Origin: Eubacteriales bacterium
GTDB lineage: Bacteria > Bacillota > Clostridia > Oscillospirales > CAG-272
DNA length: 64,000 nt
Assembly (NCBI GenBank): GCA_045602215.1
Contig: JAZSBE010000072.1
Coordinates: 1,390 to 65,389 of the forward strand
Reading direction: 5' to 3'
Below, in pieces: positions 1 to 64,000 of the stretch (position 1 is its first letter; every line of letters starts with the position of its first letter). Under the pieces are notes generated by a model that was not told the origin of the DNA, did not search any database, and saw nothing but the letters and a program-made list of their open reading frames with translations. The translations under genes were made by a program, and so were the position numbers.

Positions 1-239
1 TCCTCAAAAAGCTCTTCGGGGAGTTCTCCGTCAAGATTCATAAAATCGTCGTGGGTAAACCGAACGCCCAATTTCATTGACTTTCGAATGAGCTGTGACT
101 TTATTTTTTCATCGTCTATGTTAAGGCAAACGTCAACAACTTCCTCTCCGTTTCCAATATCCTCAAGCGATGAAATTCTTGTTTTCATCGTAGATTCCGA
201 CCAATCGGAGTATCGATCATAGAAATCATCCCACGTCAT
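1..239 (-). CDS. hypothetical protein, C-terminal part outside window
   Basis: Reverse-strand ATG at 239 opens frame MTWDDFYDRYSDWSESTMKTRISSLEDIGNGEEVV... that stays open to position 1. It is absent from the ORF track because it has no stop in the window. No family recognised. Confidence 0.4.
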   Translation of the reverse strand, partial: MTWDDFYDRYSDWSESTMKTRISSLEDIGNGEEVVDVCLNIDDEKIKSQLIRKSMKLGVRFTHDDFMNLDGELPEELFE

Positions 240-280
240 AAAAATCCCCCTTTCTAAAGCATTCTTGTACTACCGAATCA

Positions 281-766
281 TCACAAATGAGATAAAAACT
301 CATCCGCTTGTTCTCTGCTTCTCAAAATGACAATGTTTTTATCGTTGTATTTTTCGAGCCGTTCCATCACCTTTGGCTTTTGCTGCTCGTTGTACTTTTT
401 TATAAACTCGATGAATTCCTCGTCTTCCTCGGTTTCAATCCACGGCATATCGCTTCGCGGTTTTCCGCGTCGCTCATTGATTCCGTCAAGGCAAACCTCA
501 AGCGGATAGTCGAGAAAAATCACCGTATCGCACGCCGCCATTCGCAGCTCCATCGTCGAGCCGTAATTGCCGTCGATGATCCACTCGTCTTTTTCGAGTA
601 CGGCGGACAGGCGTTCAAGGAACACACTCTTTTCCACCGTGGTCTTGTCCGCATTCCAATACATCATATCGAGATGATACAGCGGAATGCCCGTCTTGTT
701 ATGCAACGCTCGCGAAAGTCTGCTTTTGCCACTTCCGGGACAGCCGATGACTATAATTCTTTGCAT
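281..766 (-). CDS. small P-loop NTPase, adenylate-kinase-like / topology-modulation (FlaR-like) family
   Basis: 161 aa. Walker A GCPGSGKS at residues 8-15 and a hydrophobic strand ending in D (WIIDGNY). Size is typical of stand-alone AK-like kinases. Confidence 0.75.
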   Translation of the reverse strand: MQRIIVIGCPGSGKSRLSRALHNKTGIPLYHLDMMYWNADKTTVEKSVFLERLSAVLEKDEWIIDGNYGSTMELRMAACDTVIFLDYPLEVCLDGINERRGKPRSDMPWIETEEDEEFIEFIKKYNEQQKPKVMERLEKYNDKNIVILRSREQADEFLSHL

Positions 767-776
767 TTTGAGGATT

Positions 777-1169
777 TTAGCACTCGATCACAACGGGCGC
801 GCCGCCGAAGGAACTGATGGTCGCCGTTGCATTCTGCATATAGAGCACCTGCGTGTTGCCGTCGTTCTCGTTGTACATACCGCGAAGGGGGGGATAGGCG
901 TCGAGCATAGATTTTCTCGCTTCAAAACGATCGTCCTCGACGAGCTCGCACGCTACGCGAATCCACGCGCCGTCCGTGAATGCGCAGATCTCCGCCTTGG
1001 GATTTGCCGCAAGCTGCTTCGAGGTGGGCTTGACCTTGCCCGTCTGCACGTAGAGCTTGCCCTCAAACTCGTTGATCGTGCCGAAGGGGCGCACTCTCGG
1101 CTGATCGCCCTCAACGGTTGCCAGATAATATACCTCTGCTTTTTTCAAAAAATCAAGTACTCTTTTCAT
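777..1169 (-). CDS. pyridoxamine 5'-phosphate oxidase-like FMN-binding split-barrel protein
   Basis: 130 aa. N-terminal YYLATVEGDQPRVRPFG pattern and length typical of the PNPOx-like family. 10-nt gap to the next gene. Confidence 0.65.
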   Translation of the reverse strand: MKRVLDFLKKAEVYYLATVEGDQPRVRPFGTINEFEGKLYVQTGKVKPTSKQLAANPKAEICAFTDGAWIRVACELVEDDRFEARKSMLDAYPPLRGMYNENDGNTQVLYMQNATATISSFGGAPVVIEC

Positions 1170-1204
1170 GTTGTTCTCCCTTTGGTTTCATTCCTAAAAT
1201 TCAA

Positions 1205-2002
1205 TCATTTCATCAAAAACGCATATACCCTTCTGTTAAAATCCTTTGCTTCTTCGTATGCGGCATGACCGTATTCGGGGTACATATAGATTTCGCAATT
1301 CATTTTTTCGGCGATTTCAAGGGAGCCTTCTCCCGTGGTGATCTGATCCTGCGCCCCGCCCAAGACGAGTACGGGACACCGAATTTCATGCAATCTGTCA
1401 TAGCAATCAAACTCCAAAATCGCCGATGCAAGCGTCGCAAATCTGTCAAAGTCACGAGGCTTGATCATTCTGACGAGAAGCGGCATCAACAGCTTGTATT
1501 TCTTCAAATATTGCTCTGTATACATCAAGGAGAAGGTTTCCCGATTGATGGTAACGGCATCCTTTTTTTTCGCGCAGTCTATCCAGCGACCTACGACCTT
1601 TTTGATGGTTTCGTTTGCTCTTGAGGACGTAACACCAAGAACCAATTTACGCACGCGGTCGGGATGTTCCAGCGTGAGCGCCAGCGCAATCATTCCGCCT
1701 TGGGACACGCCGAACACGTCTGCCGAATCCATATTCAGCGCATTCATCGCGTGGTAAAGATCCTCTGCCAAATCCCAGTTGGTCAGCCCGTTCGTGACAA
1801 CCGCTCTTCTATCAAAAAACCACACTCTGTAGTCCTTTGAAAAGAGCTTGTACATCAGCGCAAGAGATGCCCCCGCACCTTTCAGATCCCTTACATTCAA
1901 TCCTTGAATGATGATCAAATTCTTTTGCCCTTTTCCGAAAGAAAGATAGTTCAAGTCCCCGCTCGGTATCTTGACACTCCCCTCGACCAATCTCCAAAAC
2001 AT
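1205..2002 (-). CDS. alpha/beta hydrolase
   Basis: 265 aa. Nucleophile elbow GVSQGG (GxSxG), C-terminal EYGHAAY (catalytic His region), HG-like oxyanion region near the N-terminus. Confidence 0.8.
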   Translation of the reverse strand: MFWRLVEGSVKIPSGDLNYLSFGKGQKNLIIIQGLNVRDLKGAGASLALMYKLFSKDYRVWFFDRRAVVTNGLTNWDLAEDLYHAMNALNMDSADVFGVSQGGMIALALTLEHPDRVRKLVLGVTSSRANETIKKVVGRWIDCAKKKDAVTINRETFSLMYTEQYLKKYKLLMPLLVRMIKPRDFDRFATLASAILEFDCYDRLHEIRCPVLVLGGAQDQITTGEGSLEIAEKMNCEIYMYPEYGHAAYEEAKDFNRRVYAFLMK

Positions 2003-2060
2003 CTTGTATCCCTCGTCAAATTCTTATTTGTTCATTCCATCGACAGTTTCGCAGAGATTC

Positions 2061-2636
2061 TTAGTCCATCTCCTCAAGGTGAAAATCTTTCTGCAACATA
2101 AAATAACGCTTTCTCCCGCGCGATCTGCTATTAGAGAGAATCTCCTCTATTTGACGGGAATACACGATCTCCCTTTTCAGCATCTCAACAAATGTTGTAG
2201 CCTCTTTCTCAGAAGGAATGTAATCAACAAAACTGAAAAGGAAATCAAAGTTTGTTCCGTGTCGAAACAGTCTGCCCGGCAAAGGGTAGGTTTCTCTTGC
2301 CCCAAGCATAATACCGTATCTGACAAAAGGAATCACGTTTTTATGATACATCGCTTTATGGCTGTATGTAATGGCATCGTGCGTAGTCACCGTTCCAACC
2401 TTGGATTCAATAATAATACGCGGAATAATTTTCTTGTCTACCTTCTCATAAACAACCATATCGGTTTCAAAGGATGTTTCATCGAAGCCCTCAGCATCCA
2501 CTCCCCATTCTTCATCAAACGAAGAAATTTCAAATGCGTATGGAATCTTTTTTAACACATCAATATAAATGTTGTCTCCCAAGCCCTGTTTCTGTAATAG
2601 TTCGCAAATGCTCTTTGTCCAATCGTTTTCTTTCAT
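2061..2636 (-). CDS. hypothetical protein with PD-(D/E)XK nuclease-like motif
   Basis: 191 aa. ETDMVVYE ... PRIIIESKVG gives a D-x(17)-E-x-K arrangement on predicted beta strands after an N-terminal helix. No other family recognised. Confidence 0.5.
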   Translation of the reverse strand: MKENDWTKSICELLQKQGLGDNIYIDVLKKIPYAFEISSFDEEWGVDAEGFDETSFETDMVVYEKVDKKIIPRIIIESKVGTVTTHDAITYSHKAMYHKNVIPFVRYGIMLGARETYPLPGRLFRHGTNFDFLFSFVDYIPSEKEATTFVEMLKREIVYSRQIEEILSNSRSRGRKRYFMLQKDFHLEEMD

Positions 2637-2663
2637 ATTCTTACTCCAAAACTGAATTTTTCT

Positions 2664-3413
2664 TTACGGCTCATAATCCTTTATAATTTCCATCACATCG
2701 CGCTCATACACGTTGCTGCCGAGAACGTCGCCGTTTGGCTCAAACGACACACAACGCATGTCGCGCGGATCTTCCGCGTACGGATTTTCGGGATGCTCGT
2801 CCGTGAAATACTCCGTGAGGTATTTGAGCGCGTTTCCTTCGGGGAAAATCACGTTCCCCTCTCCCACGGGAATGTCCAAATCGGCAAAGCTGGCGAGAAT
2901 CTCTCTCGTTTTTCTGTTGTACGGATTGTCATGCGTCGTGCTCACAAGCCACGCCGGCGAGAGGCGAATCGGTATGCCGCACTTCTTTGCTTCTATCGCA
3001 AACAGCTTCACCACGTTAAGCGGAATCGTTTCCTGATGGAACGCATCCACCGACAATAGCAGATCATTCACGCCGCACGCAGCAAGTCGCTGTGCGACCT
3101 CGCGAATTTTCTCGGCGTTCTTTGAAAAATAGCCGTTGGTAATGACCTGCCGCTTGGGGATATTCAATTCCTTTGCGGTTATCATAATCGCATAGACCGC
3201 ATCCGTGTAAAAAAGCGGCTCACCACCGAACGTCATCACGGTTTTGATGTCGTACGCCGCCGCGATCTTCCGCACCGCATCGGCGGCAATCTGCGGATCG
3301 ATCCGCTCACCGCAAGAGGCGTGATCGCCCTCGGAACAGTGTTTGCACCGCCCCGTACAGGCATAGGTCACGACAAATTCGATTTTGTTCAGATTTTTGA
3401 GATATCGGTTCAT
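2664..3413 (-). CDS. radical SAM domain protein
   Basis: 249 aa. CTGRCKHC (CX3CX2C) at residues 19-26, followed by a GGEPL motif. Confidence 0.8.
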   Translation of the reverse strand: MNRYLKNLNKIEFVVTYACTGRCKHCSEGDHASCGERIDPQIAADAVRKIAAAYDIKTVMTFGGEPLFYTDAVYAIMITAKELNIPKRQVITNGYFSKNAEKIREVAQRLAACGVNDLLLSVDAFHQETIPLNVVKLFAIEAKKCGIPIRLSPAWLVSTTHDNPYNRKTREILASFADLDIPVGEGNVIFPEGNALKYLTEYFTDEHPENPYAEDPRDMRCVSFEPNGDVLGSNVYERDVMEIIKDYEP

Positions 3414-3444
3414 ATTTTACTTAACGCAAGCGCAATCGCACGGT

Positions 3445-4440
3445 TCAAAGCACGATTTTATCAATCGCCGCCAGCTCTTCTTCGGTGAAGGGGGCAGCAT
3501 TCATTGCGCCGAGATTGTCGAGGATCTGCAAGGGCTTCGATGCTCCGACAAGCACGCTCGTCACCTCTTCGCGGCGCAAAACCCAAGCGAGCGCCATTTG
3601 GGCCAAAGACTCGCCTCTCTCCTTTGCCAGCGCATTCAAGGCGCGAATCTGCTCCAGCTTTTCCTCGGTCAAGCTTGTTTCCTTGAGGAAAAATCCGCTC
3701 GTGCGGATACGGCTGTCGGCGGGGATTCCGTGGAGATAGCGATCGGTCAGAAGCCCCTGCTCCAGCGGGCTGAACACGATCACGCCCTTCTTCTCCTCCC
3801 TTGCCGCGTCCAAAAGGCCGTTCTCTTCTACCCTGCGGTCGAAAATCGAGTAACGGTTTTGGTTAATGACAAAGGGACAGCGCAAATCGCGAAGGATCGC
3901 CGCCGCGCGCGCCATAGTTTCGCCGTCATAGTTTGAAAGCCCTACGTAAAGCGCCTTTCCGCTCTTGACGGCGTGATCAAGTGCGCCCATAGTTTCCTCA
4001 AGGGGTGTGTTGGGGTCGGGGCGGTGATGGTAAAAGATATCCACGTAGTCTAGCCCCAAACGCTTAAGGCTTGCATCCAGACTTGCAAGCAGGTATTTTC
4101 TGCTGCCAAAATCACCGTACGGGCCCTCCCACATGGTATAGCCCGCCTTGGTGCTGACGATCATTTCATCACGGTATGCACGCAGATCGTCCCGGAGTAT
4201 TTTGCCGAAATTTGCTTCGGCACTTCCCCCAACGGGTCTGCCATAATTGTTGGCAATATCAAAATGCGTGATCCCGTTATCAAAAGCGGTAAAGCACATT
4301 TCTCTCATATTTTCGAAATTGTCATTCGCACCGAAATTGTGCCAAAGTCCGAGCGACACGGTAGGCAATTTCAGCCCGCTTTCTCCGCATTTGTTGTATT
4401 TCATATCGCTATATCTTGCTTTGGATGCCGTGTATGCCAT
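3445..4440 (-). CDS. aldo/keto reductase (YghZ/Tas-like)
   Basis: Motifs GLWHNFG, FDIANNYG, GLSNY. Start moved from the ORF-track 4473 to the ATG at 4440, which has AAGGAGAAGG 4 nt upstream. TTGAAA-17-TATAAT lies upstream. Confidence 0.85.
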   Translation of the reverse strand: MAYTASKARYSDMKYNKCGESGLKLPTVSLGLWHNFGANDNFENMREMCFTAFDNGITHFDIANNYGRPVGGSAEANFGKILRDDLRAYRDEMIVSTKAGYTMWEGPYGDFGSRKYLLASLDASLKRLGLDYVDIFYHHRPDPNTPLEETMGALDHAVKSGKALYVGLSNYDGETMARAAAILRDLRCPFVINQNRYSIFDRRVEENGLLDAAREEKKGVIVFSPLEQGLLTDRYLHGIPADSRIRTSGFFLKETSLTEEKLEQIRALNALAKERGESLAQMALAWVLRREEVTSVLVGASKPLQILDNLGAMNAAPFTEEELAAIDKIVL

Positions 4441-4562
4441 ACGCCTTCTCCTTTGTTTTCCCTTATTCAACAACTACATTATACCACATCTTCGAGCTTA
4501 TTTCAACCCAATGCAACTTACTTTTTCCCGATGAAATTTCGCCCCTTCCGCTCCAAGAAAAA

Positions 4563-4591
4563 AGCCTTGAAAACGTTGCGTTTTCAAGGCT
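4563..4591. terminator. bidirectional Rho-independent terminator
   Basis: Perfect 13-bp stem AGCCTTGAAAACG / CGTTTTCAAGGCT with a 3-nt loop, an A-run on the left and a T-run on the right. Sits 35 nt after the AcnX small-subunit stop. Confidence 0.75.
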
Positions 4592-4625
4592 TTTTGATTA
4601 AGCTTCAATATTTTTGGGGGATTTC

Positions 4626-5069
4626 TTACTCGACTTCAACGATACCGTCGGCCTTCACCGTGATCTTCATGCCATCCTTTACGTAGGCTAAAAACTCATC
4701 GCCAAGGGAATCCACGACGGGCATGGATACGCCGTCCACCCAAACGTCAGCCAATACTGCGCCTGCGGCGGCGAGGGAGTCGATATGATTGGCAAACAGC
4801 ATACAAGCGGGATTCTTCTCCATCGCGCACGCGCAATAAAGTACGAGGCCTCCCGTGGTCGAGCCGATGGTCTGCGGCAGGCAGAGCGCCTTACCGAGCA
4901 TGGACTTTCCGTAGAGCTCCTTGTTGCTCTGATCTCCGCATTTTACTTCCTTATCACCAAACTGCAACGCCATCTGGAAGGAGGCGAGCGTGTTGAAGCC
5001 CTCCTTGGTAACGACCGCCTCGGCAGTCACCTCACCGGGAGTTACAACTCTTCCTTTGAACTGTTTCAT
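4626..5069 (-). CDS. aconitase X swivel-domain protein (DUF126, AcnX small subunit)
   Basis: 147 aa. GKALCLPQTIGSTTGGLVL and ACMLFANHIDSLAAAGAVLA match the DUF126 pattern. 4-nt overlap with the upstream DUF521 gene. Confidence 0.8.
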   Translation of the reverse strand: MKQFKGRVVTPGEVTAEAVVTKEGFNTLASFQMALQFGDKEVKCGDQSNKELYGKSMLGKALCLPQTIGSTTGGLVLYCACAMEKNPACMLFANHIDSLAAAGAVLADVWVDGVSMPVVDSLGDEFLAYVKDGMKITVKADGIVEVE

Positions 5070-6343
5070 GAAATCTTACCTCCCGTAATGGTTTTGAGAA
5101 TTTCCGCATCGGTGTAGTATCTTGCGCTCGTATAAGTGCGGAGCTTATTGGAGGACGTGATCACGGGCATCTTCTTGCAAAGCGGATTGTTCATGTACAT
5201 CAAAGGACAGATATACGAGGTGATGACCCCCGTTGCCTTCAGTCTTGCCGCGTACTCGGTTTTCTCAAACGCCTCCAGAACGGCGGGAGCGGCGGTGAAT
5301 ACCGTCTTCATAACGATCTTCTTTTTGCCGTTTGCCTTCAGTTCGTTCTCGATCTTCACCGTCCAATCCTTGAGCTGCTCCAGCGACAGATGCGGGCAAC
5401 CGACAAAGCACAGCTTGGGCGTAGCATCGGGATTCTTCCAGATGACGGGATAGTTGTTCTTGACCCGTTCGAGCTCGGCGTCGTCAATGATATATTCCTT
5501 TGCGCCCTCGGCAATCAGGCTCTCACCAAGCTCCACCGCCCCGGGAGTAAGATTTGCAATATGGTAAAGACCGACCGCGCCGTTGGAGGCGGTAGCCGCG
5601 CCAAAATCCTTGAGATAAGCACAAGCCGCATCGTCAAGCTCGTTTCCAAGCCACGTGTCAAGTCCGACCACGTAAGGAACGTCCTCCATAACCTTCATAC
5701 CGATGGCAGAGCCGAGGAGCTGTGCCTCGGGCTTCTTGGTCGTCTGAATCTTGACCACCCAGGTCGCACGTCTGCCCTCGTCGGTAAGAAGTCCAAAATA
5801 AGGAACGTAGCCCACGATCGAGCCCATAATATCAATGATGCCCGAGTTACGGTTACATCTCGCGCCAAGCACCGAGTTGGCGTAAACGACCGCGCTCGAT
5901 TCCGCCCAGGAGAGCACGTCGCCCTTCTTCGGCTTGTTGCCAACCTCGTCCAGATAGCAGGTACAGGTAAAGGCGTTCTGATCCATCAGACCGAGCTTTT
6001 CGAGCTGTCCTTCATAGAAATCCTGCTTGGTGTACATAAACTTGTTGAACACAAGGTTCTGCAAAATGTTTGCAGGAACGTTCTTGTCGATCGGACGGGG
6101 GTCCACCGAGAACTTCTGCGCAGAAGAGACGCCGGCGTCAAGAAGCTGCTGCATCAGGTCATACACGGGAGACATGACCTTGAGTCCAAAGGAGGTGACG
6201 AGGTGATTGTAGGTTGACGTGATGGGGACGAGCTTTTCCGCCTCAAACGCGTCGCCGTACATGACGAGCGTTTTCATGACCTTTGCAAGCGTTTCGCCCT
6301 GCGCGCCGTCAAGGATCGCTTGCTGTTCTTTTGTAAGTATCAT
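5066..6343 (-). CDS. aconitase X catalytic-domain protein (DUF521, AcnX large subunit)
   Basis: 425 aa. N-terminus MILTKEQQAILDGAQGETLAKVMKTLVMYGDAF is typical of DUF521. Translationally coupled to the DUF126 gene. Confidence 0.8.
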   Translation of the reverse strand: MILTKEQQAILDGAQGETLAKVMKTLVMYGDAFEAEKLVPITSTYNHLVTSFGLKVMSPVYDLMQQLLDAGVSSAQKFSVDPRPIDKNVPANILQNLVFNKFMYTKQDFYEGQLEKLGLMDQNAFTCTCYLDEVGNKPKKGDVLSWAESSAVVYANSVLGARCNRNSGIIDIMGSIVGYVPYFGLLTDEGRRATWVVKIQTTKKPEAQLLGSAIGMKVMEDVPYVVGLDTWLGNELDDAACAYLKDFGAATASNGAVGLYHIANLTPGAVELGESLIAEGAKEYIIDDAELERVKNNYPVIWKNPDATPKLCFVGCPHLSLEQLKDWTVKIENELKANGKKKIVMKTVFTAAPAVLEAFEKTEYAARLKATGVITSYICPLMYMNNPLCKKMPVITSSNKLRTYTSARYYTDAEILKTITGGKIS

Positions 6344-6365
6344 AATTCTTTCTCCTATAAAATGA

Positions 6366-8435
6366 TCAAAGCTTCATTGCAACGTTCCACGCGCCCCAGA
6401 TGACGGTGCGGAGGTTTCCAACCTTTGCGGCATCACCGATGACGTGGATATGTCTGCTCTTGGGAGCGAGGGGGGCGGGATTGTATCCGACAGAGAGGAT
6501 CACCGAATCGGCATTGACCGCAAAGGTCTTTCCCTCCTTGTCTTTGAGCACCACGCCCTCACCGTTGATCTCGGAAAGCGAGGTCTCAAGATATACGGGG
6601 ACGTTGTTGGTCTTAAAGAAATCACGGAGATAACTGGTGTTTGCAAGACAGATTCCGGGAGTCGTGATCAGGTCGTCCTGCATTTCCACCACCACGGGCT
6701 TCTTGCCGTTGAGATACAAATCGTAAGCGATCTCACATCCGGTCAGTCCGCCGCCGATCACGACGACGTTCTCGCCTACCGTCTTGTTGCCAAGCAGATA
6801 ATCGACCGCCTCAACGGCACCTTCCGCGCCCTTCACGGGGATTCTCTTTGCCACGGCACCGGTCGCCACGATGACCTCGTCTGCGTCAAGCTCCTTGACG
6901 TCCTTGATCTCGGTATTCATCTTTACGACGATGGGATGCTTGGAAAGCTCGCGGATATACCAAGCGATGAGCGCGCGGTCCTTTTCCTTGAAGGAGGGGG
7001 CTGCTGCGGCAATAAACACACCGCCGAGCTTGTCGCTCCTTTCGTAGAGCGTGACCTCGTGTCCGCGCTTTGCGCAAACGATTGCGGCTTCCATACCGCC
7101 GATACCGCCGCCGATGACTGCGATCTTCTTCTTTTTCTTTGCAGGCTCGATGTAATACTTCTTGGACTGCATGGTCTCGGGATTGAGCGCGCAACGCGCA
7201 AGTCCCATCGTGTCGGTAAGATCCTGCGTATTGGCGTGTCCCTTGGAGGAGGAGAAGTTGAAGCAACCGCTGTGACAGCAGATGCAAGGCTTGATGTCCT
7301 CCAGTCTGTCCTCGATCAGCTTGGTCACCCATTCGGGGTCAGTCAGGAACTGACGCGCAACGCCAATGGCGTCGATTCTGCCCTCGGCAACTGCCTGCGC
7401 GCCGATCTCGGGATCCATTCTTCCTGCACATACCACAGGGATATCCACGAACTTCTTGATGTGCGCTACGTCGTCGAGATTGCAGTTTTCAGGCATATAC
7501 ATCGGCGGATGCGCCCAATACCAGGAGTCGTAGGTTCCGTTATCAGCGTTGAGCATATCGTATCCCGCGTCCTGCAGGTATTTTGCAGCCTTTTCGGATT
7601 CCTCCATATTTCTGCCCACCTCGGTATAGTCCTCGCCGGGCATCGCGCCCTCGCAGAAGCCCTTCATCTTGGATTCAACCGAGTAACGCAGAGAAACGGG
7701 GTAATCCTCGCCGCAGGTCTCCTTGATCGCCTTTACGACCTCTGCGGCAAAGCGGTAACGGTTTTCAAAGCTTCCGCCGTAATCGTCGGTACGCTTATTG
7801 AAGAACTCAATGGCAAATTGGTCAAGGAGATATCCTTCGTGAACGGCGTGAACCTCAACGCCGTCAACGCCCGCATCCTTACAAAGCTTTGCCGTCTTTG
7901 CAAACGCCTCGATGATCTCGTGGATCTGCTCGACCGTCATTTCGGGGCACTCGATGTCGTGCGCCCATCTCGACGGCTGGGGAGAAGGAGAGGCAAGCTC
8001 ATGGCTGGTATCAATGATCGGCTTTACGAGCGCTCTGGTAAACTTATTCTTGTGCAGGGGAGCGACGAGCTCGGTGATCGCCCAAGAGCGTCCCATACCT
8101 GCCGTCAGCTGAACAAAGAGCTTGGCTCCCGTCTTATGGATCTCGTCCATGAAGACCTTCAGCTCGCGGAACATCTTCGGATTTTGCCAGAGCCACTTGC
8201 CCCAGAAGGTATCACGCAGAGGCGCGATTCCGGGGATAATCAGTCCTACGTTGTTGTTTGCTCGCTCAAGGAACAGCTTTGCCGCCTCCTTGTCAAAGCC
8301 GCAGCCCGTAAGCTCAAACCAACCGAACAGCGACGTGCCGCCCATAGGGCACATGACGATCCTGTTTTTGATCTCCACGTTGCCGATCTTCCAAGGCGTA
8401 AACAACGCCTCGTATTTTTCATTCATCTGGTTCAT
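6366..8435 (-). CDS. OYE-like NADH:flavin oxidoreductase fused to FAD/NAD(P)-binding domain (2-enoate / 2,4-dienoyl-CoA reductase family)
   Basis: IVMCPMGG TIM-barrel start, Fe-S motif CICCHSGC...C, two Rossmann motifs VIGGGIGGMEAA and VIGGGLTGCE. Start moved to the ATG at 8435 (AGGAAG RBS) instead of 8492. Confidence 0.85.
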   Translation of the reverse strand: MNQMNEKYEALFTPWKIGNVEIKNRIVMCPMGGTSLFGWFELTGCGFDKEAAKLFLERANNNVGLIIPGIAPLRDTFWGKWLWQNPKMFRELKVFMDEIHKTGAKLFVQLTAGMGRSWAITELVAPLHKNKFTRALVKPIIDTSHELASPSPQPSRWAHDIECPEMTVEQIHEIIEAFAKTAKLCKDAGVDGVEVHAVHEGYLLDQFAIEFFNKRTDDYGGSFENRYRFAAEVVKAIKETCGEDYPVSLRYSVESKMKGFCEGAMPGEDYTEVGRNMEESEKAAKYLQDAGYDMLNADNGTYDSWYWAHPPMYMPENCNLDDVAHIKKFVDIPVVCAGRMDPEIGAQAVAEGRIDAIGVARQFLTDPEWVTKLIEDRLEDIKPCICCHSGCFNFSSSKGHANTQDLTDTMGLARCALNPETMQSKKYYIEPAKKKKKIAVIGGGIGGMEAAIVCAKRGHEVTLYERSDKLGGVFIAAAAPSFKEKDRALIAWYIRELSKHPIVVKMNTEIKDVKELDADEVIVATGAVAKRIPVKGAEGAVEAVDYLLGNKTVGENVVVIGGGLTGCEIAYDLYLNGKKPVVVEMQDDLITTPGICLANTSYLRDFFKTNNVPVYLETSLSEINGEGVVLKDKEGKTFAVNADSVILSVGYNPAPLAPKSRHIHVIGDAAKVGNLRTVIWGAWNVAMKL

Positions 8436-8495
8436 GAGAGTTCTTCCTTTCACGATTTTATATTTGTTTGAATGTATTTTCTTTTTATACAATGA

Positions 8496-8536
8496 CCCCC
8501 TTGATATGACATCTTGGCTTTACCACATCAAGGGGG
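8496..8536 (-). terminator. GC-rich hairpin downstream of lipoprotein gene (probable terminator)
   Basis: 10-bp stem CCCCCTTGAT / ATCAAGGGGG. A second small hairpin GTCCG..CGGAC lies at 8542-8558. The U-tract is weak. Confidence 0.45.
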
Positions 8537-8603
8537 CTATTGTCCGAGCTGAACGGACACATTCATCTGAAAACGTGGCATCCGCTCACGCCGCTTTGCT
8601 TTT

Positions 8604-9863
8604 TTATTCCACGTCAAACGACAGGCTGGTGGTGGCGTTGCTGTGATTGGTGAGGGTAAAGGCAACCGTCTCCCCTGCTCCTGCAAGCACGACCTCAACG
8701 CTTGTGCCCGAGTAATCCTCGCCGCCGACCGTGAGGGTCACCGACGTGTTGGAGAAGCTCACCGTCTTCCCTGCCTCGGCGGAGAATACGATCGTAGCAC
8801 CTGCCGACAGGGACAGATCAATAGAATCATCAATCACAGGCGCGGGATCTGCCTCGGTGCCTGCATAGCAGTTCACCTCAAATGCAATGACTGCCGCGTT
8901 CTCTCCGTCCGTGGAGGAAACCTCGATCACCACCTCATCTCCCTCGGAAACGAGCATATACGTGCCGGACGCACCGTCGGTAGAGGGGGTCACGGCATAG
9001 GTGTTCAGGTTGGAGAGCGAAATATTGTTTTTCTCGTTTGCAGAAGAAACCACGAGAATGCCGCTCTTTTCGGCTACGTACTTGTAATAAACCGCACCGT
9101 CTGCAGGAACAGACGCCTCGGCGGAATTGCCTTCCATATCATAGGGATTCTCCATAGAGCCCTTGGGGGAAACCATGCAAACGGAGAGCTCCAGTTGGGC
9201 GTCGGTGGTATTCTTGATCGAGAATCTCGTTATCTCGCCCACCTGAGGCGTGATCGGAACCACGACCTTGCCACCCTCTGCGGTGTACTCGGTGTCCTTA
9301 TAGGTGATCACAACGCCCTCGTTCTCGACGGTGAGGTATCTCATAGCCGCGCCGCGGTAGATGTAGTAGACCTCGCCCTTGGCGTCAAGCGTGAGGGCAG
9401 TGACGTCCTCCACGATGATGAAGGGCTTTGCGAGCGTACCGTTCGGGTTGTTGTCAACGACCGTCAGAAGGATGTCCGACGTATCCGCAGTGACATCAAC
9501 CGAAAACGTATCGGGGGCGCAACCCGAAGGCAGCGTCTCATAATCGTAGCTGATCATATACTTGCCCACAACCAGCTTCGCCGAAACCGTGCCGTCCGAG
9601 CCGCTGACAAGCTCATAGGTGTCCGAGCCGCACTTGAGCGTGAATTTCACACCCGAGAGACTGTTGCCGTTGTCAAGTTTGACAGAAAACGCGCACTGCT
9701 TCTCGACCTTGGGGGGCTCCTGAGGAGAGGTGTCCTCGGGGTTGTTGGCTGAATCGCTCGCCTCTGTGTCGGGAGTTTCCTCGTCCTTTTTCTTGTCACA
9801 GGAAACCAGGCTCACCGACAGGACAAGCATGAGCGCCATAAGAACAATCCATATCTTTTTCAT
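8604..9863 (-). CDS. secreted lipoprotein with Cna-B-like and PPC-like beta-sandwich modules
   Basis: Start at ATG 9863 (AAGGAGA RBS); the ORF-track TTG at 9923 was rejected. Signal peptide MKKIWIVLMALMLVLSVSLVSC with lipobox. Modules open with KPF/NPY and contain VYYIYR/VYYKYV. Confidence 0.75.
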   Translation of the reverse strand: MKKIWIVLMALMLVLSVSLVSCDKKKDEETPDTEASDSANNPEDTSPQEPPKVEKQCAFSVKLDNGNSLSGVKFTLKCGSDTYELVSGSDGTVSAKLVVGKYMISYDYETLPSGCAPDTFSVDVTADTSDILLTVVDNNPNGTLAKPFIIVEDVTALTLDAKGEVYYIYRGAAMRYLTVENEGVVITYKDTEYTAEGGKVVVPITPQVGEITRFSIKNTTDAQLELSVCMVSPKGSMENPYDMEGNSAEASVPADGAVYYKYVAEKSGILVVSSANEKNNISLSNLNTYAVTPSTDGASGTYMLVSEGDEVVIEVSSTDGENAAVIAFEVNCYAGTEADPAPVIDDSIDLSLSAGATIVFSAEAGKTVSFSNTSVTLTVGGEDYSGTSVEVVLAGAGETVAFTLTNHSNATTSLSFDVE

Positions 9864-9894
9864 GTGTATTCTCCTTGATGTATAATATATGTTT

Positions 9895-9923
9895 ATTATA
9901 TCACGAAAAGCACTTAATTTCAA
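9895..9923 (-). promoter_or_regulatory. sigma70-type promoter of the 419-aa lipoprotein gene
   Basis: Reverse strand reads TTGAAA-17 nt-TATAAT with a TG extended -10. Confidence 0.55.
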
Positions 9924-9968
9924 GGCATTTGTCTAAATTCGTCACAAGTTTTGCAAGGAAAGAGAAAT

Positions 9969-9993
9969 GGCGCTCCGCAATTTGCGGAGCGCC
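9969..9993 (-). terminator. Rho-independent terminator after the giant lipoprotein gene
   Basis: Perfect 11-bp stem GGCGCTCCGCA / TGCGGAGCGCC with a 3-nt loop, followed on the reverse strand by ATTTCTCTTTCC. Confidence 0.65.
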
Positions 9994-10049
9994 ACAAGTA
10001 TGTCGCGAATCTCAATCAGGATTGCAAGGTGCAACCCGAGGAGTTACGC

Positions 10050-13000
10050 TTATGCCTTTGTAAGAACGAGATTGATCGTATCCTCGGTTACGGTCATAAA
10101 GTCTTCAGAGCATACGTCAAAGCTGATCGTTTCACCTGCCGCGAGGGTGAAGGTGTAAGGAAGCTCACACCAGTCGCCCATGGTAATGTAAACGTCTGCA
10201 TTCGTCTCGCCATCCGCTGCGGAAAGGGTGTAGGTTCCCGCCTCGGTAGCTGTGAACGTAACGGTAGTTGCGTTCGCGTAATAATTGGTTACGGTAACGT
10301 CAACTGCATTCTCACCGAGAACGAGCACGTTCGCAGAGCCTGCGCCGCCGGGAGTACCGGTTGCCTCTACGGTTACGGTGAACGCAATCGTATCAGCTGC
10401 GTAATCGTAGGTTGCAACGGAGATATAGAGTGTTCCGCCCGCAGCAATCGTTACAACAGGATTGGGTGCGCCGGGGGTAGCCATCGAATCAAGAAGCATG
10501 AAGTTATAGGTGCCGTATGCTACATAGTAGTTCGAACCCTGGAAGCTGAGGGTCACCTGAACGTCAGATGCACCATCGTTGGTGTAAGCGTAGAAAACCT
10601 CGCCATTTGCTGCAACCTCAGCGGAGAACTCGCCGCTGCCTGCAATGATGTAGGGATCGGTTTTCAGACCCGAACCAACACTCGCCTCACCGCCCTCAGC
10701 GGTAAGGGAGAAGTTAATGGTGTCTGCATTTCCATCATAGGTTTCAATCGTGATATAGAGGGTAGCGCCTGCTGCAACCGTTACGGTAGCGGGGTTGGGC
10801 GCTCCGGGGCTAAGCTGCTTATCAAGAAGATTGAAACTATAGGTTCCGTAGTAAATCCAGAAGTTGCTGCCCTCAACTGCAAATGCGAAGGTCACGTCAG
10901 ATGCACCGGTGTTGGTGTAGGTGTAGTATACGATACCACCTGCAGGTACGATTGCATCGTAGTTGCCTGCGCCGCTGAGAACGATGGGATCAGCCATAGT
11001 GCCTGCAGCACCTTGATCGTCATCGTCATCGCCGCCCTCGATCTCCTCTACGAGATAGAACTCAACGGTAACCGGGGTGCCTGCAACTTCATCTTTCCAA
11101 CCGTAAAGGCGGAAATTAACCTCGCCTGCTTCAAGGGTGATCTCTGCAGGAAAATCGGTGTACTTGGTCCAGCTGTCAGATGCGGCATCATAGATCTGGA
11201 ACCAAGTGGAAGTATCCTTATCGGTAACGTTGACAATATACTTACCTGCCACTGCAGTAAAGGAATACTCTTCAGATTCTGCAAAGTTACCGGGAGTTGC
11301 AATCACCTGAGACTTGACAAGCTCGCCTGTGATTACGACGACCTTTTCTTCAAAGGCAAGGTTGAATGCAACCTCCGTCGCGCCGTCTTCCCAGCCTTCT
11401 ACCTTGATCATGTAGGTAACGCCTGCGGATACTGCGAATTCATCAGCGGAAACCCAATCCCAAACATTGCTGTCATATACGTAAACGGAAGCGCCCGTGC
11501 ACGTCAGGGTAATGGTGCCGCTTGCTGCAGGAGTATAAGCGAAGTATACCTCGTACGCGCCTGCAGGGATAGACTCGTTGTTATCTCCTACTTCTGCAGT
11601 GTAGGGATTATCATACGCACCGGGAGCATATTCCCAACCGGTCGTGAACGCGATCTCAGCCTCACCAAGAGTGAAGGACTGGATTGCAAGATAGAGAACG
11701 TCGCCGGGAGCAACCTCTACCTTGGTGGTCGCATCCATTACGTTTGCAAGGTTATCAAGGTCGGTGCCGTACTTCGCGTTTACTCTGTCGGCAAAGTTGA
11801 TGACGAAATATCCGCCATCGTAAATGTTAACCTTGTACCATACGTACTTGGTAACGTCATTGCCGCCGGGATATTGGCAAGTAAATTCTCCGTCCTGATA
11901 CATGCCGAACGGTCTTGCCTGATCACCCTCGTTTGCATATGCAGCGGTCGTGATCGAGTAGGTGAACTCATCACCTGCTGTAGCACCCCAAGGAGAGTAC
12001 AGATTAATGCTTACCGTCTCGCCTGCTCTTGCATAAATGTAGAACTTGCCGGCTGCGTAATCATTATAGGTGTCCAACTGATAGGTCGGATCGCACATCT
12101 GTCCGTCAACGCTGGAAATGATGATGGTGCAATCCTCGGTTACGGTGTAGGTGTAATATACGTCATGCTCACCCGTTTGCGTGATGGTGGTGGGCAGAGT
12201 CTCAATGACGATGGGATTTTCTGCAGTGCCTGCAGTATCGCCGCTTCCGCCTTCGTCGTCACCCTCATCGTCGCCGCCGGTGGAACCACCCAACGCGAGG
12301 GTGTAATCGGTTCCGTTATAAGCCGCAGCAGTGGGAACACCATTAGTCAGGGTTACCTTGCCTGCCAAGGGATTGAGAACGTTGTCATTCTCGTCGTAGA
12401 GAACCATTGCGCCGTCAACAATCGCGTACGTGTACGTTGCGGTCTGATCACCCATCATAGGATGGCTGTAGTTGAACGTAACAGTCGTAGCATCGATGAC
12501 TACGGTAAGAGGAGAGTTGCCCCAATCATCCGTACCGGTATAAGTACCCTGAATGGTCGTCGTGTCATCGCCGCCCTCTTCTCCACCGGAAGTGGATTCG
12601 CAGGTGATAGTCAACGGATTTGCGCCAACTCTACCAAAGTTCGACAGCATAGAGAAGGTAATCGTGTAGGTCTTGCCTGCCTCAAGCGTATAGGTGTAGT
12701 CGGCATTCCTTGTAACGGCATTGCCGTCTGCATCGGTAACTGCACCAATAAAGAGGTCTCCTGCAAACTTGTAATTGCCGCTTACGGTAACTGCAAAGGT
12801 CCTGGAAGCGGTATTTGCATCGTACTCAGCCTGCGTGATGATAACAGAGTTCGATCCAACGGTTACGGTACCGTTATCGGTTACCTCTCCGCCGTCGTCG
12901 TCGTCATCATCATCGATCTCAACGTCATGCTCTACAACGTTGTAGGAGAAGGTGTAAGCATCGCCCACAGTGGGAACCATAAAGTAGAAGCTATAGGTCT

Positions 13001-14735
13001 GACCTGCAGCGAGCGTCACGTTAAAGCTGCCACCCTCACGATCATTGTTAGGATCTACGTAGGGAGCTCCTGTCCAAGCATCGTAATCAGCCTTATCAAT
13101 TGCTCCGCATCCTGCGGGAACGAAGATGGTGTAGGTACCGGACACGGGAGCTACGAAATCGTACTGCTGACCGTCAAAGGTATTGTTGTCGGTACCGGTA
13201 ACCTCAAACTCGGTGGTGCCCCAAAGTGCATCGCTCTCAACCACAACGGTCACGCTCTTGGAGATGCTGCCGCTGGTCAGAGTGATCACGTAGGTACCTG
13301 CGCTCTGGAGATAGAACTGAAGCTGCTCTCCAACGAGAGACGCAGTCATACCGGTCTTGTCAACCGTAACGGTTACGCCATCCAGGAAGCTGATGAAAGC
13401 ACCCTCGTTGCATCCAACGTAGAATACGGGAATGTCGTCAACGTGAGCACCGAGATCAACCGTAACAGTGGTAGCCACGGTGGTGTGAGCCGCGTCTGCA
13501 TAGATGATCAGATCGGTGGGAACGTAAGAATCGGTAGCAGGCATGGTGATCGCAGTCTGCGTGCCCGCGGTCTGCGCTACGATGAAGGTGTATGTATCTG
13601 CCTTCGCAGTATCCTTCATGGTAATGGTCTTGGTTGCCTGATCGTAGGTGTAGTCGTGCTCTGCCACATCCTTGAGAGAATTGGTGTAGCAATCGCAAAC
13701 GATCTTGAGAGAGGTCAGTGCGTTTGCCTCGGAGTAAGAGAACTCAACCTCAACCTCGTAGTAGTTTGCGCCGTCATCCTCGCCCTCGGCGGTATCGGTG
13801 TTGATCACGAGAATGCTGTAGGAGAACTTCGCCGTTCTTGCAGTCTGGTCGATCGACTCGGTAAAATCGGAAACCTTGTTCAGAGAGCCTTCAGCGGGCT
13901 TTGCCAGCTCGTAGAGTGCGGTGAGGATGTCCTCAGCACCGTAGCCGTCAGCCAGCGTGGAAACTGCGTAGTAGTAGCCTGCAAGACCTTCTACGTCTGC
14001 GGTAACAGGCTCTGCCTTGGTGAGCGCGCCGTTGGTCTTTTCAATGCTGAGACCGATTGCGCCTTCGCCCTGCATCTTCTTCCAAACCTCGTTTGCCCAC
14101 GCGCCCTCAACTCTCTTGGTGTAGAGACCGTCGGTGTAGACGTTGTACTCTACGTCGTGAGCCATGGTAACGTCACTGGACAAGCCGCGGAAGATCGCGT
14201 CGTAATCAACGGTACCGCTCACGATCTTGTTTGCGTTTGCAACGATCGCGTTGAGAACGGTTGCCATGTTGGACGTGTCGATCACCGTGATCTGCTTGCC
14301 GCAGTCGTCACAGTAGCCGGTAGCGGGGTTCACGATGTGAACGTGCGCTTCGCATACGTCACACTTGTAGTTCTTGTCGTCGTCAGCATGAACGCCCTCG
14401 CTGCTCTTCTGATCAGCGTGTGCGCAGGTTGCTGCCTTCCAGTGCTTGGACTCGTCGGAAGACCAGTCTGCAGCATAGGTGTGCTCGTGTCCGATTTCGT
14501 ATCCACAAACATCGCACAAGCCGTCTTGGCCCGCGTCAACGTGCGCAGCAAGATCGCCCTTGACTTCGCCGTGTTCACAGGTTGCCCGATGCCAGTGATT
14601 GGTTGCATCGCTGGACCAAGCTTCGCTAAAGGTGTGCTCGCACTCATCGTTGTCCTTCTTCTTGCCGATTTCGCAAGAGGAGAACAGCATTGCAACGCTG
14701 AGAAGCAAGCAGAGGATTAAGATTCTCTTCTTCAT
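10050..14735 (-). CDS. giant (1561 aa) surface lipoprotein with repeated PPC-like modules and acidic linkers
   Basis: AAGGAGG RBS. Signal peptide MKKRILILCLLLSVAMLFSSC (lipobox). Two N-terminal His/Cys-rich motifs, at least 5 modules opening with [DN]P[IYF] and containing Y[YF]xY[TV], and poly-D/E linkers. The antisense 1589-aa ORF was rejected. Confidence 0.85.
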   Translation of the reverse strand: MKKRILILCLLLSVAMLFSSCEIGKKKDNDECEHTFSEAWSSDATNHWHRATCEHGEVKGDLAAHVDAGQDGLCDVCGYEIGHEHTYAADWSSDESKHWKAATCAHADQKSSEGVHADDDKNYKCDVCEAHVHIVNPATGYCDDCGKQITVIDTSNMATVLNAIVANANKIVSGTVDYDAIFRGLSSDVTMAHDVEYNVYTDGLYTKRVEGAWANEVWKKMQGEGAIGLSIEKTNGALTKAEPVTADVEGLAGYYYAVSTLADGYGAEDILTALYELAKPAEGSLNKVSDFTESIDQTARTAKFSYSILVINTDTAEGEDDGANYYEVEVEFSYSEANALTSLKIVCDCYTNSLKDVAEHDYTYDQATKTITMKDTAKADTYTFIVAQTAGTQTAITMPATDSYVPTDLIIYADAAHTTVATTVTVDLGAHVDDIPVFYVGCNEGAFISFLDGVTVTVDKTGMTASLVGEQLQFYLQSAGTYVITLTSGSISKSVTVVVESDALWGTTEFEVTGTDNNTFDGQQYDFVAPVSGTYTIFVPAGCGAIDKADYDAWTGAPYVDPNNDREGGSFNVTLAAGQTYSFYFMVPTVGDAYTFSYNVVEHDVEIDDDDDDDGGEVTDNGTVTVGSNSVIITQAEYDANTASRTFAVTVSGNYKFAGDLFIGAVTDADGNAVTRNADYTYTLEAGKTYTITFSMLSNFGRVGANPLTITCESTSGGEEGGDDTTTIQGTYTGTDDWGNSPLTVVIDATTVTFNYSHPMMGDQTATYTYAIVDGAMVLYDENDNVLNPLAGKVTLTNGVPTAAAYNGTDYTLALGGSTGGDDEGDDEGGSGDTAGTAENPIVIETLPTTITQTGEHDVYYTYTVTEDCTIIISSVDGQMCDPTYQLDTYNDYAAGKFYIYARAGETVSINLYSPWGATAGDEFTYSITTAAYANEGDQARPFGMYQDGEFTCQYPGGNDVTKYVWYKVNIYDGGYFVINFADRVNAKYGTDLDNLANVMDATTKVEVAPGDVLYLAIQSFTLGEAEIAFTTGWEYAPGAYDNPYTAEVGDNNESIPAGAYEVYFAYTPAASGTITLTCTGASVYVYDSNVWDWVSADEFAVSAGVTYMIKVEGWEDGATEVAFNLAFEEKVVVITGELVKSQVIATPGNFAESEEYSFTAVAGKYIVNVTDKDTSTWFQIYDAASDSWTKYTDFPAEITLEAGEVNFRLYGWKDEVAGTPVTVEFYLVEEIEGGDDDDDQGAAGTMADPIVLSGAGNYDAIVPAGGIVYYTYTNTGASDVTFAFAVEGSNFWIYYGTYSFNLLDKQLSPGAPNPATVTVAAGATLYITIETYDGNADTINFSLTAEGGEASVGSGLKTDPYIIAGSGEFSAEVAANGEVFYAYTNDGASDVQVTLSFQGSNYYVAYGTYNFMLLDSMATPGAPNPVVTIAAGGTLYISVATYDYAADTIAFTVTVEATGTPGGAGSANVLVLGENAVDVTVTNYYANATTVTFTATEAGTYTLSAADGETNADVYITMGDWCELPYTFTLAAGETISFDVCSEDFMTVTEDTINLVLTKA
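10332..11003 (-). repeat. tandem duplication of a ~112-aa module inside the giant lipoprotein gene
   Basis: GTMADPIVLSGAGNYDAIVPAGGIVYYTYTNTGASDV...GAPNPATVTVAAGATLYITIETYD versus GLKTDPYIIAGSGEFSAEVAANGEVFYAYTNDGASDV...GAPNPVVTIAAGGTLYISVATYD. Similarity is visible at DNA level as well. Confidence 0.7.
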
Positions 14736-14837
14736 AAGAAGACCTCCTTGAAAAAAATTTTGTCACATATCTCAAGCAAAACGCCCAAAACAGGAACAAT
14801 TTTTGGTATAGTTATGCAAAAGATAACTATATACCTT

Positions 14838-14865
14838 ATTATAGCACACATTCCGAGTTTTGCAA
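14838..14865 (-). promoter_or_regulatory. sigma70-type promoter of the giant lipoprotein gene
   Basis: Reverse strand reads TTGCAA-16 nt-TATAAT with a TG extended -10. An inverted repeat lies at the predicted +1 (14805-14835). Confidence 0.55.
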
Positions 14866-14978
14866 GACCTTTTCCTTTTTTCATTTTTTTTTGTAACTTT
14901 GAACAAAAAAATCACGCGTTTGAAAGCTCTTTTTAGAATTCGTTTTGTGTATTTTTATTTTTATTCGGTAAATTCGTA

Positions 14979-15014
14979 TAAAAAAACGGTCTTCCCTCTG
15001 ATCGGGAAGACCGT
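14979..15014 (-). terminator. Rho-independent terminator ending the MoxR/VWA operon
   Basis: 11-bp stem ACGGTCTTCCC / GGGAAGACCGT followed on the reverse strand by T7. Lies 12 nt after the stop at 15026. Confidence 0.8.
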
Positions 15015-15025
15015 TTTGTCATATT

Positions 15026-16564
15026 TTAAGCGTAATATCCGCAGGCAAACAGCCATTGAGAGTCCTCGTAGGCGTAGATTCCTCTCTGCTCTGCCCATCC
15101 GTCACCGTCTGCAAAATATCTGTGCTGAATGGCAAATTTCTGCAGAAAATCGGCAAGCTCTTCGGTCACGGGCGCAACGCCGTCGCTGTTACAAAGCGCG
15201 TTGTACCCTTCCTTACCAATCAAATCCTTCGGACAGTTATTGCAGTTGCTGTGGCAGTCCTCACAGTCCGTCTCGCAGGCACCGGTGTGCCCTGCCTTTC
15301 CCTTGCACTCGCACTCGGGGACGCAGTAGTAGTCACTCGCAACAAGAGCGGCATAGCCTTCGATAAAGTGCTTGTAATTTTGCGTACCGTCGCTTACCGT
15401 GAGCGCCTTGTTACCAAAGGATTCCATCTGGGTGAAAGGGGCGTCCACAAAACGGCAGGGCGCTGAAATATACGCGACCAGAATGGGGCCATAGCCGCCT
15501 GTAGAGGCGTATTTTTCTTCATCGTACACGTGATAAACGCCGTCTCCGCCGTCGGAGATCTTCCACAGCTTGTAGTTGTCTTCATCGAATACGTACGCGC
15601 CAGGCTTCTCGTTGCCGTCTTTGTCCTTGAACAAGGTCTCCGCGCCGACGATCGTACCACCCGCAAGATCCTGAAAGGCTGCAAAATCAAAGCTTGACAG
15701 ATCCGCCGTCACGGGCATCATCGTTTTCTTGATTCCGTGCAGGTCAAAGCCGCCGTTCCGCTTGATGGCAAAGGTCAGCGTGACAGGATAAACGCCACTC
15801 TTCGTCTCTGCCGTCACCGCAAAGGTAAAGGTCTGGGATCCGCCGCCGCTGATCATCTGATCAGCGATCTCTACGGTGTGTACGAAATTTCTCGTAAAGC
15901 TGCCAACCGCGCCCAAGCCTTCCACCGTGTAGGGAGAGTGCTTGTAGCTGGAGCTGCCGTAGTAGGCGACTGCGATGGGATTGACCTCGTCCTCTGCGAC
16001 GCTCGCCCAGCTCTCAACGGTGTAGGTGCCGTTGGTCTTGGGCGCAAACTCAAAGTACGCCATCTCTCCCGGTTCACCGATCGTCACCGAATAAAGACCG
16101 GTGGAGCTGATCTCGTAGCAACCGTAAAGATCGGTTCCCCTTCCCTTTACCAGATTCAAATCGTAAAGGTCGAGGTAGATGTTCCTCTGCAGATTGGTCG
16201 CCGTATAGCCGTTGGTATCGTAGGCATAGCCCGAGGGAACGGTCGAGAGGGTGATCTTGTAATCTCCGTCCAGTCCGTCAATCCTCGCAACCCCGTCCTC
16301 TCCGACAGGAGCTACAAAGATATCGTATCCGTCGCTCCAATAGACGTTGATGGCGATGGTGGGCTTGTAGATCTCCTCGTTGAGACGAAGCGTTACGGTA
16401 AAGTCGTTGGTGGGGTCGTCGTCGGTCTGTCCGCTCTGCACCTTGTCCTTGTCATCGCGTCCTCCGCCAAGGTCAAGGGCGTCCTTGTAGCTGCCGCAGG
16501 CAAAGAGGGTCAGGCAAAAGGACAGAATCAGCAGCATTGCCGTTATTTTTTTGAGCAAAGTCAC
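15026..16564 (-). CDS. lipoprotein with Cna-B-like/PPC-like modules and Cys-rich C-terminal segment
   Basis: GTG start overlaps the upstream TGA (GTGA at 16561-16564). Signal MTLLKKITAMLLILSFCLTLFAC (lipobox). CVPECECKGKAGHTGACETDCEDCHSNCNNCPKDL...C has 9 Cys in 45 residues (15179-15325). Confidence 0.75.
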   Translation of the reverse strand: MTLLKKITAMLLILSFCLTLFACGSYKDALDLGGGRDDKDKVQSGQTDDDPTNDFTVTLRLNEEIYKPTIAINVYWSDGYDIFVAPVGEDGVARIDGLDGDYKITLSTVPSGYAYDTNGYTATNLQRNIYLDLYDLNLVKGRGTDLYGCYEISSTGLYSVTIGEPGEMAYFEFAPKTNGTYTVESWASVAEDEVNPIAVAYYGSSSYKHSPYTVEGLGAVGSFTRNFVHTVEIADQMISGGGSQTFTFAVTAETKSGVYPVTLTFAIKRNGGFDLHGIKKTMMPVTADLSSFDFAAFQDLAGGTIVGAETLFKDKDGNEKPGAYVFDEDNYKLWKISDGGDGVYHVYDEEKYASTGGYGPILVAYISAPCRFVDAPFTQMESFGNKALTVSDGTQNYKHFIEGYAALVASDYYCVPECECKGKAGHTGACETDCEDCHSNCNNCPKDLIGKEGYNALCNSDGVAPVTEELADFLQKFAIQHRYFADGDGWAEQRGIYAYEDSQWLFACGYYA

Positions 16565-19248
16565 TTTTGTACGACCTCCTTTACCTTCTTTTTGAGGAAG
16601 AAGTTCTTAATATCCTTCCATCTTGTTTTTCTGATGAACACGTCTGCCACGAACAACGCCACCGCCGCAATCAGAAGCGGGATGCGCAGGCTGTACTCGT
16701 AAGTCGCCACGGTGTTCATGTCAAGCGTCATATCCACGTTTCCATCGGTATAAACGCCACCACGGTTACGCATGAAATCATGCACGTTTGTAATATCAAA
16801 GACCTCAAACGCATCGTATTCGGGATAGTACGACACGTCAAAATAGGTTTTTGACGTGAAGGAATGCGTGCCGTAGGAATAGGTGATCTCGATCTGATAC
16901 TGGCCGATCTCAGCGGTCTTGAAGGTCGTGAAATAGCGGTTCAGATCAAAGGTCAGATTCTTCTCGGTCACCTTGCCTGAGGGCGTGGTGATCCTGATCG
17001 CCGCTACGGCGCGGGGATTGAGGTGCGAGGGCAGGATCTCTACCGTCGAGTTGTCCCCTTGGTAGTCAATGACAACGTCATAGGGGTAGTCGATCCGCTC
17101 CTTGGGCGTATTGGTAACAAGCACGTTCTCAAAGAACTGTCTCGTCTCTGTGTTGCTCCATTCTTCCAGCCAATCGCCGCTGAGCTTACTGGTAAAGGTC
17201 GCAATGCGGCCGTTTCCGTGGTCTCGGTAAGCATACAACGGAACTTGAACCACCGTATCGTTGTTTTTCTGATAATCGACCGACAGAACCGTCGTAGCGT
17301 CTGCCTTTGCCTTGCTGTTCAGATATCCGCCGACGTCCGACAGAGAGAGGATCCCCGACAGAACGTCATCGCGGAAGGTAACGATATTGACGGCAGTCTG
17401 CTTCTCGATCACCGACTCGGTGAGCTCGTCCGCAATGGTGGCAAACACGAGATCCGAAACCTCCTCGGCACGGCTGAGCGAATAGTGAACGCCGCCGCCC
17501 GCCTGCGCGATCGCGGAAAGTCCCGACGAGGGGCTGATCACGCTGATGGCGGAAACGGTGATGCCGTCTGCGCGCATATTGCGCGCGATCTCCACCGCGT
17601 CCTCGTTTTCGTGGCTATAGGAAAGACCGTCACTGATGATCATAACCTGGCTTTCACCAAAGGAAAGATCCTTGATGTTGGAATATGCTTCCTTGAGCGC
17701 CGCGCCGATCAGCGTTCCCTGATAAGGCGTTTCCCGCTGAATTTCGCTGTAAAGCCACTGACGGTAGGTCGTTCCCGGCTCCACGTCATCAAAAGGCACG
17801 ATGTCGCCAAGCTTCATGGGCTTCCAGCCCTCCTCCACCAGCACCGTTCCCGCAAAGGGCACGTAGATGACGCTGTCGGTGTCAGACAGGAGCGACAACA
17901 GCTTGATCGCCGCATCCTTTGCAATGATCAGCTGGGAGGTATCGTTCATGCTTCGTGACACGTCCAGGACGATGGTGTAAAGCTTTTCGTCCTTGTTGGC
18001 GTTGCCAAAGCTGACGGGAAGCAGCTCCTCCAGCTTTTTGAACACCTCGTGGTCCTTGTTCTGCATCGAGAGGTCGCCGAGCGTGATCAGGCTCTTGCCA
18101 AATCTCGAAACGACGATGTCCACCGAATCCACGAACGCGCTGATGTTGTTGACCTCTCGCACGTCCACGTCCGAAAGGATGATCTCATCGTATTGAGAAA
18201 GCGCCTCAACGGTATAGGGAATGTCCTTGTTTCTGCCGTTAATCACGTAGGCGTCTATTTCGGTGCTGTCCTGATACAACGTCTTCATCATGTCAACGTC
18301 GGACTGCTTTCCCGTAACCAGCAGCACCCGTCTCATACCCGAAACGGTCTGCGTAAAGGTATAGGTATTGTTCTTGTCGGAAAAATCCTCGGACGCGCTG
18401 ATCTCTACCTTATAATCAAAGGTTCCCGACACGTCGGTGGGAAGCGCGAACTTGACGATGTTGATTCCCTGCTCCGCCACCGCAACGGTGGTGTCGAGCT
18501 TTTTGTACTCGGTCTCATTGCTGAGCTTGGAATAGAGATCAATGATGACGTCGCTCTGTGCGCTTGCCTCCAGCAAAAGCTTGAGCTCGGTCTCGTGTCC
18601 GAGATAGGTAGAGCTCGTGTATTCGGCGTCGGAGATCTGAACCTCCTTGTCAGCCGAGGAAAGATTGCTGTTGACGTAAATGGTGTCAAGCTTGATATCC
18701 AGAGACTTCATACGCTCGATCGCGGATATCGTGTCTCCGCCCGAAACGTTATCACAGCCGTCGGTAATCAGCACGATGCGTCTCAATTCACCCTCGCTGA
18801 AGATGGTCGAGGTATAGTCGAGTGCCGCGGCAATATCGGTGCCGCTCGCATCGACCGCTGCCTCCCTGACGCTCTTGATCTCTCCACCCGACGGGGTGAG
18901 GATCACGTTGTCTCTGCCAAAGCAGACGATGCCAAGCTTTGAATTTTGAGGTGCCGACTCGTAAATCTGCTGAATGTAGCCGTCGATCTCGTCAAAATTG
19001 CGGCTCATGGAGTCGGACACGTCCACCACAACGTAGATCTTGGTTCTCGTCATCACGGTGGTGTGCGTGGGATCAGCCGCTCCCAGCACCGCGCACACGA
19101 TGATCACCAGATGGATCACGAGAGACGCGATCCACCCTCGGCTTCTGTTGTCCTTGTTGATCGAGATGAAAAACGGGACGAGCAGTGCAATCACGAGGGG
19201 GATTGCCGCCAAAAGCCAATACGGATTATCGAAGCTGATATTTTTCAT
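16561..19248 (-). CDS. membrane-anchored protein with BatA-like N-terminus and two VWA domains
   Basis: 895 aa. Two N-terminal TM helices, MIDAS motifs VVVDVSDSMS and IVLDVSRSMN, one C-terminal TM helix. Confidence 0.8.
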   Translation of the reverse strand: MKNISFDNPYWLLAAIPLVIALLVPFFISINKDNRSRGWIASLVIHLVIIVCAVLGAADPTHTTVMTRTKIYVVVDVSDSMSRNFDEIDGYIQQIYESAPQNSKLGIVCFGRDNVILTPSGGEIKSVREAAVDASGTDIAAALDYTSTIFSEGELRRIVLITDGCDNVSGGDTISAIERMKSLDIKLDTIYVNSNLSSADKEVQISDAEYTSSTYLGHETELKLLLEASAQSDVIIDLYSKLSNETEYKKLDTTVAVAEQGINIVKFALPTDVSGTFDYKVEISASEDFSDKNNTYTFTQTVSGMRRVLLVTGKQSDVDMMKTLYQDSTEIDAYVINGRNKDIPYTVEALSQYDEIILSDVDVREVNNISAFVDSVDIVVSRFGKSLITLGDLSMQNKDHEVFKKLEELLPVSFGNANKDEKLYTIVLDVSRSMNDTSQLIIAKDAAIKLLSLLSDTDSVIYVPFAGTVLVEEGWKPMKLGDIVPFDDVEPGTTYRQWLYSEIQRETPYQGTLIGAALKEAYSNIKDLSFGESQVMIISDGLSYSHENEDAVEIARNMRADGITVSAISVISPSSGLSAIAQAGGGVHYSLSRAEEVSDLVFATIADELTESVIEKQTAVNIVTFRDDVLSGILSLSDVGGYLNSKAKADATTVLSVDYQKNNDTVVQVPLYAYRDHGNGRIATFTSKLSGDWLEEWSNTETRQFFENVLVTNTPKERIDYPYDVVIDYQGDNSTVEILPSHLNPRAVAAIRITTPSGKVTEKNLTFDLNRYFTTFKTAEIGQYQIEITYSYGTHSFTSKTYFDVSYYPEYDAFEVFDITNVHDFMRNRGGVYTDGNVDMTLDMNTVATYEYSLRIPLLIAAVALFVADVFIRKTRWKDIKNFFLKKKVKEVVQK

Positions 19249-21073
19249 AACAGTACACCATCCAATCCGCAGTAAATATAAGCGCGAGGCAAATGAGTAT
19301 CACGATCAAGGGATCGTACTCTCCGTCGCTTCTCTCGTATTGTTGCTCACCCGCAAGTGAGAAGCTCTCCTCTGTCTGCACAGGATTGCTTTCTCCCTCG
19401 GGCGCGTTTGCATATATGCTGTAGGAACGCTCCTCCCCCGAAACCAAAAGCTTCACGGTATAGCTTCCCACACGGTCAAGAGGCAGGATGGCGGGATCGC
19501 TGGAGCAATCAATGTAGATCTCCTCTCCATCGGGCGCGATCGCCTTGACGTTTTTGATGTTCCCCGTCAGATTGATCTCAACGTCCTCACCGCAAACGTA
19601 ATCCGCTCTCTCGATCACGTCGGGACATGAATACTCGAGGAGATTGCCGAGGAGCGCAATGAAATCGGTCGACAGGGAGAAGTCGGTCTTGTGAAGATCA
19701 AATCCGATCACCACCTCACGGTTTCCGAGCGCGTTCACGCCCGCAAAAATGAGGGGATTGGAATCATAGGAGAACAGCGTTGTAAATCTCGTGTACATGC
19801 CGCTGTATTTGACGTATTCCGAAATATAGATGTCATTTCCCGATACGCCCTGCAAAAGCTTCTGCGCCGCAGACGCCGTGGAATTGGATTTCACGATCTT
19901 GTCGGGCATATCCAGCGTCACAACACCTCTTGCGCCGAAGCCCGAATCGTTGACGTTGGCGCCGGAATTGATCAGCCAAACCGCGCTGTCGGGCAGTACC
20001 TCGGGCGTGAAGGAATGGAAGATGCAAAGACCGTAATTTCCCTCTCCCGTATAATCCTTGGGACGGACCGTGTCCACCTTCGCATCGGTCAACACGTCGA
20101 TCGCCGCCTGCAAGAAGAAGGGCGTATCGCTGACGATCAGCACGTTATAGGAGGTCTCGTTCTTCAAGTTGTAAGACACGTATTGATCATCCGCCGCATA
20201 GGAATCCTCACCTGTGAGTGCAATGCGGAAGGAATCGTAGCTCTGCGCGTTACAGCTGACCGCGATCGGATACCGCTCTCCCGCCTTGACGTCAAAGCCT
20301 TCTGTCTTGGCAGGTGTTGATGCGCCGTTGACGTAAAGCTCTACCTCCAGATGGGTATCGGCATCAAAGGAGACGATCTCGGCATTGACCGTCAAAACGC
20401 CACCCAGGAAGGTGCTTGACACGTTGAAAATGCCGCTGTTCCGATCCTTTTGTGAGGACACGTTCACAACCTCAACGTTTTGATGCGACTCCACCGTTTT
20501 GTCGGTAAACAGATAGACGGAAAAGGAAGGATTTTCGTCGAAATAGTCTTGCGCAGAGGCAAGCGCGTCCGCATGATCCGAGCTCTCGTCGGTCGCCTCA
20601 AGCTTCTCGAGCATATCGAGTGCCACGTCCTTGTCGCTGATGCGCTCGTACACCACCGCCGTGTCGCTCGCAGAGGAGATCAACGTAAACGCGCTTCCCA
20701 GCTTTGCGTCCTTGATGATCTCTGCAATCCCGTCCTTCGCGCGCTCGTATCTGCTCTCGCCGTCGCTCTCCATATTCATGCTCGCAGAGCCGTCGATCAC
20801 AAAGCAGTATTCTCCTGCCGAATCGGGAATGGTGATGATCGGTCTTGCGATCGCCAGAGATATGGAAACCACCGCAAGGATCTGCAGGATCAGACTGATC
20901 AGACCCGTCAGACCGCTCAGCGGGTTTCTTCTCTTGAAGAATTTCTCGCTCAACGTCCAGATATAGGTGGACGGAACGGTCTGCTCGTTATATTTGTTTT
21001 TGAGGATGTATATGAGGATGATGATCGGCACACCGATCAGTCCGCACAGACCCAAAGGATATAAAAATCTCAT
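19226..21073 (-). CDS. BatA-like membrane protein with VWA domain
   Basis: 615 aa. N-terminus MRFLYPLGLCGLIGVPIIILIYIL (aerotolerance-regulator N-terminal type), MIDAS FVIDGSASMN, one C-terminal TM helix. 23-nt overlap with the next gene. Confidence 0.75.
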   Translation of the reverse strand: MRFLYPLGLCGLIGVPIIILIYILKNKYNEQTVPSTYIWTLSEKFFKRRNPLSGLTGLISLILQILAVVSISLAIARPIITIPDSAGEYCFVIDGSASMNMESDGESRYERAKDGIAEIIKDAKLGSAFTLISSASDTAVVYERISDKDVALDMLEKLEATDESSDHADALASAQDYFDENPSFSVYLFTDKTVESHQNVEVVNVSSQKDRNSGIFNVSSTFLGGVLTVNAEIVSFDADTHLEVELYVNGASTPAKTEGFDVKAGERYPIAVSCNAQSYDSFRIALTGEDSYAADDQYVSYNLKNETSYNVLIVSDTPFFLQAAIDVLTDAKVDTVRPKDYTGEGNYGLCIFHSFTPEVLPDSAVWLINSGANVNDSGFGARGVVTLDMPDKIVKSNSTASAAQKLLQGVSGNDIYISEYVKYSGMYTRFTTLFSYDSNPLIFAGVNALGNREVVIGFDLHKTDFSLSTDFIALLGNLLEYSCPDVIERADYVCGEDVEINLTGNIKNVKAIAPDGEEIYIDCSSDPAILPLDRVGSYTVKLLVSGEERSYSIYANAPEGESNPVQTEESFSLAGEQQYERSDGEYDPLIVILICLALIFTADWMVYCYEKYQLR

Positions 21074-21957
21074 TTGGTCACCTCCATATCCGAGAGCTTG
21101 CCGAAAAAGACGTCGGCAGGCGACTCGTATGCCGGCACGAGCATATAGACCGCCCCGCGCGATTCGCAGAACAGTCTGATTCTGTCCGTGATGAATTTCA
21201 GCGCTTCCTTATATGCTTTTACCACGTCGTGGTCGATCTTCTTGCGGAAAAATTTATTGCCGTTCTCCGAGTCAAAGAGGTGCATCTTGCCTCGGATCTG
21301 GGGATTGAGCTCCTCGCGCGAGAGGACCTGGATGCAAATGACGTCCCGCTTCTGCTCGCAAAGTCGGTTGATCGCGTCCTCGTAGTTCTCATCCGTGAGA
21401 AAATCCGATATGATGATGGAAAACCCGTCGCCGCGCCCCACGTTGGAGGGCACGATGGCGCGACTGATGCACGCATCTCCCTCAAACTCGATCTCATTGA
21501 GGCGATTGACGCAGTTGAGGTAGGCATCCTTTCCCACCATTCCGGTTACCACATCGTCAATGCGGTCTCCGTGCATGGCGTAAATGGACACTCTGTCCAT
21601 CTCGCAAACCGAAAGATAGGCAAACGCCGCCGCAAGTCTGATCGCCTGCTCGGCCTTCTCGTCATCGGTTCCGTGACCCATAGATCGGCTCGCGTCTATG
21701 TAAATCTTGGTATGCATCTGCCGCTCGTCATAATACAGCTTTTCATAAAGCTTATCAAAGCGCGCATAGGCATTCCAGTCTATTTTCGTCACATCATCAC
21801 CCGGCACGTAATCACGATAATCGGCAAATTCGCAGGAGGATCCCAGATTTTTGCTTCGGCGGTTTCCACCAAGAGAACCTGCAATATTGTTTTTGAGGAT
21901 CGTTTGCAGAGATTCCAGCTCTCCCAAAAACGCCTCATCGATTACCATCTTTTTCAT
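21070..21957 (-). CDS. DUF58 domain protein (MoxR partner)
   Basis: YRDYVPGDDVTKIDWNAYAR motif followed by IYIDASRSM. ATGA overlap with the downstream gene. Confidence 0.8.
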   Translation of the reverse strand: MKKMVIDEAFLGELESLQTILKNNIAGSLGGNRRSKNLGSSCEFADYRDYVPGDDVTKIDWNAYARFDKLYEKLYYDERQMHTKIYIDASRSMGHGTDDEKAEQAIRLAAAFAYLSVCEMDRVSIYAMHGDRIDDVVTGMVGKDAYLNCVNRLNEIEFEGDACISRAIVPSNVGRGDGFSIIISDFLTDENYEDAINRLCEQKRDVICIQVLSREELNPQIRGKMHLFDSENGNKFFRKKIDHDVVKAYKEALKFITDRIRLFCESRGAVYMLVPAYESPADVFFGKLSDMEVTK

Positions 21958-22961
21958 TAGCGGCCCTTCTTAGTTCCTTTTACGATCATTTCGATGACGT
22001 CGTCCGTCTTCAGCTTGTCATTCACCGCGGTGTAGTTGATCTTGATTCTGTGACGGAGCACGGGATATGCGAGCGCGTCGATATCCTCGTATGCTACGTT
22101 GAAGCGTCCGCACATCAGCGCGCGAACCTTGGCTGCGGTAATCAGTGCCTGTGCCGCTCTGGGGGACGCGCCGTATTTGACGTACTTCTTGGCAATTCCG
22201 TTTGCGCCGTCCAACTCGGGATGCGTGCCCGAAACGATGCGAACCGCATAATCAAGAACCTCGTCGATGGCAAGAACGCTCGATGCAAGCGCTCTCATCT
22301 CGAGGATCTCCTCGCCGCTGATGACCGCCTCGGCGGTTTCCTGCATGGTGATCTGCGTCATTTTGACAATGTCGATCAACTCGTCATTTCCGGGGAAGGT
22401 CATGATCAGCTTGAACATAAATCTGTCCATCTGCGCCTCGGGAAGCGGATACGTACCGTCCTGCTCGATGGGGTTTTCGGTCGCAAGCACGAAGAAGGGC
22501 TCAGCGAGCGCATAGGAGGCCTTGCCGATCGTTACCTTGTGCTCCTGCATAACCTCAAGCATTGCCGCCTGCGTTTTGGGGGTTGCACGGTTGATCTCAT
22601 CCGCCAGAACGAGGTTTGCAAAGATCGGGCCCTTGCGGAAAACGGTCTTGAGCTTGCCCGCGTCGTCCTTTTCGATGATGTTCGTACCCGTGATATCCGA
22701 GGGCATCAGGTCGGGGGTGAACTGGATTCTCGAAAAAGGAAGGCTGAGAACTCGTCCCAGAGAACGAACCAGACGCGTCTTACCGACTCCGGGCACACCC
22801 TCAAGCAGAACGTTGCCCCCTGCAACGATGGCAATCACGATGCTGTCGATGATGTCCTTCTGACCTACGACGTCACGCGCCAGCTCATCCTTTACTCTCT
22901 TTATCTTTTCGCTGAAGTCAGCAACTCTTTCACTGATCTCTTTTTCCATCATTTCGCTCAT
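21957..22961 (-). CDS. MoxR-family AAA+ ATPase
   Basis: Walker A GVPGVGKT, Walker B LADEINR, ATPKTQAAMLEVMQE, 334 aa. Confidence 0.9.
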   Translation of the reverse strand: MSEMMEKEISERVADFSEKIKRVKDELARDVVGQKDIIDSIVIAIVAGGNVLLEGVPGVGKTRLVRSLGRVLSLPFSRIQFTPDLMPSDITGTNIIEKDDAGKLKTVFRKGPIFANLVLADEINRATPKTQAAMLEVMQEHKVTIGKASYALAEPFFVLATENPIEQDGTYPLPEAQMDRFMFKLIMTFPGNDELIDIVKMTQITMQETAEAVISGEEILEMRALASSVLAIDEVLDYAVRIVSGTHPELDGANGIAKKYVKYGASPRAAQALITAAKVRALMCGRFNVAYEDIDALAYPVLRHRIKINYTAVNDKLKTDDVIEMIVKGTKKGR

Positions 22962-22963
22962 GT

Positions 22964-24517
22964 TTATTTCTCCTCATCCTTAAATCCGCTGTAAAGCAGC
23001 GCAAAATATTTTTCTATGGCTTTCTTTTGTTCCTCGGTGTATCCGTACTTTTCATCACCGAGCTTTTCGATCATCAAGGTATTGTACCTTGCGTATAGCG
23101 TTCCGTATTCCACGTATTCTCCCGTGAGCGGATCGAGAACCAGATCGTCGCTTCCGTACTGGACGCCCTCGCCGATACCTCCGGAGGTCGGCTTGTTCTT
23201 ATCGTCCTCCTCATCAAGATCCTGATCGCCCTTGTTGATGTCCTCGCCGTTCTTCACGAAATCGGGACGTTCAAATTGGGGGATCGGAACGGAAAACAAC
23301 ATTCCAAGACGCGTCATGGTGTATTCACCCACGTTGGTGTTGATCTTCTGCGTGGAGATGGTGGTGTAAAATTCATCGGTCATTGCCGAAAGCGTGCCGT
23401 CGACCGCCGAGATCAGCGCGTCGCTGTCTGCACTCGCATGGCTCGTGGGGATCGAAGCAAGACCTGCCAGCTCTCCGTCACCGTTGACGAGCTTGTAGAC
23501 CGACGCATAAAGCGGATCGGTCGGCGCGATCTTGGACGCAACCAGCGCGGTATTCGTCTTTCTCGAAAGATTTTCAAGCGTCCAGCGAATGGTGTCGGCG
23601 GGATCGGCCGTCTCGTTCTCCTCATTCTCGGGGGTCGAGCGGGGCTCTTGCTCCTCCTCCGTACCGTCCGAGGCGAGTGATTGACGAAGGGCGTCGTATT
23701 TCTCGGCAAAATCTCCCCAATCGGGATCCTTCCAATGGCTGGTGTTGAGCGCCTTGGCTAGCAGCATGATATTGACGTCGTCGGTATTCCAAAGCTCGTT
23801 GAGGATCTCAGTCATAGAGGAAGAATCGTAAGTATTCCGCGTAATCTCGGTCAACGCCACGGCAAGAGCCGCCTGCATCTCGGGCTCGGTTTTTGCCTCC
23901 TTCAGCGTGGCAAGCAGCTCGGTAAGCGTGCTTGAGATCTTGCTTCTGTACGGCTCCTCCATCTGTGAGGAACCCACGTATCGGATCAGCTCCTCGATTC
24001 CTGCGATCTGCATCTTGGAGATCTCAAATGGGATCACCTCCTCGGGAGGGATGTAGGGCTCTTTTTCGGGGATCAGAATCCCAGCGGTCAGAGTGCCCGC
24101 TCCTATGAGCAGCGCGAGCGCGTAGATCCAAAGTTTCTTTGCCTTCAGCCTGCTTTTTTTGATTTCCGCCAGCGTGCTTTCGGCGTCCGCTCGCTGAAGT
24201 GCCTGCATCTCGCCCTCCTCGTCTCGGAAGGCAACCGCCGTCTGCACCTTTTCGCTGAGCATGAACTTCTCGTCGATCTCACGCGCAAGCCGTTTGTCGG
24301 ATTTCCAAAGCGCAAAAAACACGGTCAGGAAGGCAACGGCTGCAACACCCGCGCCGATGATTATGGACACCGTGGGAGAAAGCGCGACCCACTCGAGCTT
24401 GTCGAGGATCAACGCCCCTCCCGATGCAAGTGCGCCAAACGCCCCTCCTGCAAGGCACGCCTTCAGGCTCCGAAAGCCCCGAAGCCGCTTTTTGAATTTG
24501 TAAAAGTTTTTGTTCAT
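22964..24517 (-). CDS. membrane protein of unknown family, first gene of MoxR operon
   Basis: 517 aa. AAGGAG RBS. Three hydrophobic segments in the first 150 residues, then a long helical/acidic region. 2-nt gap to moxR. Confidence 0.65.
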   Translation of the reverse strand: MNKNFYKFKKRLRGFRSLKACLAGGAFGALASGGALILDKLEWVALSPTVSIIIGAGVAAVAFLTVFFALWKSDKRLAREIDEKFMLSEKVQTAVAFRDEEGEMQALQRADAESTLAEIKKSRLKAKKLWIYALALLIGAGTLTAGILIPEKEPYIPPEEVIPFEISKMQIAGIEELIRYVGSSQMEEPYRSKISSTLTELLATLKEAKTEPEMQAALAVALTEITRNTYDSSSMTEILNELWNTDDVNIMLLAKALNTSHWKDPDWGDFAEKYDALRQSLASDGTEEEQEPRSTPENEENETADPADTIRWTLENLSRKTNTALVASKIAPTDPLYASVYKLVNGDGELAGLASIPTSHASADSDALISAVDGTLSAMTDEFYTTISTQKINTNVGEYTMTRLGMLFSVPIPQFERPDFVKNGEDINKGDQDLDEEDDKNKPTSGGIGEGVQYGSDDLVLDPLTGEYVEYGTLYARYNTLMIEKLGDEKYGYTEEQKKAIEKYFALLYSGFKDEEK

Positions 24518-24550
24518 TTCTACTCCTTGAACAACAAAAAATACATAATT

Positions 24551-24580
24551 ATTATATCATATAAACACGTTCCGTGTCAA
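24551..24580 (-). promoter_or_regulatory. sigma70-type promoter of the MoxR/VWA operon
   Basis: Reverse strand reads TTGACA-18 nt-TATAAT preceded by TG (extended -10). Confidence 0.55.
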
Positions 24581-24684
24581 TGCCTTTCGCGCTTATCTTT
24601 GCAAATTCCCTGCAAATCGAACGAAATCGGACGTTTTATCTTCCTTGCCCCTTGATTTCCGCCGAAAAATTCTCCTCTCATAAA

Positions 24685-24722
24685 AGAACAGTCGCCAAGC
24701 ATACCTGCTCGGCGACTGTTCT
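24685..24722 (-). terminator. Rho-independent terminator after the yjbR-like gene
   Basis: 12-bp stem AGAACAGTCGCC / GGCGACTGTTCT directly after the stop at 24723, followed on the reverse strand by TTTTAT. Confidence 0.65.
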
Positions 24723-25112
24723 TTATCTATTTTGACCGTTTCGCGCACTTCCCTTTTTCGTTCTCCCCGTCGCCTCAAAGCTGACGCCCGCAAGAAAGCG
24801 AACGACCTCCCTCGGCGCGTCGGGCAGGAGCACCGAGATCCAATGCAGCTTGTTCATGTGATAGGCGGGATAGACGCCGTCCGAGGCGCCAAAAGATCCA
24901 AACATCTCGGTCGGGAGCTTAAGATTGACCACGTCGATCACCTCGTCGCTGTCAATACCAAACTTTCGCCTTGATACACGCATCACGATGGCGTACCACT
25001 TGCGGCTGTCCGCGTGTCTGAACACCGCCGTTTCAAAATCCAAGTCAAACGGATAGTCGGGGGAGGTTCCGTTTGTATCAAGGCAATACGCAAAAAATTC
25101 CTCTCTCGTCAT
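24723..25112 (-). CDS. MmcQ/YjbR family DNA-binding protein
   Basis: MTREEFFAYCL...PDYPFD...VFRHADSRKWYAIV...LKLP pattern. Start moved to the ATG at 25112 (AGAGAGGA RBS, ATGA overlap with the SDR stop). Confidence 0.75.
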   Translation of the reverse strand: MTREEFFAYCLDTNGTSPDYPFDLDFETAVFRHADSRKWYAIVMRVSRRKFGIDSDEVIDVVNLKLPTEMFGSFGASDGVYPAYHMNKLHWISVLLPDAPREVVRFLAGVSFEATGRTKKGSARNGQNR

Positions 25113-25936
25113 ACGTCCTCTCTGGTTTCGTCGATTTTCTTGTTCTTCAGCACCTGCTTGATTGCCCGGCACTGCAAGCCCTTTGGCAAGGCGTTGAGCA
25201 AGAGGAGCAAGGGGTTGCGGTTGATGTGGTATGCAAAGCGCGGATGGCGTTTTTTGAGGATACGCGCAACCTTATCCGCGATTTTGGAAGGCTCCACGCT
25301 CCTTGCCTCCACGCGGTTGACGATCGCCTTGAAGCGAGCGGCGTTACAGGAATAGTGCGTGGTCTTCTCACAGAATCGGTCGAGCGCATCGGTGGAAGCA
25401 CCCAGCATCCCCGTTGAAACAGCCCCCGCGCGGAGAACGCTGACCTCGATGCCGAGAAGCTGAAGCTCCATACGCAAGGAATAGGCGTACTTGTCGAGCG
25501 CGCCCTTGGTAACGGCGTAGATACCCGTGAACGGAAGCGGATCGAGGGGCGCGAGCTCGCTGGTGGTGATCACGATCCGAGAGCCCTTCCTCAAAAGGGG
25601 CAGAAAGATCTTGTTCACCAGAAAAACACCGCCGAGGTTGATCTCAAAAATGCGCTCAAAATCGGCATTGTCGATCTCGACCAGCGAATCGAGCAGATAG
25701 ATCCCCGCGAAATGGATGACGGCGACCAGCTCATCGGTCTCGCGGCAAACCACCTCAAACGCGCGTCTGACGCTCTCCTCGCTCGTGATGTCCGCCTCGA
25801 TGGGCAGGATTCCCTCCTCCACGTCTCCGACCTTCCTGTCCAGCGCAAAGACGCGAAATCCCCGATCGCGCAAGGTCTGTGCCGTGGCTCTGCCCATGCC
25901 GCCGTACGCGCCCGTAATCAAAATTGACGGTCTCAT
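25109..25936 (-). CDS. SDR-family oxidoreductase
   Basis: ITGAYGGMGRA (TGxxxGxG) and YAVTK (YxxxK). TTGACT-17-TATAAT lies upstream. Confidence 0.85.
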   Translation of the reverse strand: MRPSILITGAYGGMGRATAQTLRDRGFRVFALDRKVGDVEEGILPIEADITSEESVRRAFEVVCRETDELVAVIHFAGIYLLDSLVEIDNADFERIFEINLGGVFLVNKIFLPLLRKGSRIVITTSELAPLDPLPFTGIYAVTKGALDKYAYSLRMELQLLGIEVSVLRAGAVSTGMLGASTDALDRFCEKTTHYSCNAARFKAIVNRVEARSVEPSKIADKVARILKKRHPRFAYHINRNPLLLLLNALPKGLQCRAIKQVLKNKKIDETREDV

Positions 25937-26020
25937 GTTATCCCATCCTTTTCCTTTTTTACTGCTTACTTTAACACCATTATATCAAAAAAGACGAAAA
26001 AAGTCAACATCCTCCGCCCG

Positions 26021-26063
26021 ACAAAAATCAGAGGCGGGAGCCGCGTCTGCGGCTGCCGCCTCT
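26021..26063 (-). terminator. Rho-independent terminator after the Ig-repeat lipoprotein gene
   Basis: Stem AGAGGCGG...CCGCCTCT with a nested GCCGC..GCGGC stem, followed on the reverse strand by GATTTTTG. Confidence 0.7.
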
Positions 26064-26114
26064 TTTGTTCTTCTGTTTATAAGCCCAAGGACTTACAAAC
26101 CGAATTTCGTTGAT

Positions 26115-29100
26115 TTAGTATGCGTGTGCTGCGGTAACCAAGGGCGCTGCGGGAGGCGTGGGCTCGCCGGGAAGTGTTCCCTCGTTGTAGCCAAGCACAA
26201 TACCAAGATTATACCAGTAAAGAGCAAGATAATCACCCTTGTAGATGTTACCGTTACCTAATTGATCGGTAAAGGTTTCAAGATCAGAGTAACCTACGCC
26301 GCCTTCGCTGGAAACAAAGATGGGAGGAGGCACAGGAAGTCCTGCGGTCTGAGCCTTAATAAGATCCACATAGGGATTACCGTAAGTGGTATTCATCGTT
26401 GTGGCTCCAATACCCGGCAGCATGACAGGTACATTCGTGTGGTCGTCCATATCCAACGCGGTCGTTCCGCCAATGACAAGTTTTCCGTCAATGTCGGCAG
26501 GCGTACCCGTGCTAACACCGGGGATGTAGTCTGCATCCATATTGATCATGATCATATTCATGAAGCCATTGGCGTTTTCACCAAGCAGTGTCTTAAAGGA
26601 AGAACCACTCGGGAGACAATCATTCACTCCGGCAATCATTCCCGCCTGACTGTCGATACCGTGAGAGGTGAACCATGCCTCGGTACCTACGACGTAGGAG
26701 AATACCGTCGAGTTCGCATCGATGTTCACAATGTTCTTCGACTGGCTGTTGGCAGGGTCGGAGGTATTAGCATTCATACAGAGGATCGCAGGACCGCCCG
26801 CCTTACCTACGAAGGAATTGTTGATGTTGATCGTAGTGGGCACGTGGTTCGCGTGAAGCTCGGTCGCATTCTCGTCATCAATATCGTTCCTGGTCCAGGT
26901 GTTGATGTGAGACTGCCATGCGTCATAGAATTTGGTGTAGTTGAGGTTCACGGTCTGGCAATCATACTCCGGCATCGCCGTGATGTAGTAACGGGTTGCA
27001 TTGACCGCGTTGAGATTGTAGGTCGCCTTCGCGGTCTTGAACGCATAGACACCGAGCATATGACGCTGCGATTCTATCAGATCCTCAACCGAAACAGACT
27101 CGTCGTTGTCGTTCATGCCGAGTGCATAGAAGTTGTAAACGTAGTCTGTGTGGTTGAAGTTCGGCTCGTACCACAGGTTCTCAGCAACGTTGAATCGGAA
27201 GATCTCGGAAGAGGATAATCCGTTGTCGTCATTCGCCAATTTTCCACCGACAAGCTGTGTTCCCTGGGGTGCAACGATGGGAATGTTGTAGGTGTTGATG
27301 GTGAAGTAGTTGCCGTAGAAATTGAAGGTGCCGGCAGACGTCATTTCGTGGTAATAGATGGACTGATGGTCCCAGATATAGGTATTACCGTTTACACCGG
27401 TGCAGAAGTACTCCGCAGGCAGGTCGGTTTTCTGAATGGTGAAGTTGTTGTGGAGAACCACGCCGTTGAGGGTTGCGGGACGTGTGATGCCATTGTTCTG
27501 AAGGAAGGTGTTTACAACCGTGAGCTGGTTATAGCCCGAGTTACCAAGATCCTTGGACACGTTGGTGATCACGTTGAGCTCCTTGGCGTCGTGGATGTTG
27601 TATGCGTCCACAACGGTAACCTCAAGGGTCTTTGTAAAGGTTTCAATCTTGCTGTCAGGAATGTTATCGGGACGGGTCTTGATCACGAAGGTCTTGCCCT
27701 CGGCAGCCTTGGTGAACTGGAAGGTGTGGTTTTCCTCGTCAATGGTAACGTATTCCGAGCCAACGGGAGTACCGTTCAGAAGCACCTCGGATTTGCTCGT
27801 ATAGCCCACGTACTTTTCAACAGGCAGATAGGTCGTGGGATCAAGCAGTTTCAGGTTGAGCGTGTACTTGAAGGGATTGTTGCTTCCTACAACGTAGCCG
27901 TAGCCACTGTCAAGGAAGTTGTTCTGGTAGGTGTTTTGCTTCCAGTTTGCAAGCTGGTCGGGATCAGAAACACCTCCCACAACGTAGTTGAAGTCCTCGG
28001 CAACGATCGTAACCTTAACGGCTGCAGACGTCACGCCTTGGAAGGTAGCCGTGATTTCGCCCTCATAAACACTGTTTTTATCGAAGTCTGCGCCATTGAC
28101 CACGACGCCGTCCTTCACAGCTCTCTCAATAAACTCGCCGTTGGAGAGGGTGAGGTCAACGCGGAGGTTGCTGACGTCGAACTTGCCAAGGGTGGTGTGC
28201 GCTTCAAAGGAACCGGTGTCGATTGCAACCGATACAACGGTCACGACCTCGATCTCGAAGGTGCTCGAGAACGTACCGTCCGCACAGGTGTAGGTTGCGG
28301 TAACCGTCTTCTTGCCTGCGGTGGTGGTGTCAACCGCGGAAAGAGTCAGACCGGTAACAGTTCTGGGAAGATTGTTGGAGAGGGTCGCGGTAGCCGAAAT
28401 CTCTCCTGCGTTATAGGTCTCACCGAGCAATACCCAAGTCGCATAACCGCTGTTGACCTTGATGGAGGTCACAACAGGGGGAGTGCTGGAAAGGATAACG
28501 GTAGCACTGAACTCACCGTAGGTGATCACCCAGTTGCGGTTGCCTGCAGAGTGAGGCGGGAAGTTGTTCGCAACAAGCTTGGAATCGTTGCTCGCAATGA
28601 GGTGTCTGTCACCGTTATTGTAGCAAAGATAAACCTTGAGACCGGAAATGTCGGGATTGTAACCCTCTGCAACGGTCGTGTCAACCGACTCGGGATCAAC
28701 CTCGATGCCTACGGGCAGGATCTCCATAACGGTCACCGTAAACTCAAGCGTGAGCGACTCGTAAGCAACCTTCAGGGTCTGCTCGCCAACCTTCTTGGGA
28801 TCGATCTCGGTGAGGAACTTCAGATCCTTCGCCTCAACGATCTTGGTCGAATTGTCGGAATAGGTAGCCGTGATGGTAAGCGCGGACGTGTCGTAGACGT
28901 CGTTCTTGTAGATGGAGCTCTTCAGTCCGCTGCGGTAAGCCAGAGACGTCAGAGTGGGTGCGACGGGAGTGGTGTCTCCGGGCTTGGGTGCGCTCGGCAC
29001 CTTGACCTCAAGAGAAGCGGTGATGCTGAGCCCGTCATAGGTAATGGTGTACTCCACCTTTTGGGGCTTGGATGTGTCAACTGCAGAAATCTCAACGTCA

Positions 29101-29315
29101 TCGACGCCAAGCTCTACGGTAGACAGGTCATTGTAGGTTGCAAGAAGCTTGATCTGGGAGAAATCGGGGGTCTCACCAACCAGAACCTCGGTGGGCGCGC
29201 CGCCGGTGATCGCCAGACTCTCAATTTGTTTGCCAAATTGGAAGCCGTCACAAGCCGTCAATGACAAAATAATCGTAAGAAGTAGGACAATTGGAAGTAA
29301 AATTCTTTTTTTCAT
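26115..29315 (-). CDS. 1066-aa lipoprotein with N-terminal Big_3-like Ig repeats and large C-terminal (beta-helix-like?) domain
   Basis: Signal MKKRILLPIVLLLTIILSLTAC (lipobox). Five to six ~80-aa repeats ending in patterns such as GEQTLKVAYESLTLEFTVTV. The C-terminal ~550 aa is N/T/G-rich with no family recognised. Confidence 0.8.
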   Translation of the reverse strand: MKKRILLPIVLLLTIILSLTACDGFQFGKQIESLAITGGAPTEVLVGETPDFSQIKLLATYNDLSTVELGVDDVEISAVDTSKPQKVEYTITYDGLSITASLEVKVPSAPKPGDTTPVAPTLTSLAYRSGLKSSIYKNDVYDTSALTITATYSDNSTKIVEAKDLKFLTEIDPKKVGEQTLKVAYESLTLEFTVTVMEILPVGIEVDPESVDTTVAEGYNPDISGLKVYLCYNNGDRHLIASNDSKLVANNFPPHSAGNRNWVITYGEFSATVILSSTPPVVTSIKVNSGYATWVLLGETYNAGEISATATLSNNLPRTVTGLTLSAVDTTTAGKKTVTATYTCADGTFSSTFEIEVVTVVSVAIDTGSFEAHTTLGKFDVSNLRVDLTLSNGEFIERAVKDGVVVNGADFDKNSVYEGEITATFQGVTSAAVKVTIVAEDFNYVVGGVSDPDQLANWKQNTYQNNFLDSGYGYVVGSNNPFKYTLNLKLLDPTTYLPVEKYVGYTSKSEVLLNGTPVGSEYVTIDEENHTFQFTKAAEGKTFVIKTRPDNIPDSKIETFTKTLEVTVVDAYNIHDAKELNVITNVSKDLGNSGYNQLTVVNTFLQNNGITRPATLNGVVLHNNFTIQKTDLPAEYFCTGVNGNTYIWDHQSIYYHEMTSAGTFNFYGNYFTINTYNIPIVAPQGTQLVGGKLANDDNGLSSSEIFRFNVAENLWYEPNFNHTDYVYNFYALGMNDNDESVSVEDLIESQRHMLGVYAFKTAKATYNLNAVNATRYYITAMPEYDCQTVNLNYTKFYDAWQSHINTWTRNDIDDENATELHANHVPTTININNSFVGKAGGPAILCMNANTSDPANSQSKNIVNIDANSTVFSYVVGTEAWFTSHGIDSQAGMIAGVNDCLPSGSSFKTLLGENANGFMNMIMINMDADYIPGVSTGTPADIDGKLVIGGTTALDMDDHTNVPVMLPGIGATTMNTTYGNPYVDLIKAQTAGLPVPPPIFVSSEGGVGYSDLETFTDQLGNGNIYKGDYLALYWYNLGIVLGYNEGTLPGEPTPPAAPLVTAAHAY

Positions 29316-29390
29316 TTTTTTGGCCTCTTTTCTTTATTTATTGCATAATTGCAAACAATGTTGTTGGGGAGTCATTTTGCGTATGCAAAA

Positions 29391-29819
29391 TCACTCGTAC
29401 TCTGACGTATCGATCGCCCAGATCATAATCTTTTGGGAAATCGTGGGGTTTTCAGCCGAAACGATGTACACGGGGAAAACGCGCGTTCCCTCGCCCGTGA
29501 TGGTGATGAGACCATTCTCATCGACCGTTGCAAAGGTGTTATCCTTTTCAAGGACGTAGTTGATCTTTGCATTGGTGGCATTCGCGGGCTTCACCTCACA
29601 GTAGAGCTGAACCGTTCTCGTGCCGTCCTCCTTGAACTCGTTGAGAAAGTGGATCGAATCCTCTCCCTGGATCAGCTTGATCTCGTGATCGGCGGTGACC
29701 GTGATGCTCTCTACGTATACGTTGTCGATGTACGTCTTGGGATTCAGACCTAAGAAGGACACCAGAGCGATCGCCGCTACGTATATCAGAGCAATCACAA
29801 TGACGACTGCTTTTTTCAT
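29391..29819 (-). CDS. membrane-anchored Big_2-like Ig-domain protein
   Basis: 142 aa. N-terminal TM helix. VKPANATNAKINYVLEKDNTFATVDENGLITITGEG matches the Big_2 pattern. Confidence 0.65.
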   Translation of the reverse strand: MKKAVVIVIALIYVAAIALVSFLGLNPKTYIDNVYVESITVTADHEIKLIQGEDSIHFLNEFKEDGTRTVQLYCEVKPANATNAKINYVLEKDNTFATVDENGLITITGEGTRVFPVYIVSAENPTISQKIMIWAIDTSEYE

Positions 29820-29822
29820 CTT

Positions 29823-31493
29823 TTATTTCTCCTTATAGTAGAGCTTTACGTTCTGGTAGAACGTAAAGAACTTGATTGCAAAAGCGGCGATTCCCACCAG
29901 CATGAGCTTGAGATACAGATTGTAGGGCTCGTGCATCTGCAGGATCAGGAATACCATAAATGCCGTTGCGAACGAGAGGATAAACGCCAGAGCGGTCGCC
30001 TTTGCCTCGTTGGGGTTGGACTCGGTCGATCCCATCGTCGCGTAAACCTCGTTCTGCGGGTTCATGATGTCAAACTCGGCACACAAAAGATGATGCGCGA
30101 GGTAGATGAACCAGATGCCGCCCAGGAGATAGAAGAGATCCACCCCGGTAAGGCCGCAGGTGTCCTTCATCACAACGCAGGTCAGAACCAGGGACAGGGT
30201 CACGAAGAGGGTGTTGGGCACGAGCTTGGCGAGGAGCAGTCCAAAGGGATTGGTAGGCTGCGTCTTGATCAGGTAGCTGGAGCGACCTTCCTTTGAGAAG
30301 ATGCTGGCAGCGTAGGTATTGGAGTTGAGCGCAATCAGCATGATAATCAGCACGTTTGCGGTGGATACCATGATTTTACCGATCGCCCGAAGACTCATTG
30401 CCGCGAAAATCCTATTCAGAAGGAATATGAGAATCGGGATGGCAAACAGCATCGCCACGTTGGAATACAGTCTGTCAGAGGACTTGATCGCCACGAGCAT
30501 TTCGTTGGCGAATGCTGCAGTCCTTTTGTTGTGTACTCTGTTCTTTCTGGGCTTCACGTTCTTTTTGAGGAACTCAAAGGGCTTGGACGCCATGGAGTAG
30601 AAGAGCGGACGCGCGATCAGAGCTGCCAGTCCTGCAAACACTGCGACAAAACCGAGAAGAACCAGCAAGCGCAGCAGGTTTGCTCCAAGCGAGAAGGATA
30701 TGAAGTCCGCGCTTCCCAGAAGCACGAGCGTCATATTGAACACGGGGTTCAACGTCTGCGCCTTTACGTCCGAATAAGCATAACTGTCAACGAATCGTCT
30801 GATTTGCCTTCTGATGAACGTCGCCTGATCTCTGAGGTCGATGTTTGTGGGGATAAGGTTGATCGCGTAGAACACGCCCATGATTGCCGCGACGACCAGG
30901 ATGACGAGCACGATCTTCTGCAGAAGTGCGCGCTGGTTGAAGAGGTTGGCGAGCCACATGCCGGGGATGGAAAGCAGAGCTGCCACCGCAACCGTAAGCA
31001 TGGAAACGAAAATGATACAGAATACCATCCAAATGTAGTAATGAACCGCGAAGCCGTGCGTAAAGAAGTAGGCTACGAACACCGGAACGATGAAGGAAAA
31101 GTTACGGATCAGTTCAAATACGTAGAAAATGATGATCTTAGATAAGAAGATCTGGTTTGGTGTACAAGGGAGGGTCAAAAGGACCGCGTTGTCTCTTGAA
31201 TAATAGAGAGATTTGGTAAGACCGATAGTGCAGGACAGAAGCGAAAAGCCGGTCATCACCAAGAATGCAATTGAGATTGCCGACGGAGGCACGTATCCGG
31301 CGTATCCGAACAGACTGAACATCTTCGCCACCGTGATAAACGCACCGCAAAGCAGGGTAACCATTGCAAACTTGAGAATCGCAACGAACACGGACAACAG
31401 AAGGTTAAAGGACTTGCTGCCGTGTTTTTCCGTACGCTTGGAGGCGAGCTTTTCTTTCAGCTGCATCTTGACAAGTGTAATCAGATTATCCAT
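29823..31493 (-). CDS. polytopic membrane protein, putative ABC exporter permease partner
   Basis: 556 aa with 12 or more hydrophobic segments. GAGGTGGAG RBS. Lies 22 nt after the ABC ATPase fusion gene. Layout resembles the 'putative ABC exporter' family (from memory, not verified). Confidence 0.6.
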   Translation of the reverse strand: MDNLITLVKMQLKEKLASKRTEKHGSKSFNLLLSVFVAILKFAMVTLLCGAFITVAKMFSLFGYAGYVPPSAISIAFLVMTGFSLLSCTIGLTKSLYYSRDNAVLLTLPCTPNQIFLSKIIIFYVFELIRNFSFIVPVFVAYFFTHGFAVHYYIWMVFCIIFVSMLTVAVAALLSIPGMWLANLFNQRALLQKIVLVILVVAAIMGVFYAINLIPTNIDLRDQATFIRRQIRRFVDSYAYSDVKAQTLNPVFNMTLVLLGSADFISFSLGANLLRLLVLLGFVAVFAGLAALIARPLFYSMASKPFEFLKKNVKPRKNRVHNKRTAAFANEMLVAIKSSDRLYSNVAMLFAIPILIFLLNRIFAAMSLRAIGKIMVSTANVLIIMLIALNSNTYAASIFSKEGRSSYLIKTQPTNPFGLLLAKLVPNTLFVTLSLVLTCVVMKDTCGLTGVDLFYLLGGIWFIYLAHHLLCAEFDIMNPQNEVYATMGSTESNPNEAKATALAFILSFATAFMVFLILQMHEPYNLYLKLMLVGIAAFAIKFFTFYQNVKLYYKEK

Positions 31494-31514
31494 TTGCTAA
31501 CTCCACCTCACGCA

Positions 31515-33809
31515 TCAGACTGTCGTCTCCGCAGCGGAGATCGGCGTTTTCGATTCCTCCTCGCGTCGGAGGCTGATGTCCACGTAGTCGGGGTCCTCGT
31601 TTTCGATAATGCTGAGATAGAAGTGCTCGAGGTCGATGCCTCTTTCCTCAAGCTCCTTGAGGGTGATGCAAGCGCGGAGCTTACCCTTCTTGATAATCGC
31701 GATCTTATCGCAGATCTTTTCCACGACGTCGATGATGTGCGAGGAGAAGAACACGATGTTGCCCTTGGCAGCGTGCGCCTTCATGCACTCCTTCACCTCG
31801 TGAATGGAGTTGGGGTCAAGACCTGTCAGCGGCTCGTCAAGGATCCAGACCTTGGGATTGTGCACGAGTGCCGCCATGATCGCGATCTTCTGCTTCATAC
31901 CGTGAGAGTAGGTCTTCATCTGGTTGTCAAAGGAGCCTGTGAGCTGGAAGGACTCCACGTAGCCCTCAATGCGCTCGTCGCGGTCCTTTTGACTGACCGA
32001 GTAAAGGTCTGCAATATAGTTGATGTATTCTCTTCCCGTGAGGTTTTCGTAAAGCGCGTAGTGGTCGGGAACGAATCCGAGATTGTGCTTTGCCTGAATA
32101 GACTGTCTGTCGACGTCATAGCCGCAAACCTCGATATTACCCTCGGTGATCGTCTGGATTCCAACGACACTCTTGATGATCGTGGATTTACCCGCACCGT
32201 TGGGACCGAGGAAGCCGAACACCTCGCCGCCCTTGACCTCAAAGGAGACGTCGTTTACAGAGTAATGCTGGTTTCTTCCGTACTTTTTCTTGAAGTGCTT
32301 CAGCACGAGGCTGGGAGAATTGTCTCCCGTGATGGGCTCGTTGATATTTCTTCCGCCGAGGAATTCCGTAAGCTCTTTTTTCATTCTCTTATAATCCCTT
32401 TCTTTTAATCTTCTGTCTTCCGCGCTATCCCAGGACTTGAACAGTATCGCGTACAGGAACCACATTCCCACGGATGCGACTACGTATACGAGGAAGAACA
32501 GGGACTGATAGATCGGATAAAATTCCATCGTGACTTCACCGATGGTAACGGGCCAAATGAAATCACGCGTTCTCTCTGCCCATTTACCAAGCTTATCAAC
32601 GATAAAATCACTGTTGAGGAAGAAGAAGTCCGTTTCATGACCGATACCCGTGAAATAACCGTTGGCGAAGATCATCGCGAAGAAGTAGCCGCAGAAGGCG
32701 ATCTGTGAGTACACCCACTGCTTGAACTTCGGTCTTTCAAAGATCTTCAGCGCCACCAGAAGAAGGGGCATAAAGAATGCGGGATAGTGATTGATCCAGA
32801 AATGCACCGACTCGTTGGACAGTGGCGAGTTGGAGAAGTTCGGCATGATCATTGCCAGGAAGGCACCCAGCACGTTGATGAACAGCGTGAAGTTGAAGAG
32901 CTTTTTCATTCCGAAGATCAAACAGATGGGAATGATAAACTGCGCCGTATTGCAAAGGTGAAGCGGCCAGGACCAAGGCGTCGTTGCATCCGCCAAGGTA
33001 TATTGTCTCATGTACGTCCACATCAGACCCAGCGACATGAAGATCATAACGAAGCGCTTGACGTCCTGAGGCTTATTCTTGATCGCCTGGAAGATCAGGA
33101 AAGGAACGAGGATCGCAAAATAAAGAACGATTCTGTGCAGATAGTTGAAATCGTCGATCGTCGTAACGCCCGGGATCTCACCAAAGATCGCATAGGGGAT
33201 GTAGGTGGGGATGATGGTCAGGAGCGCAAAGGGGAGCGCCAGGAGCAGGCTTCCCGCTTCCTTCCACGTGGGAAAGGGGAATTTCCCTTCCTCTATAAAT
33301 CTTGCCATCACAAGTCCGAGACCGAGACCGATCTCCACGCAAAGGAGCGGAAGTCTGAGGTCAAAGCTCGTAAACACGTCCGTACCGATGATACCTGCCG
33401 CATACGTGTCGAAGAAAACGATATCCAGAATCAGCACGGGAAGTGCGAAGAAGTTGGTCAGATGTCTTAGGGTCTTATACTCGAAGAACTGGTCGAGCAC
33501 GATCGCGAGCAGAGCCGTAAAGGTAAACCAAGTTAAAAACAAGGAAATGATCGTGCTTACGACGTCAGCCCCAAAAGGCGAAAACATATTGATACCCTGA
33601 AGGAAATGGTAGTTTCCATCACTGGCAATCATTCCTCGGTTCGCCTCGGTTTCGTACATATATCTGACGAACGCAGCCGTCGCCAGAACAAGCGCGAAAA
33701 ATTTCCTTGAAAGAGAAGAACTGTATTTTTTTAACCTAACGAAAATGGCAAGGCCGATAAAGACTGTTATCAGGCCAAAAATTAGCAAAAGACTGGTGGA
33801 TTGATTCAT
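31515..33809 (-). CDS. fusion protein: polytopic YwaF/TMEM164-like membrane domain + ABC transporter ATP-binding domain
   Basis: Start at ATG 33809 (AAAGAGG RBS); the TTG at 33848 was rejected. N-terminal ~480 aa is multi-TM with WSWPLHLC and HFWINH motifs. The C-terminus has Walker A GPNGAGKST, signature YSHGMKQK and Walker B ILDEPLTGLD. Confidence 0.8.
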   Translation of the reverse strand: MNQSTSLLLIFGLITVFIGLAIFVRLKKYSSSLSRKFFALVLATAAFVRYMYETEANRGMIASDGNYHFLQGINMFSPFGADVVSTIISLFLTWFTFTALLAIVLDQFFEYKTLRHLTNFFALPVLILDIVFFDTYAAGIIGTDVFTSFDLRLPLLCVEIGLGLGLVMARFIEEGKFPFPTWKEAGSLLLALPFALLTIIPTYIPYAIFGEIPGVTTIDDFNYLHRIVLYFAILVPFLIFQAIKNKPQDVKRFVMIFMSLGLMWTYMRQYTLADATTPWSWPLHLCNTAQFIIPICLIFGMKKLFNFTLFINVLGAFLAMIMPNFSNSPLSNESVHFWINHYPAFFMPLLLVALKIFERPKFKQWVYSQIAFCGYFFAMIFANGYFTGIGHETDFFFLNSDFIVDKLGKWAERTRDFIWPVTIGEVTMEFYPIYQSLFFLVYVVASVGMWFLYAILFKSWDSAEDRRLKERDYKRMKKELTEFLGGRNINEPITGDNSPSLVLKHFKKKYGRNQHYSVNDVSFEVKGGEVFGFLGPNGAGKSTIIKSVVGIQTITEGNIEVCGYDVDRQSIQAKHNLGFVPDHYALYENLTGREYINYIADLYSVSQKDRDERIEGYVESFQLTGSFDNQMKTYSHGMKQKIAIMAALVHNPKVWILDEPLTGLDPNSIHEVKECMKAHAAKGNIVFFSSHIIDVVEKICDKIAIIKKGKLRACITLKELEERGIDLEHFYLSIIENEDPDYVDISLRREEESKTPISAAETTV

Positions 33810-33897
33810 AAAATAAAACCTCTTTATCCATTCTAATATGCCGGACAAACAAGAACTGTGAAAGTGAGCTTTTCAAGGCTCACTTGCATCCTCGATT

Positions 33898-33925
33898 ATT
33901 ATACTACAAAATTACGAAAAGTCAA
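33898..33925 (-). promoter_or_regulatory. sigma70-type promoter of the ABC-fusion operon
   Basis: Reverse strand reads TTGACT-16 nt-TATAAT. The leader contains hairpin AAGTGAGC..GCTCACTT. Confidence 0.5.
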
Positions 33926-34115
33926 TATTTTTCGACAACCTTTGCCCTAATCGCCAAAAAGCGTTTGGGGATCCCATTTGTTTTTTGGTTGTTTTGACCA
34001 CGATTTTTCCAATATATGGATTGCGCCTTGCCAAGTTTTACATATATTCTCATTGACTGAAACAACAACCTATTTATTATATAAATCACGGTTTTCACCG
34101 TCCGGTGAAAAAGGC

Positions 34116-34145
34116 GAAGAAGAAGAAGAAGAAGAAGAAGAAGAA
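34116..34145. repeat. (GAA)10 trinucleotide microsatellite, intergenic
   Basis: Ten perfect GAA units counted directly. Flanked by inverted repeat TTTTCACCG/CGGTGAAAA (34092-34111) and a terminator hairpin (34157-34192). Confidence 0.95.
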
Positions 34146-34156
34146 AACGCATCAAA

Positions 34157-34192
34157 AAACACCTCCCGCGAGCCGAGTTGCGAAAGGTGTTT
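34157..34192 (-). terminator. Rho-independent terminator after the ywaF-like gene
   Basis: Stem AAACACCT / AGGTGTTT followed on the reverse strand by TTTTTTGATG. Lies 15 nt after the stop at 34207. Confidence 0.55.
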
Positions 34193-34206
34193 TGAGAGCA
34201 AATTAT

Positions 34207-34947
34207 TTACTTTAGTTTTTTGGGAAAGCATAGCCGAAGCAGCTTGCTCACAACCGTGTAAAGCGCGATGTACACGAAGGCGGAAAACGTTCCTCCGACG
34301 GTAACGGTCAGAACCGTAAAAACGGTGTAGTTCAGCTGTCCCCACTCGAGACGGAGCGCCTCCAGAGCAGGGATCACGCTTTGGAGAAAATTACAGTAAT
34401 TCACATCCCATTTATAGGCAAGAGGAAGTGCCACGGCGATATACACCACACCGATCCCACCCATCAGGAAGGCGTCGCGCGGCCGAGGACGGCACAGGCG
34501 CATCGCCACAGCGAGCAGAAAATAGAGTAATATTAAATGATGGAAAAGAAATCCGTGCGTTTCCCTGAAATTCTGACCGACAAGCCCGATATCCCCCATG
34601 ATCCCACAGGGATAGACGTACGTTGCCACCGAGACCATAAAGGACATACACACCGCAACGGGACGGAAGACCCGCGACATACGCGTCCCAAAAAGCTCGG
34701 CCAAGGGAATCACCACATAAAACAGACTGCAGTAATGAAAAGGCAGCAGGTAATAATCAAACTCTCCGAGCAAATTCCATTTCTGCTTGACAACCTCGAT
34801 AGAAAGCAACGTCAAAGCAACAACCGCGCAGGGAATGGCGCGCACCCGTTCGGAGTTTTTGCGAAACAGAAGCGCAAGAATCGCCACAAAAACGATCATT
34901 GCCAAAAGCACTCGAGGCAACACTTGTTTATCAATTTCAGAATACAC
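34207..34947 (-). CDS. YwaF/TIGR02206-like (TMEM164 family) integral membrane protein
   Basis: LPFHYCSL and FHHLILL motifs parallel WPLHLC/HFWINH in the fusion gene. Start placed at GTG 34947 (GAAAGGAG 5 nt upstream). The ORF-track ATG at 34986 lacks an RBS and sits ~20 nt from the predicted +1. Confidence 0.65.
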   Translation of the reverse strand: MYSEIDKQVLPRVLLAMIVFVAILALLFRKNSERVRAIPCAVVALTLLSIEVVKQKWNLLGEFDYYLLPFHYCSLFYVVIPLAELFGTRMSRVFRPVAVCMSFMVSVATYVYPCGIMGDIGLVGQNFRETHGFLFHHLILLYFLLAVAMRLCRPRPRDAFLMGGIGVVYIAVALPLAYKWDVNYCNFLQSVIPALEALRLEWGQLNYTVFTVLTVTVGGTFSAFVYIALYTVVSKLLRLCFPKKLK

Positions 34948-35004
34948 GGCGACTCCTTTCTCCCCTTCGCGGGCGGTTCTCATCAAGGCAAAAGCAATAC
35001 GACT

Positions 35005-35033
35005 ATTATACCACTCCTCTTCCCTTTTGTCAA
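35005..35033 (-). promoter_or_regulatory. sigma70-type promoter of the ywaF-like gene
   Basis: Reverse strand reads TTGACA-17 nt-TATAAT (perfect consensus). Confidence 0.6.
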
Positions 35034-35121
35034 ATGTTTTTCCGAAAAGGGTTTTCCGTTTTCGACAAAAAACGACACCGCCACCTCTTGGGCAAGGTAG
35101 CGGTGCTGCGGCAGATTCCTT

Positions 35122-35685
35122 TCAGGGAAGGGGTTCCCCTTCGGCGTCAAACAGCGGCAGAGGCTCCAGATACAGAATGTCCTCGCGGCCGCGGGCGTCT
35201 CCCTCGGCAAGGATCGCCATCTTTCCAACGATGTTTCCCCCCGCGTGCAGGACGAGCTCCTCGATCGCGCGCAGAGAATCTCCCGTGCTGATGACGTCGT
35301 CCACGATCAGAACGCGCTTTCCTCTCATCCATTCGGCATCCGCACCGTCAAGATAGAGCGTCTGCTTTTTGGCGGTCGTGATCGAATTGACGTCGCAGGA
35401 AAAGACGTCACTCATATAGAGCTTTTGCATCTTTCTTGCAACCACGTACTTGTTTTTCCCCTCCTGACGCGCCATCTCGTAGACCAGAGGAATCCCCTTG
35501 CTCTCGGACGTGATAATGACGTCGTGATCGGGCGCAATCTTGAGAAGCTCCCGCGCGCAGGCGCAGGTAAGCTCCACGTCTCCGAAAATGACGAACGCGC
35601 CAATGTAAAGAGTTTCGTTCAACGGGCAAAGGGGCAATTCCCTCTCAAGTCCCGCCAGCTTCATAGTATAGGATGTTTTTTTCAT
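35122..35685 (-). CDS. purine-type phosphoribosyltransferase (Apt/Xpt-like)
   Basis: PRPP-binding motif VLIVDDVISTGDS. Start moved to the ATG at 35685 (GGAGGAAAACGA-ATG). Divergent from a purine permease gene. Confidence 0.8.
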   Translation of the reverse strand: MKKTSYTMKLAGLERELPLCPLNETLYIGAFVIFGDVELTCACARELLKIAPDHDVIITSESKGIPLVYEMARQEGKNKYVVARKMQKLYMSDVFSCDVNSITTAKKQTLYLDGADAEWMRGKRVLIVDDVISTGDSLRAIEELVLHAGGNIVGKMAILAEGDARGREDILYLEPLPLFDAEGEPLP

Positions 35686-35781
35686 TCGTTTTCCTCCGTA
35701 TCGTGATGAGGTACTTCCACGTCTATTATACGCCAAAGAGGTCGATCTGTCAAGGATTATGAAAAAACAGAGCGGAATCTG

Positions 35782-35810
35782 TTGACTTTTGCAAAAAATT
35801 CATGTATAAT
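35782..35810 (+). promoter_or_regulatory. sigma70-type promoter of the NCS2 permease gene
   Basis: TTGACT (35782-35787), 17 nt, TATAAT (35805-35810). The 5' UTR is short, so there is no room for a riboswitch. Confidence 0.6.
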
Positions 35811-35846
35811 CAATTTGTCCCTAAAAAAACAATGGAGGAAAAATTG

Positions 35847-37304
35847 ATGGACAAGTTTTTCAAAATTACCGAGCGAGGCTCGAACTACCGCAAGGAAATC
35901 GTGGGCGGTCTGACCACCTTCTTTGCAATGGCGTACATCATCTTTGTAAACCCCGCGCAGGTTGCGGCTGAGGGCGCAAACGGCTGGCTGGCAGCACTTG
36001 GCGCAGATTCCGCAGCACTCGGCATGATCTGGAACTCGGTTTTCGTGGCGTCGGTTCTCGTCGCCTTCCTGGGAACCTTCCTGTATGCCGTCTACGCAAA
36101 GCTTCCCTACGCACAGGCGTGCGGCATGGGTCTGAACTCCTTCTTCTGCACGTGCTTCATTTCGGGCGCGTACTTTGCAGGCGTTGACCTCATCGGCGGC
36201 TACCACTCGGGTATGATCCTCGTCTTCATCTCGGGTATCGTATTTCTGCTCCTTTCGGTTACGGGCGCAAGACAGTACATTGCAAAGGCAATGCCCGACT
36301 GCCTGAAGAAGTCCATTCCCGCGGGAATCGGTCTGTTCATCGCCTTCATCGGCTTTAAGAACGCAGGCATCATTACCGCAAACCAGTACACCTTCGTTCA
36401 GTTCGTGGACATCAACGGCGCGTTTGGCGTTGAGGGCGTTTCCACGCTCGACGCATGGCGCACCATCGCTCCCGCGATCGTTGCATTCCTCGGATTCATC
36501 ATCATTTCGGTTCTCACCAAGAAGAATGTCAAGGGCGCAGTCCTGATCGGTATTTTCAGCTCTGCCGTTCTCTACTACCTCGCCACCTGGCAGGTTCCCC
36601 AGCTCGACTTCTCCTCGATCGGTCAGTCCTTCAAGGATTTCGGCGAGATCGGCATCACGGGTCTGTTCGATGCAGAGGCTTGGAAGCTTGCATTCAACGG
36701 CGCGCACATCGGCGGTGTCTTCTCCGCGATCGTTCTGATCATCTCCTTCTGCATCGTGGATATGTTTGACACGGTGGGCACGCTTTACGGAACGGCTACC
36801 GAGGCAGGTATGCTGGACGAAAACGGCGACCCCATTGATATGGACAAGGCAATGGCGTGTGACTCGGTCGGCACCGTTGCAGGTTCCGTTCTCGGAACCT
36901 CCACCTGCACCACCTTCGTGGAGAGCGCATCGGGCGTTGCAGCGGGCGCAAGAACGGGTCTTGCAAGCCTCGTAACCTCCCTCTGCTTCCTCGCGTGCCT
37001 CTTCCTCACTCCCCTTGCAAGCATCGTTCCCTCCTGCGCAACCGCACCCGCGCTGATCTTCGTGGGCGTATTGATGCTCAAGAACTTTGCAAACGTGGAT
37101 ATGACCGATATGAGAAGCTCCGTACCCGCGTTCCTGACGCTGATCATGATGCCCCTGACCTACTCCATCTCCAACGGAATCGGTATCGGATGCATCGCGT
37201 ACGTGCTCATCACCCTTCTCACCGGTAAGTACACCAAGAAGGATATCGTTGCAACCGTGATCGCGCTCTTGTTCGTAGCAAAGTTCGCGTTCATCACCAT
37301 GTAA
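35847..37304 (+). CDS. NCS2-family purine (adenine/guanine/hypoxanthine) permease, AzgA/PbuG-like
   Basis: MDKFFKITERGSNYRKEIVGGLTTFFAMAYIIFVNP is the characteristic N-terminus. GGAGGAAAAATTG-ATG start at 35847. Confidence 0.85.
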   Translation: MDKFFKITERGSNYRKEIVGGLTTFFAMAYIIFVNPAQVAAEGANGWLAALGADSAALGMIWNSVFVASVLVAFLGTFLYAVYAKLPYAQACGMGLNSFFCTCFISGAYFAGVDLIGGYHSGMILVFISGIVFLLLSVTGARQYIAKAMPDCLKKSIPAGIGLFIAFIGFKNAGIITANQYTFVQFVDINGAFGVEGVSTLDAWRTIAPAIVAFLGFIIISVLTKKNVKGAVLIGIFSSAVLYYLATWQVPQLDFSSIGQSFKDFGEIGITGLFDAEAWKLAFNGAHIGGVFSAIVLIISFCIVDMFDTVGTLYGTATEAGMLDENGDPIDMDKAMACDSVGTVAGSVLGTSTCTTFVESASGVAAGARTGLASLVTSLCFLACLFLTPLASIVPSCATAPALIFVGVLMLKNFANVDMTDMRSSVPAFLTLIMMPLTYSISNGIGIGCIAYVLITLLTGKYTKKDIVATVIALLFVAKFAFITM

Positions 37305-37382
37305 TTGATAAACACATAAACCAAAGGGGCAGCCAGGTCCGGTGGCCCTTCCCTCCCGTTTTTTACTACACGTCCTGAAGAT

Positions 37383-37925
37383 TCACTTCACCATTCCGTA
37401 GCCGCCTGCATAGCGATTGACGTCGTCCACCACGACGAAAACGTTGTTTTCACAGATCGCGCGGATCTGCTTGAGCACGGGAACCGAGTCTCGCCTGGGG
37501 AGAACGATAAAGATCATATTCATGTGACTCTTTGAGCCCTGTCCCTCAAAAACCGTATATCCACGCTCCTGTTCCTTGAGGTACGCGGTGATTTTTTCGG
37601 TGTTTTCATCATTTGCGATGAGCTGAAGGCTGGACGTTCCAAGCGCAATCTTCCCCTCCAGCGTGGAGCCGAGATAGAGACCCGTGGCGTAACCCAAGCA
37701 ATAGAATGCAAGGAGGAAGAGATTGTCTCCAAGCGTTCCGATGATGGTGGAGATCACAAGTCCCCAGATGGTGCATTCGAGAAGTCCCAGCCCCGCCGCC
37801 TTGAGGCGTTGCCCCTTGACCATCATGCAAGTCTTGAGAGACTGAATGGTGATCTCGATGATCTTTGCAGCACAAACGATGAAGCAGACCGCAACGGGTG
37901 GAATGGACGCTAAAAATTCTGACAT
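37383..37925 (-). CDS. UPF0316 family membrane protein (YebE-like, DUF2179 C-terminal domain)
   Basis: 180 aa. Three TM helices followed by GYTVFEGQGSKS...IVLPRRD, colinear with B. subtilis YebE as I recall it. Confidence 0.75.
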   Translation of the reverse strand: MSEFLASIPPVAVCFIVCAAKIIEITIQSLKTCMMVKGQRLKAAGLGLLECTIWGLVISTIIGTLGDNLFLLAFYCLGYATGLYLGSTLEGKIALGTSSLQLIANDENTEKITAYLKEQERGYTVFEGQGSKSHMNMIFIVLPRRDSVPVLKQIRAICENNVFVVVDDVNRYAGGYGMVK

Positions 37926-38065
37926 GATTTGATCTCCTTTTTCACTGTTTTACCCCATTGTACCACAGAAAAGCAAGAAAAACAAGATGAATCTGTAAAC
38001 AATTCTTTGCATAGTCCCCCTCTCTCCCGAATATACTATTCCATATACGTTTTATGGGGGAATTT

Positions 38066-38590
38066 ATGAAACGATCGATCGGACTGTGGCAGCTTATGGG
38101 CTTTGCCGTGACCTCTCTTTGCGGCACGCTCCTGCATTTTCTGTACGAATGGCTTGGGGAGGCGGCGTGGATCGCGCCCTTCTCGGGAGTGAACGAATCG
38201 ACGTGGGAGCACATGAAGCTGCTCTTCTGGCCGATGTTTCTCTTTGCTGTCGCACAGAATTTTTTCTTCCGCGACCGTGAGGACTTTTGGTGCGTCAAGC
38301 TCCGTGGGACCCTTTTGGGCCTTGCCCTCATCCCCGTCATCTTCTACACCTACAACGGCGTGATCGGAAAATCTCCCGACTGGATCAACATCGTCATCTT
38401 TTTCGTCTCCGCCGCCGTCGCGTATGCCTACGAAACGCGGAAATTCCATGATGAGGACGTTCCCTGTCGATCCTCAAAATGGGCGTTGGGCGCGCTCGTC
38501 GTGATCGCCCTGCTCTTTGTCGTTTTCACATTTGTCACACCCCGTATCGGTATTTTCCGCGATCCCTTGACGGGCGCGTTCGGCAGATAA
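38066..38590 (+). CDS. small multi-pass membrane protein (DUF6512-like)
   Basis: About 174 aa with 5 hydrophobic segments and a WEHMKLLFWP motif. Start at ATG 38066 (GGGGGA upstream) is preferred over 38054. Confidence 0.6.
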   Translation: MKRSIGLWQLMGFAVTSLCGTLLHFLYEWLGEAAWIAPFSGVNESTWEHMKLLFWPMFLFAVAQNFFFRDREDFWCVKLRGTLLGLALIPVIFYTYNGVIGKSPDWINIVIFFVSAAVAYAYETRKFHDEDVPCRSSKWALGALVVIALLFVVFTFVTPRIGIFRDPLTGAFGR

Positions 38591-38595
38591 ACAAA

Positions 38596-38632
38596 AGAGG
38601 TTTCGTTTTTTTGCGAAACCTCTTTACTTTTT
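38596..38632 (+). terminator. Rho-independent terminator
   Basis: 10-bp stem AGAGGTTTCG / CGAAACCTCT followed by a T-rich tail (TTACTTTTT). Confidence 0.6.
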
Positions 38633-38765
38633 CTCTGTTCCGTGATATAATGATCTCAATCAAATCGTGGTCACCGGAGGCAGAGCACCGTAGTGCTCAA
38701 TTTGCCGGATTAGGTGTCCGAGTGAGCTCGGGTTATTGTGTCTGCAATAGCCCGAGCTGTTTTTA
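38623..38765 (+). promoter_or_regulatory. promoter plus ~110-nt structured leader with intrinsic terminator upstream of GNAT gene (unclassified attenuator or riboswitch candidate)
   Basis: TTTACT-17-TATAAT (38623-38651). Hairpin GAGCAC-CGTA-GTGCTC. CCGAG-TGAG-CTCGG competes with terminator stem AGCTCGGG (38725-38732) / CCCGAGCT (38751-38758), which is followed by a T-run. Confidence 0.5.
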
Positions 38766-38778
38766 TTGGAGGTTTCAT

Positions 38779-39330
38779 ATGAAAAACACAACGGTTGAAC
38801 TCATCCCCCTCTCGTCCGATGACCGCGAGCAGTTTATTCTCGACAACCAATGGGCGTTCAAGCACGGCGCGATGATGGAGTTCGGAGAGCGCGACGATCA
38901 CCTCGACGGCGACGGCGAGATCATTTCCCGCAAGACCATCGAGCGCAGTATTGACGATCCAAGAAACGAGACCTACCGCATCGTCGCGGATGGCAGGCGC
39001 GTGGGGGGCGTGATCCTCAAAATCGACAAGGAAACGCATCACAACGAGCTGGAGATCCTCTTTGTTGACCCAAATGAACACGGCAGGGGCGTCGGCTACG
39101 GCGCGTGGCAGGCGGTGGAAGCGCTCCACCCCGAAACGGTGGTCTGGGAGACCTGCACGCCCTATTTTGAAAAGCGCAATATCCACTTCTACGTGAACAA
39201 ATGCGGCTTTCAGATCGATCAATTCTGGTGCGAATATTTTCAACCCGATCACAAAATGCCCGACGAAGAAAACCTCGATCCCGACAAAGGCCCCGACGAG
39301 ATGTTCCGATTCGTCAAGGTCATGAAATAA
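38779..39330 (+). CDS. GNAT-family N-acetyltransferase
   Basis: Start at ATG 38779 (GGAGG RBS); the ORF-track start at 38479 reads through terminators. LEILFVDPNEHGRGVGYGAWQAVE matches the acetyl-CoA binding Q/RxxGxG/A motif. Confidence 0.8.
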   Translation: MKNTTVELIPLSSDDREQFILDNQWAFKHGAMMEFGERDDHLDGDGEIISRKTIERSIDDPRNETYRIVADGRRVGGVILKIDKETHHNELEILFVDPNEHGRGVGYGAWQAVEALHPETVVWETCTPYFEKRNIHFYVNKCGFQIDQFWCEYFQPDHKMPDEENLDPDKGPDEMFRFVKVMK

Positions 39331-39371
39331 AAAAAACGCCGATGGAGTTCAAATTCCATCGGCGGTTTTTC
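39331..39371. terminator. bidirectional Rho-independent terminator
   Basis: 10-bp stem CGCCGATGGA / TCCATCGGCG flanked by A7 and T5, between convergent genes. Confidence 0.7.
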
Positions 39372-39409
39372 ACTTCATGGGCTTCGTCTCAAGCCTTTTC
39401 TCGCCTATT

Positions 39410-40234
39410 TCACATCGTCTTACGGTAGTGATCGATGTTCTGATCCTCGTTGTAGGTAGGATCTCCGGGATGAATGCCGTTCATCTCCTGCATGATGCGG
39501 TAGGCTCTGGCGCGAAGCTCCTCGGTCGCTGCGCGAGGAGGCAAGGAGGGATCGGCGTAGATGGGCTCGGCAATATGCAGATCCACGAACGGCCCCTTGC
39601 CGAAAAGCTTTCTGATCCCACGGCGCGGGCGGAAGGACATGGAGATGGGGATCAGCGGCTTCTGATACTTCACTGCGTAGGAAAAGACCGCGGGCTTGAG
39701 GGGACGGATATCGGGATAAAAGTACCACAGAGAGCCCTCGGGGAAGACGTGCAGCCACCGACCGCTCTTCACCACCTCGTCCATTCCCTTCTTGAAGGAG
39801 ATCATGGCGTGAATATCCCCCTCGGGAATGGGCATTCCTCCCAAAATCCGCATAAAGGGCTGGAATCCGCTCTCAAAATTCGGCTTCCACGCAGGAAAAT
39901 AGCTGATGTGGGGACGGATCGCCTTGAGCACACAAAGATAGTCCCACATAAAGACGTGGTTGGAGACGGTGATCGCGCCGTTTTTCAGCTCTTTTTTATG
40001 CTTTTTCAGATTCTTCCGCCCGTAGATCCGCAGTCCGTGCGTCAGGTGCGTCAGGGGAAAGACGATCAAGTGAAGCACGCACGCCACCAGCGCGCGCTTG
40101 ATGCGAAACCAAAAGCCGTGGGGCATATAATCGTAATTCTCATCCAGCTCCAGCGTGCGCGTGCGCTTGAGCTCCAGCATGTGCGCGTCGCTCCGCTCGG
40201 GATAGGTATAGTCCAGTTGATGTCTGTAATACAT
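39410..40234 (-). CDS. lysophospholipid (1-acyl-sn-glycerol-3-phosphate) acyltransferase family protein
   Basis: H(X)4D motif NHVFMWD and FPEGS motif. Start at ATG 40234 (AGAGGA RBS) instead of TTG 40264. Confidence 0.8.
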   Translation of the reverse strand: MYYRHQLDYTYPERSDAHMLELKRTRTLELDENYDYMPHGFWFRIKRALVACVLHLIVFPLTHLTHGLRIYGRKNLKKHKKELKNGAITVSNHVFMWDYLCVLKAIRPHISYFPAWKPNFESGFQPFMRILGGMPIPEGDIHAMISFKKGMDEVVKSGRWLHVFPEGSLWYFYPDIRPLKPAVFSYAVKYQKPLIPISMSFRPRRGIRKLFGKGPFVDLHIAEPIYADPSLPPRAATEELRARAYRIMQEMNGIHPGDPTYNEDQNIDHYRKTM

Positions 40235-40461
40235 GGCAGTCCGTCCTCTTTTCTTTTTCTTCAAACCGTTGGCATCAAACGATGCTTTTCTTTATTATAG
40301 CACAAAATAAAAGTTTTTTCAACATAAATCCTGCAAGAATTAAAATCCGGACAAACTCTGTATACCAATACTTGACTTTTTGTGAAAACTATAGTATAAT
40401 AATCGTGTATGCGAATCATTCGTTTTTTACGTATTTCAAACGCAAAACAAGGAGATGCACT

Positions 40462-42762
40462 ATGAGCACTTATGGCAAGTTTGTTGCTGAAAAAGAGTTT
40501 CAGATCACCACCCCCACGCCTCCCCGTCCCCAACTGAATTACATCTGGAACTCCCGCGTGTTGTCGGGAGTCAATCAGAACGGCGGCGGCGTTGGCGCTT
40601 ACGGTCAGAGAGCGATGGCCTACATCGATCCCGACGGAAAGGGCCGCTGTACGGTGATCCGCGACGGAAACAGATATTTCTACGTCAAAAACCGAGCGAC
40701 CGGAACGGTCTTCAACCCCGGTCAGTACCCCGTAAACACCCCCGTTGAGAACTACTACTGCACGCACGGTCTCGGATACAGCGAGATCCATGGCGAGTGT
40801 GAGGGCATCGGCGCTACCGCGCGGATGTTCGTCAACGATACCGACCCCTGCGAGATCTGGAAGGTCACCCTCTCCAACAACACCGACAAAACGGCGTCCG
40901 TCTCGCTCTATTCCTTCGCGGATTTTGAGCTGGTAGGATACCAGAGATACAGTGACTACAACTCCTACGTACACGCGGAATACGACGAGGAATCGAACCT
41001 GCTCATGTGCTTCAACAAGGCAATGGAGCGTCCCCACGAGTGGTTCAACGGCTTCCTCGCCTCCAGCATCAAGCCCACCGCCTTCGAGACCTCCCGCCGC
41101 GGATTCCTCGGCACCTACGGCTCGGTCAACGCGCCCGTCGCGATCCACGCAGAAAAGCTTGCAAACAACTTTGCAGCCTGCGAGCAGATGTGCGGTGCGA
41201 TGCAGCACGATTTTGACCTTGCGGCAGGCGAGAGCGTCTCTGTTTATATCCTCATCGGTGACGCCGACGAGCTGTCCACGGCAAAAGCCATCTGCGACAA
41301 GATCCTTGCAGGCAATAAGATCGAAGAGGATTTTGCGGCGCTCCTTTCTCTCAAGCAGAACACCTCCTCCAGCATCTACGTCAAGACCCCCAACGAGAAG
41401 ATCAACTGTCTGACCAACTACTGGCTCAAGCAGCAGGTTCAGCTCTGCGCCGAGGTCGGACGCGACACCGGAAAGGGCTTCCGCGACCAGCTTCAGGACG
41501 CGTGGGCGGTTGCATCCTTCAACCCCGCGCTTGCCAAGGAAAAGATCCTGGAGACTCTGACCTATATGTACTCCGACGGTCGGTGCGTGCGCGGCTGGCT
41601 CCCGCTTGACCATCACATCTACTCCGACGGCCCCACGTGGGTGACCCCCACCGTCAACGCCTACATCAAGGAAACGGGAGACGTGGACTTCCTCAACCAC
41701 CCCGTGAAGTATCTTGACGAGGGTGAGGACACCGTCTGGGGACACATTCTCACTGCGATGAGATTTGCATCGGACGATATCGGAGAGCACGGGCTCGTCC
41801 ACTCCCGCGACGGTGACTGGAACGACTCCCTCAACATGACGGGACTTCTCGGCAAGGGCGAGTCTGTCTGGACCTCCATCGCGCTCTGCTACGCCTTGAC
41901 CAATGCGGCGGAGATCGCGGAGCGTCTGATCGGGGACAACGAGATCCGAGACGAGATGCTTGCAAGACGCGAGAAGATGAAGGCAGCGATCAACGAAAAC
42001 GCATGGGACGGCGAATGGTATCTCGCGGCGATCAACGACTATAACGAAAAGGTAGGAAGCCACGAGGAGACCGAGGGTAGCATCTACCTCAACTCCCAGA
42101 CCTGGTCGATCCTCGCGCAGGTCGCAGAGGGAGAGAGAGCCAAGGCGTGCATCGCGTCGGTCGACAAGTATCTTGACAGCGACTACGGGCCTCTCACGCT
42201 CTACCCCACCTATACCAAGTTCAATAGCCGCATCGGACGTCTGACCAGCTTCATTCCCGGCATCTGGGAAAACGGCACCCCCTATTGCCACGGCGGCACC
42301 TTCAAGGTGGTTGCAGACTGTCTGCTCGGACGCGGTGATAAGGCTTACGAGACCATTCTCAAGATCATGCCCGACAGCGAGACCAACCCCTCCGATCACT
42401 CGGGATGCGAGCCCTACGCCCTGACCAATATGTACTTTGGTCCCGACAATCCCCGCAAGGGCGAGACGCTCTTTGCATGGGTGACGGGAACGGCGGGCTG
42501 GATGTTCCGCGCTGTCGTTCAGTATATGCTGGGCTTCCACCCCGATTACAACGGATTTGTACTCAATCCCTGCATTCCCTCCTCTTGGGGAGAGGTGACG
42601 CTGACGCGTAAGTTCAGAGGAGATACGTACGAGATCACCATCAAAAATGACAACCATAGCCAGTCGGGTGTCGCCTGCGTTACACTTGACGGCAAGGAGG
42701 TCGGTCAAAAGATCGAGCTTGTCGGAGACGGCTTGACGCATCAGATCGTGATTACGATGTAA
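40462..42762 (+). CDS. GH94-family glycoside phosphorylase (cellobiose/chitobiose phosphorylase-like)
   Basis: 766 aa from ATG 40462 (AAGGAG RBS). Motifs GFRDQLQD, RDGDWNDSLN, WENGTPYCHG are typical of GH94. The 844-aa antisense ORF was rejected. Confidence 0.85.
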   Translation: MSTYGKFVAEKEFQITTPTPPRPQLNYIWNSRVLSGVNQNGGGVGAYGQRAMAYIDPDGKGRCTVIRDGNRYFYVKNRATGTVFNPGQYPVNTPVENYYCTHGLGYSEIHGECEGIGATARMFVNDTDPCEIWKVTLSNNTDKTASVSLYSFADFELVGYQRYSDYNSYVHAEYDEESNLLMCFNKAMERPHEWFNGFLASSIKPTAFETSRRGFLGTYGSVNAPVAIHAEKLANNFAACEQMCGAMQHDFDLAAGESVSVYILIGDADELSTAKAICDKILAGNKIEEDFAALLSLKQNTSSSIYVKTPNEKINCLTNYWLKQQVQLCAEVGRDTGKGFRDQLQDAWAVASFNPALAKEKILETLTYMYSDGRCVRGWLPLDHHIYSDGPTWVTPTVNAYIKETGDVDFLNHPVKYLDEGEDTVWGHILTAMRFASDDIGEHGLVHSRDGDWNDSLNMTGLLGKGESVWTSIALCYALTNAAEIAERLIGDNEIRDEMLARREKMKAAINENAWDGEWYLAAINDYNEKVGSHEETEGSIYLNSQTWSILAQVAEGERAKACIASVDKYLDSDYGPLTLYPTYTKFNSRIGRLTSFIPGIWENGTPYCHGGTFKVVADCLLGRGDKAYETILKIMPDSETNPSDHSGCEPYALTNMYFGPDNPRKGETLFAWVTGTAGWMFRAVVQYMLGFHPDYNGFVLNPCIPSSWGEVTLTRKFRGDTYEITIKNDNHSQSGVACVTLDGKEVGQKIELVGDGLTHQIVITM

Positions 42763-42782
42763 TCCGTCAGACCATATAAGGA

Positions 42783-42830
42783 ATCCCCCTCTCATTTAAG
42801 CAATCTGCTCATTGAGAGGGGGATTTTTTT
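42783..42830. terminator. Rho-independent terminator between convergent genes
   Basis: 12-bp stem ATCCCCCTCTCA / TGAGAGGGGGAT followed by T7. Confidence 0.75.
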
Positions 42831-42897
42831 GAGAATTTATTAAAGCAAAAGAAACGCCGCATGGAAAATTTCATCGAGGCGAGTGCGCTTAACGAAA

Positions 42898-43824
42898 TTA
42901 TTTCTTATTCTTTTCCTTGGCGCGCTTATCGTTGATGATCTGCATGTGCTCGGCGGTGATCAGCTCCACGCCGTTTTCCTTCGCCCAAGCAACGCAGCCC
43001 TTAAGCACGACCGACAGGAACACTCTCGGAACGCCGAGAATGGTCGTAAGCGCGTCATCGGTGAATTTGACCTTGTCGTCCACGCGGTCGGCGGCATATC
43101 TCACCGATTCAAGAGACGCCTGTCTCACCTGCAATAGCTCGGCTCTCATTCTGGTCTTTCTGTGGAACCAGAAGTTCTTGCTGTCGCGGTAGCCGTAGTC
43201 GACGGGAAGGGAGGGAAAATCCTTTGCGCGGACGCCGTTGATGATGGCGTCGCTGTATTTCTTCTTCATCAGGATCTTATCCACGCGAAGAATAAAGTGC
43301 GCGCCGAATTTGCTCGTAATACCGTTAAAATCGTGATACGGGCCCTCGTAGCCGTTCAGCTCACCCGCCTCGTCACGGTCCGCGCCGTCGAGTTCGCGCA
43401 TCCAGGTGCACTCGATTGCCTCGATCGCATCGGTGAGCACCATGGGTCTCGCTTCCCCGCTCTCCTCCTCGATCAGACTCTTTTCCAGCTTGAACTTACA
43501 CTTGGGCATCTTCTCACTGGGCTTGTCGCCGGGCCAGGAAAGCTTGACCGCCTCCTTGAAGGTCTCGGGCCTGTCGTCAATGAAATTGAGGGTGCACTTG
43601 CCGTTGCGAAGGATATTCTGCGCGGTGTTGGAGGAATTTCGGCAACACAGAAGCATCGCGTAATAGTCCTTGCCCGCTACATAGTAGGGCTGCACGAGAG
43701 AATACGGACCGAGGTTGGTGGTTCCGTCCTCACACAGGGTGCTGATGATGACCGTGGGCATGGGAAAATACAGGGACGTCTGATAAAAATTATCGACGAT
43801 ACGAAGATTTTCAAAGCTGCTCAT
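42898..43824 (-). CDS. flavin reductase-like (FMN-binding split barrel) domain protein
   Basis: 308 aa. PMPTVIISTLCEDGTTNLGPYSL resembles the Flavin_Reduct core. The C-terminal ~100 aa is unassigned. TTGAAA-17-TATAAT lies upstream. Confidence 0.55.
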   Translation of the reverse strand: MSSFENLRIVDNFYQTSLYFPMPTVIISTLCEDGTTNLGPYSLVQPYYVAGKDYYAMLLCCRNSSNTAQNILRNGKCTLNFIDDRPETFKEAVKLSWPGDKPSEKMPKCKFKLEKSLIEEESGEARPMVLTDAIEAIECTWMRELDGADRDEAGELNGYEGPYHDFNGITSKFGAHFILRVDKILMKKKYSDAIINGVRAKDFPSLPVDYGYRDSKNFWFHRKTRMRAELLQVRQASLESVRYAADRVDDKVKFTDDALTTILGVPRVFLSVVLKGCVAWAKENGVELITAEHMQIINDKRAKEKNKK

Positions 43825-43974
43825 CTGAATTCTCCTTTACAAAACAAAGAAATGATATCTGAATCATTATAACACATAAATGGATACTTTTCAACCGTTA
43901 TCTGAAAAAGGCAATGATTTTTTAAGGAATTTTCCGCCCCCATTCAATTTTTTGAAAAAATTTGCAAAAAAACA

Positions 43975-44003
43975 TTGACAATTTCCCTTTCGGGTAGTAT
44001 AAT
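43975..44003 (+). promoter_or_regulatory. sigma70-type promoter of the T-box leader
   Basis: TTGACA (43975-43980), 17 nt, TATAAT (43998-44003); perfect consensus. Confidence 0.65.
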
Positions 44004-44029
44004 GTGTGTAACATTTGAATATCACAAAA

Positions 44030-44292
44030 AACGACGTTGACGAAGACGGTCGGAATGTGGAGTCTGCAGAGAGTTGGCGGTTGCTGCGAGCCAATGACGA
44101 AACGTTTCAATGACCTATCACTTCTGAGTCGAAGGACCGAACGCTTTTTTTTGCAAGTAGACTCCTTCCGTAATGCTGCGTAAAGGCAAAGGGCTTGTCA
44201 GAGTCCGGAAAGTGGCGAAACGACCGTTTCGCAATTTGAGTGGTACCGCGGGTGTAATGCTCGTCTCAAGTTTTTGAGACGGGTTTTTTGTT
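44030..44292 (+). promoter_or_regulatory. T-box riboswitch leader (specifier most consistent with AUC, Ile)
   Basis: K-turn CGAC-GUU-GA-CGAAG (44032-44045) pairs with CUUCU-GA-GUCG (44121-44131). AG bulge AGAGAG (44068-44073), distal loop GGTTGCTGCGA, AAGTAG Stem II start. T-box AATTTGAGTGGTACCGCGG (44233-44251). Terminator CGTCTC/GAGACG followed by T-run (44262-44290). Confidence 0.85.
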
Positions 44293-44346
44293 TTATTCAA
44301 TGCCGTAATACCGCCCGATGGGGCAACGGAAACGAAAGGAGCAAAA

Positions 44347-46650
44347 ATGGATTTTAATTTGAAAGAAGTTGCCGATAGAATCAAGGAGCTTCGGGAAGCC
44401 AAGGGCTTTACGCAGGCAGAGCTTGCAAAGCTGACGGGTGTGTCCGAGGAGGACTATCGGATTTTGGAGATGGGCGAGACGGACTTTACCTTCACGTTCA
44501 TCTATAAGTGCGCCAAGGCGTGCGGCGTTGAGGTGGTAGATCTGCTTGAGGGTACCAGCTCGACTCTGACCTCCTTCTCCATCACGCGTCGGGGTGAGGG
44601 ACTCAAGATCGTCAAGAAAAACGGTTTTGTCTACAACAACCTCGCGCCCAAGTTCAAGGATAAGCTTGCCGAGCCCTTCCTCGTCAGCTTCCCCTATATC
44701 CCCGAGGAGCAGAACGCGCCCCTCAAGCTCAGCTCTCACAACGGTCAGGAGTTTGACGTCATCGTCAAGGGAGCTCTGAAGGTTCAGGTGGGCGACCACG
44801 TGGATATCCTCAATGAGGGCGACTCCATCTTCTATAACAGTCTCATTCCCCACGGCATGATCGCGGTCAGCGAGGGCGGATGCGAGTTCCACGCAGTGGT
44901 GCTCAATCCCCAGAACGGCGAGGTCACCGAGGAATATCCCGAAACGCCTTACGTTGTCGCCAAGGCGCCCGTAGTCGAAAAGAGCGCCGAAACGGTTGCA
45001 GACAAGTTCGTGACCTCCTCCTACGACGAGCACGGCGTCTTCAACGGCATCACATTCAAGAATGACGATCAGTTCAACTTCGCGTTCGACTGCGTTGACG
45101 CGATCGCTGACAAGGATCCAGACAAGCTCGCGATGATGTGGGTGGCAAACGATAAGACCGACCGCCGCTTCACCTTCCGCGATATGAAGCGCTATTCGGC
45201 AAAGACCGCAAACTATTTTGAATCGCTCGGCATCAAGAAGGGCGACACCGTTATGCTGGTGCTCAAGCGTCACTACCAGTTCTGGTTCTGTATGCTTGCG
45301 CTCCACAAGATCGGCGCGATCGCAATTCCCGCGACCAATCAGCTCGTCGAGCACGACTTTGCATACCGCTACAAGGCGGCAAAGGTCAAGGCGATCGTTT
45401 GCACCGCCGACGGAGACGTCTCTCTCGAGGCAGAAAAGGCTGCCGCCGAGTACCCCGAAATGGTCAAGATCCTTGTGGGCGGCAAGAAGGACGGCTGGAA
45501 GGACTTCAACGTAGAAATGGAGCGCTTCAGCACCCATTACTACCGCAACGAGAATACCCCCTGCGGCAATGACCCCATGCTCATGCTCTTTACCTCGGGC
45601 ACGACGGGTTACCCCCGCATCGCAACCCATTCCTACAAATATGCTCTGGGTCACTACCCCACGGCAAAGCATTGGCACAACGTCAACCCCGACGGCCTGC
45701 ACTTCACCATCTCGGATACGGGCTGGGGTAAGGCTCTCTGGGGCAAGCTCTACGGTCAGTGGCTGTGCGAGGCAGGTGTCTTCACCTACGACTTCGACCG
45801 ATTCCACTCCGAGGATATTCTTCCCCTCTTCAAGAAGTACAACATCACCACCTTCTGCGCTCCCCCCACCATGTATCGCTTCTTTATCAAGGAGGACCTC
45901 TCCAAGTACGATCTTTCCTCGATCCAGTACGCGACCACGGCAGGAGAAGCGCTCAATCCCGAGGTGTTCAACCAGTTCAAGAAGGCAACGGGACTTACCA
46001 TCATGGAAGGCTTCGGACAGACCGAGACCACCCTGTCGGTTGCAAACTTCGTGGGCTCTACACCCAGAATCGGCTCGATGGGTAAGCCCAGTCCGCTCTA
46101 TGACGTGGTGATCCTTGATCCCGACGGAAACGAGTGCAAGACGGGTGACACGGGTGAAATCTGCATCCGCACCAAGGACAACGTTCCCTGCGGCCTCTTC
46201 ATCGGCTACTATCTTGATGAAGAAAAGACCAACGACGTGTGGCACGACGGCTACTACCACACGGGCGACCAGGCGACCATGGACGAGGACGGATACCTCT
46301 GGTACGTGGGTCGAATCGACGACGTCATCAAATCCTCGGGTTACCGTATCGGCCCGTTTGAGATCGAGAGCGTGATCATGGAGCTTCCCTACGTGCTGCA
46401 ATGCGCCATCACCCCCGTTCCCGACGAGGTGCGCGGACAGATCGTCAAGGCGACCATCGTGCTCACCAAGGGCACCGTCGGCACCGACGCCCTCAAGAAG
46501 GAGATCCAAGAATACGTCAAGACGCACACCGCGCCCTACAAGTACCCCCGAATCGTGGAGTTCGTTGACGAGCTTCCCAAGACCATCAGCGGCAAGGTCA
46601 GACGTGTGGAGATCCGCAAGAAGGATCTCGAAAAAGCAAACGAGAAATAA
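44347..46650 (+). CDS. fusion protein: XRE-type HTH + cupin domain + AMP-forming (medium-chain type) acyl-CoA synthetase
   Basis: HTH FTQAELAKLTGVSEEDYRILEMGE. Cupin GQEFDVIVKGALKVQVGD...IPHGM. Ligase motifs FTSGTTGYPR, YHTGD, GRIDDVIKSSGYRIGPFEIE, PKTISGKVRR. AAAGGAG RBS. The antisense 744-aa ORF was rejected. Confidence 0.85.
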   Translation: MDFNLKEVADRIKELREAKGFTQAELAKLTGVSEEDYRILEMGETDFTFTFIYKCAKACGVEVVDLLEGTSSTLTSFSITRRGEGLKIVKKNGFVYNNLAPKFKDKLAEPFLVSFPYIPEEQNAPLKLSSHNGQEFDVIVKGALKVQVGDHVDILNEGDSIFYNSLIPHGMIAVSEGGCEFHAVVLNPQNGEVTEEYPETPYVVAKAPVVEKSAETVADKFVTSSYDEHGVFNGITFKNDDQFNFAFDCVDAIADKDPDKLAMMWVANDKTDRRFTFRDMKRYSAKTANYFESLGIKKGDTVMLVLKRHYQFWFCMLALHKIGAIAIPATNQLVEHDFAYRYKAAKVKAIVCTADGDVSLEAEKAAAEYPEMVKILVGGKKDGWKDFNVEMERFSTHYYRNENTPCGNDPMLMLFTSGTTGYPRIATHSYKYALGHYPTAKHWHNVNPDGLHFTISDTGWGKALWGKLYGQWLCEAGVFTYDFDRFHSEDILPLFKKYNITTFCAPPTMYRFFIKEDLSKYDLSSIQYATTAGEALNPEVFNQFKKATGLTIMEGFGQTETTLSVANFVGSTPRIGSMGKPSPLYDVVILDPDGNECKTGDTGEICIRTKDNVPCGLFIGYYLDEEKTNDVWHDGYYHTGDQATMDEDGYLWYVGRIDDVIKSSGYRIGPFEIESVIMELPYVLQCAITPVPDEVRGQIVKATIVLTKGTVGTDALKKEIQEYVKTHTAPYKYPRIVEFVDELPKTISGKVRRVEIRKKDLEKANEK

Positions 46651-46656
46651 AAATAA

Positions 46657-46688
46657 GAGGCAAGGATCTAGGTCCTTGCCTCATTTTC
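46657..46688. terminator. bidirectional terminator shared by the convergent ligase and symporter genes
   Basis: 10-bp stem GAGGCAAGGA / TCCTTGCCTC, A-rich on the left and ATTTTCTT on the right. Confidence 0.7.
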
Positions 46689-48239
46689 TTATTCTTCGTC
46701 ATAGCAGGAGAAGATCTCCTCTACTCGCTCGGTATCCTTCTGCTTGGTAAGCGCGCTGACAACGGGTACCACGATCAGGGAGACCGCCATAGCGGCAACG
46801 CCCATCTCGGGCGACTTTGCAGCCGCTGCGGAGAAGCCCGAAGTCAGAGAAATGACCAGCGTGGGAATGCCAACGGTCAGAAGTCCTGCAAGCATCCCTG
46901 CATACGCGCCGATCTTGGTGATCTTCTTGGAGAAAAGTCCCCAGATATATGGGCCGATGAAGCAGCCCGAAACCACACCCCAGGAGAAGGACATCACACT
47001 GACGATGATCGGGATATTGCGCGTTGCGAAGAAGAAGGAGCATCCCACGAACGCAAGGCACAAGAGTCTTGTCAGGAGCATCTGTGTCTCCGACTTCACA
47101 CTCTTTTTTCTGACAGCGGGAATAAGATCCACCGCCACCGCCGACGCGGAGGTCAAAACGACCGAAACCAGCGTGGACATGGACGCGGACAGAAGCAACA
47201 CGATCATGACTGCCAGAAGAACCGTTCCAAAGACGTTTGCACCCAGCACCTCCATGAGCACCGAGGGAATGATCGCGTCAATGCCGCCCTCGGGAAGCTT
47301 GCCGCCCAAAATCAGCCTTGACGTGCAACCGATCAGGTATGCGCCACAGCCAATGATCACGCAGAAAATGGTGGAGATCACCGTTCCGCGCTTGATGGAA
47401 TCGGTATCCTTAATGGCGTAGAACTTTCCGATCATCTGCGGAAGTCCCCACGTACCGAAGCTGGTCAGCAGGATGTTAAAGCAGAGGAACTTGAAGGAAG
47501 ATCCGCCGAAAATACTGGTCAATTGTGCCCCCGTGGTGGGATTGGGGTCATCGGGGAGAGACTCAAACGCCTTGAGATTTTGGATCAAGCCCCCAAGACC
47601 GCCCACGCGATCGTGACCGAGCACAACGACCACCAGGCAAACCACGCCCGCGATCATCACGATTCCCTGAATGAGATTGGTGTATGCGGTTGCGATGTAT
47701 CCGCCGATCACGAGGTAGATCGCGGTCAGGCAGGCGATCAAAAGCATCCAAACCCAAGTCTCCACACCCGGGAAGATCACCTGAAAGAGAGATCCCAGTC
47801 CCTTATAGACCGCCGCGGAGTACGGCACGAGGAAGATGAAGATGATGATCGCCGAGAGGACCTTCATGCCCTTCGCGCCATACCGTTTTTCAAAATAATC
47901 GGGCATGGTCTTGGCATTCAGCCGCCCCGTCATCTTTCTGGTGCGGTTGGCAAGCAGGATCCAAGAGAGCAAGCAACCGAGGACGGCGTTGCCGACGCCG
48001 ATCCAGATACTGCCCAGACCGATGTTCCAGCCGTGCTGTCCCGCGTAGCCGACGAACACCACCGCCGAGAAATAGGTCGTTCCGTAAGCGAACGCCGTCA
48101 TCCACGCGCCAATGTTTCTACCTCCGATCAGAAAGCCGTCCAGCGTTTTGGATTTTCCGTAGCTGATGCAACCTGCGAATGCCATTGCGATGCCGTAAAG
48201 GCAAAGCGCTACGATGGTGTAAAGTTGTGGAGCTGTCAT
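46689..48239 (-). CDS. sodium:solute symporter (SSS) family transporter
   Basis: 516 aa, about 13 TM helices. N-terminal GFLIGGRNIGAWMTAFAYGTTYFSAVVFVGYAG is typical of the SSS family (PutP/PanF/ActP relatives). AAAGGAGG RBS. Confidence 0.85.
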   Translation of the reverse strand: MTAPQLYTIVALCLYGIAMAFAGCISYGKSKTLDGFLIGGRNIGAWMTAFAYGTTYFSAVVFVGYAGQHGWNIGLGSIWIGVGNAVLGCLLSWILLANRTRKMTGRLNAKTMPDYFEKRYGAKGMKVLSAIIIFIFLVPYSAAVYKGLGSLFQVIFPGVETWVWMLLIACLTAIYLVIGGYIATAYTNLIQGIVMIAGVVCLVVVVLGHDRVGGLGGLIQNLKAFESLPDDPNPTTGAQLTSIFGGSSFKFLCFNILLTSFGTWGLPQMIGKFYAIKDTDSIKRGTVISTIFCVIIGCGAYLIGCTSRLILGGKLPEGGIDAIIPSVLMEVLGANVFGTVLLAVMIVLLLSASMSTLVSVVLTSASAVAVDLIPAVRKKSVKSETQMLLTRLLCLAFVGCSFFFATRNIPIIVSVMSFSWGVVSGCFIGPYIWGLFSKKITKIGAYAGMLAGLLTVGIPTLVISLTSGFSAAAAKSPEMGVAAMAVSLIVVPVVSALTKQKDTERVEEIFSCYDEE

Positions 48240-48280
48240 GTTTTTTTCCTCCTTTGGTTTTTGGAATGACAGAGAAACCT

Positions 48281-48570
48281 CAGAGAGGAAAAAAACACGC
48301 CCTCTGCATTCCGTTCAGAATACAGAGGACGAGAAATTCCCGCGGTACCACCTCAATTTACCGACGTCTCGCGACTTCGGCCTTTCAGAGTGTCTATCAA
48401 CACCCCCGTTCTGTAACGGGAACACCCGTTGCGGCCTACTGAAAAAAGCTTCGTTCGGCGCACTGCTCGCAGGATGTATTCCGCTCGGGCTCTCCGTTGT
48501 CTTGCACCAACCGACAACTCTCTGTAGGAAAATTCCAAGCCTACTCTTTCCTGCTCAAACGCATTTGATA
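48281..48570 (-). promoter_or_regulatory. T-box riboswitch leader, specifier UAC (Tyr)
   Basis: Reverse strand shows K-turn TGC-GUUU-GA-GCAGGA / UCCUGC-GA-GCA, AAGAGUAG, AG bulge AGAGAG, distal loop GGUUGGUGCAA, and specifier loop GGAA-UAC-A (UAC = forward 48476-48478). Also F-box-like CCGUUA, T-box AAUUGAGGUGGUACCGCGGG, and terminator CGTCCTCTG/CAGAGGGCG followed by a U-run. Confidence 0.85.
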
Positions 48571-48575
48571 CTGGT

Positions 48576-48604
48576 ATTATAGCACCATCGAGGCGTATTG
48601 TCAA
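48576..48604 (-). promoter_or_regulatory. sigma70-type promoter of the Tyr T-box leader
   Basis: Reverse strand reads TTGACA-17 nt-TATAAT (perfect consensus). Confidence 0.65.
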
Positions 48605-48632
48605 GCATTTTTTTACATTTTGCGCCTATAAA

Positions 48633-49559
48633 CTATTGCGCGGTCTTCAGATACTCCTCAGAAAGATGCGCCGCCACCGCGCCGTCTCCCACCGCCGTGA
48701 CCACCTGTCGGAGAATCTTGGTCCGCACGTCTCCCACGGCAAACACACCCTCAAGGTTGGTCTTGGTCGTTTCGTCCGCAATCACGTACCCTTGCGCGTC
48801 CAGATCCACCTGCCCTGCAAACAATTCGGTGGCGGGAAGGCGGCCCACGCTGACAAACAGTCCGTCCAAGGGGAGCGACTGCCGCTCACCGCTTTGCGTA
48901 TTTTGCAGCACAATGCCCGTCAGCTTGCCTTCGGACACACTCCATTCGGCAACGGTGTTGTTCCATAAGAACTCGACGTTTTCCGCCGCCATCAGCGGCT
49001 TTTCATAGATCGCGGTCGCGCGAAGGCGATCCCTGCGGTGAATGAGATACACCTTTTTTGCAAGTCCCGAGAGATACAAGGCGTCCGACACAGCGGAGTT
49101 CCCTCCTCCCACGACGGCAACGACCTTATCCTTGTAGAATCGTCCATCGCAGTGCGCGCAATAGTGCAAGCCGCGCCCGACAAAGTTCTCCTCTCCCGCA
49201 AGTCCCAAGGGTCTCGGATTTGCTCCCGTCGCAATCACGACCGTCTTCGCCAGACGTTCCCCGTCGGAGGTCAGAATCCGCTTGATCCTGCCCTTCAGAT
49301 CTACCTGCAAGACCTCCGTATATTCGGTCTTCGCGCCAAACCGCTCCGCCCCCGCTTGCATCCTCATACCCAGCGTAAAGCCGTCCACCCCCTCGTCATA
49401 ACCGGGGTAGTTATCGATCACGTCGGTCAGAGCCATCTGCCCGCCCACCGACATTCGCTCGAGAACCAAGGTATCCAGCCCTGCACGGCAGGCATAGAGC
49501 GCCGCCGTGTATCCCGCAGGCCCTCCGCCAATCACGATCATATCGTAAACTCGATCCAT
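48633..49559 (-). CDS. trxB: thioredoxin-disulfide reductase
   Basis: 308 aa. VIGGGPAGYTAALYA FAD motif, redox-active CAHCDG, GGGNSA NADPH motif. AAGGAGGTGG RBS. Confidence 0.9.
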   Translation of the reverse strand: MDRVYDMIVIGGGPAGYTAALYACRAGLDTLVLERMSVGGQMALTDVIDNYPGYDEGVDGFTLGMRMQAGAERFGAKTEYTEVLQVDLKGRIKRILTSDGERLAKTVVIATGANPRPLGLAGEENFVGRGLHYCAHCDGRFYKDKVVAVVGGGNSAVSDALYLSGLAKKVYLIHRRDRLRATAIYEKPLMAAENVEFLWNNTVAEWSVSEGKLTGIVLQNTQSGERQSLPLDGLFVSVGRLPATELFAGQVDLDAQGYVIADETTKTNLEGVFAVGDVRTKILRQVVTAVGDGAVAAHLSEEYLKTAQ

Positions 49560-49652
49560 CAGAGTCCACCTCCTTTTTTTATAATATTACCACTTTTCCA
49601 AAGAAATTTCCGTGATTCGGTCACGGTCATAGAAAGATTTCAAGAGAAAAGA

Positions 49653-49700
49653 GAAATGACCCTTGATCACGGTTGTAAGCCCACGATCAAGGGTCATTTC
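49653..49700 (-). terminator. strong hairpin with U-tract upstream of trxB (terminator/attenuator)
   Basis: Perfect 16-bp inverted repeat GAAATGACCCTTGATC / GATCAAGGGTCATTTC with a 16-nt loop, followed on the reverse strand by TCTTTTCTCTT. Confidence 0.55.
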
Positions 49701-49940
49701 TGTTCACTCTTAATATCTAACTTCATTTGGTCAACCTCTCTTTCTGCAAGTTCCTTCTGATCATACACAAAGACTTTTTTCAAAAACGCTCACACTCTGA
49801 ATTTTCTTAAGCTCCCAAACGGAGGATTTTCACACAATATACGTCTCACGCACACAACTTAGAACACCCGCACTCGTCTTTGCGTACAATCTGTACTCAG
49901 TGTTTCATTGGACCGTACCTCCTTGTCCTTTTGCACCTTT

Positions 49941-49969
49941 AGTATAGCACATTTTTTTCGCCTTTGCAA
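49941..49969 (-). promoter_or_regulatory. orphan sigma70-type promoter pointing toward trxB
   Basis: Reverse strand reads TTGCAA-17 nt-TATACT with a TG extended -10. There is no annotated gene between it and the 49653-49700 hairpin. Confidence 0.45.
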
Positions 49970-50043
49970 TCGGCAATTTGTTAGAAATATCTAATATTTT
50001 TTTGTATGAAAAATAGAAATTGATAATATTGACCAATTTTGTA

Positions 50044-50072
50044 TTTACAAAAGGAAAAAATTGTGATATAAT
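50044..50072 (+). promoter_or_regulatory. sigma70-type promoter of the glycine-rich protein gene
   Basis: TTTACA-17 nt-TATAAT with upstream TG. Leaves a ~120-nt 5' UTR. Confidence 0.5.
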
Positions 50073-50197
50073 AAATTTATGTGGTGACAAAACGGCGGTG
50101 AAAAAGATTCATTTCATTTTCTCATTGGAATCAGATTCCCGTCACCAAGCCATACTAAAATAAAATTAAAGTATTCATTGAAAGTGAGGATATCGGT

Positions 50198-51190
50198 ATG
50201 CCAGGACCGGGCGGCGGCAGTAACGGCGGTGGCGGATCCCGAGGCGGCTTTGGAGGCGGAAGCTACGGCGGAGGCTCCAGAGGTGGCTTTGGAGGAGGCT
50301 TTGGCGGCGGACATCACGGCGGATTCGGAGGTCCCCATCGTCCCCCACGCAGAGGACATTATTTTGGCGGACCTTTTTGGGGCGGCTATTGGGGCCCCAG
50401 AAGATATTATTACGGAGGTGGCGGCTGTCTCGGCGGGCTTCTCGGGCTGATCTTTGTGCCCGTGATCCTGATCCTGATGGCGGCAGTGATGCTTTTTGCC
50501 ACCGTTGGAACGGCGTTCACAGACGTTACCAGTGGCGGAAGCGTGAAGTATGACGAGAACACCTTCCAGGACTATGCGGACGCGCAGTATCGCGCGGAAT
50601 TTGGCAATTCCACCGCATACGAGGACAATCTTCTCCTCGTGGTACTGGTGGATGAGGACTATTACGATTACCATTATATCGCGTGGGTGGGCGATCACAT
50701 TCAGACTGACATCAACAAGCTGTTTGGAAACGAGCGCACCGAGTTTGGCAGAGCGATGGAGGCAAACGTCAACGTCAACTCCTATAAATACTCGCTCGAC
50801 TCCAATCTCGCCCAGGTCGTGGAGCAGATGACCGCGGTCATTGAACAGAAGAATCTGGAGAGCTCCTTCAAATGTAAAGAAGAGCATATCCAGGTCAATT
50901 CGCACGTGACCAATAAAACCGATCTCGACGTCACCGAGGAAACGGTTAACCTCGCCCTCACGGAATTTACCGAGACCACGGGAATCCCGATCGTTTTGGT
51001 GGTGGATGACGCCGAGGACGTGTTTGGAAAAACGATTGATTCCGGCTCGATCGTCATTGTCCTTCTTTCGGTTGCGATGATTGGCTTTGCAATCTATCTG
51101 ATCGTAAAATCCGTCCGTCAAAAGAGAGAGGACGGAGATGGGGGCGGTGGATACCGTGATTCCCGATCCGATCGCTCCGGCGGTTGGTAA
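50198..51190 (+). CDS. membrane protein with Gly/Arg/Phe-rich low-complexity termini and a TPM-like central domain
   Basis: 330 aa. Residues 1-75 are GGSRGGFGGGSYGGG-type repeats. Two TM helices flank a ~200-aa domain (DNLLLVVLVDED..YIAWVGD). The C-terminal tail is GDGGGGYRDSRSDRSGGW. GTGAGGA RBS. Confidence 0.65.
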   Translation: MPGPGGGSNGGGGSRGGFGGGSYGGGSRGGFGGGFGGGHHGGFGGPHRPPRRGHYFGGPFWGGYWGPRRYYYGGGGCLGGLLGLIFVPVILILMAAVMLFATVGTAFTDVTSGGSVKYDENTFQDYADAQYRAEFGNSTAYEDNLLLVVLVDEDYYDYHYIAWVGDHIQTDINKLFGNERTEFGRAMEANVNVNSYKYSLDSNLAQVVEQMTAVIEQKNLESSFKCKEEHIQVNSHVTNKTDLDVTEETVNLALTEFTETTGIPIVLVVDDAEDVFGKTIDSGSIVIVLLSVAMIGFAIYLIVKSVRQKREDGDGGGGYRDSRSDRSGGW

Positions 51191-51205
51191 CCGATAAGAT
51201 TACGG

Positions 51206-51225
51206 CCACTCCGCGCGCGGAGTGG
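51206..51225 (+). terminator. palindromic GC-rich hairpin after the glycine-rich protein gene (probable terminator)
   Basis: CCACTCCGCG/CGCGGAGTGG perfect palindrome followed by a weak T-tract. Confidence 0.45.
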
Positions 51226-51334
51226 GCGTTCGTTTGTCATTTGAAGAATTTGTTTTTCCAAAAGGATTGAAAACCGTCTCTCTTTGTGATACAATATTTC
51301 ATGTAATGTTTTTTCTGCAAAGGACAGTATCATC

Positions 51335-52288
51335 ATGATATTTCTAAAAATTCTGTCGGGGGTCGCCCTGACGCTGTTGCCTCTCGTTTTGATCGGCGCC
51401 TACGTCTGCTATCGCATGGTGTTCTATTCCTCGCCAAAGAGGAGCGCGGTCAAAAAGCAGGACTATCCCCTGCCCGAGGGAGAGGCCTACGAGCCCTTTC
51501 ACCCACAGATTACCGAATGGATCAAGGAAATGCGTGCGCTTCCCTCCAGAGAGGTGTCTGTCACCTCGTTCGACGGGCTGACGCTCCGCGGACGCTACTA
51601 TGAATTTTCACCCGACAATCCGATCGAGTTAATGTTCCACGGCTACCGCAGCTGGGGAGAGCGGGATCTGAGCGGCGGTGTGGCGAGATGCAAACGCCTT
51701 GGTCACAACGCGCTGGTGGTGGATCAGCGCGGCAGCAACAAAAGCGACGGACACGTGATCTCCTTCGGCGTTCTTGAAAGCCGAGACTGTCCCGTTTGGG
51801 TAGATTACATCCTCAAAGAGATCAACCCCAACGCCAAGATCATTTTAACGGGCATCTCCATGGGCGCCGCCACCGTGATGATCGCATCTGCCGTGGAAAT
51901 GCCCGATAACGTGGTGGCAACGCTTGCAGACTGTGGATATACGTCGGCAAAGGAGATCATTCAAAAGGTCATGAGAGATCAGAAATACCCCGTGAGGCTT
52001 CTCTACCCCCTCGTCAAGCTTGGCGCGAGGCTGTACGGAAAATTTGACCTTGAGGAGACCAGTCCCATCGAATCGGTCAGCCGCAGCCGCCTGCCCATCC
52101 TCTTTTTCCACGGTGAGGCAGACGATTTTGTTCCGCACGAGATGAGCCTGCAAAACTACGAGGCCTGCACGTCAAAAAAGAGAATGGTGAGTGTGCCGAA
52201 CGCCGCGCACGGGCTTTGTTTTCCCATTGATCAGGAGGCATATCTCGCTGAAATGCGTGATTTTTTCGATCCGATCCTGAATCCATGA
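51335..52288 (+). CDS. membrane-anchored alpha/beta hydrolase
   Basis: 317 aa. N-terminal TM helix, nucleophile elbow GISMGAAT, FHGEADDFVP and AAHGL catalytic-triad regions. TTGAAA-17-TACAAT lies upstream. Confidence 0.8.
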   Translation: MIFLKILSGVALTLLPLVLIGAYVCYRMVFYSSPKRSAVKKQDYPLPEGEAYEPFHPQITEWIKEMRALPSREVSVTSFDGLTLRGRYYEFSPDNPIELMFHGYRSWGERDLSGGVARCKRLGHNALVVDQRGSNKSDGHVISFGVLESRDCPVWVDYILKEINPNAKIILTGISMGAATVMIASAVEMPDNVVATLADCGYTSAKEIIQKVMRDQKYPVRLLYPLVKLGARLYGKFDLEETSPIESVSRSRLPILFFHGEADDFVPHEMSLQNYEACTSKKRMVSVPNAAHGLCFPIDQEAYLAEMRDFFDPILNP

Positions 52289-52381
52289 AGCCGTTTTCAC
52301 CATGATTTTTTCAGCAAAATCAAAATTGCCGCAGTTCCATTTCTGCGGCAATTTTCTTTCAAAAAAAGTTGAAAAAAAGTA

Positions 52382-52410
52382 TTGACAAACGAAAAAGGAT
52401 ATGATATAAT
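52382..52410 (+). promoter_or_regulatory. sigma70-type promoter of the tRNA operon
   Basis: TTGACA (52382-52387), 17 nt, TATAAT (52405-52410). Confidence 0.65.
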
Positions 52411-52447
52411 ATGCAAGTACCTGTTGGAGAGACCATCTCTCGGAGAT

Positions 52448-52521
<74 letters not shown>

Positions 52522-52579
52522 TAACATTGTTGCTTCCCGTCTTGAAAGACGGGAAGCAAACTAATGTTTCATCTCTGAT

Positions 52580-52656
<77 letters not shown>

Positions 52657-52668
52657 GAAATTGAATAT

Positions 52669-52746
52669 GGTGGGATTGGCGCAGTTGGTTAGCGCGTCAG
52701 GTTGTGGCCCTGAAGGCCGTGGGTTCGAATCCCATATCTCACCCCA
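52669..52746 (+). tRNA. tRNA-His (anticodon GUG) with extra 5' G(-1), CCA encoded
   Basis: G-1 followed by acceptor GTGGGAT/ATCTCAC, anticodon stem TCAGG/CCTGA with loop TTGTGGC (GTG at 52704-52706), T-loop GGTTCGAATCC. Confidence 0.9.
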
Positions 52747-52752
52747 GAAAAA

Positions 52753-52789
52753 AGATGCCGTGAAGCAATGCTTCACGTCATCTTTTTTC
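52753..52789 (+). terminator. Rho-independent terminator of the tRNA operon
   Basis: 14-bp stem AGATGCCGTGAAGC / GCTTCACGTCATCT (one mismatch) followed by T6. Confidence 0.75.
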
Positions 52790-52808
52790 TCGCGCGACGT
52801 CATGATTG

Positions 52809-53104
52809 AACCCACGAATTTGTCAGAGCAAGCTCTGACAAATTCCAAGAACGTGCGCTACCGCCGTACCTCGGCATCCCGCCGCACCATCGCGCACGTT
52901 TGGGTTCAGAATCCCATATCATTCACTTCAACCCACGAATTTGTCAGAGCAAGCTCTGACAAATTCCAAGAACGTGCGCTACCGCCGCACTTCGGCGTCC
53001 CGCCACATCATCGCGCACGTTTGGGTTCAAAATCCCATATCATTCACTTCAACCCACGAATTTGTCAGGGCAAGCTCTGACAAATTCCAAGAACGTGCGC
53101 TACC
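52809..53104. repeat. 2.45 tandem copies of a 121-bp unit with internal hairpins and a tRNA-His 3'-end-like segment
   Basis: Units start at 52809, 52930 and 53051 (partial). Each has a 14-bp palindrome GAATTTGTCAGAGC/GCTCTGACAAATTC and a 9-bp inverted repeat AACGTGCGC...GCGCACGTT. TGGGTTCAGAATCCCATATCATTCAC resembles the tRNA-His end GTGGGTTCGAATCCCATATCTCAC. Confidence 0.9.
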
Positions 53105-53110
53105 ATCATA

Positions 53111-54871
53111 TTACTGATAGTACTTCCTCAAAATCTCCATCGCCCTCTCCACGTTCCCTTCAAACGCCGCATCACTGACGTCGTAGTAACCGTCAAAAGA
53201 GTCTGTTGTGCTGTTTGCAGTCTTGTAGAACTCGGAGCCGTCGGGGTTCTTCATTCCCATTGCAACGAAGGAGGAAGCAGGAACCTCCCCTCCCTGTGCC
53301 ACGTCGTTTACGATATAGTTGCGGTCGAGAAGCAGACCGATCGCCTGACGGATCTCCTGCTGAGCAAGCTCTGCCTCAACACCGGTGAGGTTACTGTCTT
53401 TGGGCAGGATTCTTGCATTGACGTTCCAGCTGATATAATAGGTGCCGATCCGACCGTCCGCCCGAAACTCGGCAGGATACGCAGCCTTCAGCGTAGCGAT
53501 CTCTGCGGTCGGAACGCTATCAATGAGCTGCCATGCGCCATTCTTGAAGTTGGTGAGCATGGTGTTCTCATTGTCAGACAGATGGCAGTTGATGGTCTGC
53601 ATGGTAACCGTGTCGTGGTATTTTGGATTCTTCGCAAGAACGATATTGCTATCATGCTCCCAGGCGGAAATGGTGTACGGGCCGTTTCCAACAAAGGAGC
53701 TTGCCTCGGTCGCCCAGTTCGCGTTTGCTACAGTCGCGGCGTGTACGGGGAAATAGGTTGGGAATGCAAGCAGCTCGTTCCAGTATGGTGCATCATTTGC
53801 AATGGTAACGGTGATCGTTCTCGCCTCGTCATTGGCAACGGCAGCCAGTCTGGCTCCCTCAACACCCTTTGCAACGTCCTCGTAACCAACGATAAGCTCA
53901 AACATATAGCCGTAGTCAGCACCGAGAGATGCAGATGCGGCACGATTCCAGGAATAGACGAAATCGGACGCCTTCAGCGTCTCGCCGTTGCTCCACTTCA
54001 GCCCCTCCTTCAGGGTATAGGTGTAGGTGACGGTTCCGTCCGCGTTTTTCACCCCCGCGGGAAGATCCTTTGCACAGTCGGGCGCGATGATCAGCTTACC
54101 CTCGGCATCCTGATCCCATTTTGCAAGACCCGAGAAGAGATGCGCGATCATCGTAGCACCGTCCACCGCGCTATTAAGCGCAGGATCAAGGCTGTCAGGC
54201 TCGGAGCCGATGCAGATATCCAAGGTGTTCCTCCCTTGGACGGTGGCATTCATAAAGTACTTGTACCCCAAGGGATTGGAGTAGAACCCTTGAACCGAAT
54301 CATCCACCATATAAAGGTCGGTGTAGTAGTACAAAGGGGTGATGCATCCGGTTGCCATCAGCATATCCTCGGCAAGGTGCATCATCGCATAACGGTTCTC
54401 GTTGTTGGTTTCCGCCTTGATCTTGGCGATCAGCACATCATAGGTCTCCGCCCACGTCCCATTGGTTACGACCACGTCACCATAGCCGTAGTGGGTCAGA
54501 TCAAGGTTGTACATCTTCAAATTTGCGTGATCTCCCTTGCCAAGCTGAACGTCATTGTTCCCCGAGTAACTGGTCCACATATCCAAAAAACAGATGGGAT
54601 CGCTGTAATCCGCAATCCAGCCGTTCCGCGCGATGGTGTAGTCCCCCTGCTTACGGGTGTCAAGAAAGGTGTTCCACTCCTGGTTTTCCAGTCTCACAGT
54701 GATGCCGTGCGCTGCAAGCGCGGACTGGACGTATTCAGCGATCGCCTTGTGCGCGTCGCTGGTATTATAGATATAGGTCATCGTCGGAAACTTGCTCTCT
54801 GCCCTCTTCTTGCAAGAAGCAAGACCGAGCAGCATCGTCAAAACAAGAACCATTGCCAAAAGCTTTTTCAT
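53111..54871 (-). CDS. peptide/nickel ABC transporter substrate-binding lipoprotein (family 5, OppA-like), apparently circularly permuted
   Basis: Start at ATG 54871. Signal MKKLLAMVLVLTMLLGLASC. The mature N-terminus carries the canonical C-terminal block (YNTSDAHKAIA...LENQEWNTFLDTRKQGDYTIARNGWIADYSDP). The canonical N-terminal block (TLDICIGSEPDSLDPA...LKWSNGETLKASDFVYSW) follows from about residue 210. Confidence 0.85.
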   Translation of the reverse strand: MKKLLAMVLVLTMLLGLASCKKRAESKFPTMTYIYNTSDAHKAIAEYVQSALAAHGITVRLENQEWNTFLDTRKQGDYTIARNGWIADYSDPICFLDMWTSYSGNNDVQLGKGDHANLKMYNLDLTHYGYGDVVVTNGTWAETYDVLIAKIKAETNNENRYAMMHLAEDMLMATGCITPLYYYTDLYMVDDSVQGFYSNPLGYKYFMNATVQGRNTLDICIGSEPDSLDPALNSAVDGATMIAHLFSGLAKWDQDAEGKLIIAPDCAKDLPAGVKNADGTVTYTYTLKEGLKWSNGETLKASDFVYSWNRAASASLGADYGYMFELIVGYEDVAKGVEGARLAAVANDEARTITVTIANDAPYWNELLAFPTYFPVHAATVANANWATEASSFVGNGPYTISAWEHDSNIVLAKNPKYHDTVTMQTINCHLSDNENTMLTNFKNGAWQLIDSVPTAEIATLKAAYPAEFRADGRIGTYYISWNVNARILPKDSNLTGVEAELAQQEIRQAIGLLLDRNYIVNDVAQGGEVPASSFVAMGMKNPDGSEFYKTANSTTDSFDGYYDVSDAAFEGNVERAMEILRKYYQ

Positions 54872-54952
54872 GGTAAATGCATTCCTTTCGGTTGCTTTAT
54901 TTTTCAATTCCCAGCCCTTTCCGCTCACCCCGCAAAGCAATTCCGCGTCGCA

Positions 54953-55975
54953 TTAGTTGATTCTTGACGTGTAGTGGCAGGCGACGAAATGTCCCTTGGT
55001 AACCTCCTTCAATTCAGGAGGATCGTCGGCGCAACGCTCGGTCGCATAGGGGCAACGCGTGCGGAAGGGGCAGCAGGAGGGCGTGTTGAGCGGACTGGGA
55101 ATATCTCCGCCCAAGGCAATTCTCCGATTGGCGCGCGCAATCTTTGGATCGGGGATCGGGACCGCAGAAATCAACGCCTTGGAGTAGGGATGAAGCGGGT
55201 GATGGTAGATCTCGTCCGCATCGGCAAGCTCAACGATCTTGCCAAGATACATAACCGCGATACGGTCACTGATGTGACGGACGACCAAAAGATCGTGCGC
55301 GATGAACAGATAGGCGAGTCCAAGCTTCTCTTGCAGATCACCGAACATATTGATGACCTGCGCCTGAATGGACACGTCCAGAGCCGAAACAGGCTCGTCA
55401 CAAACGATAAAATCGGGAGAGATCGCAAGTGCTCTTGCAATTCCGATTCTCTGACGCTGACCGCCCGAAAACTCATGTGCATAACGGGACGCGTGCTCGC
55501 TGTTAAGCCCCACGTCGTTCATGAGCTGCAGAATTTTCTCTCGGCGTTCCTTTTGACTCGCATAAAGCTTATGGATATCCAAGGGCTCGCCGATGATATC
55601 CGAAACCGTCATACGGGGGTTGAGGGAGGAGTACGGGTCCTGAAAGACCATCGTCGCCTTCTTGCGGAACGCACGGACGTCAGCCTTGGTCACGATCTCC
55701 TTGCCGCGGTAGAGGATCTGACCGCCCGTGGGCTTGTAGAGATGCAGGAGCGTGCGTCCAACCGTGGTCTTTCCGCACCCCGACTCTCCGACAAGTCCCA
55801 GCGTCTCCCCCTTGCCCACGGAGAAGGAAACGCCGTCAACCGCCTTGAGGGGCTTGTTTTTGAAAGCATTGATACTGACGTTAAAATATTGCTTGAGATC
55901 CTTGACCTCAATCAAGGGGGCATTTTCCTCTGCGCGCTCGGATGACCGTACTTCCTTGTTTTCTGCCTCACGCAT
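54953..55975 (-). CDS. peptide ABC transporter ATP-binding protein (OppF-like)
   Basis: Walker A GESGCGKTT, signature FSGGQRQR, Walker B IVCDEPVSALD. Start at ATG 55975, overlapping the upstream gene by 8 nt. Confidence 0.85.
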   Translation of the reverse strand: MREAENKEVRSSERAEENAPLIEVKDLKQYFNVSINAFKNKPLKAVDGVSFSVGKGETLGLVGESGCGKTTVGRTLLHLYKPTGGQILYRGKEIVTKADVRAFRKKATMVFQDPYSSLNPRMTVSDIIGEPLDIHKLYASQKERREKILQLMNDVGLNSEHASRYAHEFSGGQRQRIGIARALAISPDFIVCDEPVSALDVSIQAQVINMFGDLQEKLGLAYLFIAHDLLVVRHISDRIAVMYLGKIVELADADEIYHHPLHPYSKALISAVPIPDPKIARANRRIALGGDIPSPLNTPSCCPFRTRCPYATERCADDPPELKEVTKGHFVACHYTSRIN

Positions 55976-56987
55976 CGGTATCCCCGCCCTTCCTAGGCTT
56001 GATGGAGCCGTCCTCAATTCCCTTCTTCACGTTCATCCAACAGCTTGCGCGATGCCACTCACCAATCTCCATGGACTGCGCGCACCTGCGAAGGCAGATC
56101 TTCATTGCTGCGTCGCATCTGGGGGCGAAGGGACAACCTGACGGCAAGTTCAACAAATCGATTGGCGTGCCCGAAATAGGGCGCAGAGGAGATCCGTCGC
56201 CCGTCACCGAGGGAACGGAACGGAGCAATCCTTTGGTGTATTCGTGACGGGGATTGTAGAAGATCTCCTCCGCCGTTCCCTGCTCGCAGATGGATCCCGC
56301 GTACATCACGATCACCTCGTCACACATTTGCGCGACAACGCCGAGATCGTGCGTGATCATGATGATCGCCATGCCCAGCTCCTTCTGCAGGGAGCTCATC
56401 AGCTCCAGAATCTGCGCCTGAATGGTCACGTCAAGCGCCGTGGTAGGCTCGTCGGCAATGAGAATATCCGGTTCGCATGCCAACGCCATCGCGATTACGA
56501 TGCGCTGACGCATCCCGCCCGAAAACTCAAAGGGGTACTGCTTCATACGCCGCTCTGGCTCGTTGATGTTGACGAGGCGTAGCATCTCGATCGCGCGCTC
56601 CTTTGCCTCCTGCCGATTTCTCGGCGTGTGAAGCATAATCGCCTCCATCAGCTGATGACCGATGGTGTAGGTGGGGTTGAGGGAGGTCATCGGATCCTGA
56701 AAAATGATCGAGATCCTGTTTCCTCTGATGCCCTTCATTGTTTTTTCGCTTGCCCCCACCAGCTCCTGTCCGTCAAGCTTGATGGAGGAGCCCTCCTTGA
56801 TCCTTGCACTGGATGCAAGGATCTGCATGATCGAATATGCGGTCACCGACTTCCCCGAGCCGGATTCCCCCACGATCCCCAAAACCTTTCCTCTTTCGAG
56901 GTCGAAGGAAACGCCGTTTACCGCGTGGACCTCTCCTGCATCCGTGAAAAAGGAGACGTGCAAATTTCTGACCTCAAGTAATGCCAT
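55968..56987 (-). CDS. peptide ABC transporter ATP-binding protein (OppD-like)
   Basis: Walker A GESGSGKSV, signature FSGGMRQR, Walker B LIADEPTTALD, C-terminal Cys-containing oligopeptide-type extension. Confidence 0.9.
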   Translation of the reverse strand: MALLEVRNLHVSFFTDAGEVHAVNGVSFDLERGKVLGIVGESGSGKSVTAYSIMQILASSARIKEGSSIKLDGQELVGASEKTMKGIRGNRISIIFQDPMTSLNPTYTIGHQLMEAIMLHTPRNRQEAKERAIEMLRLVNINEPERRMKQYPFEFSGGMRQRIVIAMALACEPDILIADEPTTALDVTIQAQILELMSSLQKELGMAIIMITHDLGVVAQMCDEVIVMYAGSICEQGTAEEIFYNPRHEYTKGLLRSVPSVTGDGSPLRPISGTPIDLLNLPSGCPFAPRCDAAMKICLRRCAQSMEIGEWHRASCWMNVKKGIEDGSIKPRKGGDTDA

Positions 56988-57005
56988 CGCTCTGCTCTTC
57001 CTTTC

Positions 57006-58064
57006 TTAACGATTGAGTTTGGGATCAAACGCATCGCGCAGTCCGTCTCCGAACAGATTCAGAGAAAGCACGATGAGAGAGATCACCACTGCGGGGACCA
57101 CCAAACGGTAGGGGTAGGTGTAGATCCCGTTCAATGCATCCGACGCAAGAGAGCCCAGAGACGGGGTCGGCGCATTGACGCCAAGTCCAAGGAAGGAAAG
57201 ATAGCTCTCGGTAAAGATCGCGCCGGGGATCTGAAGCGCGGTCGAAATAATGATCACACTGATGCAGTTGGGAACCAAGTGCTTCCGAATGATCCAGCCG
57301 CTCCCGGCACCCGACGCACGCGCGGAAAGCACGTATTCCTGCTCACGCAGGGAGAGGATCTGTCCGCGGATCAAGCGGGCCATGGAAACCCAGTAAAGAA
57401 GCGCGAATACGATAAACAGGCTGATGATGTTACTGCCGATCCTGTCGAGTGCCGTGCCGTCAAGGGCGTCACCGATCACCAGCTTCAGCACCGATGCCAA
57501 AAGGATGACCATCAGCATATCCGGCAAGGAGTAGATGATATCCACGACACGCATGATGACAAGGTCAACCGCGCCGCCGCAATATCCCGCGACAGATCCG
57601 ATCAGCATGCCAACCGCCAGAACGATAATGCTTGCAAACAGACCGACCGCGAGAGAAACGCGCATCCCGTACACCACGCGGATCAGATAGTCTCTGCCGT
57701 GCGCGTCCGTTCCGAAAATATGCGGAAACACCTTCTCGCCGTTTTCGATGCGAATCATTTCGGTCTTGCCGTATTCAAAGGGGCGAAGATTGTTATAGGA
57801 GGCGTCCATTCTTCCGTACTTGCCCATTCCCAGCATCTCGTCATAGCCGTAGGGCCAGAACAGGGGCAGGAAAATACACGTCAGCGTCAGGATCACGATC
57901 ACGAAGAAGCTGACGGTCGCAACCTTGTTTCCAAGAAGTCGCTTCACACCGTCTTTGAAGAAGGTGGTCGAGGGGCGCATCTCTAGCATGTATTCCTTCT
58001 CCGCCTCGGTTGCAGGAAGAAACGCGTCCGCGTCAAGATGCATTTCTTGCGTTTTTTCACTCAC
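57006..58064 (-). CDS. peptide ABC transporter permease (OppC-like)
   Basis: 352 aa. BPD_transp_1-type core with an EAA-like loop (ARASGAGSGWIIRKHLVPN). Extended N-terminus typical of OppC. Confidence 0.85.
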   Translation of the reverse strand: MSEKTQEMHLDADAFLPATEAEKEYMLEMRPSTTFFKDGVKRLLGNKVATVSFFVIVILTLTCIFLPLFWPYGYDEMLGMGKYGRMDASYNNLRPFEYGKTEMIRIENGEKVFPHIFGTDAHGRDYLIRVVYGMRVSLAVGLFASIIVLAVGMLIGSVAGYCGGAVDLVIMRVVDIIYSLPDMLMVILLASVLKLVIGDALDGTALDRIGSNIISLFIVFALLYWVSMARLIRGQILSLREQEYVLSARASGAGSGWIIRKHLVPNCISVIIISTALQIPGAIFTESYLSFLGLGVNAPTPSLGSLASDALNGIYTYPYRLVVPAVVISLIVLSLNLFGDGLRDAFDPKLNR

Positions 58065-58078
58065 GTACGGTTCCTCCT

Positions 58079-59008
58079 TTATTCCAAATGGATTCTCGGG
58101 TCAACCACCTTGTACAGGATGTCGCCGACCAGATTCATCACGACGATCAAAAGAGCCAGAATGATGGTCGTTCCCATCACCAAGGGGTAGTCTCGGTTGG
58201 TAATGCTGTTCACAAAGGAGCGTCCGATGCCCGGAACGGCAAAGATCTGCTCCACCACCAGAGATCCGGTAACGATATACGCCAGCATAGGTCCAAAATA
58301 GGTGATCACGGGGATCAGCGCATTTTTGAGCGCATGACCAAAGATGATGCTGACAGAGGACACCCCCTTTGCCTTGGCGGTACGAATGTAATCCTGCCCC
58401 AACACGTCCAGCATCGAGGAGCGTGTCAGGCGGGTAATATACGCCATCGGATAAAGCGACAAGGTGATAACGGGCAGCACGAGTCCCGCCGCCGTTTCAC
58501 CGTTTGCGGGCACCCATTGCAGCTGACCTGCGATCACGAGCAGCAAGAGCGAGCCCATAATAAAAGATGGCATAGATACGAACGCCGTGGTGACAACCAT
58601 GATCGCGCGATCTGCAAGCCTGTTACGGCGGAGGGCCGCCAGCGCGCCGAGAACCACGCCAAACACCAGCGCAATGCCTGCGGCGCACAGTCCCAGCTTT
58701 CCCGACGTCTTCATTCCGTCGGCAATGATCCCGATCACGGTCATTCCCTCTTTTTTGATCGAGGGGCCGAAGTCAAATTTAGTCACGATATCCTTCAGAT
58801 AGGTTCCGTATTGCTCCATCAGAGGCTTGTCCAGTCCGTACTTTGCCTCAAGCGTCGCCTTCGCCTGCTCGGTCATGGCTTTTTCCCCGAGAAAAGGGCC
58901 GCCAGGAACTGCATGCATCACAAAGAAGGTCACCGTGATCACGACCCAGACGGTCAACGTCGCAAGCAGGATTCGCTTTGCGATATAGAGCATCGTTTTT
59001 GAATCCAT
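58079..59008 (-). CDS. peptide ABC transporter permease (OppB-like)
   Basis: 309 aa. YIAKRILLATLTVWVVITVTFFVMH N-terminus and TAKAKGVSSVSIIFGHALKNA EAA loop. GGGAGGGA RBS. Confidence 0.85.
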   Translation of the reverse strand: MDSKTMLYIAKRILLATLTVWVVITVTFFVMHAVPGGPFLGEKAMTEQAKATLEAKYGLDKPLMEQYGTYLKDIVTKFDFGPSIKKEGMTVIGIIADGMKTSGKLGLCAAGIALVFGVVLGALAALRRNRLADRAIMVVTTAFVSMPSFIMGSLLLLVIAGQLQWVPANGETAAGLVLPVITLSLYPMAYITRLTRSSMLDVLGQDYIRTAKAKGVSSVSIIFGHALKNALIPVITYFGPMLAYIVTGSLVVEQIFAVPGIGRSFVNSITNRDYPLVMGTTIILALLIVVMNLVGDILYKVVDPRIHLE

Positions 59009-59174
59009 GTGTCATCCCTCCCTTGATTCATTCATGCAAAGGCAATTCGGGGCGAGCCTGAACCGCCGAATATTCGTCACATTATCAATATAACCTTTAT
59101 CCGAAATTTTAATCAGACGATGCCGTTTTCGCGCATCCTTTTTTTGTTTTTTGGGTCATATTTTGCTGTTTGAC

Positions 59175-59207
59175 ACAAAAAAGCACCGAGGAAAACATCC
59201 TCGGTGC
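59175..59207 (-). terminator. Rho-independent terminator after groEL
   Basis: 9-bp stem GCACCGAGG / CCTCGGTGC flanked by A7 (T7 on the reverse strand) and T5. Confidence 0.75.
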
Positions 59208-59226
59208 TTTTTATCAAGCGATTCAA

Positions 59227-60858
<1,632 letters not shown>

Positions 60859-60876
60859 TCAAAATCCTCCTACGTA

Positions 60877-61164
60877 TTAGTCAACGATCGCCAGAATATC
60901 GCTCTGCTTTACGATGGTATATTCTACGCCGTCCATCTTTACTTCAGTACCGCTGTACTTGCCGCAAATCACCTTGTCGCCAACCTTGACGTCCATGGGA
61001 ATGAGCTTTCCGTCATCGGTGTACGCGCCGGGGCCAACTGCCACAACCTCTGCTACCTGAGGCTTTTCCTGTGCAGACGCAGTCAGAAAAATACCCGTCT
61101 TGGTCTTTTCCTCGGCCTCTACAAGCTTTACAACCACTCTGTCAGCCAACGGTTTGATGTTCAT
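60877..61164 (-). CDS. groES: co-chaperonin GroES (Hsp10)
   Basis: 95 aa. [13 protein letters not shown]...TKTGIFL mobile-loop region. Lies 21 nt upstream of groEL. Confidence 0.95.
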
Positions 61165-61214
61165 ATCTAATTCCTCCTCATATCTCAGATCGAATCTGCG
61201 TCAAATCTGTCTTG

Positions 61215-61241
61215 TTAGCACTTGAATGTTTTGAGTGCTAA
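61215..61241 (-). promoter_or_regulatory. CIRCE operator (HrcA binding site) upstream of groES
   Basis: TTAGCACTT-N9-GAGTGCTAA, one mismatch to the consensus TTAGCACTC-N9-GAGTGCTAA. Lies 50 nt upstream of the groES start. Confidence 0.85.
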
Positions 61242-61449
61242 CTCATGCTATTATTTTATCCTTCTTTTGGAAAAAATCAAGAGCTTGGCGGCAAAGTTCA
61301 CAGTCTTTTAACAATATATATCTTTTTCAACATTTTCGCCGTAAAAAAAGGGGGGATCGAGCCGTCCGTGTCATAGTTTTTTTGACGCGCGCATACCCTA
61401 TGGTATCCCTCTGACAAGTTCGGAGGAGCATCGGAAAGGAGGTAATACG

Positions 61450-62832
61450 ATGGACGCAATTCGTTGGATTCTGACAGGCGGCTTGATTCCCTTCTGTCTG
61501 CTTCTTTGCGGAGGTTTTTTTCTGATCTATCTCCGCATACGCCCCTTCCGCCACCCCAAAAAAATGATGGACGCCCTCAAAAAATCCCCCACGGAGGGGG
61601 TCTCTCCCTTCCGCGCCGTCACCTTGGCACTTGCAGGAACACTTGGAGTGGGCAACATCGTGGGAGTGGCAAGTGCTTTGCTCATCGGGGGCGCGGGGGC
61701 GATTTTTTGGATGTGGATCTCGGCAGGGCTTGCCATGATCCTCAAATACGCCGAGATCCTGCTTGCAGTCAAGCACCGACGGGTGAGACGGGACGGGAGC
61801 TGCTACGGCGGTGCGGTCTATTACATCAGGTCGTATTTTGAAGGCGTCAGGCACGCCAAGGTCGGGCGTGTGCTTGCCATCGCGTTCTCCACCCTGATGA
61901 TTCTGGACGCCCTGTGCATGGGTTGCATGATTCAGGTCAACGCCATCGCATCCTCCCTTGACGGCGTCCTCGGTGTCTCCCCTACCCTCTGTGGTTTGCT
62001 TTTACTCCTTCTCACCTTCCCCGTGATCCTACGAGGCTCCAAGGGGATCTCCGCGCTCACCGAATACCTCGTTCCCATGATGTCTCTTGGCTACCTGATC
62101 CTATCCCTCGCCGTTCTTTGGCTTTGCCGTGATGCCCTTCTTCCAACCCTTTCCCGCATCGTGTTCGAGGCATTCTCCCCTATGGGCGCGGCAGGCGGCA
62201 TCTGGGGCTTTCTCACCTCTCGCGCCCTGCGCGTGGGAACCATGCGCGGCATCCTCTCCAACGAGGCGGGCTGCGGCACAGCCCCCACCGCCCACGCGTC
62301 CGCCGCGACAGACGCCCCTGCCGCGCAGGGGGTATGGGGGATCTTTGAGGTGTTTGTGGATACCATCGTGCTTTGCACCGTGACAGCCCTTGTGATTCTC
62401 CTTGCCTTCCCCGACCTCCATGACTTCGGTCTTTCACCCACGCTCATGACCGTCAACGCCTATTCCTCTGTTTTGGGCGGCTGGGCGGGCTATTTTCTGT
62501 GCGCCGCCATCTTCTGCTTTGGCTATGCGACCGTCATCTGCTGGGCGGGGTACGGAGCGGAGAGCGTGCGCGCCATCTCCAAAAAGAAGCGCTACCTCGC
62601 CCTCTATTTTCTCCTGTTTGGCGTCTGTCTTTTGCTTGGCGTCAGGAGTGCGCCGAGCTACGTGTGGGACGTTGCGGATTTTTCCATCGCATCGCTGACC
62701 GCCATCAACCTTGCCGTGTTGCTCCTTATGCGACGTGAAATCAAGCAAGAAACAGACCTTTTCTTTGCAAGAAAGCGACACGTCCCCCGCGCAAAGGGAA
62801 AAGCAACCTTGACAAACCGCGCCAACCCGTGA
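61450..62832 (+). CDS. alanine/glycine:cation symporter (AGCS family)
   Basis: 460 aa. SPFRAVTLALAGTLGVGNIVGVASAL and GGAGAIFWMW are characteristic of AGCS. AAAGGAGGT RBS. Confidence 0.85.
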   Translation: MDAIRWILTGGLIPFCLLLCGGFFLIYLRIRPFRHPKKMMDALKKSPTEGVSPFRAVTLALAGTLGVGNIVGVASALLIGGAGAIFWMWISAGLAMILKYAEILLAVKHRRVRRDGSCYGGAVYYIRSYFEGVRHAKVGRVLAIAFSTLMILDALCMGCMIQVNAIASSLDGVLGVSPTLCGLLLLLLTFPVILRGSKGISALTEYLVPMMSLGYLILSLAVLWLCRDALLPTLSRIVFEAFSPMGAAGGIWGFLTSRALRVGTMRGILSNEAGCGTAPTAHASAATDAPAAQGVWGIFEVFVDTIVLCTVTALVILLAFPDLHDFGLSPTLMTVNAYSSVLGGWAGYFLCAAIFCFGYATVICWAGYGAESVRAISKKKRYLALYFLLFGVCLLLGVRSAPSYVWDVADFSIASLTAINLAVLLLMRREIKQETDLFFARKRHVPRAKGKATLTNRANP

Positions 62833-62869
62833 TATAATAACAGTATCTTCTATCCGTTTTGGAGGTATT

Positions 62870-63415
62870 ATGGGACTGTTTTCATTTATCAAGGAGCTCT
62901 TCTCCGCGCAGAAATACATCTTTTCGGCAATGGCTGAGATGGATCGCAAAAACAACGCATACGCCAAGCTCACCACCGAGGAGCTCGGAGGTCTGACTGA
63001 TGACGAGCTGATCTCCGCCGTCCTCTACCGCACCGATAAGAAAATCGAGGAGATCCTCGGCAAAAAGAAAAAAGGCACGCCTGCCGAATGGGCAGAGCAC
63101 CTCACGGGCGCGCAACGCACCGTTTATATCCTCTCATACTTTGAATCGGATATGCAAACAGGAGGACTGGAATCCTTCCTTGGGCAAAACGGCGATCTGG
63201 CAGCGGCAGTATCCGAATGTTTGGGAGAGATCGGGGCCAACGAGCACCGCTCCCTTTATGACGAATTTCTTTTGAGCCGCGGCTATCGCATGAGCTATTC
63301 CGAGCGTCTGGAATATCAGGACGAGCTGCGTACATTCAACGAACGTTACCTTGCCCTTCCCCCTATGGAGCAGTTCTTTTCGACCTATCTCAGAGGAAAT
63401 CTTGAGCAATTCTGA
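62870..63415 (+). CDS. DUF4375 (DMP19-like) domain protein
   Basis: 181 aa. YILSYFESDMQTGGLESFLGQNG resembles the DUF4375 core Y.E..NGGF.QFF. GGAGGT RBS. TTGACA-18-TATAAT lies inside the end of the upstream gene. Confidence 0.6.
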   Translation: MGLFSFIKELFSAQKYIFSAMAEMDRKNNAYAKLTTEELGGLTDDELISAVLYRTDKKIEEILGKKKKGTPAEWAEHLTGAQRTVYILSYFESDMQTGGLESFLGQNGDLAAAVSECLGEIGANEHRSLYDEFLLSRGYRMSYSERLEYQDELRTFNERYLALPPMEQFFSTYLRGNLEQF

Positions 63416-63420
63416 ATATC

Positions 63421-63456
63421 AAAGAACGGAACGCGATCGCGTTCCGTTCTTTTTTC
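63421..63456. terminator. bidirectional Rho-independent terminator
   Basis: 13-bp palindromic stem AGAACGGAACGCG / CGCGTTCCGTTCT followed by T6. Overlaps the stop of the convergent gene. Confidence 0.7.
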
Positions 63457-64000
63457 AATGAAACCGTCTTTCCCCATTCGCCCAACTATGGATCCCCTCC
63501 GAGAGACATTGCGCGTAGGTCCGGATCTCGGTCTCAAAGAGAAATTCCTTTTGGCGGAAGGGCAAGCCCATGACAAGGATCATGCTGGGGCAAACCGTTC
63601 GCCGAAGCAGTAGAAAAGAGGGAGACGCGCGCACGCCCTGCGAATCCAATCGGCTCCCATCTTCGATCGCATCCAGTACCGACTGCGCCAAACACCACGC
63701 CGCCGTATCCCGTCTGAATACCATCGCGTTTGCCGTTCCCACGCAGGGGAGCTCTGCCGCGCGCACGCAGATGCGAAGGACCGCGTCGGCATGCCATTTC
63801 TTCGCAATGGACGCGCAGACCGCAGGCCGTCCCGCTCCCACGTGATCCGAAAGCTCGGGGACGTCCCCCGAAAACAGAACCGTATAGCCGAGCGACTTCA
63901 GCTCCCCCTTCAAGGTCTTACCGATCAAGTAGGCGTGGCTTGGCGGCGCGTCTCGGCGTCTGCCCGCGCAATCCCTGCGCCCGTTCATACCGGAATCAAT
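63455..64000 (-). CDS. Amidase_3 (N-acetylmuramoyl-L-alanine amidase)-like protein with degenerate metal ligands, N-terminus outside window
   Basis: The frame stays open beyond the internal ATG at 63988 to the window edge (..IDSGMNGRRDCAG..). Colinear with CwlD-type amidases (..ADAVLRICVRA.., ..LLLRRTVCPSMILVMGL..), but the GHGG His and SIHxNA His positions are replaced. Confidence 0.5.
   Translation of the reverse strand: MDSGMNGRRDCAGRRRDAPPSHAYLIGKTLKGELKSLGYTVLFSGDVPELSDHVGAGRPAVCASIAKKWHADAVLRICVRAAELPCVGTANAMVFRRDTAAWCLAQSVLDAIEDGSRLDSQGVRASPSFLLLRRTVCPSMILVMGLPFRQKEFLFETEIRTYAQCLSEGIHSWANGERRFH

Follow-up and report, generated by a model that had tools for sequence, protein, structure and literature searches.

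We identified, in the window (the whole 64-kb stretch of DNA that was analysed), a transcription-attenuating T-box riboswitch that is predicted to read uncharged tRNA-Tyr and to control a single gene, encoding a putative Na+-coupled importer of the SSS (sodium:solute symporter) family. The favoured import is 4-hydroxyphenylacetate, to which we give an even chance. The SSS family is newly tied to tyrosine by this tRNA-Tyr-sensing T-box, and the imported compound may be a precursor rather than tyrosine. The features of this unit are as follows:

48576..48604, reverse strand: sigma-70-type promoter, with TTGACA at 48604-48599, a 17-nt spacer and a TG-extended TATAAT at 48581-48576
48322..48568, reverse strand: T-box leader, with Stem I (K-turn, specifier loop, AG bulge and distal loop), Stem III and antiterminator
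48476..48478, reverse strand: UAC specifier (Tyr), flanked as GGAA-UAC-A and directly 5' of UCCUGC, one strand of the closing helix
48339..48358, reverse strand: T-box sequence AAUUGAGGUGGUACCGCGGG, with the UGGU bulge at 48350-48347 (from the sequence and the Rfam alignment)
48289..48331, reverse strand: intrinsic terminator of the leader, with a 15-pair stem, a GAAC loop and a U-run (hairpin 48331-48298)
48248..48255, reverse strand: ribosome-binding site AAAGGAGG, 8 nt 5' of the ATG (read from the sequence)
46689..48239, reverse strand: SSS-family transporter of 516 aa (PF00474), the sole gene under control of the T-box

The promoter matches the consensus at 12 of 12 positions and has a TG before the -10 element; the promoter scan (2.2 kb, 46500-48700) returned no second promoter-like site. 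The leader matches RF00230 over the full model (positions 1-219 of 219; E 2.7e-28) with 128.9 bits, where the gathering score is 93. In the covariance alignment UAC is set in the codon slot, followed by an A and then by UCCUGC, which pairs with GCAGGA. An AG bulge, the distal loop GGUUGGUGCAA and CCGUUA were read from the sequence. The leader terminator has a folding energy of -28.4 kcal/mol (z = -3.84; none of 200 shuffled sequences folds equally well), and the 5' half of its stem shares sequence with the 3' strand of the antiterminator. What identifies the leader as a T-box is thus a score above the gathering score over the full model, the parts of Stem I, and a UGGN bulge in an antiterminator that is set against a terminator. 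All elements of the perfect promoter and the leader that the sequence-only reading had named are in place, and its UAC specifier holds in the RF00230 alignment, the check that it had proposed. The UGGU bulge would call for an ACCA 3' end as its pairing partner, and so for discriminator base A73, which is established for bacterial tRNA-Tyr. A tRNA-Tyr gene was not found within the 64-kb window.

The only Pfam match of the transporter is PF00474 (SSF; E 2e-51, 175.6 bits against a cut-off of 22.8, profile positions 1-406 of 406), and it does not belong to the NhaC family. The stricter NCBIfam superfamily model TIGR00813 scores slightly under its cut-off (175.2 vs 184). Scores for the NCBIfam equivalog models PutP (178.7 vs 515.5), PanF (139.6 vs 328), ActP (59.2 vs 750) and MctC (57.7 vs 670) all miss their cut-offs. 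The regulated gene therefore encodes, as had been claimed, an SSS transporter, from a family outside the published lists of T-box transporters (PMC2494555). A transporter of the proline or pantothenate type, which would have spoken against the earlier substrate proposal, is not indicated, as the protein falls far under the PutP, PanF and ActP equivalog cut-offs. An SMST motif lies near residue 352, about where PutP has its Ser-Thr pair, and is a candidate part of the conserved Na2 site for Na+ coupling. The closest solved structures (SGLT1, SMVT and SiaT) are all distant. Database names of the subfamily members are all generic. Tyrosine and 4-hydroxyphenylacetate have a carboxylate and a phenol in common, and there is no close substrate-bound template for this transporter.

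We compared the gene with 80 orthologues (77-96% identity) from Oscillospiraceae/Acutalibacteraceae gut MAGs, which together with the window give 81 loci; neighbours were surveyed by tblastn with marker proteins. The T-box is kept in 24 of the 80 orthologues, with UAC every time, and all 24 leaders are above the Rfam gathering score (95-149 bits). With the window included, all 25 leaders read AAUAC, although the closing helix covaries, and compensatory changes occur in 15 of the 20 pairs of Stem I. The 3' motif ACCGCG is found in just 3 of 80 orthologues; most leaders read ACCACG. Outgroups were sought among 12 representatives, ten of which lie on short or uninformative contigs. Two distant relatives were informative, and one of these (L084, 45% identity) also has a UAC T-box. 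Second SSS copies at two loci (L029 and L070), considered as paralogues of interest, are unrelated family members (26-29% identity). The alignments show the RNA anatomy, Tyr specificity and conservation of the leader, and expression of the transporter is predicted to be Tyr-tRNA-gated.

At 56 of the 81 loci the T-box is absent. A divergent LysR regulator stands in its place in 45 orthologues, approximately half of the related species, and control of the transporter was exchanged between T-box and LysR in evolution. The regulator matched no curated effector-specific family and gives no hint of an inducer. The T-box-less loci, and PutP and PanF as nearest curated models, would fit a T-box that is decaying or coincidental before a transporter for an unrelated solute, e.g., proline or pantothenate. 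However, the leader in the window is 36 bits over the gathering score with all its parts intact, the 24 orthologous leaders likewise score above it and have compensatory changes, and both equivalog cut-offs are missed widely. We consider this explanation highly improbable.

The neighbourhood of the transporter is variable: 327 neighbour gene families were counted over the 81 loci, of which 285 were seen once. Recurrence in at least 10 loci is confined to LysR, PaaK, the acyl-CoA ligases and an ACT-pair protein; ACT proteins are among the recurrent neighbours. A PaaK-like phenylacetate-CoA ligase (TIGR02155, 524 bits, full length) is located within 4 kb in 21 loci. Of the 63 loci with enough sequence, 18 have it immediately after the transporter and on the same strand. 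A Phe T-box precedes 17 of these 18 copies. The remaining copy (L061) lies 24 nt after the transporter and lacks a separate T-box, although it has a ribosome-binding site, so we read transporter and PaaK there as one Tyr-T-box operon. At two loci (L028 and L067) PaaK is in a Phe-T-box operon with PheA, and its direction is therefore biosynthetic. An MBL-fold gene 28 nt after the transporter in L031 was considered as the recurrent ACT-MBL protein and is unrelated.

Genes for indolepyruvate:ferredoxin oxidoreductase (IorAB) were also identified. At two loci (L079 and L010) an operon for a ligase, IorA and IorB runs divergently from the transporter (IorA: TIGR03336, 718.8 bits vs a cut-off of 650.9), and in a relative with 49% identity (L083) genes for IorA, IorB and an ACT protein follow downstream on the same strand. 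The linkage to IorAB is thus seen in 2 of 81 orthologous loci plus L083, and the operon fusion with PaaK in one locus. A search of metagenomes for recurrence of the SSS-IOR pairing, made with P0125 (the L083-type protein), gave a single match above 40% identity. No PaaK, IOR or aromatic-pathway genes were found in the rest of the 64-kb window.

The window does encode a convergent acyl-CoA ligase with a T-box of its own:

44028..44271, forward strand: second T-box leader, whose specifier is AUC (Ile), outside the Tyr unit (RF00230, 97.6 bits)
44347..46650, forward strand: ligase of 767 aa, a fusion of HTH_3, Cupin_2 and AMP-forming acyl-CoA synthetase (MbcS-like; Pfam domains)
46657..46682, both strands: bidirectional terminator hairpin of 26 nt with 10-11 pairs and T-rich tails on each strand

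The stop codons of the transporter and this ligase are separated by 38 nt, and the hairpin, called on both strands, lies within that gap; the single terminator common to both genes that had been described is thus present. The NCBIfam MbcS model gives the fusion ligase 453 bits against a cut-off of 850. Its T-box context GACCU-AUC-A-CUUC is kept in five loci (L001, L002, L009, L066 and L067), and in L044 the specifier is CUC (Leu). The transporter adjoins the fusion in 10 of the 81 loci, in varied arrangements, and the PaaK-like ligase, although absent from the window, is the commoner partner. Among the orthologues, where the pairing was to be sought, the Tyr T-box is kept in 24 of 80, and the ligase neighbour is infrequent. 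The proposal that the two genes form a joint locus, in which starvation leads to uptake and activation of an acid precursor, has to be amended: the ligase is MbcS-like, under an Ile (in L044 Leu) T-box, and seldom paired with the transporter. The fusion ligase lies outside the tyrosine pathway, and transporter and ligase answer to different amino acids. A 551-aa ligase (L010, L034 and L079), considered as a relative of the fusion, is of a separate family (approximately 24% identity).

Three acid-CoA ligase families (PaaK, the MbcS-like fusion and the 551-aa ligase) therefore adjoin the transporter. This would be expected of a broad monocarboxylate importer for branched-chain volatile fatty acids and aryl-acetates that serves all of these ligases, with the Tyr T-box as one interchangeable input. 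Monocarboxylate carriers are known in the SSS family, there are weak but significant matches to the ActP and MctC models, and T-box and LysR control have replaced one another. However, the ActP and MctC scores are far under their cut-offs, and the T-box of the transporter, where present, has a Tyr specifier in every case, even though neighbouring ligases use Ile, Leu or Phe. Volatile fatty acids at gut levels, moreover, can cross membranes without a carrier. We regard so broad a substrate range as unlikely.

Aryl-acetates are fermentation products that are plentiful in gut and rumen. As the substrate we prefer 4-hydroxyphenylacetate, or related aryl acids that would enter reductive carboxylation, a proposal that we hold to be evenly balanced, over tyrosine itself, which is possible but has the lesser probability. 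In the proposed mechanism, a drop in Tyr-tRNA charging would leave uncharged tRNA-Tyr, and base pairs would form between its GUA anticodon and the UAC specifier of Stem I, and between its free ACCA end and the UGGU bulge. The antiterminator would then be stabilised over the terminator hairpin, yielding the full transporter mRNA. The transporter would bring in 4-hydroxyphenylacetate, and possibly other aryl-acetates. A PaaK-type ligase could turn the acid into its CoA thioester (AMP-forming ligases run from acid to CoA), IorAB could reductively carboxylate the thioester to 4-hydroxyphenylpyruvate, and transamination would give tyrosine. The transporter may thus be the uptake step of an acid-salvage system in which the other modules are each under their own T-box: Phe for PaaK-ACT(-PheA), and Ile or Leu for the HTH-cupin-acyl-CoA synthetase fusion. 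Control by the T-box over import of a precursor that is not itself an amino acid, with imported 4-hydroxyphenylacetate converted to tyrosine via a PaaK-type ligase and IorAB, is a tentative proposal, to which we assign a little under an even chance. Against the aryl-acid reading, PaaK is mostly Phe-gated, and Tyr starvation alone would then not induce the known neighbouring ligase. The absence of PaaK and IOR genes from the window also speaks against it, as do the small numbers of loci with IOR (three) and with the operon fusion (one).

The sequence-only reading had allowed either tyrosine or a carboxylate precursor such as 4-hydroxyphenylacetate as the substrate. The PaaK, ACT and IorAB neighbours and the L061 operon lend this proposal real comparative support, short of proof. 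If the transporter instead imports L-tyrosine or aromatic amino acids, the acid-salvage neighbours would reflect general clustering of supply genes. This explanation is plausible, albeit the less probable one. The Tyr specifier is invariant in the 25 leaders and shared by the relative with 45% identity, and the top NCBIfam match is PutP, an amino-acid (proline) carrier. By practice, the specifier is used to assign substrates to T-box transporters, and most of the cases put to the test bear this out (PMC2494555; for TrpX, PMC9382623). This rule (PMC2494555) predicts tyrosine, against the precursor reading. Acid-activation neighbours are found in 5 of the 25 T-box-class loci, rarer than in the LysR class, and are missing from the other 20.

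Other T-box genes occur near the transporter: a Trp T-box precedes a TrpB-like gene, and another T-box precedes an ABC transporter. These unrelated genes suit tyrosine import, and the synteny may therefore partly reflect a general amino-acid-supply island. Against tyrosine import, the sole recurrent neighbours amid scrambled synteny, apart from the regulator and ACT protein, are acid-activating enzymes. Their association with the transporter appears in several independent arrangements and in the clade with 49% identity, and L061 joins transporter and PaaK in a single Tyr-gated operon. The divergent LysR activator in 45 loci also seems more like substrate-induced metabolite uptake than like amino-acid import. 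We know of no SSS carrier for aromatic amino acids, nor of a Gram-positive SSS carrier for aryl acids.

It is an old observation that branched-chain and aryl fermentation acids serve many anaerobes of rumen and gut as starting material for Ile, Leu, Phe and probably Tyr. The transporter, the PaaK-like ligase with ACT, IorAB and the MbcS-like fusion are a testable gene set for this acid-to-amino-acid route, each member with an amino-acid-specific RNA switch. If uptake of the aryl acid is correct, there is a tRNA-gated system for salvage of fermentation acids into amino acids in uncultured gut Oscillospirales, and genes and regulators could be assigned to the acid requirements of rumen bacteria that were described in the 1960s. 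A specifier that possibly names the precursor, not the amino acid, would qualify the rule by which substrates are annotated from T-boxes. Whether the substrate is tyrosine or an aryl acid, the substrate range of the SSS family would widen. Given that the carriers are uncultured gut MAGs, the predicted nutritional dependencies could guide cultivation.

The published families of T-box transporters are ABC, APC, DAACS, LIVCS, MFS, NhaC and NSS, with NhaC the Tyr-linked one (PMC2494555). In the literature searched we found no SSS transporter or PaaK under T-box control; mention in Vitreschak 2008 or Gutierrez-Preciado 2009 is possible. The NhaC Tyr transporters of Bacilli and Clostridia (YheL-like, such as BA4345) resemble the window in having a Tyr T-box before a single secondary transporter, and were proposed to supply tyrosine (PMC2494555). 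They differ in superfamily (NhaC rather than SSS/PF00474), and no linkage to an aryl-acid-CoA ligase or IOR is reported for them. Uptake is similarly turned on by uncharged tRNA for the TrpXYZ ABC system, MetNPQ and BrnQ/LIVCS (PMC2494555; PMC9382623), but these belong to other families, respond to other cognate amino acids and take up the amino acids themselves. PutP (proline) and PanF (pantothenate; TC 2.A.21) have the Pfam family in common with our transporter and are its best-scoring curated models; our protein is an equivalog of neither, is under Tyr T-box or LysR control, and has other neighbours.

PaaL is an SSS-family permease (TC 2.A.21.7). In Pseudomonas, this phenylacetate permease is genetically coupled to the PA-CoA ligase (PMC3224230), a precedent for the proposed substrate. 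PaaL/PhaJ of the paa clusters, secondary permeases required for aryl-acetate use and tied to a phenylacetate-CoA ligase (PMC3224230), may be likened to our transporter. PaaL differs in serving aerobic catabolism under sigma-54 or PaaX control, whereas the window protein is predicted to be starvation-gated and has a weak ActP-type match (59 bits). Gating by amino-acid starvation implies an anabolic role, unlike that of PaaL.

Methanococcus maripaludis makes aromatic amino acids via an aryl-acid-CoA ligase and indolepyruvate:ferredoxin oxidoreductase. To our knowledge, no transporter or T-box control has been assigned to this aryl-acid-to-amino-acid route. In rumen bacteria, carboxylation of phenylacetate leads to Phe and that of isovalerate to Leu (PMC7356843), a further precedent for the proposed substrate. 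The likeness to the route of the rumen bacteria and M. maripaludis lies in the genes beside the relatives of our transporter, which encode a PaaK-like ligase, IorAB and ACT proteins.

We identified a tyrosine-specific T-box leader in front of a gene for a sodium:solute symporter (SSS) family transporter, as had been read from the sequence alone. Rfam covariance alignment keeps UAC in the specifier slot, followed by A and then by UCCUGC, which pairs with GCAGGA beside the K-turn. The T-box sequence AAUUGAGGUGGUACCGCGGG contains a UGGU bulge, compatible with an A73 discriminator, and the 3' strand of the antiterminator is the 5' strand of the terminator. The perfect promoter noted in the sequence-only reading is the sole promoter-like site within the 2.2 kb scanned; it, the bulge and the terminator with U-run were all found in 46689-48604 (reverse strand). 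Also borne out were the 38 nt between the stop codons of the transporter gene and the convergent 767-aa ORF, and their common bidirectional terminator.

Features of the window
48604-48576, reverse: promoter TTGACA-17-TATAAT with TG extension (12/12 consensus match)
48322-48568, reverse: T-box leader, full-length RF00230 match (128.9 bits, gathering score 93, E 2.7e-28)
48478-48476, reverse: specifier UAC (Tyr)
48331-48298, reverse: leader terminator with U-run (fold -28.4 kcal/mol, z = -3.8)
46689-48239, reverse: transporter gene, RBS AAAGGAGG, 516 aa, full-length PF00474 match
46657-46682, both strands: bidirectional hairpin, scoring as a terminator on either strand
44028-46650, forward: fusion ligase gene with its T-box
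44028-44271, forward: second T-box leader, of the fusion ligase (97.6 bits, specifier AUC, Ile)
52448-52746, forward: tRNA cluster Gly(TCC)-Arg(TCT)-His(GTG)

Judging from leader anatomy and established T-box knowledge, tRNA-Tyr should gate the transporter. The RNA would act as a standard transcriptional T-box, with uncharged tRNA-Tyr stabilising the antiterminator to give a monocistronic transporter mRNA. Although it belongs to the SSS family, the transporter is the equivalog of no curated subfamily (bits against NCBIfam cut-offs: PutP 178.7/515.5, PanF 139.6/328, ActP 59/750). Its relatives are publicly named 'sodium:solute symporter' throughout, and the closest solved structures (SGLT1, SMVT, SiaT) are remote. 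Other genes around it (thioredoxin reductase, GH94 phosphorylase, permeases, tRNAs) are unrelated, and no tRNA-Tyr gene was found within the 64-kb window.

One scan of GTDB species genomes returned 427 transporter relatives, of which the best 80 (77-96% identity) were analysed. Each comes from a separate assembly (Oscillospiraceae, Acutalibacteraceae and related gut MAGs, many ruminant). An upstream T-box is kept in 24 of the 80 orthologues, always above the Rfam gathering score (95-149 bits) and always with AAUAC at the specifier position; the base 3' of the codon varies (A, C or G). Stem I, including its closing helix, covaries, with double compensatory changes in 15/20 pairs. A 45%-identity SSS relative from another lineage (locus L084) has its own T-box (3701-3943, 100.5 bits), again with UAC. 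Thus, on this comparative evidence, the Tyr assignment is robust and predates the tight orthologue group. The L084 genome is higher in GC, and its leader is 61% GC. Immediately upstream of the Tyr T-box at locus L031 (3061-3354) are a Gut-1 sRNA (RF01706, 73 bits) and two tRNA genes.

A divergent LysR-family gene stands in place of the T-box in 45 of 81 loci (window plus orthologues), and 11 have neither regulator. LysR-class promoters share an ATCGAAA-N-TTTCGAT palindrome beside the -35 box TTGACTAAT, between the LysR gene and the transporter (within the 200 nt upstream of the latter; e.g., L004 about 3880-4000, L008, L012, L028). This is probably the LysR operator; the same palindrome occurs in L059, L065 and L067, all without an adjacent LysR gene. 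The two classes fall mostly apart in a neighbour-joining tree, with few exceptions. Because the transporters are ~80% identical between classes and no close paralogues were found, we treat them as orthologues with swapped regulation. They form one cluster in a 50%-identity representative library, with next relatives at <=51% identity. Either recent horizontal spread or strong constraint could explain the ~80% identity among MAGs of different labelled genera and families. A recurrent gene just 5' of the LysR gene (L026 1351-2787, L040 27-317, L052 1477-2913) encodes a 478-aa fusion of two ACT domains with a metallo-beta-lactamase fold.

Gene order around the transporter is otherwise shuffled, with 285 of the 327 neighbour families seen a single time. 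The recurrent families are LysR, a ligase resembling phenylacetate-CoA ligase (PaaK; full-length TIGR02155, 524 bits, under the equivalog cut-off of 646), an ACT-pair protein after PaaK, and acyl-CoA ligases. PaaK lies <=4 kb from the transporter in 21 loci and, in 18 of the 63 with enough sequence, immediately downstream of it in the same orientation. Its own Phe (UUC) T-box precedes 17 of these 18 copies, about 270-870 nt past the transporter stop (L011, L012, L020, L028, L037, L040, L045, L049, L055, L059, L066-L069, L071, L073, L076), usually with the ACT-pair protein (PF19571) next. A PaaK paralogue in L024 (76% identity) likewise has UUC. The Phe operon runs on into PheA (chorismate mutase/prephenate dehydratase) in L028 and L067, which places the PaaK-like enzyme, by gene context, in phenylalanine supply. 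In L061, PaaK follows the transporter by 24 nt with an RBS, and the sole T-box is Tyr, making this a Tyr-gated transporter-PaaK-ACT operon. Divergent from the transporter in L079 (2-3829, reverse) and L010 (3-3726, reverse) is an operon for a 551-aa acyl-CoA ligase and indolepyruvate:ferredoxin oxidoreductase (IorA, IorB), whose IorA passes the IOR_alpha equivalog cut-off (718.8 vs 650.9 bits); the short shared intergenic region holds CACTTTAAAGTG-type palindromes. In L083 (4001-9479), genes for IorA, IorB, an ACT-pair protein and a PLP enzyme of the Met_gamma_lyase family come after a 49%-identity SSS relative, in its orientation; upstream of it is a GntR regulator, and no T-box is present.

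The convergent window gene encodes fused XRE-type HTH, cupin and AMP-forming acyl-CoA synthetase domains, the synthetase being nearest to MbcS (branched-chain acyl-CoA synthetase). Its N-terminal domains (HTH_3, Cupin_2) look regulator-like. Pairing with the transporter is seen in 10 loci only and in varied arrangements (convergent, tandem or upstream). The fusion's T-box is Ile (AUC) in the window, L001, L002, L009, L066 and L067, and Leu (CUC) in L044 (2255-2507), a switch that fits branched-chain fatty acid activation for Ile/Leu synthesis. The suggestion that transporter and convergent ligase form one uptake-activation locus needs correction: the ligase is assigned to an Ile/Leu module outside the tyrosine route. 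Other T-boxes occur nearby. In L008 (about 1290-1560, forward) and L029 (2640-2900, reverse), a 406-aa TrpB-like PALP enzyme lies behind a Trp T-box (specifier UGG; bulge UGGC, G73), within a few kb of the LysR gene and transporter; this may serve indole salvage. In L014 (5689-7926), genes for an ABC substrate-binding protein (PF04392) and a permease lie under the control of a T-box GAAUUCAC, probably Phe-specific, downstream of the transporter.

The transporter substrate must increase Tyr-tRNA charging. We favour an aryl-acid precursor, chiefly 4-hydroxyphenylacetate, and give this roughly even confidence. The imported acid would be activated by a PaaK-type ligase and carboxylated by IorAB to 4-hydroxyphenylpyruvate for transamination. 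Our preference reflects that the only neighbours under selection are acid-activating enzymes, that the association turns up repeatedly, in independent arrangements and a distant clade, that one genome joins transporter and ligase under the Tyr switch, and that T-box control and AMP-forming ligases both indicate the anabolic direction. In addition, the SSS family includes carboxylate carriers, and rumen bacteria make amino acids from such acids (PMC7356843). Import of L-tyrosine itself is a serious rival, quite possible if short of probable: the specifier usually names the transported amino acid (PMC2494555), acid-activation neighbours are absent from most T-box-class loci, PaaK gating is normally Phe, more T-box-controlled supply genes cluster nearby, and the window has no PaaK or IOR genes. 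The precursor-uptake idea of the sequence-only reading is strengthened by the PaaK/IorAB neighbours, L061 and the distant clade, but unproven.

Neither T-box leaders nor transporters under T-box control are new. None of the papers within our coverage links a T-box to an SSS transporter or PaaK. The published surveys consulted list ABC, APC, DAACS, LIVCS, MFS, NhaC and NSS families, with NhaC tied to Tyr (PMC2494555). If experiments bear it out, the broader picture would be of more interest than this one feature: acid-activation genes carry T-boxes that each read a particular amino acid (Phe for PaaK, Ile or Leu for the MbcS-like fusion), and the transporter linked to them has a Tyr T-box. For an aryl-acid-importing SSS transporter, a functional parallel is the phenylacetate permease PaaL (PMC3224230), which also informs our preference for a precursor.
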